A DNA stretch of 64,000 nucleotides from Mobula hypostoma. Its lineage: Eukaryota. A model generated the notes under the pieces. That model was not told where the DNA came from and did no database searches. It worked only from the letters and a program-made list of their open reading frames with translations. Positions 1-64,000 of this stretch are shown here, one piece after another. How positions within the stretch are numbered: the first letter of the stretch is position 1; each line of letters opens with the position of its first letter. Both the position numbers and the translations under genes were made by a program. The stretch is from NCBI RefSeq assembly GCF_963921235.1, contig NC_086108.1:43836001-43900000 (forward strand), given 5' to 3'.

Positions 1-1315
1 TCCAACTTCCACTACCCTGCCCTCAAATTTACCTGGTCCATTTCTGACTCCTCCTTTCCCTTTCTTGATCTCACTGTCTCTATCTCTGGAGGCAGCTTAT
101 CTACTGATGTCTATTATAAACCCATGGACTCTCGTAGATTCCTGGATTAAACCTCTTCCCACACCGTTACTTGTAAAAACACCATCTCCTTCTCTCAATT
201 CCTCTGTCTCTGCCACATCTGCTCTTAGGATGAGGTTTTTCATTCCAGAATGAAGGAGATGTCTTCCTCCACTATCAATACTGCCCAAAACCACATTTCT
301 TCCATTTCACGCACATCTGCTCTTAACCCACCCTCCCACTACCCTACCAAGGATAGGGCTTCTCTTGTCCTCAACTACCACCCCACCAGCCTCCGCATCT
401 AGCACATTAATTCTCTGGAACTTCTGCCACGTCCAACGAGATCCCACCACCAAGCACATCTTTCCCTCACCCCAACTTTCTGCTTTCTGCAAGGATTGCT
501 CCCTATGCAACTCCCTTGATCATTAATTCTCCCCTTATCCTTGCAAGTGGAACAAGTGCTACACCTGCCCCTATACCTCCTCCCTCACTACCATTCAGGG
601 CCCCAAACAGTCCTTCCAGGTGAGGCGACACTTCACCTGTGAGTCTGTTGGGGCCATGTACTGTGTCCAGTGCTCCCACTATGGCCTCCTGTATATCAGC
701 GAGACCCGATGTAGATTGGGAGACTGCTTCACCAAGTACCTATGCTCCGTCCGCCAGATGAAGTAGGATCTGCCAGTGGCCACCCACTTTAATTCCACTT
801 CCCATTCCCATTCTGATATGTCCATCCATGGCCTCCTCCACTGCTGCGATAAGGCCACACTCATGTTGGAGGAACAATACCTTATATTCCATCTGGGTAG
901 CCTCCAACCTGATGGCATGAACATTGATTTCTTGAACTTCTGTTAATGCACCCCCCCACCACTCCCATCCCCTCTTTTCCCTATCTCAACTTGTCTCCTT
1001 GCTGTCCATTGCCTCCCTCTGGTGCTCCTTCCCCCCCTTTTCTTTGTTCCATGGCCTCTGTCCTCTCCTATCGGACTCCCCATTCTGCAGCCCTTTATCT
1101 CTTTCACCAATCAACTTCCCAGCTCTTAACTTCATTCTCTCCCCCCTTCTGGTTTCAAGTATCACCTTCTGTTTCTCTCTCACCTCCCCCCACCTTTTAA
1201 ATCTAACTCCTCATCTTTTTTTCTCCAGTTCTGCCAAAGGGTCTCAGCCCGAAACGTCCACTGTACTTTTTCCCATTGATGCAGCCTTGTCTGCTGAGTT
1301 CCTCCAGCATTTTGT
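1..1315 (+). mobile_element. Penelope-like element (Neptune-type), decayed 3' part: RT C-terminus, GIY-YIG endonuclease and terminal region
   Basis: Colinear with 51005-52390 (e.g. tccaactt..ccctgccctcaa.tttacctggtccatttctgac; ggatctgccagtggccacccactttaattccac). Contains stops and frameshifts. Degenerate hammerhead at ~1226-1264. Confidence 0.9.
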
Positions 1316-1319
1316 AGGA

Positions 1320-1945
1320 GTACAAGTGTACCACTCATTGAAAGTGGCATTCTAGGTCAGCTGGTTGAGATATTAAGTTGCAGCTGTATAAATTGCTGGG
1401 GAGTCCGCACTTGGAATACTGCAGACAATATTGGTTGTCCTGTTAAAGAAAAGACATGGATTAACTGGAAAGGGTACAGAAAAGATTTAAGAGGATGTTT
1501 TCTCAGGTAGAGGACCTGAGTTATACGGCAAGGTTGGCCAGGTTAGGTCTTTATCCCTTGGAATGACGGAAAATAAAGGGAGACCTCTTGGAAATGATTA
1601 AAATTATGAGAGGCATAGAAAAGGTGGACGATAACAGTCTTTTCCCAGGTTAGGGAATCCAATTTGGGCAGAGGTTTAAGGTGAGAAGGGAGAGATTTAA
1701 TAAGGATCTGAGGGACAACTTTTTCCACTCAGAGGGTCGTGAGTATATGGAATCAGCTGTCAGAGGAAGTGGTTGAGGCTGATACAATAGTATCATTTAA
1801 AAGCACTTAGATGGGTACATGGAGGGAGGGGCCAGGAGGAATACAGGCCAAATGCAGGAAATTGGGACTAAATGGATGGGCATCATGGTTGGCATAGGCT
1901 TGTTGAGCCAAAGGGCTTGTATCCATGCTATATTTCTCTATGATT
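1320..1945 (+). mobile_element. CR1 LINE 3' fragment, decayed
   Basis: Homologous to the 3' end of the CR1 at 21595-24520 (ttttccactcagagggtcgtgagtatatggaat; ggagacctcttggaaatg). Confidence 0.85.
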
Positions 1946-2103
1946 TCAATGAAATATTTATTCACCTTCCACTTTCATTTTAGGCCATCTGCCATACAGT
2001 ATATATCACTTAATGTCTTATGGTGAAAGTATTCTTCAAAGACTAAGTACCTCGGTTTACTGGATCCAGTAAACCAAGGGAGAAAATAAAAGAAAAGTCC
2101 CAC

Positions 2104-2224
2104 CAAGTAAGCATAATGTGTGAACTCCGTTCTGTCGGTTCCTCTTTATTTTGTCGTAGAAGCTTTCAGGTTTCCATGTCTCTGTCCAGAATACAAAGGA
2201 TACAGTTTCGCCAAAATTGTACAA
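2104..2224 (-). CDS. DPH5: DPH5 internal coding exon (121 nt), next after the 52449-52557 exon
   Basis: Minus strand reads gtttttccctag|TTG TAC AAT TTT GGC...TTA CTT G|gtggga. It translates as [40 protein letters not shown](D), continuing directly from ...GCCGLQ as in vertebrate DPH5 ([25 protein letters not shown]...HTLCLLD). Confidence 0.97.
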
Positions 2225-2526
2225 CTAGGGAAAAACAAACAAATAAATCAATCAATATGTCACCACTATTTACGTGGATCCATCTCTGATTTTAATATTG
2301 ACACACAAAAGTTTTATATTTGATGAATTTCAATCCAAATCACTTATTTTTCCATTTCCTTTTAAAGATGCTGCCTGACCATTAGTTACTCCAGATTCCA
2401 ACATCTGCAGTCTCTTAAATGCTTCGACAAATTGTACAGACCTGTTTTGGGCACTATGATCGCAGAGTGGCACACAGGTCTGCCAGAGTCCTGTGATCGT
2501 TGCTGAGCTTGTTACCCTATTCTAGG

Positions 2527-2606
2527 CAAGGGTTCCCAATCTGGGGTCCATGGACCCCTTGCGTAATGGTATTGGTCCACGGCATAAAAAAGATTGGTAA
2601 CCCCTG
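2527..2606. mobile_element. Small hAT/Charlie-type MITE
   Basis: Imperfect TIRs CAAGGGTTCCCAATCT...AGATTGGTAACCCCTG, internal palindrome ggggtccatggacccc, and ctag-containing flanks. Confidence 0.6.
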
Positions 2607-2686
2607 TCCTAGAGGAATCAATGGACTAAGGAGAATTGTGTAGTCACAAAGGAGAGGAGTGAAAAACAGCTTACATTTCTTCTAAA

Positions 2687-2920
2687 AGCAACACACACCA
2701 AGTGCTGGAGGAACTCAGCATCTATGGAAATGAATTTTTGGACCAAGATTCTTGCTTTCGTCAGGACTGGAAAGGAAGGGGGAAGAAGCCAGAATAAGAA
2801 GGTGGTAAGAGGGGAAGGAGTACAAGCTAAAAGGTGACAGGTGAGGCCAGGTAGGTGGGGGAGCAAATAAGAAGCAGGGAGGTGATAGATGGAAAATGTA
2901 AAGGTCTGGAGAAGGATAAA
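2687..2920 (-). mobile_element. PLE terminal-repeat fragment
   Basis: gcaacacacacc..tgctggaggaactcagcatctatgg...tcgtcaggactgg is the reverse complement of the PLE terminus. Confidence 0.75.
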
Positions 2921-4654
2921 TTTTCAATGACTTAGAATCACACTGCACAAGAGGCCATTGAATGAATTTTTGAATTAGAACTAATATTCCTTTTTTCCTA
3001 TTCCACTCTGTTTATAATAGCAGATTCAGAAGAGGGAATACGATTTTCAATGTAACTATTTGTTCTGTCAAATGAAAGTGTTTGCAAAGAAGGGTGTACA
3101 GTGGAAACAGGGCAAAGAGTCTGCTTCCTAGTCCAGCACTCCAGATCTTGTAAAGGTCATACCATATCTACATTAGCATCTTATTTTTTTATTGGTAACA
3201 CCATACCTTAAAGACTCAAGATTCTACACCACTTTTAAGTATGATTCTTATGTTGTTACTGAGTATGTAACATGCAGCAAAGATTCACAATATAGCATCA
3301 ACATCAAGATACAAGCCAGATTTGCATAAAATATTTTCAGGATATTACAAGTAATAACACAGTGTCTGTCTTAATGCAAACCACAATACTGCTGCACTGA
3401 AAATAAAGTAAATGAGACAAACCAAATATATGACGTTCCCTTGGGTAAATCTCCGTAATTCAAAGTGGACCAATTTTAGGATTCACATCTGTAAAATCAG
3501 AGCAGGACCTTTGCATATTTGAAATCTAAAAAGGCATCACTAAAAAGTGATAAAACTACTCACCAACAATTACTATCATGACATTTCTGAATTTAATTTT
3601 ACATAGTGTTTGCCCCACAGCTCTTCCAATGATGATGCAATCCATACCCTGAGCTGAGTTCAATGGTAATTCAGCTGTGGAGGCTTTATTAGCCTTATTA
3701 AAGCAGGTATGCTCTTAAACCATTGCATATGTGCTTAGTGCCATATAAAACTTCCAAAAGGTTCCACATTTGATTCTTTATGTTGGAGGACAAGCTGAAT
3801 TGCAGATAGAACAGGACTTGGGGTGAATGGCAGGAGGCAGAGAAAAGAGTTGAACCATTGGCAAATCAACTATGTCTTTTGTTTTAATTATTATCCAATG
3901 ATTTTTTTTCTAAACAGTTGAATGTTAGAAGCCCAAATTGTGCATGACTGTAATATCCGTAATATCCTCTCCAAAGCACATTAATGAATAAAGAATTGTT
4001 ATTTGAGTGAAAAAGTCAAAGATGCCAAAAGCTACAAACTAACATTTCAGTTAGAACCAATACCTCTTCAGAAGCAAATATCTGAACATAATATCACACA
4101 ACATCTGGTTGCTCTTCAGTCACAGGGCATAGCTTTATCACTATTACACCACTGGAGCACTCAGCTGTACAGAGGATATCGTACAATTTTTGCATTCAAA
4201 AATATATAGTTTTGTGGAAGTTTCAAGTTGCATATCCATGCTCCAGTGATCACATATGCAAATCTCTGTCTAAAGCAGATTTTAAAAATAATTTAAAAAA
4301 ATTAATGACGTACTTTTTCAGTCTACAAAATACCTCAACAAAAAAATGCTTTTAATGAACAGGACACAAACTGAATTAAAGAAAACACAGCTTTTACAAC
4401 TCAACAACACAGTTTCTAAGCCAACAAAAGCATATGAAACAGAAGCAGAAGTAGGCCTTTTGGACCCTTGTTCCTACTCTGCCATAAATATGGGCAGTAG
4501 ATTCAATCGCTTGGAAAAGTATGAATAAAATAAAAAAATAGTGACTGCAGACGTTTCCAGAATAAAGAGTAAGACAAAAAATTAGAAAGGGACAAGAACT
4601 AAGAGTTTAATTTCAAGCAAAATGGAGACAAAATTGAGAAGGGTGATGTATGCA

Positions 4655-5510
4655 GGAATGAAGATGTTATATCTGAATGCATGCAGAGTACAAAATAAGA
4701 GAGATAATCTTGTAGCATTGTTAGAAATTGGCAGGTATGACATTGGCATCATAGAGTCATAGTTGAAGGAAGATCACAGCTGCAAACTTGACATCCAAGG
4801 ATACACATCATATTGCTAGGACATGCAGGTGAGCAGAAGGGGTGGGGTGGCACAGTTGGTAAAAATGAATTCAAATCCTTAGAAAGAAGTGACTTAGGAT
4901 CAGAAGATGTAGAACCCTTGTAGGTTGAGTTAAGAAACTGCAAGGATAAAAAGATCTTGATGGAAGTTATATACAGGCCTCCGAACAGTAGCCAGATGTG
5001 GATACAAATTACAACGCGAAACAGAAAAGGCATGTTAAAGGGAGATTGTTACGATAGTCTTGGGGGTTTTCAATATGCAGCAGATTGGAAAAATCAGCTT
5101 TCTGGCCAAGTTTGTGGATGATGCAAAGATAGATGGAGGGGCAGGTAATGTTGAGGAAGTAGGGAGTCTGCGGAAGGACTTGTATGGATTAGGAGAATAG
5201 TCAAAGAAGTGCCAAATGGAATACAGTGTAACCAATTGTATGGTTATGCACAAACAAAAAGTGTAGACAAATTCTAAAGAGCTCAGAAATCAGAGGTGCA
5301 AAGGAACTTGGGAGTCCTAGCATAGGGTTTCCTAAAGGCTACCTTGCAGATTGTGTCGGTTGTAAGGAAGGCAAATGCAATGTTAGCTTTCAATATGAGA
5401 AGACAAGAGTATAAAAGCAATGATGTAATGCTGAGGCTTTATAAGGCATTGGTCAGATCACATATAGAGTACTGTGAGTCATTTTGGGCTCCATCTGTAA
5501 GAAAGGATGT
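4655..5510 (+). mobile_element. Old CR1 LINE remnant (endonuclease and RT pieces)
   Basis: tatctgaatgcatgcag resembles YLNARSI. gccaagtttgtggatgatgcaaagat resembles KFADDTK. Heavily decayed. Confidence 0.75.
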
Positions 5511-5569
5511 GTTATAATACATTGCACTCAATTGCACTTCAACTTATTTAATAATCTCTTCAGTGACAC

Positions 5570-6480
5570 CTTTGTGTAGGATTTCTAAAAATCAAAATAT
5601 TCAAAGTTATAGCTTTACCCTTATCTGTTCAGTTGGTTGCAATCTCAAAAATTCCAACAAATTAGTCTGACATGATTTCCCTTTCATAAATAGACATTCA
5701 CTCTGGCAAATCTTTCATTATTTTCTAAATGTGCTACTACCACTTCCTTAATGATAGATTCCAGAAATGTTTACTACTGTTGATGCCAGGCTGACTGGTC
5801 CATAATTTACCATTTTCTCAGTTACTACCTTCCAATCTATGAGAACAGTTCTAGAATGTGTGGAATTTTGGAAGATGACGACCAATACATTCATTATCTC
5901 CAGAGGCAATCACTTCAAAAACCTAGACATTTGATTATCAGGTACATAAGTCTTTTAATAGCATTAATTTCACCAAAACCATACTTCTAAAAATAACTAT
6001 CATTTCTTTCAGTCTTTTATTTAGTTGGGATCTTCTGATTCTAATACTTCCCGCAGCTCTTCTGTGAGACACACCAACTATTTGCTTTATTTCTCTATCA
6101 CTTCCTTATTCCGCAGTGTAGTTTCTTTTCTCTCTTTGTAGGGGACCTACTTTAACCCCAACATTTTTTCTAACAAAAGCTTTTGTAGTCTGATGTTTGC
6201 ACTTCTCACAGGGTTATTCTTACATTCCACCTTACTTTTCTTATTCAATTTCTTGAGCAATTTTGTTGAATTTCAAAATGTTCCCAATCCACAGGTTCAC
6301 TGGCCTTTTGAGAACTCTAGAAACCTTCTGATTTGGCCCACTACTATCTTTAAATCCTCTTCTTTGTCCTGGCTACCCTGTAATTTTGCTTTTGTGCTTT
6401 AAAGGGATATACTTATTGAAAACTATGTATTATTTCTTTAAGGATTAATGATTACTTCTTTACTGTCATAACTTTTAACG
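5570..6480 (-). mobile_element. Old CR1 LINE remnant
   Basis: Reverse complement of CR1 motifs (ggctgactggtccataattt ~ NYRPVSL; gacatgatttccctttcataaa ~ HGFMKGKSC). Confidence 0.65.
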
Positions 6481-6858
6481 TACTTTGATTAAATACAACA
6501 GCTCAATTTCAGTTTAAATTATGTTCAATCTTTATAATTGACTGCAAATGACACATTTTTGAACTTTATAGTGAAACAAGATTGCAAAGTGCACTTCAGC
6601 AGCAGAATAAATTGTTTATATGGACAATGTTATAATTATAGGTAATAGTAATATAAAACATTTATTGAAACAAAATTTCTCAAAGCCTTTATGGAGCAAT
6701 TTTCAAGTTGTGGAAGTAACTTTTTGAACAAAGCACTAAACTTTAGGCAGCATCGTAGAGAACAGGACAGATTAAGGGAGAAAATCATTTAATTTAGAGT
6801 CAAACAGCTAAAGGCAATATTACCAATGGTGAAGAAAATTAGGCATATCAGAAATGGA

Positions 6859-6879
6859 GTGTGTGTGTGTGTGTGTGTG
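6859..6879. repeat. (GT)n microsatellite
   Basis: About 10 GT units read directly. Confidence 0.9.
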
Positions 6880-7426
6880 GGGGGGCGGGGGGAGGGAAGG
6901 TTGTAGGGTTGCAGATATCTTAGATTCTTGTATGATAAAACACATTGCATCCTCCAATTGTTTGTGATTATTGCCATGGGAAATCCAGTATTGTATAGTT
7001 AAATGTACAGCTCATATGGAATCACAACACAGGAAGCTTCGAAAAACTTAGATCAGGAATTCCATCCTATAAAGGAAAAACAGGAATTTAAAAAAATACC
7101 AGAAGTAGCACTTTTACAAATTGTCAATTACAAACTCAACCTATGACATAGGCTTCACCAACTTCCATGACTTTTGTGTTAAGTGCATTTCCTGACTTTA
7201 AGATGAAACAGTAAGGTTAATTTAAAACAAACCCTAACAAAAACTCTATAATTTATTGGCCTAACATTAGTTTCACAATATTCAAGACAGAAATGAAGGT
7301 TCCCTATTAACTCTGCTACTTCAAGTTTTCATCAACTGATAGATACAAATTGCCAACTTTACTTCAAAACAGAGTGCTGTACCTTCATGGTAGGTGTCCT
7401 GATGGTAATCTGGCAGCACTGGGTTT

Positions 7427-8778
7427 CAGACATCCCACCTCTCTCGGAAGATCCGGGAGTCTCCCGCATATCGATAGTGGCTCACTGATGCCCGGAAATT
7501 ATATACAATATCCTGGAAATAGATTTTTTTGAGAGGGAGAGGGAGAGCAAGCATCCTGATTGGTCTCCCTTCGTGCTAAGAGTGGTCCCCAACCATTGGG
7601 CCGTGAGGAAACAATATGATTTCGCGATATGAAACGATATGAGTCATTCGCACCTTTCCTCATTCCCTGTCACGCACTGTTGAGCTCGGACGCACACGAG
7701 GTCATTACCTGCGCGTCATCCGTGTCAGTGCGGGAAGGAGATCAACTCCTCAAGCTTGTAGATGATGGCGGGCTGAAAAGTTTGTTTGACATAACATCTC
7801 TGTTGGCATTCTGGATCAAAGTCAAGGCTAAATATCCTGAGATAGCCACGAAAGCACTGAAAACGTTGCTTCCATTTCCAACATCATATCGCTGCGAAGT
7901 GGAGTTTTCTGCAATGAATGTAACGAAAACTGAATTGCGGAATAGACTGGACATAAGGAGCCCCCTTCGAGTATCGCTGTCTCCCATCATCCCTCGATAG
8001 GACCGTCTTGTTGCCGGAAGACAAGCCCAGGGCTCGCACAGATTCAGCGATATTGGTGTGTTGCAATGATTTTATATGTTCATACGGGGAAAATATGTGC
8101 TGTGTGTTTAATATCCAAACGTTACTTAAAATGTTATGATGCTACTGACTTACCACCTATATTCCGGTCGTGATTAACACCCCCCCCACCCCCGTGGTCG
8201 GCCGATCCGCAAGGATATTGTCAATATTAAACCGGTCTGCAGTGCAAAAAATGTTGGGGACCCCTGCTAAGTAGACCTATCAGTTTTCTCTGTGGGCGGG
8301 CTTTACAATCGACCTCAAAAATAATGACAGTGTTGCTCGCTGCACTGTTTGCAACAGTGACTTTTCTATTACCCATGGTGGGTTAAAATGTAAAAGACAT
8401 GTTGAAATGAGTTTAACAGGTGTCATTATAGCATAGCTAACATTATTTAAACTAGCTGGCTAGCTGCTAAGGAGCTACACTATTGATGTCCTACGTGATG
8501 AGGCCAAACTCCCTGCAGACTTGCTTAAAGTTGTAATAGAATAAACATGATAATATAATATAATATAAGCACATATTTTAATGTCACATTTGCTGCATAT
8601 ACCCAACTTGGTTTACAGATTAGACAAAATCACTAAACAAAGTATTACATACACCCTTGGAGGTCGACGGGCTGGGGGGGTGGGTGGATATGGTGTTGCG
8701 GTGGGGGGTGGGGGTGCTACCTCCCTGAAATGGTGGTAATACCTCCCTGAAATGAGTTATTGCAGGGTGGGATGTCTG
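7427..8778. mobile_element. Non-autonomous DNA transposon (hAT-like) with TIR CAGACATCCCACC
   Basis: CAGACATCCCACC at 7427 and GGTGGGATGTCTG ending at 8778. GGGTTT is duplicated on both flanks (7421-7426, 8779-8784). Confidence 0.75.
7581..8266 (+). mobile_element. hAT Charlie/Buster-type deleted element nested in the previous element
   Basis: Ends agtggtccccaacc ... gttggggacccctg. ORF 7629-8000 includes LAFWIKVKAKYPEIATKALKTLLPFPTSYRCEVEFSAM..KT..RNRL, a hAT C-terminal dimerisation domain. Confidence 0.88.
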
Positions 8779-10639
8779 GGGTTTGATAAAAGAGAAATAC
8801 TGTTAGATTCCCACTCTTGATCACTATCCAAAACTCTTAGACATCTGGTGAGAATGAAACTAAGTCAAATGATGATGCTGTATTAATAGGAATCTATGGA
8901 AGGGTGCTACCACATATAACAATTGTAACTTTACACAGTACATATCTTCAGGAAATATGAGTAGGGTATAGTAAAAAGTAGGGGAAACAAATTGCAAAGA
9001 ATTCACATTAACATTTCGGTCTGGTTGCTCATTTATTTAAAATCCACCTTCTGCAATTTCCTTCATCATTCCAGTAATATAATTCCAAACCCATTCTTAA
9101 GTATTCTTTGTCCCAGGAATTTATTGGGATCGCATCATTAGCCTGCAGAACTAATTAAAATGACTCCAACACTAAGTGTTCACAGTTAGATACAGGTTAA
9201 CTGTGCAGGAAGCTATCTCAAATCTAGATATTACAATTCAGTTATACAAATTTACCTTTGTATATAGAGGATCATTCTCAATAACTTTCATGAACTTTTT
9301 TTACAGTGCGAATTCCCAGCACCAATACAAGTTGCCTCAAAAATCAGCAACATAATCCTCAACATTGATCAGAACACACTTGATCACTCAAACTTGCAGC
9401 TTCAGTTGAGATGTCACTGCTTTATTTATCTATTAAAATACTACAGAAGTGAAACTGGAAGTGAAGCTTTGGATGTCAATATAAAAGAAATCTTAAAAAA
9501 CTCTCTCAAATCTGTTTAACTGCAGAATTACATTATGTATTGAGGCAGTTTTAATAAGCTAAAGAACATACGTGAAAAGCGAAATCCTACATTGCAGTAT
9601 GTCAATTCGCTGGAAAAAAATTCAGAAGGGTTCTGTATAATCATGAAGCAACAATTAAGACAAACTAATTTTGGGTTTTAAAACATTATAGATTACATGA
9701 GGAAAGGCAGATACCAGAAATCACACTATTCTATGTATTTATTAGGATTTTTTAAAGAAAGAAGAAATACTTTGCAGGACAGAATATTCAAGGTATTCGG
9801 ATATGCCATTTTGTTCAATTAAGCTCATAGTACAGCTGAAACAATTTCAAATCCGAATATTAAAAATCACCTAAACTTCAAATACTCACAATAATTTTCT
9901 TGCAATAATAATTACATTTAATACATTTCCACTGGTGATTCAGGTTGTTTCCAAAACCACGCATGATAAAATACTGCGGATGTTTACCAACTGTAAAACT
10001 ATCTTCCTAATGTCAACAGTAAATTTACTCTTCAGTAATTTAATGTTTACATCCTCTTCTGATAGCTTGATTTGCTTTGAACCATTAGGGTGCAGCAAGC
10101 ATCTGCATCTTTTAATATCTAATTTTGATTGAAATGAAACATTAAAAATAATCAGATTGCCAGATGAAATTGATAAACTTTAATTACTTGTTCAAGATTG
10201 TTTTAAAATCTAGAACTTCTGCACACTGAGAGAACATCATTTAATTCTGAGTTTTAGAATTACAGTACAGTTGTGAAGATCTAATGAACACAAGTGAGCC
10301 AGCACAACTGTGCCACAAGGGACTGACCTATCCAACCTTTTTCAGGAGTATGAGGTCTCTTGTTCCAAAAAGCTAAAGATCAGTAGTGGTGATATGTTAT
10401 CAGTGACTTAAACCACTCTAATAACTAAATGTGTCCTATGGTTGTTCAAGCAATGTGCAGGAACTCAAATAGTGGAAACATTATTAAAAATATGGCTGAG
10501 GTCAGCACATATTTGAAGTTGTTTGCTAATAAGAAAGAATGGGAGAAGCAACAGGCACTATGAAACCTCTGATTTAAGTCAAATAAGCCAGTTGATGAGT
10601 AACTAACTCAGAGCAGTCAATCAAAGAGTCTCAGCAATA

Positions 10640-11618
10640 CAGGTGTCCCCCGCTTTTCGAACGTTCGCCTTACGAAACCTCGCTATTATGAAAGACCTAC
10701 ATTAGTTACCTGTTTTCGCCAACAGAACGTGTTTTCACTGTTATGAAAAAAGGCAGCATGCAAAAAAAGCAGCGCATGATAAAAGGCAGCGCGTGCCCCG
10801 AGCAGCCAAGCTCCTCCCCTGGAATGGCATTCGAGCCGGCATTGTTTAAACACGTGCCTGTGAGCAGCCATTTGCAAGATGAATTCTAAGGTATCGGAAA
10901 AGCCTAAAAGAGCTTTTAAGGGTGTTACACTTAGCGTAAAATTAGACATAATTAAGTGTTTCGATCGTGGTGAATGAAGTAAGGACGAAGTGAGTTTGGC
11001 TTGTGGAAGCTGACGAAGATGATGTTGAAGAGGTTTTGGTATCCCATGACCAAGAACTGATGGACGAAGAGCTGATGCAATTGGAAGAGGAAAGAATAAC
11101 AATCGAAACCGAATGCAGTAGCGAACAGACCGAAAGTGAAGTCTCCAGGAACTGAACGTGAAGCAACTGCGTGAGATTTTCGCTGCAATAATTGCAGAAA
11201 AGTACAACTTTAATTTTGAAAGGGTACGTCGGTTCAGGGCATATTTGCAAGATGGTTTGAGTGCTTACAAAGAACTGTATGATAGAAAAATGCACGAGGC
11301 TAAGCAGTCAAGCATACTGTCGTATTTCAAGCCTTCCACATCAGCCACAGCAGACGACAAACCTCGACCTTCGACATCGAGGCAGGCAGACATAGAAGAA
11401 GATGACCTGCCTGCCCTGATGGAAACAGACGACAATGAGATGACACCCCAGTGTCCCACCACCCCAACCCCTGGGCCGCAGACCGATACATTGCCACGGA
11501 GAATGCAACGGTAGCCAGGACGCACCCAGCACATCTTTAAGAAAAAAAGCTGAAATAAACAAGCTAATTAATTAGGTGCCGCCCGGCACGTAAATGTCAA
11601 TCCAGATCAGAGGTGGTG
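10640..11618 (+). mobile_element. Tigger/pogo-type non-autonomous DNA transposon, truncated
   Basis: TA|CAGGTGTCCCCCGCTTTTCGAACG terminus. Transposase remnants resemble DDVEEVL.SH.QEL..EEL and YKELYD.K...KQSSILSYFK. Same family as 26255-27802. Confidence 0.85.
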
Positions 11619-11726
11619 CTAATTAAATATTAAAGAAAATATTTCTTATTGTAACAATAATTTTTTTATGTATTGCACTGTACTGCTGCTGAGAAACAAT
11701 AAATTTTATGACATACGCAACATAAA

Positions 11727-12630
11727 CACGAAAAAGTCTGCAGATGATGGAAATCCAAAGCAACACACATGAAATGCTGGAGGAACTCAGCATGTCAGGC
11801 AGCATCTATGGAAATGAATAGACAGCTGATGTTTTGGGCTGAGACCCTTCTTCAGGACTGGGAAGGGAGGAGGAAGACACCAGAATAAAAAGGTGAGAGG
11901 AGGGAAGGAGGCTAGCTGGAAAGTGATAGGTGAAGCCAGGCGGGTGGGAAAGGTCAAGGGCTGGAGAAAAAGGAATCTCTTAGGAGAGGAGAGTGGACCA
12001 TAGGAGAAAGGGAAGGAGGGGGAGCTCAGGGGGAAGTGAGAACAGGTGAAAGGTCAGAGTGAGGGAGTGGAGAATAAAGGGGGGGGGGATTTTTTTTTAA
12101 GGTAAGGAGGAATAAATATTTATGTCATCATTTTGGAGGCTACCAGACAGAATATAAAGGGTTGCTCCTCCACCCTGAGGGTGGCATCAGCTTGGCACAA
12201 GAAGCCTTGGACTGACATATCAGAATGTAAATGGGAATCGGAATTAAGATACTTGGCCATCGGGATATTCTGCTTGTGGCAGGTGGAGTGGAGGTGCTTG
12301 CCGAAGCACTCCCCCATTTTACAAAGAGTTTCACTAATGTAGAGGAGGCCGCATCAGAAACACTGGACACAATAGATATCCCCAGCAGATCTGCAGGGCT
12401 AAGTGTTGCCTCACCTGGAAGGACTGTTTGGTGCCCTGAATAGAGGTGAGGGAGGAGATGAATGTGCAGGTGTAACACTTGCAGCGATAACTGCTGGGAG
12501 GAAGATTTGTGGGGAGGAATGAATGGACAAGGGAACTGCAGAGGGAATGATCCCTGCAGAAAGCAGAGGAGGAGGGAAGGTAAAGATATGTTTAGTGGTA
12601 GGATACCTTTGGAGATGGTGGAAGATGCGA
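11727..12630 (-). mobile_element. PLE 3' fragment (GIY-YIG and terminus), decayed
   Basis: Reverse complement of the PLE end. Minus-strand ORF 12120-12317 contains SHLHSDMSVQG..C...ATLRVEEQ..IF.L. Confidence 0.85.
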
Positions 12631-13119
12631 AGGCTTATGGGGTGGTATCACTGACATCTGTCAGCAATAATAAACTTGATTCTGATTCTAAAAGCAATCA
12701 CATAAGCTAACCTGCAGTTTGCATTAAAAAAATTAAATGTATATAAAAGTGTATTTCACTTTTGACAGTAATGGCAAAGCAAGCCCTGTTTTTGGAATGA
12801 GGTCACACAACTTTCCCCCAGATAAAATACTTAGCATGGCATTTCAAAATTTCCTCTAGGCTGGGGGTAGAATACCCACAATCAAGGGATAATCTGACAC
12901 AATAACGATAGCAAGTAAAACTGCCCTTATATACACATGTCAGACAGCATCTGTGGAGAAGAGAATAGATTTAATGTTTCAGGTTGATGATAACTGTTTT
13001 CATCTCAGATTTCCAGCATTTCCAGTTTTCTTTTGCTATTCATGGCAGCTCAGCAGTCCATCACTGGGCTTTTAAGATACAAGGAAACAGCTGTGAAAAG
13101 AGACGTGTTGAAATATTAT

Positions 13120-14871
13120 TGTAACACCCTGGGAAAGGTTTCACTGCTAATGTAATGGTCTTTCTGTAGAAGCAGTGTTTGGGTTATGGCTAGAGATAAC
13201 CGGGCTTTGGAATGTGTGCTGTCCAATGAAGGGCGTGTTTTTTTTCTTGTTGTGTGCCTGAGACGGAGGTGACCTAGGCCTATTGTTCGGCCAGAGGCGA
13301 GGAGAGAAGACGCATAAAAGGGGAGGTGATAAGACAACAGGACGGAGTGGACTTGGAGTAGGGCCGGGAGTTGATGAAGCCCCAGGGAGATCGATGGAGG
13401 ACCAACGAAAGGGAAACTGTGAGCTCTAATGTGCACATTAGACTGTTACATTAAAGTGGGCCTTTTTCTTTTATAACCCTTTAGTCAAATTAATTATAAA
13501 GCTAATCGTTTAATTGCATATGGTGTACTGTCTGTTATTTTGTGGTACTGATTTGTAACGGGGGAACAGATCACATAGCATCCACACAAAAAAAGAGGTT
13601 TTGCACCTCAGATTTCACATCCCAGAGACTGTCTTGCCCAGACTAACGCCACCGGCTGAATCTGAGGGTTACAATTGTGGGGGCTCGACTGGGATAGATT
13701 CTGTTGTATGCTGTGTGATTGCCCTGAACATTGAACCACTGGGTTGTGTGTTTAAGTCTGTGCTAGCATAGATGCTGCTGGGTTTGAGCGGTGGTGTGTA
13801 TCTATGGGGTTAACAGTAAGAAATGCGTGCATGTTGAGTGGGCTAGATAGTCGTACTCCGGATGAATTGTTAATTCGCCTGTTAAGTACTGTTAAAGTTG
13901 TCGGCAAAGTCATGATTGCGGGGCGGAAGTTTCATAAAATGGCGGGCACAGACCTTGTTTTAGTTTAGACTAGCGCTGATGTAATGGGAGTGGAACTGCC
14001 TGGTACTATTGGGGCCCCAGGTGAGTGGGGTGCTGTGGACTGTCCATACTTTCCGGGAGGAGGAGAGCATAGCGGAACATGACGAATCGCAAGTCGAGTC
14101 TCCCACAGCAGGGGGCGGAGACTTCAAAGACAGGGTTCTCTCGTTTCTGTGGAGTGAGGGGAAGGAGTGGTCGGATTTGGAATGTCTAATTAGTCCCCAT
14201 TACCCAGTGACAAGTGACAGCTGAGTGAGTATCAGCCCTTACCTCTCTGGCGAATACGTGCACAGGCAGAGGGTCCTAATTATTGGAAGCTAAGCATATT
14301 CTTTGGAATAATGCCCACCCCCAAGGGGGAAGAGGAGTATGAGACTTGGGCAGAGCAGACCCCTCAGTTGTTAGATGAGTGGCAGTGCTCTGATGACGTA
14401 AAGAGACTTTGTGAGCTGTCCAATGAAGGGAGTGTTTTTTTTCTTGTGTGCCTGAGACCGAGGTGATCTGGGTCTTTTGTTCGGAAAGAGATGAAGAGAG
14501 AAGATGTGTAAAAGGGGAGGTCGTAGACAGCAGGACGGATTGGACGGAGTGGGACCGGGAGTCAATGAAGCCCCAGGGAAATCGATGGAGGACCAATGGA
14601 AGGGAAACTATGAGCTCCAATGTGCACATTAGACTGTTTCACTAAAATGGGCCCTTTTTTTTTTGATTTTCTTTAATATCCCTTTAGTCAAATTAAGAAC
14701 TATAAAGCTAAATCGTTTAATTGTATATGGTGTACTGTGCGTTATTCCATGGCACTGATTTGTAACGGGAGTACAGATCACACAGCATCCACACAAACAA
14801 GAGGTCTTGCACCTCAGATTTCACAAGTCTGGTGGGCCAGAGACTGTTGCCGGCCGAACCTGAGGGTTACC
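13120..14871 (+). mobile_element. Internally deleted Gypsy LTR retrotransposon with PNMA-like gag
   Basis: 5' LTR TGTAAC..GTTACA at 13120-13673. PBS TGGGGGCTCGACTGGGAT at 13678-13695 (tRNA-Pro-like, 2 mismatches). Gag remnants ERWCVSMGL..NACMLSGL and LSIF.GIMPTPKGEEEYETWAEQ. 5'-truncated 3' LTR at ~14410-14871. TSD TTAT at 13116-13119 and 14872-14875. Confidence 0.9.
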
Positions 14872-15502
14872 TTATCAACTGCGGACATTTGTTAAACTAA
14901 AGAATAAGTAAGTACATTATTAAGACTGTATTAATGATTATGTGTGTGGAAGATGGAAAAGCAAATTTGATGTGTGAAAACAAGAGGGTAAACTTAGTGA
15001 GGGGTTTCAATTACCCTAACATCGATAGAGATGCAAAGGTACTGAGGACTAAGTTGTATTCAGGAGAACATTTAGTCAGAATGTGACAAGCACAAGAAGA
15101 ACAAGGTAGTGGAATGAATTTTGAGAGACACTTTAAACTTCATTGAGAAAGGCACTGTTTAATCAAAGAGAGTCAGTATAAAAAAAAAATTTTGAGGAGA
15201 TATGAAGAGGACCGAGGAGCGCTGTGTTTTTGAGACTATCTAAATGGATCTTAGCAAGGTCCCACACGGTGGACTGGTCAAAAAGTAAAATCTCATGCAA
15301 CCCAGGGAACCTCTTGCATTTGGTAACGTACACTATATTCAAGTCTTAAATTTAAATGTCAGGACCAGGACAAAATTATGTCAGCAGCAGAGCCTGTTTT
15401 TTGTATCATCAACTGTCAATGCCATTTCAACATAAGGAAACGCGATATACAAAACATTTTAGCAGTTTGAGACAGGTAGAGGAACAGATGGAACTTTTAA
15501 TT

Positions 15503-15624
15503 CAAACAACAGGAATTCTGCAGATGCTGGAAATTCAAGCAACATACATCAAAGTTGCTGGTGAACGCAGCAGGCCAAGCAGCATCTATAGGAAGAGGCG
15601 CAGTCGACGTTTCAGGCCGAGACC
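15503..15624 (-). mobile_element. Short PLE terminus insertion
   Basis: PLE end sequence flanked by the 9-bp duplication CTTTTAATT (15494-15502, 15625-15633). Confidence 0.85.
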
Positions 15625-16729
15625 CTTTTAATTGTATGTCCACAGATATTTAAAGACTGAAAAATAGGTGGATTAAGTGGTTATAATGATATTTCCTTTA
15701 TTAATTGAGGCATAGAAGAGCAAGCAAATTAACCTAGAAGGGTCTCAGGCTCATAACGTTGACTAATTATTTATTTCCACAGATGCAGCCTGACTTGCTG
15801 AGTTGTTCCAGCATTTTGTATGTGTTGCTTCAAAACTGTACTAGTAAGACTGCAGTTTTCTACAGGCAAGGTGTAACTACACTGAAGTGAAGAGGTGGTT
15901 AATGGGAATGTGACAGGACTGGAGTTTCTTTTAGCATATAGTAATTTTCTTCAAAGGGGAGATTAATAGAAAGTCTCTATTTCCTTTATCAACCGAGTCA
16001 AAAACTAGAGAGCTTAGATTCCAGAGACCATCAAGTTAGAGAAGATACAAGAAAAATCATTTGCACTAAAAAAAACAGTTGTGATGTGGAATTAATTGCC
16101 TGAAAGGATGATAGAAGCAAAATCAGTTTTCAATTTAAATAATACTTTGATATGCACTTGACCTACAGGGCTATACAGATCTAATGCTGGAAGATGTAAA
16201 CAGGCAGTGTTCCTTCTTTTACAACCACTATGGACATGAAGGAACAAATGATCCTATGATCTTAAGCTCTGCTTCAGATCCTTGATTAGAAATCATAGAA
16301 ATGCCATATTCAGTAAAATGCTACATAGCTGTAAATAATGGCCTTGAGATGAGATATTATAGCAAAATCTGGTCTACTTTTCCAAATGCAAAAAGTACTG
16401 CACAGTTTGAAGAACCGGAGTGTCGCAGTGTATTTAGACAACTCTCAACCAATATCACTGCAATAATTGAACAGTTCTCTCAGCTTTATTCGTAGAATTA
16501 TCACACTTCATGAACTGATTGCTTTATTTGTCAAATCTACTATTGACCGCACATCAGTTAAGGAATTTGGGCAAACACATGACAGTACATATAAGCAAAA
16601 TGTTTTTCTTTCCTTTCACTTCCTTTTATCAGCAGAAGTAAGCATTATTTCCCATTGGATAATGAGCTTCTATATTACCTCTCTACTGTAATCTATGAAT
16701 ACATTCTTGAAGCAAAATATACAGTACAT

Positions 16730-19290
16730 TACAATCTGGAGAAGTACAGCACAGAAACAGGCCATTCAGCACATCTAGTCCATGCCAAAACCATTTAAAC
16801 TGTCTATTCTCATCAACCTGCATGGGGGCCATAGCCTTCCATACCCCTACCATCCATGTACTTATCCAAACTTCTCTTAAATGTTGAAATTGTGTTTGCA
16901 TGCACCATTTACGGAGACCAACATCCGGTGCTGCTGGCAGATCATCAACTCGGTGAAAGACGCTCTTTGGTCGGCCCGAAACTTGATGATCTACCAGCAC
17001 ATGGAGATGTCCGTGGGAGAATGCTGCCGACTGGCACATTCTCGGCTGCAGGAGTATGTGCTGAGGGACGCACTGAAACTCGGTGCAGCCACTGCAAGGG
17101 CCCGGTGGGGAAGGACCACAGTATAGGTTTCTCCACCCGTGGGAGTGGGAGGGGTCGGTGGGCGAGGAGTATACCCCTCAACAATGATATGGTAAGCTGA
17201 ACTACTGGAGTGCCACGTGGGGTGGCTATAAATACGGATATGTACTGACTATAATGGAAACATATGTAAAGGATGAAAAGTTATTGTATGGTTTATTGTA
17301 TATATTTATTTTTGAATAAAGTATATTTTGAAATAAAAAAAAATTGTGCTGGCAGCTCACTCCACACTCTCACAACCCTCTGAATGAAGACGATTCCCCT
17401 CATGTTCCCCTTAAACTTTTCACCTTTCACCCTCAACCCATGACCTCTGGCTGTAGCCCCACCAACCTTAGTGGAAAAAGCCTGCTATACCCCTCTTAAT
17501 ATTGTATACCTCTATCAAATCTCCCCTTAATCTTCTATGTTCCAAGGAATACAGTACTAACTTTCTCAATCTTTCTTTATAAATCAGCTCCTCCAGACCC
17601 AGCCATATCTTCGTAAATATTATCTGTACTCTTTCAGCTTTGTTTACGTCTTTCCCGTAGGTAGGTGACCAAAGCTTCACACAATACTTCAAATTCGGCC
17701 TCACCAATATCTTATACAACTTCAACATAATGTTCCACCTCCTGTACTCAATACATTGATTTATAAAGCTCAATGTGCCAAACACTTTCTTTCTGACCTT
17801 ATCTATCTGTGACACCACTTTCAACGAATTATGGACCTGTATTCCCAGATCCCTTTGTTCTACCACATTCCTTGGTGCCCTACCGTTCACAGTGTAAGAC
17901 CTATCCCCGTTGATCCTACCAAAGTACAAAACGTCAAATTTGTCTGCATTAAATTTCATCTGCCATTTTTCAGCCCATTTTTCCAGCTGATGCAGATCTC
18001 TCTGCAAGCAATAACAGCTGCCCTTGCTGTCCACTATATCCGTAAATTTGCTGATCCAGTTGACTACCTTATCACCCAGATCATTGATACAGATGACCAG
18101 CACCAATTCCCGAGGCACACCACTAATCATAGGCCTCCAGTCAGAGAGGCAACCCTCTACTACCACCTTTTACAAACTTTGTAGCTTCTCCCACAAAGCC
18201 AATGTCTAAACCAATATAGCTTCTCATCTTGAAAGCCTAGCGGCTATACTTTTTTGACTAGCCTTCCATGCGGGACCATGTCAAATGCCTTGCTAAAGTC
18301 CATACAGATAACATCCACTGTCTTGCCTACATCCACTTTCCTGCTAACTTCCTCGAAAAACTCTATATAAGATTGGTTAGACATGACCTACCACGCACAA
18401 AACCATACTGACTATCCTTCATCAGTCCATGACTATCCAAATATTTATATATCCAGTCCCTTCTAATAACTTTCCCACAAGTAATGTCAGACTCACCGTC
18501 TCCTGGTTATGTTTAGAGCCTGTTTTAAACAGCAGAACAACATTGACTATCCTCTGGTACCTGTCATTAAGGACGATTTAAATATCTCTGCTAGGGGCCC
18601 AACAATTTCTGCACTTGCCTCCCATAGTGACTGAGGGAACACCTTGTTAGGCCCTGGGGATTTATCCACCCTGATTTGCCTCAGGATAGCAAACACCTCC
18701 TCCTCTATATCTGTAAAGGCTTCATGAAGTTGATGCCGCTTTGCCTCACCTACAAGACTCTGTGCCCATCTCCTAAGTAAACACAAATGCAAAAATGTCA
18801 TTTAAGATCTCCCCCACCTCTTTTGGCTCCACTTATAGATGACCATTCTGATCTTCCAGAGGGCCAATTTTGACCCTTGCACTCCTCTTGCTCTTCACAT
18901 ATCTGTAGACGCCCTTAGGATTCTCCTTCACTTTGTCTGCTAGGGCAACCTCTTGCATTCTTTTTGTCCTGATTTCTCTAAGTGCTTTCTTGCATTTCTT
19001 ATACTCCATAAGTACTTCATTTATTCCTACCTGCCTATACCTGCTTTGCACCTCCTTTTTTCTCTTAACCAGGGACTCAATATCTCTTGAAAACTAAGGT
19101 TCCCTGAACTTGTTCTCCTTATCATTTATTCTGTTAGGCACATACAAGCTTTGTACTCTTGAAGTTTCGCTTTTGAGGGCTTCCCACTTATCAAATACAC
19201 CTTCGCCAGAAAACAGCCTGTCCCAATCCACAGTTGCCAGATTATTTCTGATACCATCAAAATTGGCCTTACTCCAATTTTAGAATCTCA
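16730..19290 (-). mobile_element. CR1 LINE, 5'-truncated and decayed, interrupted by a Tx1-like fragment
   Basis: ORFs 17468-18166 (SGVP..LEKWAEKWQMKFNADK..EQRDLG..RLRGDLIEVY), 18547-18801 (DKSPGP) and 18833-19051 (KVKENPK). Confidence 0.92.
16912..17343 (+). mobile_element. Tx1/L1-clade LINE 3' end with poly(A)
   Basis: Peptide TETNIRCCWQIINSVKDALWSARNLMIYQH...RLQEYVLRD resembles a Tx1 ORF2 C-terminus. It is followed by AATAAA and an A-tail at ~17335-17343 and splits the CR1 3' end. Confidence 0.75.
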
Positions 19291-19869
19291 AAATTATATT
19301 ACTGAAATCTTCAATACAGATCAATACCGAGTGCTTCATATTACTAATTAAGAAAGTGGAAGTGTCAAACAGCTGCAATTTCAACACACAAAAATTACTG
19401 TAACAAGGAAGAATTATTTTCTCCGAAACAATTCTGACAGATATGATCCAGGGTTCTCTTCCACATCTTAGCCTTCATCATCTGATGAATGCCCTGATAA
19501 GAGAGAACACCAGACTGATGAAAAACCAACAAAGGTGTTTCCTGTTATGATAGTAAAAAGACATAACACTTCGTCAAAAGAAAATGCGTTTCCTTTCCAA
19601 TGAGTTTTGATAATCCTTTATACAGTTTCATTACCTAGAAACAGAAATGCACAATATAATGTTTTGAATTCTGGTACAGTAGCATTATTGTTATTTATTT
19701 TCCATTAATTCATATTTTACTTATCCTCATATTACACTACAGAGGCCATTTGGCTATCAGGTCAATGGTAGTTTCCACCAGAGTTTTCCCATCAATCCCA
19801 CTCCTTTTTAATTTCTTTGTAATCATGCAACTTCTCTCTCATCTACCCATCAAGCCTCTTTTGACGCTT

Positions 19870-20158
19870 CTATTTATTTATTTATTGGCATGGGTCTGCG
19901 TGTGTGTGCGTCCGTGATGATGTCTTTTTCACGGCTTTTACAAGGTGCAAAGCGACAGGGAGACTGTGTGGCGCGCCACTCCTCACATAGATATTCTCGC
20001 AGTATTTTTCCCCTTTTATTTTACGAGGTCGAGTTGCGATCTTGACACTCAACCTGGCATGGATGGAAAGCGTACTTGGGAGCAGACCCGACTGGTTTCA
20101 AAACCGGGAACCTCCACTCCCGGGTCCGCCGCCGATGTCATTGCGCCACCAGCCGGCC
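19870..20158 (-). mobile_element. tRNA-derived SINE with probable RTE-related body
   Basis: Minus strand starts GGCCGGCTGGTGGCGCAATG (A box) and has GGTTTTGAAACC (degenerate B box). It continues GGTTGAGTGTCAAGATCGCAACTCGACCTCGTAAAA (RTE 5'-UTR-like) and ends in an (AATA)n tail. Confidence 0.7.
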
Positions 20159-20517
20159 CAATCCTTCTACTATTTAACTACAGTAAAACATAATTTATGT
20201 AACACAATTAACTACCAATACATTGTTGAGATGTGCAAGAAAAACAAATGGTTAAGGAGAAAGCATGCATGCCCCAGCATCCACGGTTGGGAAAGATCTG
20301 AATTCCTTGACTTGTTAGGAAGCCGCACCAACTGCTGCACTATGTTGTAGTGAGGAGTCAAGAGTTCAATCTTTTTATGTGGATTTTCTGACCTTTTTTG
20401 TATCCTTAATTATAATTCTACTTATTACTGTTGACAACCAAATAAATTTATATTGGGTTCCATGTTCTGAGTGTGCAGTATAAGAAAGCTCCAGACAGTT
20501 ATGCAGGTTGCACAGGA

Positions 20518-21065
20518 AGGCATTTTTGGTCTCCAAATTTGAGGAAGGACATTCTTGCTATTGAGGGAGGGCAGCGTAGGTTCATAAGTTTAATTCCCGG
20601 GATGGCAGGACTGTCATATGTCGAAAGATTGGAGCAACTGGGCTTGTATACTCTGGAATTTAGACGGCTGAGAGGGGATCTTATTGAAACGTCTAAGATT
20701 ATTAAGGGATTGGACACGATGCAGGCAGGAAGCATGTTCCCACTGATGGGTGAGTCCAGAACCAGAGGCCCACAGTTTAAGAATAAGGGGTAGGCCATTT
20801 AGAACGGAGTTGAGGAAAAACTTTTTCACCCAGAGAGTGGTGGATATATGGAATGCTCTGCCCCAGAAGGCTGTGGAGGCCAAGTCTCTGGATGCTTTCA
20901 AAAAAGAGATGGATAGAGCTCTTAAAGATAGTAGAATCAAAGGTTATGGGGATAAGGCAGGAACTGGATACTGATAGTGGATGATCAGCCATGATCACAG
21001 TGAATGGTGGTGCTGGCTCGAAGGGCCGAATGGCCTACTCCTGCACCTATTGTCTATTGTCTATT
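20518..21065 (+). mobile_element. CR1 LINE 3' fragment
   Basis: WSPNLRKDILAIEGGQRRF..RLRGDLIE and FFTQRVVDIWNALP peptides, with a (CTATTGT)n tail. Confidence 0.93.
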
Positions 21066-21594
21066 TTAGTGTCACTATTGATAATCCAATAGAAACTTGC
21101 CACTAACAAATATGTTACCATCAAAGCCCAGGATTCATGTTGACAAGTATAAAATTACAAACTCAAAATGCTATAACCATATCTGAAGCAAATCATCTAA
21201 ATTTCAGAGGAAAACAAAGCAGTCAAGATTTCAATGCAAAGAAAGAAGCAAAAAATAGGAATGCAGATAAGAGGAGATGGTTTGAAATGCAGGTCAAATG
21301 AATCACTTCTACCAAAATGGCTGGTGCTGCATTTCTGGCATAAAACGTTTAGTGGAGAACAGATTGAATGTTTCAACATAAAAATCAGGAAGTGTAGGTC
21401 ATATGATTACTCAAGTCTACTCTGCTATTCAATAGATCAAGAATTATCTAACCTTGGACTCAGCTCTATTTTTCTACATGTTCTCCATAGTCCTCAATCT
21501 CCCTTTGGGCTGTAAAATCTGCCCAACTCAACCTTGTTAGCATCCCCAATTTTAATAACATCGAAAGATTCACAATGCTCTGAATCTCAGTGTC

Positions 21595-24520
21595 TACAGA
21601 GAGGCTTCGAGGAAAGAGAAGCAGAATAAATGGTGTAAAGACAGTAAGGTAGAAGGGCTGAAGTGTGTGTACCTCAATGCAAGAAGCATCAGGAACAAAG
21701 GTGATGAACTGAGAGCTTGGATACATACATGGAATTATGATGTAGTGGCCATTACAGAGACTTGGCTGGCACTAGGGCAGGAATGGATTCTCAATATTCC
21801 TGGATTTCAGTGCTTTAAAAGGGATAGAGAGGGCGGAAAAAGGGGAGGAGGGGTGGCATTACCGGTCAGGGATACTATTATAGTTACAGAAAGGGTGGGT
21901 AATGTAGCAGGATCCTCTTTTGAGTCAGTATGGGTGGAAGTCAGGAACAGGAAGGGAGCAGTTACTCTACTGGGGGTATTCTATAGGCCCCCTGGTAGCA
22001 GCAGAGATACAGAGGAGCAGATTGGGAGGCAGATTTTGGAAAGGTGCAAAAATAACAGGGTTGTTATCATGGGTGACTTTAACTTCCTTAATATTCATTG
22101 GCACCTGATTAGATCCAAGGGTTTAGATGGGGCAGAATTTGTTAAGTGTGTCCAGGATGGATTCCTGTCACAGTATGTGGACAGGCCGACCAGGGAAAAT
22201 GCCATACTAGATCTAGTACTAGGTAATGAACCGGGTCAGGTCACAGATCTCTCAGTGGGTGAGCATCTGGGGGACAGTGACCACCGCTCCCTGGCCTTTA
22301 TAATTATCATGGAAAAGGACAGAATCAAAGAGGACAGGAAAATTTTTAATTGGGGAAAGGCAAATTATGAGGCTATAAGGCTAGAACTTGCGGGTGTGAA
22401 TTGGGATGATGTTTTTGCAGGGAAATGTACTATGGACATGTGGTCGATGTTTAGAGATCTCTTGCGGGATGTAAGGGATAAATTTGTCCCGGTGAGGAAG
22501 GTAAAGAATGGTAGGGTGAAGGAACCATGGGTGACAAGTGAGGTGGAAAATCTAGTCAGGAGGAAGAAGGCAGCATACATGAGGTTTAGGAAGCAAGGAT
22601 CAGATGGGTCTATTGAGGAATATAGGGAAGCAAGAAAGGAGCTTAACAAGGGGCTGAGAAGAGCAAGAAGGGGGCACGAGAAGGCCTTGGCGAGTAGGGT
22701 AAAGGAAAACCCCAAGGCATTCTTCAATTATGTGAAGAAGAAAAGGATGACAGGAGTGAAGGTAGGACCGATTAGAGATAAAGGTGGGAAGATGTGCCTG
22801 GAGGTTCTGGAAGTGAGCGAGGTCCTCAATGAATACTTCTCTTCGGTATTCACCAATGAGAGGGAACTTGATGATGGTGAGGACAATATGAGTGAGGTTG
22901 ATGTTCTGGAGCATGCTGATATTAAGGGAGAGGAGGTGTTGGAGTTGTTAAAATACATTAGGACGGATAAGTCCCCGGGGCCTGACGGAATATTCCCCAG
23001 GCTGCTCCACGAGGCGAGAGAAGAGATTGCTGAGCCTCTGGCTAGGATCTTTATGTCCTCGTTGTCCACGGGAATGGTACCAGAGGATTGGAGGGAGGCG
23101 AATGTTGTTTCCTTGTTCAAAAAAGGTAGTAGGGATAGTCCGGGTAATTATAGACCAGTGAGCCTTACGTCTGTGGTGGGAAAACTGTTGGAAAAGATTC
23201 TTAGAGATAGGATCTATAGGCATTTAGAGAATCATGGTCTGATCAGGGACAGTCAGCATGGCTTTGTGAGGGGCAGATCGTGTCTAACAAGCCTGATAGA
23301 GTTCTTTGAGGAGGTGAGCAGGCATATAGATGAGGGTAGTGCAGTGGATGTGATCTATATGGATTTTAGTAAGGCATTTGACAAGGTTCCACACGGTAGG
23401 CTTATTCAGAAAGTTAGAAGGCATGGAATCCAGGGAAGTTTGGCCAGGTGGATTCAGAATTGGCTTGCTTGCAGAAGGCAGGGGGTGGTGGTGGAGGGAG
23501 TACATTCAGATTGGAGGATTGTGACTAGTGGTGTCCCACAAGGATCTGTTCTGGGACCTCTACTTTTCGTGACTTTTATTAACGACCTGGATGTGGGGGT
23601 AGAAGGGGGGGTTGGCAAGTTTGCAGATGACACAAAGGTTGGTGGTGTTGTAGATAGTGTAGAGGATTGTCAAAGATTGCAGGGAGACATTGATAGGTTG
23701 CAGAAGTGGGCTGAGAAGTGGCAGATGGAGTTCAACCCGGAGAAGTGTGAGGTGGTACACTTTGGAAGGACAAACTCCAAGGCAGAGTACAAAGTAAATG
23801 GCAGGATACTTGGTAGTGTGGAGGAGCAGAGGGATCTCAGGGTACGTGTCCACAGATCCCTGAAAGTTGCCTCACAGGTGGATAGGGTAGTTAAGAAAGC
23901 TTATGGTGTGTTAGCTTTCATAAGTCGAGGGATAGAGTTTAAGAGTCGCGATGTAATGATGCAGCTCTATAAAACTCTGGTTAGGCCACACTTGGGAGTA
24001 CTGTGTCCAGTTCTGGTCACCTCACTATAGGAAGGATGTGGAAGCATTGGAAAGGGTACAGAGGAGATTTACCAGGATGCTGCCTGGTTTAGAAAGTATG
24101 CATTATGATCGGAGATTAAGGGAGCTAGGGCTTTACTCTTTGGAGAGAAGGAGGATAAGAGGAGATATGACAGAGGTGTACAAGATAATAAGAGGAATAG
24201 ATAGATAGATAGAGAGCCAGCACCTCTTCCCCAGGGCACCACTGCTCAATACAAGAGGACATGGCTTTAAGGTAAGGGGTGGGAAGTTCAAGGGGGATAT
24301 TAGAGGAAGGTTTTTTACTCAGAGAGTGGTTGGTGCATGGAATGCACTGCCAGAGTCAGTGGTGGAGGCAGATACACTAGTGAAGTTTAAGAGACTACTA
24401 GACAGGTATATGGAGGAATCTAAGGTGGGAGCTTACATGGGAGGCAGGGTTTGAGGGTCGGCACAACATTGTGAGCCGAAGGGCCTGTACTGTGCTGTAC
24501 TATTCTATGTCTATGTCTAT
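21595..24520 (+). mobile_element. Young CR1 LINE with nearly intact ORF2 (APE endonuclease and RT)
   Basis: ORF 21667-24030 (787 aa) contains YLNARSI, AITETWL, GDFNF, SDH, NYRPVSLTS, YMDFSKAFDKVPH, GVPQGSVLGP and KFADDTK. A frameshift lies near 23995 and the element has an attctatgtctatgtctat tail. Confidence 0.97.
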
Positions 24521-24726
24521 TTATCTTTTCAAATCCCCACATAATTTCAAACATTTCAATAAATTACCCATTAATTTATTGAAGCTTTCAAAGAGGCAAC
24601 TAAGAGGATAGATATCGTCTATATGGATTTTAGTACAGCCTTTGACAAGATCCTGCATGGCAGGCTAGTCTGGAAGGTAAGATCGCATAAGATCGAATCA
24701 GAGAAAGCTAATGAGATTTGTACTGG

Positions 24727-24977
24727 TTCGATAACATGAGGAGGAACTTCTTTACTCAGAGAGTGGTAGCTGTGTGGAATGAGCTTCTAGCAGAAGTGGT
24801 TGAGGCAGGCTCGCTGTTGTCATTTAAAGTTAAATTGGATAGTTATATGGACAGGAATGGAATGGAGGGTTATGGGCTGAGTGCAGGTCGGTGGGACTAG
24901 GTAAGAGTAAGAGTTCGGCACGGACTAGAAGGGCCGAGATGGCCTGTTTCCGTGCTGTAATTGTTATATGTTATATG
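24727..24977 (+). mobile_element. CR1 3' fragment nested in an older CR1 (24590-25490)
   Basis: Near-identical to 33697-33952 (RNFFTQRVVAVWNEL...gctgtaattgttatatg tail). Confidence 0.9.
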
Positions 24978-25504
24978 ATAGTAGGAAGCAAGAGTAATGG
25001 TTGAAGGTACTTTCTTGGACTGGACACTTGTTACTGGTAAGGTGCCACAGGGGTCTGTGCTGGGACTTTTTCTGATTGTTACTTATATAAATGATTTGGA
25101 TGTGAATGCACAAGGCATGGTTAGTAAGTCTGTGGGTAAAATAGGTTGTATCGTAGAAAGATAAGGTTATTATCGAAAATTACATGGTGATCCTGATCAG
25201 TTGATAAGTGAGCTGAAGATTGCAAATGGCTTAGAGTATTGTGCACTTGGAGCATGGTGTATAGTTCTAATTGCCCTGTCATAGGAAAGACATAATTAAA
25301 GTGGAAAGAGTTCAGAGAAGATTTATGAGGACATTGGCAGGACTTGAGAGCCTGAGTTATGGAGACGTAATGGGTGGCCTAGAATTTTGTTCCTTGAAAT
25401 ATAGGAGATTGAGGGGTGACCTTATGGAGGTGTATAAAATCATGAGAGGTATAGGAAGGGTGAATGCACCTAGACCTTTTTCCGAGGTTCAACACAATCA
25501 CCCT

Positions 25505-28190
25505 ATCAGAACTCAACATTAACTTTTAAGACCTGGGTCACTGCACCTCACTCTGCAACAGGATGCTTAACTTCATCAATGGCTGACCTCAACCAGTGAA
25601 GGTTGGCAACAACATCTCCTTCTTGCTGATTATTAATACTAGTGCATCTCAAGGCTATGTACCTAGCTCCATGCTCTACTCTATATACACATCTATGTAG
25701 CCAAGCACAGCTCCAATTCCACACTCAAATTCACTGCCGACACTACTATTGTTGCGATAAATCAACTTACTGGAGTGAGACCTGACACCTGGTTGACTGG
25801 TGTCACAATAACAAAAATCAGCAAAGCTAAAGAGGTGATCGTTGACTTCAGGAAGAGAAAGGAAGGGAAGAAGGTGTGGCATTCTATATTAGAGAATCAT
25901 GATTGAGACAGCAGCTTTAATATACTGGGCATTAACATAACAGATGATCTGTCCTGGGCACAGCACATAGATGCAATCATAAGAAAAGTGTGCCAGTTTC
26001 CTGTGAAAGGCCAAACCTCGGTAACATCCTAAGGAAGTAAAGGATGTTACGGAGGTTTAGCCTTTCACACAACACTACTATGAACTTCTACAGATGGTAC
26101 TATTGAAAGTATCCTGACTGCTTGCATCATGGTCTGGTAAAGCAATTGGAATGCGCACAAATGTAAGAAGCTGTAAAGAGTAATGGACTCTGTCCTTCAT
26201 ATCCCTCCCCACTATTGGTTGCATCTACAGGAGGCACTGCCTTAATAGGCATTACAGGTTTCCCCCGCCATCCGAAGGTAGAGCGTTCCTATGAAACGGT
26301 TCGTAAGCTGGAATGTCGTAAAGCGAAGAAGCAATTACCAGTTATTTATATGGGAAAATTTTGTGAGCGTTCGCAGACCCAAAAATAACCTACCAAATCA
26401 TGCCAAATAACACATAAAACCTAAAATAACAGTAACATATAGTAAAAGCAGGAATGATATGATAAATACACAGCCTATATAAAGTAGAACTACTTCTCTA
26501 GAATGATTGCCTGCACAGATCTCTGTAGCAAAAATCTCACGCAAGCGCTGTTGGCATAAACGCACTCTCCAGTAACCTTTAAACTATGAAGCTGCCAAAT
26601 CTACCAAATAACACGTAAAAATACACAGCCGATATAAAGTAGAAATAATGTACTTACAGTGTAGTATCACTTACTGGAATTGGAAAAACAGCACCGAGCA
26701 CACTGATGATGGTGTGTTAGACTGAGTCGTCGCAAGCTGGGTGGTGCAGTGGCCCCCACCTTCTGGGCCGCCGACCCGATACACTGCCGCGAAGAACGCA
26801 GCGGTAGCCGGGAGGCACACAGCACATCTTTAAGAAAAAAGCCAAAATAAACATGCTAATTAATTAGGTGCTGCCCGGCACGTAATTGTCGGCCCAGGTC
26901 AGAGGCGATTGCCGAATGCATCGCCTCTAGTCTGCGCCGACAATTATGTGCTAGGCGGCACCTAATTAATTAGCATGTTTATTTAGGCTTTTTTCTTAAA
27001 GACGTGCTGTGTGCCTCCCGGCTACCACTGCATTCTCCGCAAATCGGTACAGTATCTGTCTGGGCCCCAGGGGTTGGGGTGGTGGGACACAGGGGTGTCA
27101 TCTCATCATCGATCAGGGCAGGCAGCTCATCTTCTCCTATGACTGCCTGCCTCGATGTCGAAGGTCAAGGTTTGTCGTCTGCTGTGGGTAATGCAGAAGG
27201 CTTGCTTGACTGCTGAGCCTCGCGCATTTTTCTATCACAGTTCTTTGTAAGCACTCAAACCATCCTGCAAATATCCCCTAAACCTACGTACCCTTTCAAA
27301 ATTAAAGTCATACTTTATCATTGCAGCGAAAATCTCACACAGCTGCTTCACGTTCATTTCGCTACTGGATTCGGTTTCGATTGTTATCCTTTGCTCTTCC
27401 AATTGCATCAGCTCTTCATCTATCAGATCTTGGTGATGGGATGCCAAAACCTCTTCAACATCATGTTCGTCAGCTTCCACAAGCCAAACTCACTTTGTCC
27501 TTGCTTCGTTCACCACGATCGAAACGCTTAATTATGTCTAGTTTCACGCTAAGTGTAACACCCTTACGAGCTCTTTCAGGCTTTTCCGACACCTTAGAAC
27601 TCATCTTGCTAATGGCTGCTCAATGCAACGTGTTTAAACAATGCCGTTCCGAATCCGGGGGAGACTGGCTGCTTGGGGCGCGTGCTGCCTTTCTTCGTAA
27701 CAGTGAAAACACGTTCTGAAAGCTAAAACAGGGTACTAATGTAGGTCTTTCGTAACAGTGAGGTTTCGTAAAGCGAACGTTCAAAAAGCGGGGGGACACC
27801 TGTATTCATTATTAAAGATCCTTGCCATCTGGACCATGACATCTTTTTGCAGCTACCATTGGGCATGAGGTATAGAAGCCGGAAGGCCAACACCACCAGG
27901 ATGAAGAACAGCTACATCCATTCAATTCTTAAACCAACTGACAAAACCCTAATCACCACAATATTTAACAACACAATGATCCTCTGATCTCTTTGCATTG
28001 CAATGGTATTTGTTTTTTGTTCTAATTGTGTTTTTCTCTATAAAAATTCTGTATAATTTATGTTTAACTTATATTTTTCATGTGAATGCTGCTTACCTCA
28101 TACCATGTGCCCATAATACTGCTGCAAATAAACTTTTCATCGCATACGGGCAAATATACACTTGTGCATATGACAATCAACTCGACTTTG
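25505..28190 (+). mobile_element. Decayed Rex1/Babar LINE split by a Tigger insertion
   Basis: Homologous to 29375-30475 (ctcaaggctatgtacctagctcc..ctctactctctat; gttgacttcaggaag). It resumes after 27804. Confidence 0.75.
26255..27802 (-). mobile_element. Tigger/pogo-type non-autonomous DNA transposon with both ends
   Basis: TA|CAGGTTTCCCCCGC ... GCGGGGGGACACCTG|TA. Transposase remnant ORF at 27235-27480 and a large internal palindrome. Confidence 0.92.
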
Positions 28191-29374
28191 AGGGAAGAGA
28201 AGCTAAAAACTAGAGGGCATAGATTTAAGGTGAGAGGTGAAAAATGTTAAAGTGACCCAAGGGACAACCTTTTCACATACAAGGTGGAGTATATATGGAA
28301 TTAGAGGCGAGAGTAAGTGGTTAAGGCAAGTACAACATCAACATTCCAAAGGCATTTGAATAGGTACATGCATAACAGGGGTTTAGAGGGATATGGGCTA
28401 AATGTAAGCAATTAGAATTAGTTTGGAGGGCACCAGGGTCAGCATGGACAAGTTGAGCCGAAGGGTCTGTTTACATTCTGTCTTACTCTGTGATTCTATG
28501 ACCTTCTTTTACACTCCAATAAAGAGTAGCCTGCTCAATTTCATAAGATTATCCTTTTTTCCAAGAATAACCCTTTCATGCAAAATGGATGTCCATTTAT
28601 GCCCAAGAGTTGCAGTAACAATTTCTAAACCTGTGTGTTTCAGAAATCCAAAAACATTTCATAACTCGTGTCAAAAAGACGGGAGTAATTTGGTCCTTTC
28701 ACTTCCAGAAGTGAAATTCAATGATGTAAGAACTGACGGAAACTAATTAAGCTTTTACTTAGCTTAAACTGCATTTTGATGATTTCATCTTAAACCACAA
28801 AACTGGTTATTCAGGCTATCCCAATAATTGTGATTCTGTCTGTTCGTTGTAAAACATATTAAATAATACAGACATACAAATAAAGAAGTCACCAAAAGTA
28901 CCCCATTTTAATAATAAAGTTTACTTCTATATTACAAATATAAATTATAATTTTGATCATTGGGAAGAAAATAAATATAGGCTTGTTGTTCATGGTCTCT
29001 TTAAAGAGTGAACATGAAACTATTACAATCATCCAGTGACAAGAGTCTTGCCAGACATTGTAATTTCTACTACGTTTCTTATGTTAATTTTCTTTTGAAA
29101 AATCCCTCATTCCACTTAAACTATCTCACTGCACATTGAAGTCAGCAACTCATGGTAACATATTATTGCATTGTTATATATGAAATGAACAAACGATCTC
29201 AGAGGTAATATTCACAAAGAGACCCTTCTATGTTGATATTTATACCATATGCTAAGATTGTGTAGGGAATCACATTCTTTTTAAGCAAAGACACACAGTT
29301 AAAATCAACACCAGAGAAGTACAAAATACATGAGTACATATTTAAAAAAAATAAATCTAAAACATATAATCTAT

Positions 29375-30475
29375 AGAACCTGGGCCTCTGTACCTCTGCC
29401 TGCAATTGGATCCTTGACTTCCTAACTGGAACACCACAATCTGTGTGAATTGGTAATAATATCTTCTCCTCGCTGACGATCAACACTTGCCCACCTCACG
29501 GATGTGTGCTTAGTCCGGTACTCTACTCTCTCTATATCCATGAGTTTGTGACTAGGTATAGTTCAAATGCCATCTATAAATTTGCTGATGATACAACCAT
29601 TGTTGGTAGGATCTCAGATGGAGACGAGAAGGCGTACAAGAGCAAGATATACCAGCTGGTCGAGTGGTGTTGCAGTAACAACCTTGTACTCAACATCAGT
29701 AAGATGAAAGAGCTGATTGTGGACTTCAGGAAGGGTAGGACAAGGGAACACGAACCAATTCTCATAGAGGGATCAGAAATGGAGAGAGTGAGCAATTTTA
29801 ACTTCCTGGGTGTCAAGATCTCTGAGGATCTAACCTGGTCCCAACATATTGATGCAACTATAAAGAAGGCAAGACAGCAGCTATATTTCATTAGGAGTTT
29901 GTGTAGATTTGGTTTGTCACCTAAAACACTTGCAAACTTCTACAGTTGTACCATCGAGAGAATCCTGACAGGTTGCATTACCTTTGGTGTGAGGGGGCTA
30001 CTGCACAATATTGAGTAAGTTGCAGAAAGTTGTAAAATTAGTTAGCTCCATCTTGGGTATTAGCCTTTGTAATATGCAAGACATCTTCTAGGAGAGGTGA
30101 CTCAGAAAGGTGGCGTCCATCACTAAGGACCCCTATCATCCAGGATATAGCTTCTTCTCATTGTTAGAGTCAGGAAGGAGGTACAGACGCCTGAAGGCAC
30201 ACAACTCAGCAATTCAGGAACAGGTTCTTCCCCTCTGCCACACAATTTCTAAATGGACATTGAAACCATGCACACAACCTCACTTTAAAAAAAAAATTAT
30301 TTTTGTTTTTGCATGATTTTTAATTTAACCATTTAATATAAATACAGTATATATACTTTCTGTAATCAACATATTTATTTATTTATTTTCTATATTATTA
30401 TGTATTGCATTGTACTGCTGTTGCTAAGAAACAAATTTCACAACATATGCTGGTGATATTAAACCTGATTCTTAT
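29375..30475 (+). mobile_element. Rex1/Babar LINE 3' fragment
   Basis: ORF 29506-30018 reads LSPVLYSLY..KFADDTTIVG..WC..NNL.LN..K.KELIVDFR..FLGV.ISEDLTWS. Tail is taaacctgattctt. Confidence 0.92.
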
Positions 30476-31772
30476 CCTGATTAATTCAGCCAGCGCTAAG
30501 ACAGGATGGTGATATAGCTGTGTTATCTGCCAACATGTGAAAAAGTGCCAAACTATATGACTAATAATATTGGTGACCACAAATGGACTATAGCTGTTTA
30601 TAATGCAATCAAGTAAAGCAGACATACAGTATTTTACTCATGTAGCAAACATAAACAGAATTGATGCATGCGAACTTCATGTAGACCACCAAACTTATGG
30701 CTTATGACTTCAAAAGTGGATCAGACTTTTCATTCCTTATTTCACTACTTCAACAAGTTAGGAACTACGAGGACTTTGAAAGTATTGAATGAAGGCAGTC
30801 TACTATCTACACTAGGTGTCAGTGCTGATTTTGTTCATTTGCAGTCAATCAAAAGAACACAGCAGTGTACACTGGATGAATTCCTCCATCGATAACTATT
30901 AGGAACTAATGCACAGATTACAGTACTATAATGGTATTGGTAGCATTACAATTTGTCCTGTATTTCATTTAAATACATAATTTGCTACTGTTAAACAATA
31001 CTTCGTCTTTTTTATACAGAACTTTTTAAACTATTTCCATGAAATTCTGGCGAATTGGGGCAGCCGCTTAATTGGGCCTGATATGTCCCAACTAATTGGA
31101 ATCCACTATAGATTTCTGATACTCAATCCAGAGCCAACATATATCATCACATGTGGCTTGGGTAGGGATAGGTTGGACAAACTTCCATCTATAAGATTCT
31201 AAATTCTAAATTAATCTCTGTGGGAACTTGGGACTTACAAATTGATGACACATTTCCCACACTTTAGCCATGGCTATCCTTTAAAACTAGCATTGTGATA
31301 TCTAGAAGTCATGAAAGGTAGTATACAAATTCATCTACTTTTTTAAAAAAAGAGTTCCAAATACTAAAAATGGTTTCAAAGTAACAAAAGCAAAAATGGG
31401 GAAGGGTTGGGCTGGGAAGGGAGAGTTTGCAAGGATGGCTTACGATATTGCAAGGAACACAGGGAGTTGGAGTTTACCAAACACAAGAATGTTACATTTT
31501 GGTAGGCCTAATCAAAATAGGACATACATGGTAAATGGTAGGGCATTGAAGAATGCAGTAGAACAGAGGGATCTAGGAATAATCGTGCATAGTTCCCTGA
31601 AGGTGGAATCTCATGTGGATAGGGCAGTAAAGAAAGCTTTTGGTATGCTCGCCTTTATAAATTAGAGCATTGAGTATAGGAGTTGGGATGTAATGTTAAA
31701 ATTGTACAAGGCATTGGTAAGGCCAAATTTGGAGTATTGTGTACAGATCTGGTCACCGAATTATAGGAAAGA

Positions 31773-33442
31773 CTAGACAACGGGGTGACCCGTTGGGGCA
31801 CCCTTTGAGAGAAGGACAGTGCAGTCTGATGTGACCAGAATGAACATTAAATTTTCCTGAATGCTATTGCTATCTCTTTGATTTGGAAATTAAAGAAGAA
31901 AAACTCAGCATATTAAAGAAGAAAGATGCATAGCAAGACAAGTATGTAACCAGAATGAACATTAAGTATCCATGAAGTAAATTTGAAGGAATCGGGCTTG
32001 CTGGGTTGGGTCTGGAATTAAATGTCCAATGTAATGATGGATTTGGCCTTGAATAATCACAAAAGGATTCCATCGATTCCTAGTTGGAATGACTTCTTTG
32101 GCGCCAAAGGATGTCATCTGGAAGAGGCAATTGTATTGTCTGATGTTCTTCCTGAACTCGTCTGCAATAGGTTCATCATTGCTGTACAAATTGAAGAGTT
32201 TATTAGGTAGAGGCTGCAAATTGCCTATCCTGACCTGTCCCTTTATACAGCAGAAATGTGCGGGTTCTCCAGTGAATAGGAAGGCATGACAGTGAGGGCA
32301 TACTCTGGTCCTCGAACCAACATCAGTAGAAATGTGACGGCATGCGAGTCGTGCATTTTGCCTTGTTCTTTCTCTGTTGAGGCATATTCGTCAAAAGCGG
32401 CCATTGCCGTCTTCAGCAACTCTTGCAATAATTACTCTGTGCCGCATATTCTCGAGTTGATCTTTCCTTTTCTCCTCTGTCTCTTCCTCTCTCCTCCTTC
32501 TCTGCCTGTTTTTGTCATTCTGGAGACGCACAGCCCTTTCATCCTTCGTGTCTTCATTTCTTCTACCATTTGTTCTTTCTCTCTGATCCTGGAGTCGGCG
32601 GCCCTGGCCTGATCGGATTCTTGTTCTCTCCTCTGTCTGTGACTATTGTTGTCATTTTGGAGACGTGCATGCCTGTCCTTCTCTGTCTCGTCTTCTCTCA
32701 TCTTTTTTGTCCCGACTCTTTGATCCTGGAGTCGTGTGGCCCAAGCCTCATCCGATTGCTGTTCTCACCCTCTCCTTGCCGCTTCTTGACGACGTTTGGC
32801 ATCATCTCTTGACCATAATGTCCCCCTTCTCTTTCCACACGGCATAATTAGGCTATCTATATATTTTTACCCTAATGTTTGATAGAAGCAGTAACACCAA
32901 AGCCTCCAAGCTGCTGAGGCTGGCGGTGTGCATGCGTCGGGCTGTGGCATCACTGTCTCCATGGAAGATGGGAGCGGCTCCGTGAGCATCATGAGGCGCT
33001 GCTGAGGCTGGCCGTGAGCATGCGTCGTGGTGTGGCGTCCCAGTCTCCATAGAAGGTGGGAGCGGCTCTGTGAGCATCATGAGGCGCTGCTGAGGCTGGC
33101 CGTGCGCGTGCGTCATGGTGTGGCGTCGCGGTCTCCATGGAAGGTGGAGCTGGCTCTGTGAGTATCGTGAGGCGCTGCGGAGGCTGGCCGTGCACATGCG
33201 TCGGGCTGTGGCGTCCCGGTTTCCATGATGGTCGATCGGGTCTCGGGTGAAAGGCAGCCTGTTGATTTTTGGCCAATGAGCAATTTTATACGAATATATA
33301 ACCCTAAGCTTTGCCTGCATGCTGTAAGTTAGCGCATTTTAATTCGATTTAGCCAAAAAAAGTGCCGATCTAATGCACCGTTTGCGCAAATTGGAGGTCA
33401 CCAACAGACAGACAGAGCATGAGAGTTTTAGTAGTATATAGA
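31773..33442 (-). mobile_element. Helitron (1670 bp, internally deleted) with Rep N-terminal remnant
   Basis: Starts TCTATATACTAC and ends CGTTGTCTAG with a GC-rich subterminal hairpin. Inserted between host A and T with no TSD. Peptide PLP..L.....F.KNIRQYNCLFQMTSFG...IQGQIHHYIG.L.P....FLQIYFMD is typical of Helitron Rep/helicase. Confidence 0.93.
32910..33230. repeat. 88-bp GC-rich tandem repeat (~3.6 copies) inside the Helitron
   Basis: gctgc(t/g)gaggctggc(c/g)gtg recurs at ~32910, 32998, 33086 and 33174. Confidence 0.9.
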
Positions 33443-35144
33443 TGTCAACAAAATAGAGAGAGTACAGAGAAGATTTACTAGAATGTTAGCTGGATCTCAG
33501 CACCTAAGTTACAGAGCAAGGTTGAACAAGTTGGGTCTTTATTCTTTGGAGCGTAGAAGGTTGAGGGGGGACTTAATAGAGGTATTTAAGATTATGAGGG
33601 GGAAAGATAGAGTTGACGTGAATAGGCTTTTTCCATTGAGAGTAGGGGAGACTCAAACAAGAGGACATGAGTTGAGAGTTAGGGGGCAAAAGTTTAGGGA
33701 TAACATGAGGGGGAACTTCTTTACTCAGAGAGTGGTAGCTGTGTGGAACGAGCTTCCAGCAGAAGTGGTAGAGGCAGGTTCGATATTGTCATTTAAAGTA
33801 AAATTGGATAGGTATATGGACAGGAAAGGAATGGAGGGTTATGGGCTAAGTGCAGGTCGGTGGGACTAGGTGAGAGTAAGCGTTTGGCATGGACTAGAAG
33901 GGCCGAGATGGCCTGTTTCCGTGCTGTAATTGTTATATGGTTATATGGTTATAAGAATATGGAATTACACTGCACTTCAAAACAAATTGTGATAGAAGGG
34001 TTTCTAATGTCTCTGAAGAACAACATAGTGGGAGATGCAGATAACATTTAATTTCAAATTGGATTTTTTCCTGTCCTGAATTACTCTCTCTGGATTTAAA
34101 GAAAGAAATACATATGAACATATTTAAATAAATGTAAAACATAAAATAAAATTATAATTATTAAATTGGAGAGAAACAAGATCACCATTCAGAAGTGAAG
34201 TCATAAAGTATTGTCAGGAATTTTCTCCTCCAAAAACACTGATAGATAAATTGAAGATTTCCAAATTTGAAATGCTGAGCTTTTATAAGGCGAGACTATT
34301 AAAGGATTAAAGGATAATGATCTATGGAAGATAAATCATATCAAGATACAAATAAGTATGCTACAATTGACTAGAAGGGCAGAATAGTTTTAAGGAGCTG
34401 AAGAGCCTTCTGTGTTATTTTCCTAATTTTTTTGGACCAAAATTACACCTGATGATGTGAATCAAACTTTTCTGACTTAATGTTGATTTGCAAAATATAT
34501 CAGAACCAGCTCCATACAATTCCCTTTAAGAAAATTTCTACATCATATTTCATATATAAAAATGTTTCAAGGAATTCAATCGCAAAGGAGAGAATATCAT
34601 ACCATGCTTACGATACATTTAAGCCACAATCCAGTTAGTGGTAGAGGGGAGGTCACTAAACAAACTGTTATCCATTATGGACAATCTGGCACATCCTCTC
34701 CATGACCTATTGAATAAGCAGCGGAGCACCCTTTTGAACAGACTCATTCAACTCTGTTGTCACAAGGATTGTTACCGAAATTCTTTCCTACCAAAGGCAA
34801 TAAGCATATAAAACAGTTCATCTCTGTGCGACAAGAGAACACACATCATAATACAATAGTTTCTGTTTTATTATTTGTATATTATTGAAATTATTGTGTA
34901 TATTATTATTCTACACTTGATTATTTGTTAAGTCTGCACACGGCTAAGTGTTTTTAAATGTTGCTGCTGTAATGAAAAAATTTCCCATTTGGGATCAATG
35001 AAATATCTATTATTATTAATGGCAATTCATTTGATATATCCTGAGAAAAATCCTATATTCTACCAGCTGTTAGTTTTTAATGCCTCTGTTACTCTACTCC
35101 AACATGTCAGGCTACTTAGGAAAGAGGACCCTCATAATGGTCCA

Positions 35145-35846
35145 AGCAACACTCACAACACGCTGTAGGAACTCAGCAGGTCAGGTAGCATCCGTGGAAA
35201 CAATCAGTCAATGTTTCGGGCCGGAACACTTCATCAGGACTGTAGAGGGAAGGGGCAAAAGCCCTATAAAGAAGGTGGGAGGAGGGTGGGAAGGAGAAGG
35301 CTGGTAGGTTCCAGGTGAAAAACCAGTAGGGGGAAAGAATAAAGGGGTGGGGAAGGGGAAGCTGGGAGGTGATAGGCAGGAAAGGTGAAGAAGAAATAGG
35401 GGAAAACACAATGGGTAGTAGAAGGAGGCGGAACCATGAGGGAGGTGATAGGCAGCTGGGGGAGGGGGCAGAGTGAAATAGGGATAGGGGAAGGGAGGGG
35501 GAAGGAATTACCGGAAGTTGGAGAATTCTACGTTCATACCAAGGGGCTGGAGACTACCCAGACGGTATATGAGGTGTTGCTCCTCCAACCTGAGTTTGGC
35601 CTCATTATGGCAGTAGAGGAGGCCATGTATGGACATATCCGAATGGGAATGTGAAGCAGAGTTGAAGTGGGTGGCAACCGGGAGATCCTGTCTGTTGTGG
35701 CGGACGGAGCGGAGGTACTCGACAAAGCGGTCCCCCAATCTGCGTCGGGTTTCACCAATGTAGAGGAGGCCGCAGCGGGAGCACTGGATGCAATAGATGA
35801 CCCCAACAGACTCACAAGTGAAGTGTTGCCTCACCTGGAAGGACAT
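35145..35846 (-). mobile_element. PLE 3' fragment (GIY-YIG and terminus with hammerhead)
   Basis: ORF 35508-35897 reads FTCESVGVIYCIQCSRCGLLYIGETRRRLGDRF...LRLEEQHLIYRLG. Confidence 0.93.
35205..35242 (-). ncRNA. Minimal hammerhead motif, diverged
   Basis: Minus strand reads CAGTC-CTGATGA-agtgttccggccc-GAAA-CATT-GACTG. Confidence 0.62.
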
Positions 35847-37022
35847 ACTGGTCCTACTGCTACTTTTACTAGTTGTACTATTCCTTGCCCACCCCACAGC
35901 TTAAATGTATACAGCCATCTTTTAACTCTTTGCATTCAACATTTTCCAGTCTCCATCAGGTCATCTCATAGATATACTATTACTAGGTAGAAAAGTGCAA
36001 CTCTCTTCCTTTCTCTCTCACAACTCAAAGATCTAACATTAACAATCATCCTTTTGGCTCCCTACACACTACCTCCTGAACTTGAATGGCTTACACATTT
36101 CTTCGAGACCAGAAGGACATATGTTACTCATCACAATGAAATCTACCAGATAATTCTCGGTCAAGCTTGTATTTTCCTCCTTTTGATTAGTTATTTAAGT
36201 AACATTCACGATGTATTGGTCACATTAGTTTCTATATACATTAGGTGTAATTTGACATTACTTACTTCATTCACTTGTTTTATTTCATTTATTCTCTAAT
36301 TTATAAAGTTCGAGATACTTTTATTATCAAAGTATGTATACTATAAAGAACCTTGAGATACATCTCTTTACAGGCAGCCACAAAACAAAGAAACCCAATA
36401 GAATCCATTAAAAATAGACCATCAAACACAATGTGCAGAAAAAGAAAATTGTGCAAATAAAGTTGAGGAAATAATGTTCAAAACTGAAGTTCATGAAAGT
36501 GAGTCCACAGCCACGAAGTCAGTCACAGCTGAACACCAGCCTGTCCGCTCCTCCGGCGCACACACCCTGACTTTTTCAATCTGGCTCGGAGCTTAAACCA
36601 GCCAACAGTGGGTTGTTCCTCGCTCTTGGACCAGTGGCCTACCACTTCGATAGGCTCTTGGGTCCAGGACCTGCTAGTTGCCAGTTTAATTGAAACTATT
36701 CTAATATGGCAAATTTAAACAATTTGTATTGATTTTCTGAATCCATATAAGCTGTGTAAATTAGAAACAAGCTACAACAAAGATCACTAGGATACACCCC
36801 TCAACACTTGTATTTCATGTTACTCATCTAACTATTTTGCTGTTTTCCACCTTTATGATCAATGCCTATACATTCAAGTTTACCTTGAATGCCCATGGCT
36901 GTAAAATTTTGATATTCTGAGAGTCAAAATAATAGTTATAGATAAACAGCATGGAAATGGAGTCTACAACCCATCAAGCCCTGTACCAATCACCAACCAC
37001 CCAGTAACACCAATCCTACATA

Positions 37023-37551
37023 CACTCAGTGGTATCTTTATTAGGTACAGAACTAGAACCCGGTGTGGTCATCTCCTGCTATAGCCCAACCACGTGTTGT
37101 GGGTTCAGAAATACTTTTCTGCACATCAGTGTTGTAATGTGTGGTTATTTGATTTACTGTCACCTTCCTGTCAGCTTGAACCAGCCTGGCCAATCTCCTT
37201 TGATCTCTCTTTTTAACAAGGCATTTTCGCCCACAGAACTGCCACTCACTGGATGTTTTTTTTTGTTTTTCACACCACTCTTTAAAAACTCTAGAGACCA
37301 TTGAGCATGAAAATCCCAGGAGATCAACAGCTTCTAAAATATTCAAACCACCCCATCTGGCACCACCAATCATTCCATGGTCAAAGTCACCTTGATTATA
37401 TTTCTTCACCATTCTGATGTTTGGTCTGAACAATAACTGAACCTCCTGACCATGTTTAAATGTGTTTATGCATTGAGTTGCTGCCAAATGATTAGTTATT
37501 TGCATTAACAAGCAGGTGTACAGGTGTACATAACAAAGTGATCACTGAGTG
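37023..37551 (-). mobile_element. Tc1-type non-autonomous element
   Basis: TA|CACTCAGTGGTATCTTTATTAGGTACA ... TGTACATAACAAAGTGATCACTGAGTG|TA. Tc1 HTH remnant reads GMIGGAR..G....E..DLLGFS...VSRV.KEW. Confidence 0.88.
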
Positions 37552-38932
37552 TAAATCTGATATATAATTCTCCCCAGCATGCCATCAATTATCACTCACC
37601 TACGTTCTCCAATAGCAGCCTGATATTATGGAATCCACAACATAAATAGGACTTTAGTCAGTACTGTAAGAGATTCAAAACAATGTGGACACCAATTAAA
37701 GACTAAAAATTGCTTGAGATCCTTCTGAATCTCTTGTGTACCTTCGGGTAAAGTTTTGGCTGATACAGCTGAAGCAGATCAGTGGAATCATTGGCTGATG
37801 ACATATTTCCATATGAGCCTGTGTACCTAATAAAGTGGACACTGAGTGTAAATCAGCCATAACTGAATGGTGAAGCAAACTCGATATGCTGAATAAGGCA
37901 ACAAGGCAATAAAACGACTGGTCTCAGGAAGATATTCCCAACCAAAGAATATCTCTCTTTTCTGCCCAGCTAACTTCACTAATTATAAAAAACACTGAAT
38001 AAAATCTTCTTTAAAATTTATTGTTTTTCATGTTTTTTTCTTGTTATTTCTTATTATTTTCTTGGTTTTTTAGCCCTCCCTAGGGATCAGCACATCAAAG
38101 AACTTTGTGAATGATTCACAACACCAATTCCACAAAGAGAGGCCAGTGAATAAACTGCTGAGCATGTATGTGTAATGATGTCATGAGAATATTCAGACCA
38201 TAATATTTCCAAAATTATATCACTATGTTAAGACTAGAAATATGTGAGCTACAAAATATTTCAATCTGATTCCTGATCTTCACTGGGGTGCTGCATCTGA
38301 ATCTGAACACAGTACAGACATTACAGTAAACCTCAATATGGGAGGGGAAATAAACAATAAATACTTTTGGTATTAACTACTATCAAGAACTACTTGCTGG
38401 TCTGGGATAGAATTGGACAGAACTTGATAGAATTTGACAGAAATTGGATAGAATTTGAAGCTTGCAGTCAAGATAATTTGGTGACTTGTGCTTAAGCTCA
38501 AACCTACTTAATGACCACTTAGGTGGCATACTAGTAGATACTAGTTGAGATAAAAAAGAAGTCAAAAGGGAGAAAAATGGAAAAATATAAAGAGATAAAG
38601 GAATTTTGATGAGTTCTATAAAAAATATCAATTATTCATTTGTAATGCTTCCAATCATTGGACCATTTGACACAATTGATTCTGTTTAATTTATACCTAC
38701 TTGGGTTTCAGTATTAAGAATAGGAACCAAGATATGAGAAAAACCAGAACCAGTAATCACTGGAATCAGGTCCAATGATTCCCTAAAATAACAACATAAG
38801 AAATGTTAACATTACACACCAGATAAATTACCTGAATGACATAAGTTGAATTGGTGTATCACCAAAAACACTTGCAAGTTTCTATGGATTCACCATGACT
38901 GAATTTGTTAGTACATGAAAAGTTCTCTATTA

Positions 38933-40190
38933 CCGTAAATTCCAGTGTATAAACCGAGAATTTGGCCCTAAATTTTGGTCCTAAAATTAGGGGGTCGGCT
39001 TATACAGAGGGTGCCAACTTTGGAAAAACGAATACACGGAAGACAGGTCGCATTTATTGGCTGTTTCTGAGTTAAATTCATTCCACTGTCGATGCATGAG
39101 TTCTTTGAATGGTTTGTTTAAACTCACATCTAGTGGCTGGAGCACGGACATCAAACCACTGGGGATGACTGCAATGTCCGTATTTTCAGCTTTCAATGCT
39201 GCTTTTGTCTCACCTGACAAGTGTGCTTTGAACATGTCCCAGACAAGTAGTGACTTTTCCTTCCTGAAACCCTCTGGACGTTGACGCCACAGCTCTTTAA
39301 CCCACTTCAAGCAACCCACTTCGTCCATCCAGCAGCGTTTTTAGATGCAAACAACACCCCGCGGGAATTTTCTGAGCAGTTTTTGTTTTTTGTCTCAACA
39401 CAAGATCACGTCTATTCATAAATCGGGTGCACCAACTTCGCGTAGCTTTGAAATTTTCACTGACTTCACAGTGTTTTTCGTCTCATTTCAACACTTGAAC
39501 TCGAATTATTTCTCTGGTAACAATGTATCCAGATGATCACTGGTGATTCACCCACTCTTAAAACTTTTTCTTCCAGTTCTGGCCACTGGCATGTTTTCCC
39601 GCGGTTTGCACATTTCATCTTTGGCATTTCCCTCAGCGTGTCCTCTGCCTTTCTCCACTCTCTCACTTGTTTTTCGTTTACACTAAACTTCTTAGCAGCT
39701 GCAGAATTATTCATTCCTTTAGCAAAATCAACAACCTTCAGCCTGAAGCCAGCATCATATCACGTTCGTTTTAATCTTTTGTATGTGGTAGTCACAAACT
39801 CAATACTGAGTACACATACTGATCCCTCCACCCTGTGTTATGTTTTAACAACATTACGATGGGCGCTAAATGGTTTCACGGGGGGTTACATTCCAGAGGA
39901 TTCTTTACCATTGGGAACCTAATCCAAAATTTCCCTTCCTGATTTATTTATTAAGAATTCACTTATAACGCTCTACAATGTGTAGGCCTGTTTCCTTAGC
40001 AGGTACTGGTTCACAAAATTTCCAGGTTCCGGATTCTGCAAAGCTGAGTACCGGCATGTGAGATCTTGTGATCTTTTCTGGTTAAATCAAAAACCTCTAC
40101 AAAAGGGGTCGGCTTATACAAAGGTAACATGAAAAAGTCACTTTTTTAACCTTGAAAATAGGGGATCGGCTTATACTCCGGAATATACGA
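38933..40190 (-). mobile_element. pogo-family (POGK/Passer-like) DNA transposon, deleted
   Basis: Termini TA|CCGTAAATTCCAGTGTATAAACCG ... CGGCTTATACTCCGGAATATACG. Brinker-like DBD NNSAAAKKFSVNEKQVREWRK and DDE_1 segment LLVWDMFKAHL..IPSGL.SVLQPLDVSLNKPFK. Confidence 0.88.
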
Positions 40191-42296
40191 ATATGAGGTC
40201 CTCCGTGACTGCTTTGAATCAGTGGACTGGTTAGTATTCAAGGACTCCGCAGCTAACCTTGATGAGTATGCCTCAGCTGTCACGGACTTTATTTGGAAAT
40301 GCACGGAGGACTGTGTGTCTCGCAAGACGATCCAGGTATTCCCTAAACGGAAACCTCGGATGAATTATGAGGTCGAGTCCCTTTTAAAGGCTAGAGCTGC
40401 GGCTTTTAGGTCCGGGGAGACCAGTCGCTACACGGAATCCAGGCGTGAACTCTGGAATGCTATTAAGGGTGCCAAGAGGCAATATCAAGCCAAGTTGGAA
40501 GCCCAGGCTAACCAGAGGGATGCCAGTAGACTATGGCAGGGTCTAAATGAGATCACTGGGCGCAAAGAAAAGGCTAGGAATATCAAAAAATGTGGCGCTT
40601 CTCTTCCTGATGAACTTAACATATTCTACACAAGATTCAAACAGAAGAAGAGCGTCCCGCTCACTCCAGATGAATCAGACCCGGTGGCATCGAGATTCAT
40701 CATCACCGAGGAGGACGTTAGAAGGGCCTTCCTGAAGATAAATCCAAGGAAGGCGACAGGCCCAGATGGCGTCCCAGGACTGGTTCTCCGGACCTGTGCA
40801 AGCGAGCTAGCTGGAGTGTTTGCTGACATCTTCAACTGCTCCTTGCTTCAGTCTAAGATCTCCTCGTGTTTTAAGAAGGCAACGATAATCCCGGTGCCAA
40901 AGAAGAGCAAGGTGGCATGCCTGAATGACTATCGACCAGTGGCTCTGACATCAGTTGCTATGAAGTGCTTCGAGCAACTGGTTATGGCACAATTCAACCA
41001 CAGCCTATCGGTCAACCTCGACGCTTTGCAATTCGCCTATCGGAGCAATAGGTCAATGGCAGGTGCCATCTCTCTGGCCCTACGTTCCTCCTTAGAACAC
41101 CTGGAGAATAAAGACGCATACGTAAGGTTCCTTTTCATTGACTACAGCTCTGCCTTTAATACCATCATTCCAAATAAACTGAATCCTAAGCTCCGGAACC
41201 TGGGCCTTAGCACTCAGATCTGCAGCTGGATCTTCAACTTCCCCACAGACAGGACCCAGGCTGTAAAAATAGGGGACAAGCTCTCCTCTACAGTCACTCT
41301 GAGCACCGGTGCCCCACAAGGCTGTGTACTCAGCCCCCTGCTGTACTCACTGTACACCCATGATTGTGTAGCCAAGTTTCCATCGAGCTCAATATATAAG
41401 TTTGCTGATGACACAACAATTGTAGGCCGTATTTCGGGTAATGATGAGTTTGAGTACAGAGAGGAAATTAAGAACCTGGTGGCACGGTGCGAAGACAATA
41501 ACCTATCCCTCAAAGTCAGCAAGACGAAGGAATTGGTTGTTGACTTCAGAAGGAGTAGCGGACCGCACGACCCAATTTACATCGGTGGTGCGCAAGTGGA
41601 ACAGGTCAAAAGCTTTAAGTTCCTCGGGGTCAATATCACAAATGACCTGACTTGGTCCAACCAAGCACAGTCCACTGCCAAGAAGGCCCACCAGCATCTT
41701 TACTTCCTGAGAAAACTAAAGAAATTTGGCCTGTCCCCTAAAACACTCATTAATTTTTATAGATGCACTGTAGAAAGCATTCTTCTAGGGTGCATCACAA
41801 CCTGGTATGGAAGTTGTCCTGTCCAAGACTAGAAGAAGCTGCAGAAGATAGTGATCACGGCGCAGCACATCACACAAACCAATCTTCTGTCCTTGAACTC
41901 ACTTTACACCGCACGCTGTCAGAGCAGTGCTTCCAACACCCACCCAGCCAACATACTTTTCGTCCCTCTTCCCTCCGGGAGAAGGCTTAGGAGCTTGAAG
42001 ACTCATAAGCCAGATTTGGGAACAGCTTCTTTCCAACTGTGATAAGACTGCTGAACGGATCCTGACCCGGATCTGGGCCGTACCCTCCAAATATCCGGAA
42101 CTGCATCTCGGTTTTTTTGCACTACCTTACTTTCCATTTTTCTATTTTCTATTTATGATTTATAATTTAAATTTTTAATATTTACTATCGATTTGTAATC
42201 CAGGGAGCGGGAAGCGCAGAATCAATTATCGCTGTGATGATTGTACATTCTAGTATCGTTTGGCGACAATAAAGTATGAAGTATCTTGAATCTTGT
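40191..42296 (+). mobile_element. Rex1/Babar LINE, 5'-truncated, with RT ORF
   Basis: ORF 40222-41832 (536 aa) contains KATGPDGVP, LNDYRPVALTS, FIDYSSAFNTI, GAPQGCVLSPLLY and KFADDT. Tail is aataaagta..tcttgaatcttg. Confidence 0.95.
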
Positions 42297-42311
42297 GACA
42301 TAATTAATGAA

Positions 42312-42516
42312 AGCAACATACATCAAAGTTGCTGGTGAACGCAGCAGGCCAAGCAGCATCTGTAGGAAGAGGTGCAGTCGACGTTTCAGGCCGAGACCCT
42401 TCGTCAGGACGTCGACTGCACCTCTTCCTACAGATGCTGCTTGGCCTGCTGCATTCACCAGCAACTTTGATGTATGTTGCTTGAATTTCCAGCATCTGCA
42501 GAATTCCTGTTGTTTG
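42312..42516. mobile_element. Fold-back PLE-terminus insertion
   Basis: Near-perfect inverted repeat of the PLE end, with 15-bp TSD GACATAATTAATGAA (42297-42311, 42517-42531). Confidence 0.92.
42377..42410 (-). ncRNA. Minimal type I hammerhead ribozyme motif (PLE)
   Basis: Minus strand reads GTC-CTGACGA-AGGgtctcggCCT-GAAA-CGTC-GAC. Confidence 0.78.
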
Positions 42517-42839
42517 GACATAATTAATGAATTGATTTACAAGTGATAATTAAAATAGTCAGTTTTAAAAAGTGAAATTACTAATGTGATATGACGTGTC
42601 AACTTGTCTTAGTTCCCTAAAGCCAAAAGGGGAGGCGCAACATCTCTACATCTACTAGATATCCTCTTTATGAAATTAAAATTAAGCACACTTATGCTTC
42701 TTTGTACCTTTAATGCGCATAGGAACTACATGCTTCATCCCTTCCACTTTAAAGGAGGTGGGGAGAATAAAACAAAGATTTTACAAATGCTTGTTAATCA
42801 GTTTAAACTTAGTGGGCCAAAGAACCCAATTCAGTATTG

Positions 42840-44480
42840 TATGACCTACGAACGTGTGGCTAAGCACAACTGCAATTCCATATTCAAGTTTGCTGATGAT
42901 ACCATTGTTGTGGGCTGAATCAAAGGTGACGATGAATCAGCATACAGGAGGGAGACTGAAATCAGGTTGAGTGGTGTGATAATGGTGGAGGATTACAAAT
43001 ACCTGGGGATACGAATTGACAATAAACTGGATTGGTCAAAGAACACTGAGGCTGTCTACAAGAAGGGTCAGAGCCGTCTCTATTTCCTGAGGAGACTGAG
43101 GTCCTTTAACATCTGTCGGACGACGCTGAGGATGTTCTACGAGTCTGTGGTGGCCAGTGCGATCATGTTTGCTGTTGTGTGCTGGGGCAGCAGGCTGAGG
43201 GTAGCAGACACCAACAGAATCAACAAACTCATTCGTAAGGCCAGTGATGTGGGGATGGAACTGGACTCTCTGACGGTGGTGTCTGAAAAGAGGATGCTGT
43301 CCAAGTTGCATGCCATCTTGGACAATGTCTCCCATCCACTACATAATGTACTGATTGGGCACAGAAGTACATTCAGCCAGAGACTCATTCCACCGAGATG
43401 CAACACTGAGCATCATAGGAAGTCATTCCTGCCTGTGGCCATCAAATTTTACAACTCCTCCCTTGGCGGGTCAGACACCCTGAGCCAATAGGCTGGTCCT
43501 GGGCTTATTTCCTGGCATAATTTACATATTACTATTTAATTATTTATGGTGCAACTGTAACGAAAAACAATTTCCTTCGGGATCAATAAAGTATGACTAT
43601 GACTATGACTATAAGAACAACCTCTCATTCAATGTTGGCAAGACCAAGGAACTAATTGTAGACTTCAGGAGAGGGAAACCAGAGGTCCATGAGTCAGAGG
43701 ATCAGAGGTGGAGAGGGTTAGCAACTTTAAATTCCTAGGTGTTACTACTCTAGAGGAACTGACCTGGGCCCAGCACTTAAGTGCAATTGCAAAGGGAGCA
43801 TGGCAGCATCCCTACTTCCCTTGGAGTTTACGGAGATTTGGCATGACATCTAAAACTTTGACAAACTTCTGTGCAGTGGAGATATATTGACTGGCTACAT
43901 CATTGCCCGGTATGGACACCAATGCCCTTGAAAGGAAAATCCTACAAAATCAGTGAATTTGGTCCAGCAGATCACGGCTAAAGTCCTCCCAACTACTCAG
44001 CACATCTACATGAAATGCTGTGGTAGGAAAGCAGCATCCATCATCAGGGATCCCCACCACCCAGGTCATGCCCTCTTCTTGCTGCTGCAGTCAGGTAGAA
44101 GGTACAAGACCCTCAGGACTCACACCATCAGGCCCAAGAACAGTTACTACCTCTCAACCATCAGGCTCTTGAACAAAATTGGATAACTTCACTCATTTTC
44201 ACTTGCCCCATCATTGAAATGTTCCCACAATCAATGGACTCATTTTCAAGGACTCTTCATCTCATGTTATTGTTATTTATTACTATTTATTGGTATTTTC
44301 ATTTGCACAGTTTGTTGTCTTTTGCACTCTGGTTGAACGCCCTAGTTGGGTGGTCTTTCATTGATCCTGCTCGAGTTACTATTCTATAGACTTGTTGAGT
44401 ATACCTACAAGAAAATGAATCCCAGGGTTGTACATGGCGACATACTGCATATGTACTTTGATAACGATATTTACCTTGAA
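42840..44480 (+). mobile_element. Decayed Rex1/Babar fragment containing a younger LINE 3' fragment (~42984-43611)
   Basis: Host carries KFADDTIVVG and resumes at aacaacctctcattcaatg. Nested ORF 42967-43491 reads YKYLG..IDNKLDWSKNT..KKGQSRLYFLRRLRSF with an (ACTATG)n tail. Confidence 0.88.
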
Positions 44481-44525
44481 CTCTGAAGAATTCTAGAGGG
44501 AAAAAGTTACCATAACATGATACAA

Positions 44526-44711
44526 GCAACACACACACAATGCTGGAGGAACTCAGCAGGCCAGGCAGCATCTATGGAAAAAAGTTCAGTCGCCGGCTCG
44601 GCCTGAAACATCGACTGTACTTTCTCCCATAGATGCTGCCTGGCCTGCTAAGTTCCTCCACCATTTTGTGTGTGTTGCTTGGATTTCTACATCTGCAGAT
44701 TTTCTCTTGTT
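44526..44711. mobile_element. Fold-back PLE-terminus insertion (second subfamily)
   Basis: Inverted arms gcaacacacac..tgctggaggaactcagcaggccaggcagcatctatgg and its complement. 15-bp TSD CATAACATGATACAA (44511-44525, 44712-44726). Confidence 0.9.
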
Positions 44712-47700
44712 CATAACATGATACAACTTAGTTTCAAAATGATGTGATTCAATCTGAAAACAGGGCTTTTAATCTAAATAAAGGAAACTATGAAGTTATA
44801 CAGGGCAGGCTGGCCATGGGAAACTTTGTTTAGGGGTATGGTACTTGAAAAGTAATGATTAGCGTTTAAAGAAAACATAATTGCAACAACTATACATTCC
44901 TTTCATGCATGTTACATGAAAAAACAGTCTGAGGAGAAATTAAATCTAAGGCAAAATCTTACTACGATACTAGAAAAAGCTGGAAGCAGAGGACTGGGAG
45001 ACTTTTAGAACTGAGAAGGATGAATAAGAAGTTGATAAAGAAAGAGAACAGATTATGAGTATAAAACTGGTGAGAAATCTGAAAATGAGTGCAAAAGCTT
45101 CTAAAGAAAAAAACGAGTATGGCAAAATGAGGGTTCTTTACAGCGAAACATGTTTTACATTTTTCAGACCAGAGTAGTTAAAAATCTTGCTAATGATAAA
45201 TTTTGGGCATTTAACTATTTTTCATGCCATTTTGGTAAGTATGATAATGGAAAAACAGAACAAACATAAAGATCTCAGTCGGAGATGGGAAGCAATATTA
45301 CCAACAGATCATAGGATACCATGAATCATGTGTAAATACAATGAATTTCTGTGCAGATACTATGAATTCCTGCTCATGCAATTGTTAACTTGCATTCATA
45401 TCTTTTATTTTGTATTTTATGAACAAACTTCCAGACCTATTTTTCTAGTTTGGGTTGAGGATGATTTTTCTTAAGATTGATTCTCTAATCACATTTATGT
45501 AATAGTCCTGGATCCAATAACTACCCAATTGATTTTGTTCCCAAGTTTGCTTAATTATATTCCAGTAAATGACAAAAACTGTTTTGATCCCCAACACTGG
45601 TAGAAGTATATTCACGTTTCATATTGAAAATTGCAAGAATCAACAAATAATGTTACAAGCAACATACAGCAAGTAAGCTTACATATTACATATACTGTAT
45701 TGACAAGAACAAACTGTCTAAAATAAAAGACTGGCACGGGCTCACAACGCTAGCAACCTTGTGGGCAGCACTCACAAGAGGGCACCACTCAAGCTACAAC
45801 TGAACATGAACAGCAATACCCCCAGATTCTCCCAAGAGGTGGGGAGGATGAGAGACTCAACAGGACGGTCATACCGGCAACGGCCAGGACAGGAAACACG
45901 ACTACGAGGAAGCTAAAGCAAACAACACTGATCGGAGAGGAATTCTTGGTAAGGTGTCATTGCGGGAAAGTCTGCAAAAACATCAGAGGGCTCAAGATAC
46001 ACCAGAGCAGGTCTAGATGTGGATCAATGGTGACCCAAGTGCAGCGCACGGACTTAGTATCCAGTGAGACGAAGGAGAATTCCAGCCAGGAAGCTCCCCA
46101 CAGAGCTGAAGATCTCTCCACACTTGAGTCACCTCAGCACTGAACAACAGACCTAGTGAGTTCCTCTTCCACTACCCCAATCCATTCATCAAGGAAAGAC
46201 AGGATCAAATAGCATAGATCGTCAGACAACGTCACCTGGATGCAGTTCGATGATGATCTAGACGGATTAGCAGGTCCAGTACACAGAAAGATCAACTCAC
46301 TCACAGCCACAGCGTACAATCTAGCAAAGGAACGATTTGGCCCAATGGAGCGGAGAAGCCAGCCGGAGTTACTGTGGCAACCAAATAGGAGGGAAACGAA
46401 GATTCGTCGCTTGAGAGGCGAATTAAAGACGCTCAACAAGGAGTTTAAAACCAGCTCACCGGCTGAAAAAGAAGGTATCAAGGACTTAACAAGTATGCTG
46501 CGGGAAAAGCTGTGCAAACTCCGGAGGGTGAAACATCTGCGACAGCAAAGAAGGAAGAAAGAGAAAAGGCGAGCGCAGTTTGTGAGAGATCCATTCAGCT
46601 TCACCAGGACTCTTCTCGGCCAACAAAAATCTGGTATACTATCCAGCTCAAAGCCAGAGGTAGAGGAGTTCCTGTGGGAGGCACACAGCGACCCACGGAG
46701 GGGTCAGGGACTAGGAACCAATCGGGCTGTGTGTAGACCAGAAAAACTATCGATTGAGCTGAATGTGAAGGAACCTACATGGCTGGAAATCCAGGACACC
46801 TTCCGGAAAGCTAAAGCATCAGCTGCCCCAGGCCCAAGCGGCATACCTTATAAGGTGTATAAGAAATGTCCAAAACTTCTTTGGAGGCTGTGGAAGGTCA
46901 TGAGAAAGATCTGGGTCAAAGGTACCGTTCCATCAAGTTGGAAATTGGCAGAGGGATGCTTTATTCCAAAGGAAGAGGTTTCTTCCATAATTGCCCAGTT
47001 TAGGACAATTTCTCTCCTGGATGTGGAATGTAAGATTTTCTTTTCTGTGCTCGCAAGAAGGCTGACTTCTTACATGACACAATACCGCTATATCAACACA
47101 TCCATCCAGAAAGGCAGTATTCCAGACTTCTCGGGGTGTCTGGAACACACCTCAATGATTAGCCATTTGATCCATGAGGCCAAGCAGAAAAAAGGTAACC
47201 TAACAGTTGTCTGGTTAGACCTCGCGAACGCCTACGGGTCTATTCCACATGACCTCATTCTAGAAGGACTCGACCACTACTACATCCCAGTGGCTATTCG
47301 AGACATGATCACCAGCTACCTAGGATTCAAACTTAGATTTACATCAGCTCATTTCACAACTAGTTGGCAGGACCTCTAGAAAGGGATTCCAACAGGGAAT
47401 CCCTTTATTATGGGAATGAACCTCCTATTATCAGCAGCAGAAGATGTAAGCCGCAGCCCAACGCTGGAGTCAGGCATTGTTCAGCTGGCTCTATGAGCGT
47501 TCATGTACAACATCAGTATAACAACTGTGTCACATGTCCAAGCAAGATGGGTATTGGCAACCCTGGGTAATGTAGCCACTTGGGTGAGGATGTCCTTCAA
47601 GGCCACGAAGTCCAAGTGCACGGTGATCAGAAAGGAGAAAGTTACAAGCAAGTTTAGTCTCCAAGTTCAGAGTGAGGCCATCCTTTTCATCGAAGATAAC

Positions 47701-47943
47701 CTGATAAAATGCTTGGGGAAGTGGTTTACTGTGTCACTGACAGATGAGACTAATGTCACCAATGCTGTGAAGCAGACAGACGAATCGCTGAAGAAGATCG
47801 ACAAATCCAGACTTCCGGGTAAATTCAAGACCTGGCTGTACCAATACAGCATTCTCCCAGGCTTCTCTGGCTCTTCACATTTTATGAGCTCCCCATGACT
47901 GCCTTAGAGGGCATCGAGAGGAAAACCAACAAGCACCTGTGGA

Positions 47944-48234
47944 CACGAGGAAATCTGCAGATGCTGGAATTTCAAGCAACACATATAAAAGTCGCTGGTG
48001 AACGAGCAGGCCAGGCAGCATCTCCAGGAAGAGGTACAGTCGACGTTTCGGGCTGAGACCCTTCGTCAGGACTAACTGAAAGAAGAGATAGTAAGAGATT
48101 TGAAAATGGGAGGGGGAGGGGGAGATCCAAAATGATAGAAGAAGACAGAACTGACGAAGGGTCTTGGCCCAAAACGTCGACTGTACCTCTTCCTAGAGAT
48201 GCTGCCTGGCCTGCTGCGTTCACCAGCAACTTTT
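47944..48234. mobile_element. Fold-back PLE-terminus insertion inside the HERO ORF
   Basis: Inverted PLE ends with 13-bp TSD AAGCACCTGTGGA (47931-47943, 48235-48247). Confidence 0.93.
48038..48073 (-). ncRNA. Minimal type I hammerhead ribozyme motif (PLE)
   Basis: Minus strand reads AGTC-CTGACGA-AGGGtctcagCCC-GAAA-CGTC-GACT. Confidence 0.82.
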
Positions 48235-49501
48235 AAGCACCTGTGGAGATGGTTGGGAATTCCCCCAAGCTTCTTTTCAGTGGGCCTCTACATTTGTTCT
48301 GGGCAACCACAGCTTCCCCTGTCATCTGTTGTGGAGGAATTCAAGGTGGCAAAATGCAGAGCCTTATTAAGCTTGAGAGATTCCAACGACGTCTTGGTAA
48401 AGCAAGTAGGCGTTACAACCAGATCTGGGCGCAAGTGGGCAGCCATCGCAGCTGTGGAGCAGGCAGTGTGTTCTCCGAAGCTGCGAGATATCACCAGCAA
48501 CCCCTGCAGTGGGCGGCAAGGCCTCGGCTCAGTTCACTTCCAGCAGTGGGGAAACGCAAGCACAAGGAACAGGTGAGACATGGTAGAGGCAGAAGTACGG
48601 ATCCGTGAGGAAGTGAAGTGGATGTCAAAGGCAGTGGAAGAAGGGTCCCAGGGTGCCTGGACAAAATGGGATCTGCCTCAGCGCAAGATCTCATGGGCAG
48701 AGCTATGGAGACTGCAGCCCTTCCGTATTTCCTTCCTCTTGCGATCCGTGTATGACACCCTTCCTTCACCATTACATCTGTACACATGGGGGATGAGAGA
48801 GGACCCGAACTGTAAGCTCTGTGGTCAAAAGGGGACACTGGCTCATATACTGTCCGGGTGTAGAACAGCTCTAATTCAAGGGCAGTATAGGTGGCGCCAT
48901 GATAAGGTGCTTCTGGCTCATGCTGACACACTAGAGCGGGAGAGATGTAAGAAGAGGACGGCTGGCACAGATTTGAGGAAGGCCATCACCTTCATCAAAG
49001 AGGGAGTCAGCCCTTTCGTAACCAAACAACCAAAGCCCAATCTGCTGCTAATGGCCAGATCCTGGGAGATGACGGTTGATGTGGGAAGGAGGTTGCAGTT
49101 CCCGGATGTGGTGCACACAACCCTACGCCCGGACATTGTACTGTGGTCAACCAAAGACAAGAAAATAATTCTGGTTGAGCTGACTGTGCCGTGGGAGGAG
49201 GGATGGGAAGAGGCCCACGAGAGAAAGGCCTTAAAGTACCAGCCCTTATTGCAGGAATGCAAAGACAAGGGATAGCAGGCATGGTTTTTCCCTGTGGAGA
49301 TCAGCTGCAGAGGTTTCCCAGCCAAATCAGCATGGCAGTCATTGTCAGATCTGGGCCTGGACGAAAGCAGCAAAAAACAAGCAGCTTGTAGGATGGGGGA
49401 AGAGGCAGAACGAGCCTCTTGTTGGATTTGGAGTAGGCGAGAGGAGGGAAGCTGGAAGCCAGGAGCAGATGGGCAATGATTTGGCCACCACTGCCAGCCC
49501 A

Positions 49502-49570
49502 CCAACTGGAGAGTGTCGTGGTTAAGGGTCAAAACACTCTGTGAAGGTTGGGAACCACTTGATGACATCT
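49502..49570 (+). ncRNA. Candidate rearranged (non-circularly permuted) hammerhead ribozyme, decayed, in the HERO 3' UTR
   Basis: Stem III is AGAGTGT/ACACTCT and stem I is GTGGTT/AACCAC, with a GUC site at 49515-49517. The core is present as (A)AAA and (T)TGATGA. Confidence 0.55.
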
Positions 49571-49885
49571 GCTCCTGGTTGAAGGCTATGGTTACCTTAT
49601 AAGGTAAATGGAGATTGCACCCTAACAAGTTTTGTATTCTTTGTGTTGAAATGGAGAAGGGTGGAGGGGAAAAAATATAAAGGTTGTGTGCATCCAACCA
49701 AATTTTCACAAGCATTTTGTTTCTGCAGGTAAATATTGTAACAAGTTTGATCTGTGCAATAAATAATTCAGAACATCAAACAGATGGAAACAACAGGAAT
49801 TCTGCAGATGCTGGAAATTCAAGCAACACACGTAAAAGTTGCTGGTGAACGCAGCAGGCCAGGCAGCATCTGTAGGAAGAGGTAC

Positions 49886-49921
49886 AGTCGATGTTTCAGG
49901 CCGAGACCCTTCGTCAGGACT
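49886..49921 (-). ncRNA. Minimal hammerhead motif, palindrome mutated (ACAT)
   Basis: Minus strand reads AGTC-CTGACGA-AGGgtctcggCCT-GAAA-CATC-GACT. Confidence 0.7.
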
Positions 49922-50192
49922 AACTGAAGGAAGAGTGAGTAAGGGATTTAAAAGTTGGAGGGGGAGGGGGACATCCAAAATGATAGGAGAAGACAGGAGG
50001 GGGAGGGATAGAGCCAAGAGCTGGACAGGTGATAGGCAAAAGGGGATACGAGAGGATCATGGGACAGGAGGTCTGGGAAGAAAGACAAGGAGGCGGGGCG
50101 AACCCAGAGGATGGGCAAGAGGTATATTCAGAGGGACAGAGGGAGAAAAAGGAGAGTGAGAGAAAGAACGTGTGCATAAAAAAGAGTAACAG

Positions 50193-52001
50193 ATGGGGTA
50201 CGAGGGGGAGGTGGGGCCTTACTGGAAGTTAGAGAAGTCGAAGTCTGACCTCTACCTTGCCGAGGCACAGCGACAACTCGCGGATACCTCCTCTTATTTA
50301 CCCCTCGATCGTGACCCCACTAAGGAGCACCAGGCCATTGTCTCCCACACCATCACCGACTTTATCCGCTCAGGGGATCTCCCATCCACTGCTACCAACA
50401 TTATAGTTCCCACACTCCGCACTTCCCGTTTCTACCTCCTACCCAAGATCCACAAACTTGCCTGTCCTGGCCGACCTATTGTCTCTGTTTGCTCCTGCCC
50501 CACCGAACTCATTTCTGCATACCTCAACACTGTTTTATCACCCCTTGTTCAACCCCTTCCGACCTATGTTCGTGACACTTCTCACGCTCTTAAACTTTTC
50601 GATGATTTTAAGTTCCCTGGCCCCCACCGCTTTATTTTCACCATGGATGTACAGTCCTTATATACTTCCGTCCCCCATCAGGAAGGTCTCAAAGCTCTAT
50701 GCTTCTTTTTGGATTCCAGACCTAATCAGTTCCCCTCTACCACCACTCTGCTCCATCTAGAGGAATTAGTCCTTACTCTTAATAATTTCTCCTTTGGCTC
50801 CTCCCACTTCCTCCAAACTAAAGGTGTAGCTATGGGCACCCGTATGGGTCCTAGCTATGCCTGCCTTTTTGTTGGGTTTGTGGAACAATCCATGTTCCGT
50901 GCCTATTCTGGTATCTGTCCCCCACTTTTCCTTCGCTACATCGACGACTGCATTGGCGCTGCTTCCTGCACGCATGCAGAACTCGTTGACTTTATTAACT
51001 TTGCCTCCAACTTTCACCCTGCCCTCAAGTTTACCTGGTCCATTTCTGACACCTCCCTCCCCTTTCTAGATCTTTCTGTCTCTGTCTCTGGAGACAGCTT
51101 ATCCACTGATGTCTACTATAAGCCTGCTGACTCTCACAGCTATCTGGACTATTCCTCTTCTCACCCTGTCTCTTGCAAAAACGCCATCCCCTTCTCGCAA
51201 TTCCTCCGTCTCCGCCGCATCTGCTCTCAGGATGAGGCTTTTCATTCTAGGACGAGGGAGATGTCTTCCTTTTTTAAAGAAAGGGGCTTCCCTTCCTCCA
51301 CTATCAACTCTGCTCTTAAACGCATCTCCCCCATTTCACGTACATCTGCTCTCACTCCATCCTCCCGCCACCCCACTAGGAATAGGGTTCCCCTGGTCCT
51401 CACCTACTACCCCACCAGCCTCCGGGTCCAACATATTATTCTCCGTAACTTCCGCCACCTCCAACGGGATCCCACCACTAAGCACATCTTTCCCTCCCCC
51501 CCCTCTGCATTCCGCAGAGATCGCTCCCTACACGACTCCCTTGTCCATTCGTCCCCCCCATCCCTCCCCACAGATCTCCCTCCTGGCACTTATCAGTGTA
51601 AGCGGAACAAGTGCTACACATGCCCTTACACTTCCTCCCTTACCACCATTCAGGGCCCCAAACAGTCCTTCCAGGTGAGGCAACACTTCACCTGTGAGTC
51701 GACTGGGGTGATATACTGCGTCCGGTGCTCCCGATGTGGCCTTTTATATATTGGCGAGACCCGACGCAGACTGGGAGACCGCTTTGCTGAACATCTACGC
51801 TCTGTCCGCCAGAGAAAGCAGGATCTCCCAGTGGCCACACATTTTAATTCCACATCCCATTCCCATTCTGACATGTCTATCCACGGCCTCCTCTACTGTA
51901 AAGATGAAGCCACACTCAGGTTGGAGGAACAACACCTTATATTCCGTCTGGGTAGCCTCCGACCTGATGGCATGAACATCAACTTCTCTAACTTCCGCTA
52001 A
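50193..52001 (+). CDS. PLE reverse transcriptase and GIY-YIG endonuclease ORF (602 aa, N-terminus chimeric)
   Basis: RFYLLPKIHK, GRPIVS, MDVQSLYTSVP, GVAMGTRMGPSYA, RYIDD and LPFLD. Cys linker CKRNKCYTC. Endonuclease VIYCVRCSRCGLLYIGETRRRL. No internal stops. Confidence 0.9.
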   Translation: MGYEGEVGPYWKLEKSKSDLYLAEAQRQLADTSSYLPLDRDPTKEHQAIVSHTITDFIRSGDLPSTATNIIVPTLRTSRFYLLPKIHKLACPGRPIVSVCSCPTELISAYLNTVLSPLVQPLPTYVRDTSHALKLFDDFKFPGPHRFIFTMDVQSLYTSVPHQEGLKALCFFLDSRPNQFPSTTTLLHLEELVLTLNNFSFGSSHFLQTKGVAMGTRMGPSYACLFVGFVEQSMFRAYSGICPPLFLRYIDDCIGAASCTHAELVDFINFASNFHPALKFTWSISDTSLPFLDLSVSVSGDSLSTDVYYKPADSHSYLDYSSSHPVSCKNAIPFSQFLRLRRICSQDEAFHSRTREMSSFFKERGFPSSTINSALKRISPISRTSALTPSSRHPTRNRVPLVLTYYPTSLRVQHIILRNFRHLQRDPTTKHIFPSPPSAFRRDRSLHDSLVHSSPPSLPTDLPPGTYQCKRNKCYTCPYTSSLTTIQGPKQSFQVRQHFTCESTGVIYCVRCSRCGLLYIGETRRRLGDRFAEHLRSVRQRKQDLPVATHFNSTSHSHSDMSIHGLLYCKDEATLRLEEQHLIFRLGSLRPDGMNINFSNFR

Positions 52002-52294
52002 GGTCCCACCTCCCCCTCGTACCCCATCTGTTACTCATTTTTATGCACACATTCTTTCTCTCACTCTCCTTTTTCTCCCTCTGTCCCTCTGAATATACCT
52101 CTTGCCCATCCTCTGGGTCACCCCCCCCCGTCTTTCTTCCCGGACCTCCTGTCCCATGATCCTCTCGTATCCCCTTTTGCCTATCACCTGTCCAGCTCTT
52201 GGCTCTATCCCTCCCCCTCCTGTCTTCTCCTATCATTTTGGATCTCCCCCTCCCCCTCCAACTTTCAAATCCCTTACTCACTCTTCCTTCAGTT

Positions 52295-52330
52295 AGTCCT
52301 GACGAAGGGTCTCGGCCTGAAACGTCGACT
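52295..52330 (+). ncRNA. Minimal type I hammerhead ribozyme motif (PLE)
   Basis: AGTC-CTGACGA-AGG gtctcgg CCT-GAAA-CGTC-GACT: intact core, stems I and II, and palindromic ACGT in place of stem III. Confidence 0.85.
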
Positions 52331-52448
52331 GCACCTCTTCCTACAGATGCTGCCTGGCCTGCTGCGTTCACCAGCAACTTTTATGTGTGTTGATCAAACA
52401 GATGGATACAGATTATCATATGACAAAGCACATTGAAGAATGATTTAC

Positions 52449-52557
52449 CTGTAGACCACAGCATCCAACTGCATTTAATATGGAGGCATTGTGTACAACT
52501 TGATACTGAATTCCTGCTTTTACTGCTCGTAAAACTAGATCACTGTGTGTTGTTGCA
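52449..52557 (-). CDS. DPH5: DPH5 internal coding exon (109 nt)
   Basis: Minus strand reads ttctcttgcag|T GCA ACA ACA CAC...GGT CTA CAG|gtaaat. It translates as (G)ATTHSDLVLRAVKAGIQYQVVHNASILNAVGCCGLQ, matching the diphthine synthase segment ATTHSDLVLRA...HNASIMNAVGCCGLQ. AG/GT sites are canonical and the exon ends in phase 0. Confidence 0.97.
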
Positions 52558-53469
52558 CTGCAAGAGAATATTGAGAATGTACCTAAGTAAAAACATTGAC
52601 TGAGAACTTAGCTTATAGATACATAAGCAGGCAATCTGTAATGCCAATGAACCAAAATATTCCACCAAACGTACAATATTCAATACCCCCTCATAATCTT
52701 TAATGTTCCAGAATTTGTGTTCAAAATCAGGTTTGAACAGGATAAATGCTTAATGGTAAATAGGATAAATGCTTGAAAATTGAGAAGAATCATGTATAAT
52801 TTTCTGCAAGTAATTACATGAATGGATGAAATTCATCATTATGCTGTCACTACAAATGAACTTCTATCTTTCTGTAAGTTCTGTTTTATCTTTTTTCCTT
52901 ACCGAGGAACTTAAATGAAACCCCAAAGAGTCATCATACAAGCATCTTCAAAATGAAATGATTACGGATTGGTATCCATTTCATTCAATGGTCTCAGAAA
53001 GCTTTTATTTAATCCCTGACAATCACAACCTCACCTGCAATAACAAGTGCTCAAACTATGAAACTTGTGTCATTCAAAAATAGTCAAACTCCCAGTTCAA
53101 TATGGCCCACCTGCCATTTACAATTTGACTGTCAAATGTCATTTCATTTCTATAATTGGAATTACACCAAACACATCTTGGACAGGTGCTCAAAGATAAC
53201 TGCATTTCATTTATTGTATATCTTTTATTTATTAGACCCTAGATCTTGTGACATTTCATTGAACAAAACTAAATGTTACAGTTTTGATATTTGCAATAAA
53301 AGATTAAATTGATTCATTTTATTCATCAGATTTACAAACAATATTGTTTTCATCTAATAACCATATAAAAACCAGATCTATTTATACAGGCGAATAAGTG
53401 AAGTTAATCTGGTGTTTAAAGCTCATCTTATGGTTAGTCCTTTCCTACAACCACAATGCTCTTGTAAAC

Positions 53470-53870
53470 AGCATTGGGTTTCCAAGTTTGTGAACCCTAT
53501 GCGATTACCTCGTTTTCTGTATTAATTACTCATGAAATCTGGTCTGATCTTCATCTAAGTCACAATAACAGACAAACATAATCTGCCTAAATTAACAACA
53601 CACGAACAATTGTACTTTCCATATGTTTATTGAAAACATTGTTTAATCATTCACAGTGCAGGCTCTAGTTAATAACTAGTAGAACCTTCTTTGGCAGCAA
53701 TAACCTTCACCAAATGTTTTCTGTAGCTGCTGATCAGACTTACACAATGGTGAGGAAGAATTTTAGACCATTTCTCCATATAAAACTGCTCCAATTCTTC
53801 AATATTTTTGGGGCACCTTGCATGAACAGCTCTCTTCAGGCCATGCCACAGCATTTCAATTCGGGTAAGG
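53470..53870 (-). mobile_element. Tc1 transposon 3' fragment
   Basis: ORF 53669-53854 reads LWHGLKRAVHARCPKNIEELEQF..EKWSKI...C.SLISSYRK.L.KVIAAK.GST.Y. Confidence 0.88.
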
Positions 53871-54809
53871 CAGTGTTTTGCAACCTTATTTAGCCCAATG
53901 CCCCCCTAAAACACTTTCTCACTTGCCAATGCTCACCTAAAGTACCTTCATACTTGCCAATGCCCCTCTTAGGCATAATATACATTCCAGCACCCCTATA
54001 GTGTAAAAACATGTCCACCATTTGCTAACATGAGAAAAATGATTCTGCTATAAATTTTTATTTGTCTTTAAACCTAGCTTACGCAGTACCTGTGCACTGT
54101 AAAACAGCTTCGATGTCAATGTGATCCTTAAGCTTGATGGCTTTAGCAAGAGTTGAAATATCTCCTTCAAGTTGTGACAGCAAAAGCCTCAAATCCCCAG
54201 GTTTAACAATATCCAAGCAGTTTGTTTTTTTATGAGATGTGGTTCACTGCACTGAATTCTCTTTCAACAAGGTAGGAGGATAGAAATGCAATGAAGAGAA
54301 GTTTGCCTCTTCTCCAAAAACCAGGAAATTTTGTATGACAGTGTAGCCACATACCACAAAAGCCATCATTTTTGAAAAGCATTTTTGCATCTTCATCATT
54401 CTGAATTTTGATAATTTCTTCTTGCAAGCTGTCTTCCACCTTGTAAAGAAATCGGTTAATTTCCAAATCGTTCAAATCCTTGAATCGCTTCTGAAGATCT
54501 TTCTTCAGTAACTGCAGATGCAAGTAGCGCTCCTGCAAATCACCGTCTGTGAAAGAGACTGTCATACTTCCCTTGCAGAGAAACTGTGAGAACATTCTTC
54601 TCCCAATAGTTGGCTTATATACCTGCCGCTGCACTTTTTCCCTTGGATTAAAATGAAATTCTCTCCCTGCAGTTTCATATTTAGAAAGTTCTTCTTTTTT
54701 GTAACTTATTTTTTATTGAAGCTCATCATCAAACAAACATATTGTACATATATATCGCCATATATGCCACAGATCTCCACATGATATTTATCTGAGGTAT
54801 GCACTTATA

Positions 54810-55441
54810 CTCCCAACTGCCAATTGTACATCAGTAACCAAGAGATTGAACAAAAGACCAGCTTTAATTACCTTGGTAGCTTTATATCACAAGATGCTAG
54901 AAGTAGAAATAAAAAGAAGAATTGCCATTGCCAAAACCAACTTCCAAAAAATGAAACACATTTTTACCAACAGACACATTTCTATCACAACAAGGCTTGG
55001 GCTACTAAAATGTTACATCTGGTCAATCTTGCTGTATGCTTCCGAAACATGGACTATAACACCAGAACTCCAAAGAAACTTAGAAGCAACAGAAATGTAG
55101 TTTCTTAGAAGAATGCTGAAAACATCATACAGAGATAGGGTAACTAATAAGACAGTACGCCAACGTGCCCATACAAATAGATGTTTAATGAGAACATTAA
55201 ATGAGAGGAAACTTAAATTCCTGGGCCATGTCTTCAGAAAGGGAGAAATAGAATGCCTTACGTTACAAGGCCATATGCCTGGGAAATGCAGAACAGCAAG
55301 GCAAAGAAGAAAATATATGGACACTGTGAAAGAACTAACAGATCTAAGTGTGCGAGATATCATTGACGCTGCATGGGATCGTTCGATGTGGAAAGCCATG
55401 ATTGCCCAAGCGTGTAATGCGCAAAGCACATGAAGAAGAAG
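54810..55441 (+). mobile_element. RTE-clade LINE 3' fragment nested in the L1 3' UTR
   Basis: EIKRRIAIAK..F..M..IF, LLKCYIWSILLYASETWT and RKLKFLGHV peptides. (GAA)n tail. Degenerate TSD atgcacttata/atacacttaca. Confidence 0.9.
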
Positions 55442-58400
55442 ATACACTTACAGAAAAGGGAGGAAAGAAAGAACAAGCAAAAGGAGAAAACTATGTACAA
55501 GCAGGGAGTGATTTTTTTGTACAACATATTCATTGACTTGTGAGAGTAAAAATCAGGCCTATGAGGTGTTATGTAGTTAAACTATTTTTCCCAATATGAA
55601 TCAAATTTTTCCAGCTTATGATTAACAGATACTATTATCTTCTCCATTTTGTAAATGTCCATTGTAATTTCCATCCATGCGTTTAAAGTTGGGCTCTCCT
55701 GTGATAACCATTTCCTGGTAAGGGTTTTTTACCAGCCACCAGCAGTACATTCATTAAATATTTATCTCTTTTCAAACATTCTTGAGGTATAAACCCAAAA
55801 TACATGGTCTTACTTTCTAAGGGTGTTTCACATTTAAAGATGTCTTGTAGGGCATTGTGTATCCCACTTCAATAGTCTTTGATAACAGGGCATTCCCAGA
55901 AAATACGATAATAGCTTGCATTTTGATTTCCGCAATTTCTCCAGCAAACAGGGAGGTTACTATCATAATGGGATTTCTGAGAGGGTATAATAAAATATCT
56001 TATCAAGTCTTTCCATCCAAACTCCCTCCATTTCTGTGAACTGGTACACTTCCATTGATACCTCCATATTATTGTCCATTCTTCCTCAGATATAATTATC
56101 CCACCTTCCTTCTCTCATTTGTTTTAATAGATGAAGTCGAATGTGTTTTAAGATTTGACAAACCCTTATACACGAAATGATTCTACTACAGTTATCTGAA
56201 TTATATGCTTTTCTAAGGAGCTCTATCAAACATGTACTTGCCTTGGTTACATTTTTAACCGTCCTATTAACATACTGTCGCATCTGTAAATATCGATAAA
56301 ACTCTTGTTTGTCTAATAAGTGTTTCTCTTTAAGCATTTCAAAACTGAACAGTGTTCCTTCTTTCATTATATGGCAAAGAACTGTTATTCCTTTAGCTGT
56401 CCAGTTCTGAAATCTAGCATTCAATTTATTTGGCGTAAAAGCAGAGTCATATGCACACCATTTAAGAATTGCAATATCTCCCTCTAGTTTATATTCTTTT
56501 ATAATAGTTTTCCATATTTTAAGAGTCCATTTCACCCATGGGTTATCAATAGTATTTATGTACCTTTGTAGGTTGTTATCAGCCAAAATTGCCTGTATGG
56601 GGATGGGAAGTATCCCCTCCTCAATATTTTTCCATTGAGCATCACATGATGGGTTGCTCCAACATATCACAGCTGTCAACTGTGCTGCAAAATAATAATC
56701 TCTAAGCGAAGGCAGGTCCCATCCCCCACTTTTCCTTGGCTAATTGCAAAGTTTTGAGACGAACTCTAGGCCTTTTACCTTGCCATATATATCTTGATAA
56801 CATTTTGTTCCATTCATTGAATTGATTTTGATTAATCTCTATTTGTAGGGTCTGAAAGAGATATAATAGTCTGGGCAGTATATTAATTTTAATAGATTCA
56901 ATCCTTGAACTGAGACTAAAAAAAGGAATTAGGTTCCATCTTGTTATATCTTCCTTCATTTTTTATATATAGGCTGATAATTGCATTCTGATAATTTTGC
57001 CAAATCTTTTGGCATAATGTTGCCCAAATATTTGAAAGACTCTGTTTGCACAGAGATATCTACTTTCAATTTCTCTTGGTGGGCTACAGTTATATGAAAG
57101 TAATTGGGTTTTATCTATGTTGATCTTGTATCCTGATAATTGACCATATTGTTCAAAGGATTGCATCAATTTAGGTAAAGAGTATGTTAGTTGCCCTAGA
57201 TAGATCAAGACAGGCCAACTTATGCTCTGTCCCTGTAATAGTAATTCCCCTGATATCTTCATTTTGTCTGATGTATTGAGCTAATGGTTCCAGACATAAT
57301 GTGAAGAGTAACGGTGACCATGCACAACCCTGTCTCATGCCCCTTTCTAGGGTAAAACTATTTGATAAATATACATTGATTTTAATCCTAGCAGTAGGGT
57401 TGTCATATCGTGCCTATAGTTTTAATAATTGTGTCATGGAAACCAAATCTATGTAAAACTCTGTAAAGAAAATTCCAATCAAATGCCTTTTCAGCATCCA
57501 CACTTATCACTACTGCTTCAATTTTATTTTTTTGTATATGATCCATAATGTGAAGTGTACTTCGTATACTGTCTTGTGTTTGGCATTGTTGTATAAAACC
57601 TGTCTGATTCTTATGTATCAGTATGGATAGAAACTCTTCTAATCGTTTGGCCATGATGGAGGTAAATAATCTATAATCTACATTAAGAATGGATATTGGT
57701 CTAAATGACCCACATTCCATTTTATCCTTGCCTTCTTCCGGTATAGCTGAGATTATCGCTTCCTTCCAGCTGGGTGGCATTTACGCCTGTTTTAGTGCCC
57801 AGTTCAGTGTGGGGAGTAAGAAATTCTTTGTACCACTCTGCCGTATACCTATCTGAGCCAGGTGACTTGCTTAATTTAAGCCTACTAATTGCAGCTTTTA
57901 GTTCAACTTCAGTTATGTCAGCAGTCATCGTTCTATTTTGTTCTTCGCTTAAAGTGGGTAACTCTAGAAAATTCAGGAAAGTGTCAATTTGGGTTATGCT
58001 TCCCCCTGGAACTTTGGGATATAGAGTTTTGTAAAACATTTCAAAAGCTTCTTGAATTTCACTTAGCTTATTTTTTTTTCCTTTTTTGTTCTTGAATCCC
58101 TAATTCTATGAATTCTATTTTCTGCTATTTTTTTTTCAGTTTCTACGCCAGTATTTTCATAGACTTAGATCCACTTTCATAATGTCTCTGTTGCAGAAAC
58201 ATTAAAATTTTCCTGATTTCTTGTGTAGCCAAACTACTAATTGCATTCCTAATTTTTAAAAATTTCCTCTAATGTATCCTGTGCCAAATTCAATTTGTGT
58301 TTTTTTCCAGTTCCTTCAGCCTATTTTGTAATTCCTTTAATCTTTTATTCCTTTTTTTTTCTTATATGAAGATATTGCTATAATTTTCCCTCGTAAGACA

Positions 58401-59354
58401 GCCTTCAAAGTATCCCATAGAATGGGAGGTGAAACTTCTCCATTATCATTCAATTCTAAGTAAAGACCAATTTCTTTTTTAATTTGTTCCTTAGAGTAGG
58501 GATCATTGAGTAGACTCGAATTTATTTTCCAAATACCTGAAGTATTCTTTGGTTGTAAGTCAAAATCAACAGGTAAATATATAGGTACATGGTCCTATAT
58601 GTACATAGGTACATCTATTGTCCCAATTCCGCAGGTGTTTATTTTGTCTTTGTCTTTTCCAAATGTTATGAAATAGTCTATTCTTGTATATACAGAATGG
58701 GGGGGGGGCAGAATAATGAGCGAAATCCCTTCTGTCAGGGAAAAGGTCCCTCCATATATCAATTAGACCAACATCCTCAAAAAGTGTATTAACTTTCTTA
58801 TGTAAGGATTTTGTTTCATAGGTTTTTCTATTGGAAGAGCCTGACTTTGATTGTAATGGTAAATTTAAGTCTCCCCCACATATCAGAAGACCTGTTTCCG
58901 TTACCATAATATTAGTAATTTTCTGAAAGAAACTAATATCACTTCCTGGGGGTGCATATATTTTCAATAGAGTAACTGAATTTCCGTCTATATTCCCCCT
59001 TACCAGAATATATCTGCCCTCCTTATCTCCCATTTCGAATACTTTTTCAAAATTTAGCTTGCTTGAGATAAGAATAGCAACTCCTCTCCTATGTCCTGAT
59101 ATATATGAGGAGAAAAACAAATTAGTGAAGCCCATTCTCTTTAGTTTTCCATGCTCATTATCACTTATGTGAGCTTCCTGTAAATACACTACATGGGCTT
59201 GTTCTTTTTTTTATTTTGGATAGAACTTTACTGCGTTTGATTGGATTTAACAGCCCATTGAAATTAAAAGAAATGAACTTTACTTTGTCCATAGCCATGT
59301 GTATTTTTCTGTCAATATATCACTGAAATTAGCAGAATAAAACTTAATTGATCT

Positions 59355-59999
59355 TTCTTTCTTTTCAAATCTTTTTATTATATTATTAAAAAAAAATAAC
59401 ATGAGTACATCGAAGTAACAACACTTACAATGTCTCAAGGAAAAAAAATTATCTTAAAGATTGAAAAATTTTGTGATAATAAGAAAACCCTACTAAGCAA
59501 AAAAAGTGAGGGGAAAAAACCCCATTAGATGTACAACCCTGGAGCCATGCGTCATACAAAAAGCTTCTAAAAATAAACATCAAACCGCCAGCAAGAGAGA
59601 AAAATATACCAAAAAATTTACAATTAGATCGTGGAGAAAATCTATCAATTAGCTCAAATGATAATAACAAGCAAATGAGCCCCATCTTTTCTCAAAATCA
59701 AATAAAGGTTCAAAGGTTCAACTTCTAATTTTCTCCAAACTAAGACATAGCATCACTTGAGAGAACCATTGTGACAAAGTGGGAGCTGATGTATCCTTCC
59801 ACTTCAACAAGATGGCCCTCCTAGCTATCAATGTAACAAATGCAATAACATGTTGGTCAGACACAGAAATACCATGGATATTTTGAGGAATTATTCTGAA
59901 AAGCACAGTTAATTTATTAGGTTATAGAGTAATTTTAAGTGCTTTAGAAATTGTTGAAAAAACTGACTTCCAGAACTGTTCCAGTACCGAACAAGACCA
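59355..59999 (-). mobile_element. Second L1-family 3' fragment inserted between ORF1 and ORF2 of the L1
   Basis: IARRAILLKWKDTSAPTLSQW..V...LSLEKIR peptide. Degenerate 16-bp TSD AAAACTTAATTGATCT/AAAACTTAATCAATCT (59339-59354, 60000-60015). Confidence 0.85.
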
Positions 60000-60250
60000 A
60001 AAACTTAATCAATCTACTCCCTGAACAAATAAGAACCAAGAAAAGCCAATAATTGAAAAAAAGGCAATGAAGGTGTGATTCCAAAGCTGAGGTCTCTAGT
60101 AGATGACCCTGGGTTGAGCTAGAGGAAACGTCTAGCCGTGGGGGATAGCCCCTCCTACCTCTGAGTTGAGGGCCCCCATTGCAGTACCCATAGAAGTAAG
60201 TGAACAAATCTATGTCCATTACACAGAAAAGATTTCCCTGTGTATTCCTC

Positions 60251-60252
<2 letters not shown>

Positions 60253-60304
<52 letters not shown>
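60253..60304. repeat. (TA)n microsatellite
   Basis: About 26 AT units read directly. Confidence 0.95.
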
Positions 60305-60306
<2 letters not shown>

Positions 60307-62392
60307 TCATTTAGGTGGGGAAAAAGGAGTGAATGAATGAACCAAAAAAAAATTGAGTAATATAAAATCCACACTATAATAAGTATTTCTTGAGATAGGT
60401 ATAGCTTCATCTATTTTTGCTTCCATTTAGCTTATCAACACTTTTAAAGCTAGCCAAACCTTATGGCTCTTCTGGAGGGGGTGAGGGCTCTCCTGGGAAA
60501 ACTCACAGTCTCTTCCTGATATTCTTCTCTCGCCCTCCTCCCGGCCCCTGCTTTCTCTGTTCTCTTACTATTTCCCAAGCAGATCGGGATAACTGCTCAG
60601 CCAGGCTTTCCCTCGGTTTGATCACGCTAACGGACAGCTCTCTGTTCTTCATGTCTGTAGTCACCTCTTCCACTGTCTGATACAGTTGCGTCCCATCTTC
60701 ATAAAACACTCGCAGGTTAGCAGGATACAGAGTTTGGAATCTAATCTTTCTTTGCTTTAATATTCGCTTTACTTCAGAGTATTCCTTACGTTTCTGCAGG
60801 ACTTCCAGGGGGTAATCTTGATCGAAATATATTAATTTCCTGTTCAAAAACACCCTCTTCTTTTCCCAGGACCTTCGTAGAATCTCCGCCTTGGTATAGT
60901 ATCGAAGGAATCTAATTACTATCGAGCGCAGCTTATCTCCTCTGTCTTCAGTTGGCCTCCATAGTCAAGGGGATCTCCAGCGCGTCCCACAGCAACTTTC
61001 CTACACACTCCATCACAGACAAACCCTCCACTCCCTTGGGAACATTGTATATCTTGATATTTTTCTGTCGCGACCTTCCCTCCTGGTCAAGCAGTTTACT
61101 TCCTTGTTGATTTAATATTTTCATCGTCTTACTTAGTATCCGTTCAACGTTTTGCACGCGATCTTCCACCTTCTCAATTCGTGTCTGCCACCACTTTTTT
61201 TTGATTGACATTGACGAGCTCTGACTTGATATCATTTAGTTACTGTTTTATACCTTTTTGCAATCCCCGTATCTCTTCCAGAATTTTTATCATATTTGCC
61301 GCTTCGCCTGAACGAGGCCCATCGTCAGCCTTGCTACCACGCGTTCGGGTAGGAGAGCCGTGCGTTGCCCCTCCCTCGTCCATAGGCTCTGCAGTGATTT
61401 TTTTTATCTCCATTCTTTTTCCCCATTCTTGACCCCCTTATCAATTCAGGTATTTTCGAAAGATCTTATACTTGATGAATTAACCGGTCAAAATATGCGT
61501 TTTTCCAGAGGAGCTATTGATTTAAGCTGCCATTCTAGATGATGACATCACCAGAAACCCTAGGAAGTTCATTTTGTCAAACAGATCGACTAGATATGCC
61601 ACAGCTCCATGTACAAGTTTAATCTTTCCCAAACTCTTGTTGAGTTTTCAAACTCTTGCAAAAATTCAACCACGGTGTCAAAAAGTTCAAAGGAACTTTT
61701 TAAGCAGCAGCCTTTTCAGAGTCAATGTATTTCAGTGTGAAGAAGCAAGCGTTCAAACTCTTCATTGTTATCTTGGCATAATTGGCTATTTAATGGATGA
61801 GCTCTAGTTTTGCTGATAGCAGATATTACAAGACTCATGTTTGAAAAAAGACACTGGCTAAGGTTTTTGGCTGCGAGATATTGATGATAATAGGTTGCAA
61901 ACAGACTTGGAATTTCTTTTTCCATAAATGCCCCTGAATCAGCAAGGCGACCTGTCATATACGGTGCTCCACCTGTTGCACAAGAAATCATGTTCCTAAT
62001 TGGAATACTTTTATCCTCAATATATATTTTGAACTCATTGTGGATTGATTCTCTGTTGATATTTGTTTTTAACTTTTTATAAACGAGAATCTCTTCATAA
62101 ACTTTTCCATTTTTGATAAATTGTACATATGCCATTAGCAATGCCTTGTTGTCTCGCACAGTTGACTCATCCAGTTGTATCCCAAATTCTGTTTTTTGTA
62201 GCTCTGTGCATAGTTGATGGTTTTACTCATTTCAGCAATACAATGAGCTACAGAGTTATTAGAGGAATTGATTTTAAAATATTAGTATCCATTTTGACAA
62301 CAGTGGTGAGTACTTTTGATACAGCAGGCATTATTAATCTTTCACCAATTGTATGAGATCTTCCACACTTTGCTATCATTTTGGAAATGTAA

Positions 62393-62965
62393 TAGTCATA
62401 GTCATACTTTATTAATCCCGGGGGAAATTGGCTCAACGGCTCCATAAATAATAAATAGCAATAGAACCATAAATAATTAAATAGTAGTATGTAAATTATG
62501 CCAATAAATTATGAAATAAGTCCAGGACCAGCCTATTGGCTCAGGCTGTTTGACCCTCCAAGGGAGGAGTTGTAAAGTTTGATGGCCGCAGGCAGGAATG
62601 ACTTCCTATGACGCTCAGTGCTGCATCTCGGTGGAATGAGTCTCTGGCTGAATGTACTCCTGTGCCCACCCAGTACATTATGTAGTGGATAGGAGACATT
62701 GACCAAGATTGTATGCAACTTAGACAGCATCCTCTTTTCAGACACCACCGTGAGAGAGTCCAGTTCCATCCCCACAACGTCACTGGCCTTACGAATGAGT
62801 TTGTTGATTCTGTTGGTGTCTGCCACCCTCAGCCTGCTGCCCCAGCACACAACAGCAAACATGATAGCACTGGCCACCACAGACTCGTAGAACATCCTCA
62901 GCATCGTCCGGCAGATGTTAAAGGACTCAGTCTCCTCAGGAAATAGAGACGGCTCTGACCCTTCT
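62393..62965 (-). mobile_element. Rex1-like LINE 3' fragment inserted in the hAT transposase
   Basis: Near-identical to 43062-43611 (SFNICRTMLRMFYESVVASAIMFAVVCWG...), with an (ACTATG)n tail. Confidence 0.92.
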
Positions 62966-64000
62966 TTGAAACCACTATCAAGGTTATTTTTGGCTTTCTT
63001 GGCAAATGACTTGAAATGTGCAATACTTTTCAAATGCTTCTTTCATTATCTGGAACTGAGTAATACCATAAGTAGCCTTTTCAGGGTGTCTTTTACAGAA
63101 GTGTTCCTGCAACCTTGATGGTTTCATGGCTTCATTAGTATTATAAATAAGATACATGGGGTGTCGCTGATCTGACAGGAACAGTATAAACCCATACATG
63201 AGGTATGTAACTTTGTACTGATGCACTTTCTGTAGTTTCTGTTTCTTAGCAGGATTAGAATTCAAGGCTTCACTGTCTTCAAACTCGCAGAGATTGCACC
63301 ATACGTATTTATCCATCAGTAGAAGGGGCTAAGATAAAATAAAAGATTAGCACAAGCTGGGAATGCCTATCAGATGCTGACAATGGTAGTGAGTTGACAC
63401 AGATGGAGCGATGGTAGCAGCCTCCAAAGGAATGGTGAGGCAAAGATGAAGACAATCACAACAGGGAAAATTACATTCACAAGAATTCTGTTTGGAATCT
63501 GAATGTTAGTCGGGATAGAGCTAGAGTTCGGCAAGCTACCTTTATACTATTCCGGTTAGCATGACTGACCAATCACATAACGTCTCATAATCCCCATAGA
63601 TGGTTCTTGACCGCACATATGAAGCCGAAGTCGCTTTGAGCACCTCAGGAGGAGTCCTTGGGGTCCGCAGGTTCACTAATTGCTTCTATTTCACCATTTG
63701 GTTCTGACCAGCACTGTATCGTTGCATGACTTGTTTTCTGTAGATCTGTAGGGAAAGTTAAGAGGATGTACTTGACTTACCAACCATTAAAATGCACGAA
63801 CATGTCCTTTGCCGCAAGTTGAAGGGAACTGTTGGGCACGCTAGATGCTCTTTTATGCATTCCCAATAATGTCTGTTTGGTTGGTAAGGTCAGATGAGAT
63901 TGCTGAGCTTCAGACGTGTTGTGACAACAAGTGCCCACTGCCTGTGGCTCTTCCTGTGTTCCAGTGCCTCATCCTTTTTCTTGGAATTGCCTACTCTACT

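Follow-up and report, generated by a model that had tools for sequence, protein, structure and literature searches.

A Putative Hammerhead Ribozyme of Interrupted Wiring in HERO-like Retrotransposons of Animals and Its Possible Part in Making a Circular RNA Template

HERO-like non-LTR retrotransposons carry, just past their single open reading frame (ORF), a conserved RNA motif in which the parts of a hammerhead ribozyme follow one another in a rearranged order and further helices enter the core between A9 and G10.1. One decayed copy lies in the window, a stretch of 64,000 nucleotides (nt) from Mobula hypostoma; judged from the proteins and contigs compared here, the motif is clade-wide in HERO-like elements, in fish and mussels. 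Whether HERO-group LINEs across animal phyla are autonomous retrotransposons replicating via a protein-coding circular RNA is, in our estimate, an evenly balanced question. Such a circle would arise from a hammerhead of new architecture whose helices clasp the ends of a 3.7-kb RNA, and the annotated 5′ and 3′ ends of the elements would mark only the point at which reverse transcriptase (RT) starts on it.

The element that carries the motif in the window has the following parts.

45726 to 49629, plus strand: decayed copy of a HERO-like non-LTR retrotransposon, family 1; likeness to other copies begins at 45726.
46213 to 47379, plus strand: RT fragment of the broken single ORF (Pfam RVT_1, E 3.5e-8).
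47944 to 48234, no strand assigned: later short-repeat insertion, foreign to the element, seen as a gap between aligned blocks of sister copies.
48577 to 49275, plus strand: C-terminal ORF fragment with CCHC knuckle and PD-(D/E)xK-like endonuclease motifs, by eye.
49581 to 49629, plus strand: tail with a hairpin (49590-49608), before the insertion end point.

This copy starts ~88 nt inside the element head and, judged by the 3′ ends of 29 sister copies, finishes ~14 nt before the usual family end; the unit length of family 1 is ~3.73 kb. The layout is that of a HERO-type single ORF, with RT and zf-RVT recognized by Pfam (zf-RVT in the 48577 to 49275 fragment at E 3e-5, under its cut-off) and an N-terminal zinc finger and nuclease motifs seen by eye. 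The C-terminal fragment has 297 relatives, the named ones being from fish, lancelets, and bivalves. Over the RT stretch, 84 of 141 residues (~60%, counted by eye against a row from the supplement of PMC5678591) are identical to HERO-2_DR. By its RT and C-terminal domain, the element appears to be an R2-group LINE of HERO-like type. HERO is a non-site-specific clade of the R2 group (PMC3636483; clade names also after PMC7650587 and PMC13580325), and insertion is likewise dispersed here, with no fixed target sequence, as flanks differ among the 29 copies and among 46 junction copies described below. The tail of family 1 has 1421 candidate copies in the genome, of which 40 were scored and 30 fetched. 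A second family in the same genome, with a 1166-aa open frame, also bears the motif. UGUAU stands ~10 nt ahead of the insertion end point in both of these families and in many metagenome tails, and is a candidate RT initiation signal. GIY-YIG endonuclease was absent from the six ORF pieces scanned. A separate Penelope-like neighbor, with RT and GIY-YIG in a 603-aa frame, occupies 50190-52001, and short pieces of its repeat recur at ~42300, 44540-44665, 47944-48234, 49790, and 51990.

An earlier note on this DNA had described a rearranged hammerhead at 49502-49570, and when the sequence was re-read, all letters and coordinates of that motif were correct: AGAGTGT (49510-16), C49517, GTGGTT (49518-23), GGGTC (49526-30), AAAA (49531-34), AACCAC (49553-58), and TTGATGA (49559-65), with the ORF stop TGA (49477-79) 38 nt ahead of the predicted cut. 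Its reading of two core changes as decay also holds, G12 being G in 22 of 29 and C3 being C in 26 of 29 other copies, ranked by likeness to the window copy. Of 35 downstream ends chosen on a different basis, 27 of 34 have G at G12 and 33 of 35 have C at C3; the core is complete in 23 of the 35. A third lesion, G10.1 to A at 49496, had been overlooked. With three core lesions, the motif of the window copy is presumably dead, while the core is intact at family level. A chance origin was ruled out by the recurrence of the same block order, on the sense strand and after the ORF, in related loci. An Rfam scan of 44000-52000 with E values up to 5 gave seven weak matches, none of them to a ribozyme or hammerhead family. 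The 69-nt stretch does hold a hammerhead core, but taken by itself, 49502-49570 has a predicted folding at shuffle level (z −0.43). That of 49455-49582 exceeds shuffles (z −3.5), and the full structural unit spans ~49457-49580.

The strands of this unit are listed below in the terms of Eckert et al. 2023 (PMC10085705), who defined the hammerhead blocks S, G, and C and assumed them to be uninterruptible.

49457 to 49471, plus strand: 5′ strand of helix A, formed by the last ORF codons; pairs with 49566-49580.
49472 to 49495, plus strand: hairpin B (49472-78 with 49489-95), containing the stop codon TGA 49477-79.
49496 to 49500, plus strand: true stem II, strand 10.1-10.5; pairs with 49526-49530; G10.1 is A here.
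49502 to 49507, plus strand: 5′ strand of helix D; pairs with 49546-49551.
49510 to 49523, plus strand: block S, with the 5′ strand of stem III, the GUC triplet, and the 5′ strand of stem I; predicted cut 49517/49518.
49526 to 49540, plus strand: block G, with the stem II strand to C11.1 (49530), GAAA (49531-34; G12 decayed to A here), and the 3′ strand of stem III.
49546 to 49551, plus strand: 3′ strand of helix D, from the covariation alignment.
49553 to 49565, plus strand: 3′ strand of stem I and CUGAUGA (49559-65; C3 is U here).
49566 to 49580, plus strand: 3′ strand of helix A, directly after A9, the normal place of G10.1.

The rearranged strand order that the earlier note had reported is thereby confirmed, as block order S-G-C in a HERO-like element. 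Covariation was assessed in 26 rows aligned from sequence only, with structure ignored. The seven helices, all mutually compatible, are paired in 92.0% of 951 cells and show 272 double-sided changes, against 65.1% and 82 in shuffle controls, none of 500 of which reached either observed value, although relatedness by itself can outscore shuffles. Slid-partner controls gave only 36 to 43% paired, and in the per-pair tables the same pair is seen as G-C, A-U, U-A, and C-G; together, these slid controls and tables leave little doubt of the predicted fold. Helix A is 87% paired, with double-sided change in 10 of 10 counted pairs, and is present in all six predicted folds; hairpin B is 96% paired, with double-sided change in 6 of 7 pairs. 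For helix A, a length threshold of at least 7 with one mismatch proved unselective, as 60% passed it with foreign strands, and the case for the helix is this covariation. Stems I and III stand as originally claimed, at 100% (double-sided change in 3 of 3 counted pairs) and 98.1% (3 of 6 pairs), and the proposed outer CCAAC/GTTGG helix covaries as well. Stem II as first drawn, GGGT with ATCT over a C-C pair, does not: it is 47.7% paired, against 46.4% in shuffles, with its closing pair in 1 of 26 rows. Among 39 loci mutually <85% alike, a contiguous 10.1-11.1 pair directly after A9 is formed in three, and in the alignment in 1 of 26 rows.

The true stem II, 93% paired in the structure-blind alignment, uses a partner strand (49496-49500) beyond the coordinates first given, so that a construct of the 69 nt would be without half of stem II. 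Its 10.1-11.1 closing pair is G-C in 32, G-U in four, and another standard pair in three of the 39 loci, the partner in each having been picked by best pairing. Helix D (83 to 85% paired, with double-sided changes, and at least 4 bp in 33 of 39 loci) links the far ends of stems I and II. Hairpin B was parsed automatically as flush with helix A and stem II, with zero unpaired bases, in 26 of 39 loci. In the predicted arrangement, a flush four-way junction placed between A9 and G10.1 unites helices A, B, and II with the core; from helix continuity we infer that stem II stays stacked under G12-A9 across it.

Hammerhead catalysis tolerates any nucleotide but G at position 17, leaves N7 free, and fixes U16.1-A15.1. 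Of the 39 loci, 38 have U, C, or A at position 17, the single G copy having GUC sisters, and N7 varies (U in 23, C in eight, A in seven, G in one); U16.1-A15.1 and G16.2-C15.2 are unchanged across the 26 rows. The motif parser required CUGANGA, RAAA, and U16.1 and left positions 17, 7, 11.1, 15.2, and 16.2 free beyond pairing, so that the invariance of the core letters is partly selected. With the core letters taken as in the Figure 1 legend of PMC10085705, the pattern of fixed and free positions across these sequences is that of hammerhead catalysis. Self-cleavage after position 49517 is predicted with good confidence.

Beyond the window, metagenome contigs were scanned with protein alignment, and the best 80 of 382 confirmed loci were kept. 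Among these 80, a descriptor found the S-G-C core, intact or G12-decayed, in 47 loci, and a covariance model of 26 rows matched 61, all on the sense strand after the ORF, including 37 of the 56 non-training loci. Adding two descriptor-only loci, the motif is present in 63 of the best 80, which had been retrieved by protein likeness alone. The 17 loci without a match comprise 10 that end within 330 nt of the protein match, three without an ORF end, two sisters of L082 (its motif is 830 nt out, past their ends), and two, L096 and L112, without explanation. Motif-bearing loci sit on all main branches of a quick tree drawn without named references, and no relative was found among viral contigs. 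For named species the support consists of annotated proteins only, which read through the motif in a shifted frame in zebra mussel (P0091) and two bony fish (P0109 and P0115).

Insertions longer than one unit bear on how the element is copied. Likeness to the head was used to fetch 30 copies: seven are truncated before the head-tail point, three stop within ~3 nt of it, and 20 run through; 20 of the 23 that reach the point thus continue into the element's own tail. In 19 of these 20 the spacing is constant to within 2 nt, and two of the 20 have flanks in common. The exact junction pattern occurs at 46 places genome-wide, all of which were fetched; 28 cross the site again, 24 with a whole second motif, and two stop within 3 nt of the site. 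For nine of the 46, no far 3′ end could be located in the fetched stretch, so some of these second passes are unconfirmed. The extra piece measures ~15 nt to 1.9 kb where its far end was verified, and in L224, L240, and L242, with the far 3′ end present, it reaches 1.1 to 1.9 kb, which calls for a way to regrow. In L209, the junction follows >3 kb of element and is succeeded by only 100 nt of head; priming may have occurred inside the head there. Among 12 stretches of family 2, selected for long ORFs, three show two motifs and terminal repeats of 216 to 602 bp. In metagenomes, the head stands right after the tail in 10 of 41 loci with at least 250 nt downstream, short-read contigs in which this is adjacency only. 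Among assembled contigs from sequencing runs, whose RNA status is mostly presumed, X1 spans the tail-head junction at depth 5; in it, RNA and DNA, and circle and tandem, are indistinguishable.

The paired repeats of 33 insertions share 32 non-majority, non-CpG variants, against 6.7 and at most 17 in 2000 shuffled pairings; the 32 include one added by a mis-paired insertion (L221), which was left out of the side-bias and second-pass comparisons. These shared private variants point to one template per insertion. With 4.7% of sites differing between the paired repeats of an insertion, the family must be old. Two variants at window positions 49540 (23 nt past the cut) and 49607 (90 nt), non-CpG-type changes (G>T and A>T) common in the family, differ between the repeats of one insertion in 6 of 7 and 4 of 5 carriers. 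Hot spots, a modified base misread by RT, or mixed templates may account for this discordance. By a strict rule, target duplications enclose the complete insertion in 3 of 36 cases and in 0 of 180 controls, and two more long ones are slightly offset; 31 of 36 insertions are without a long duplication, so that a single-event origin is direct for few. Where present, in L229, L230, L236, L241, and L251, the flanking duplications are 34 to 236 bp long.

The repeats showed no side-specific lineage (59 same-side versus 46 opposite-side pairs, p 0.24). Second passes end in the 300 nt upstream of the site more often (19 of 28) than first passes do (5 of 28; p 0.0003), as expected if RT meets its own cDNA; the same excess also fits linear RNAs with scattered 5′ ends. 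Second-pass stops (L209 to L254) cluster at +75 to +88, on the 3′ side of the tail hairpin, and at +37 to +48, at the core entry, while six lie at −136 to −150, in an A-rich run. A promoter-set 5′ end near −145 was considered for the last cluster and rejected: 4 of 59 first-pass copies also stop at −134 to −150, and with the adjoining A-rich run, the cluster is read as a sequence-dependent stop.

The element head is a second conserved structured RNA, in which GUGAC...GGAAAGAC units recur and two covarying hairpins directly precede the ORF, with double-sided change in 21 of 34 predicted pairs over 10 rows. Examples are the following.

L224, 6715 to 6910, minus strand: element head.
L256, 4505 to 4700: element head.
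Window, 45726 to 45790: end of the element head.

Other loci with the head are L038, L041, L042, L044, L045, L046, L057, and L072. The long frame of several families starts behind a stop codon and has no AUG there, and the head could be a cap-independent entry site, something a circle would need. In L255 and L256, both of family 2, the AUG of the 1166-aa frame sits in the tail of the upstream repeat, so that only the joining of tail to head places this start ahead of the ORF.

We lean toward a model in which two ribozymes would excise a unit RNA, which would be ligated to a circle and reverse-transcribed more than once round; that such a circle is the usual template seems, to about the same degree, somewhat better than an even call. 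Stem II would stack under G12-A9 as in ordinary hammerheads, with helices A and B forming a second stack. A longer-than-unit copy, read through from upstream, would be cut at both motifs, leaving 5′-OH and 2′,3′-cyclic-phosphate ends. Of helices A, II, D, and III (~30 bp), one end of the 3.7-kb RNA would carry one strand and the other end its complement, so that the two could clasp; ligated by the ribozyme or a host ligase, the clasped ends would restore the site. RT would start internally, ~126 nt past the site, go one round and often into a second, and soon stop; about half of the longer-than-unit insertions would again hold two motifs, and the cycle would be renewed. A circle would explain the conserved core with its intact site, the exact junctions, the matched repeats, the regrowth of the repeat, and the early second-pass stops. 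Ribozyme cleavage, ligation, and RT on circles are known for the Varkud plasmid and proposed for Penelope elements (PMC6765202).

Some observations count against the circle. An interruption of the backbone between A9 and 10.1 contradicts what Eckert et al. assumed, namely that the blocks are uninterruptible (PMC10085705). For the Penelope element PAc in vitro, ribozyme mutants still insert, uncut RNA is the main substrate, and no reads ended at the ribozyme site, as reported in PMC11167929; by analogy, these results would speak against a circular template in HERO-like elements too. The PAc hammerhead also depended on the protein of its element. The discordance at 49540 and 49607 is not predicted by one circular template unless the two positions are mutation hot spots.

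A less probable account, though one with a real share of our expectation, is that the uncut linear read-through RNA of a partial tandem is copied and RT jumps from the 5′ end of the RNA to its own 3′ end, regrowing the repeat; cleavage would then serve host-transcript release, translation, or self-limitation. The RT of R2 has reportedly been found to continue synthesis across separate templates. Shared private variants fit an intramolecular jump as well, and 3 of the 23 copies noted above do stop within ~3 nt of the head-tail point. Many families have their stop codon inside hairpin B or close to it, so that ribosomes could hold the downstream motif open, and PAc uses uncut RNA with an internal RT start in vitro (PMC11167929). 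However, the passage of 20 of 23 copies through the junction with uniform spacing stands against genomic 3′ ends that are ragged, with slipped repeats, and a jump would need to match that efficiency and precision. Side-specific inherited differences are absent from the repeats, and cutting at the upstream motif only would pile copies at the site, where just 2 of 46 stop.

That the motif is a non-cutting docking or RT-positioning fold for the element protein, a hammerhead lookalike that never cut or no longer does, we regard as improbable. It would accommodate the blocked classical stem II, in which helix A takes the strand after A9, the finding that every genomic copy keeps the site whole, and the lack of a match to the Rfam hammerhead models. 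Yet helix A re-routes stem II rather than abolishing it, as C11.1 is present in 32 of 39 loci and paired with an upstream G. The seven helices are compatible and covary, the fixed and free positions match catalysis, and the longer-than-unit copies would need a separate cause.

The earlier note had further suggested that self-cleavage may define the 3′ end of the element's RNA. For the end used in insertion this is not supported, as copies extend ~126 nt past the predicted cut site. There are 385 exact copies of the 3′ half of the motif in the genome. A pattern for copies ending at the site had three matches, none of which ends there and all of which continue as element; a pattern for copies starting at the site had five, none of which starts there. 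These five belong to an older subfamily with the upstream element intact, and a 5′ truncation hot spot at the cut was accordingly rejected. One of 30 unbiased copies stops 5 to 6 nt upstream of the cut site. A linear template whose 3′ end is set at the cut is very improbable, for although the site lies 29 to 81 nt after the stop codon in most families with a placeable stop, copies finish well downstream of it, all three site-end matches run on, and each new copy would lose the 3′ half of the ribozyme. In the circle model, which we judge best, the cut would make both ends of the unit RNA before ligation, and the end-defining idea survives in this changed form.

If the circle model is true, a non-circularly permuted hammerhead so far seen in environmental RNA only would be present in animal genomes, in hundreds of copies, with a wiring that the published block scheme excludes and that searches built on that scheme would overlook. 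An R2-group LINE would then use a circular, internally primed template instead of the usual linear RNA primed at its 3′ end, and the circle model long proposed for Penelope elements and retrozymes could be put to the test in an autonomous element. Tools for RNA circularization and gene insertion could profit both from a ribozyme able to clasp and join distant RNA ends and from an RT-endonuclease priming on circles.

Among known hammerheads, the motif resembles type SGC (HRIMA-1 and variants, PMC10085705) in the order site-GAAA-CUGANGA with all core letters, in the short linker between stems I and II, and in a helix tying the far ends (the “I” helix there, helix D here). In type SGC, block C is whole and the RNA ends beside stem III, whereas in the predicted HERO motif the SGC ring is closed beside stem III and its opening lies instead between A9 and G10.1, by way of helix A and hairpin B. 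Because block C is interrupted, the motif would work like type SGC and yet is not filed there, and we infer that a pattern requiring a contiguous stem II would miss it. Type SGC has been validated in vitro and, according to the main text of PMC10085705, was found only in metatranscriptomes and in no genome of a known organism, RefSeq having been searched; the HERO motif, in contrast, has hundreds of copies in animal retrotransposons. Measured against the main-text description of type-SGC variants, the wiring is apparently new, and the variant alignments of Eckert et al. may bear on its novelty. A literature search, with subscription journals and Repbase Reports mostly outside its scope, returned no hammerhead with such a junction and, for HERO, no description of a ribozyme, terminal repeat, or circle.

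Penelope-like elements (PMC11167929, PMC6765202) share tandem or partial-tandem copies, a hammerhead in the terminal repeat, an internal RT start, and proposed circles with the HERO-like element. They have a GIY-YIG endonuclease and minimal type I motifs in pseudo-LTRs, while the HERO-like element is an R2-group LINE with a larger motif and other wiring. In retrozymes and in the RNA of the Varkud (VS) plasmid, two ribozymes excise a monomer that is circularized and reverse-transcribed (bioRxiv 10.64898/2026.07.22.740005; PMC6765202), a likeness that for HERO comes from the proposed model and from genomic copies. Retrozymes encode no protein and have type I or III motifs (bioRxiv 10.64898/2026.07.22.740005), and VS is another ribozyme class, on a mitochondrial plasmid (PMC6765202).

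Members of the HERO clade (HERO-2_DR, HERO-1_BF; PMC5678591) share with the present element the single ORF, the RT with a C-terminal endonuclease, and dispersed insertions. The 5′ HDV-like ribozymes of R2 and L1Tc (PMC6765202, PMC3636483) offer the precedent of an R2-group element freed from a longer transcript by self-cleavage, and in HERO-like elements with an upstream repeat, the motif also stands 5′ of the ORF, as the R2 ribozyme does. The R2 and L1Tc ribozymes, however, have the HDV fold and make a single cut at the true 5′ end of a linear template that has a true 3′ end.
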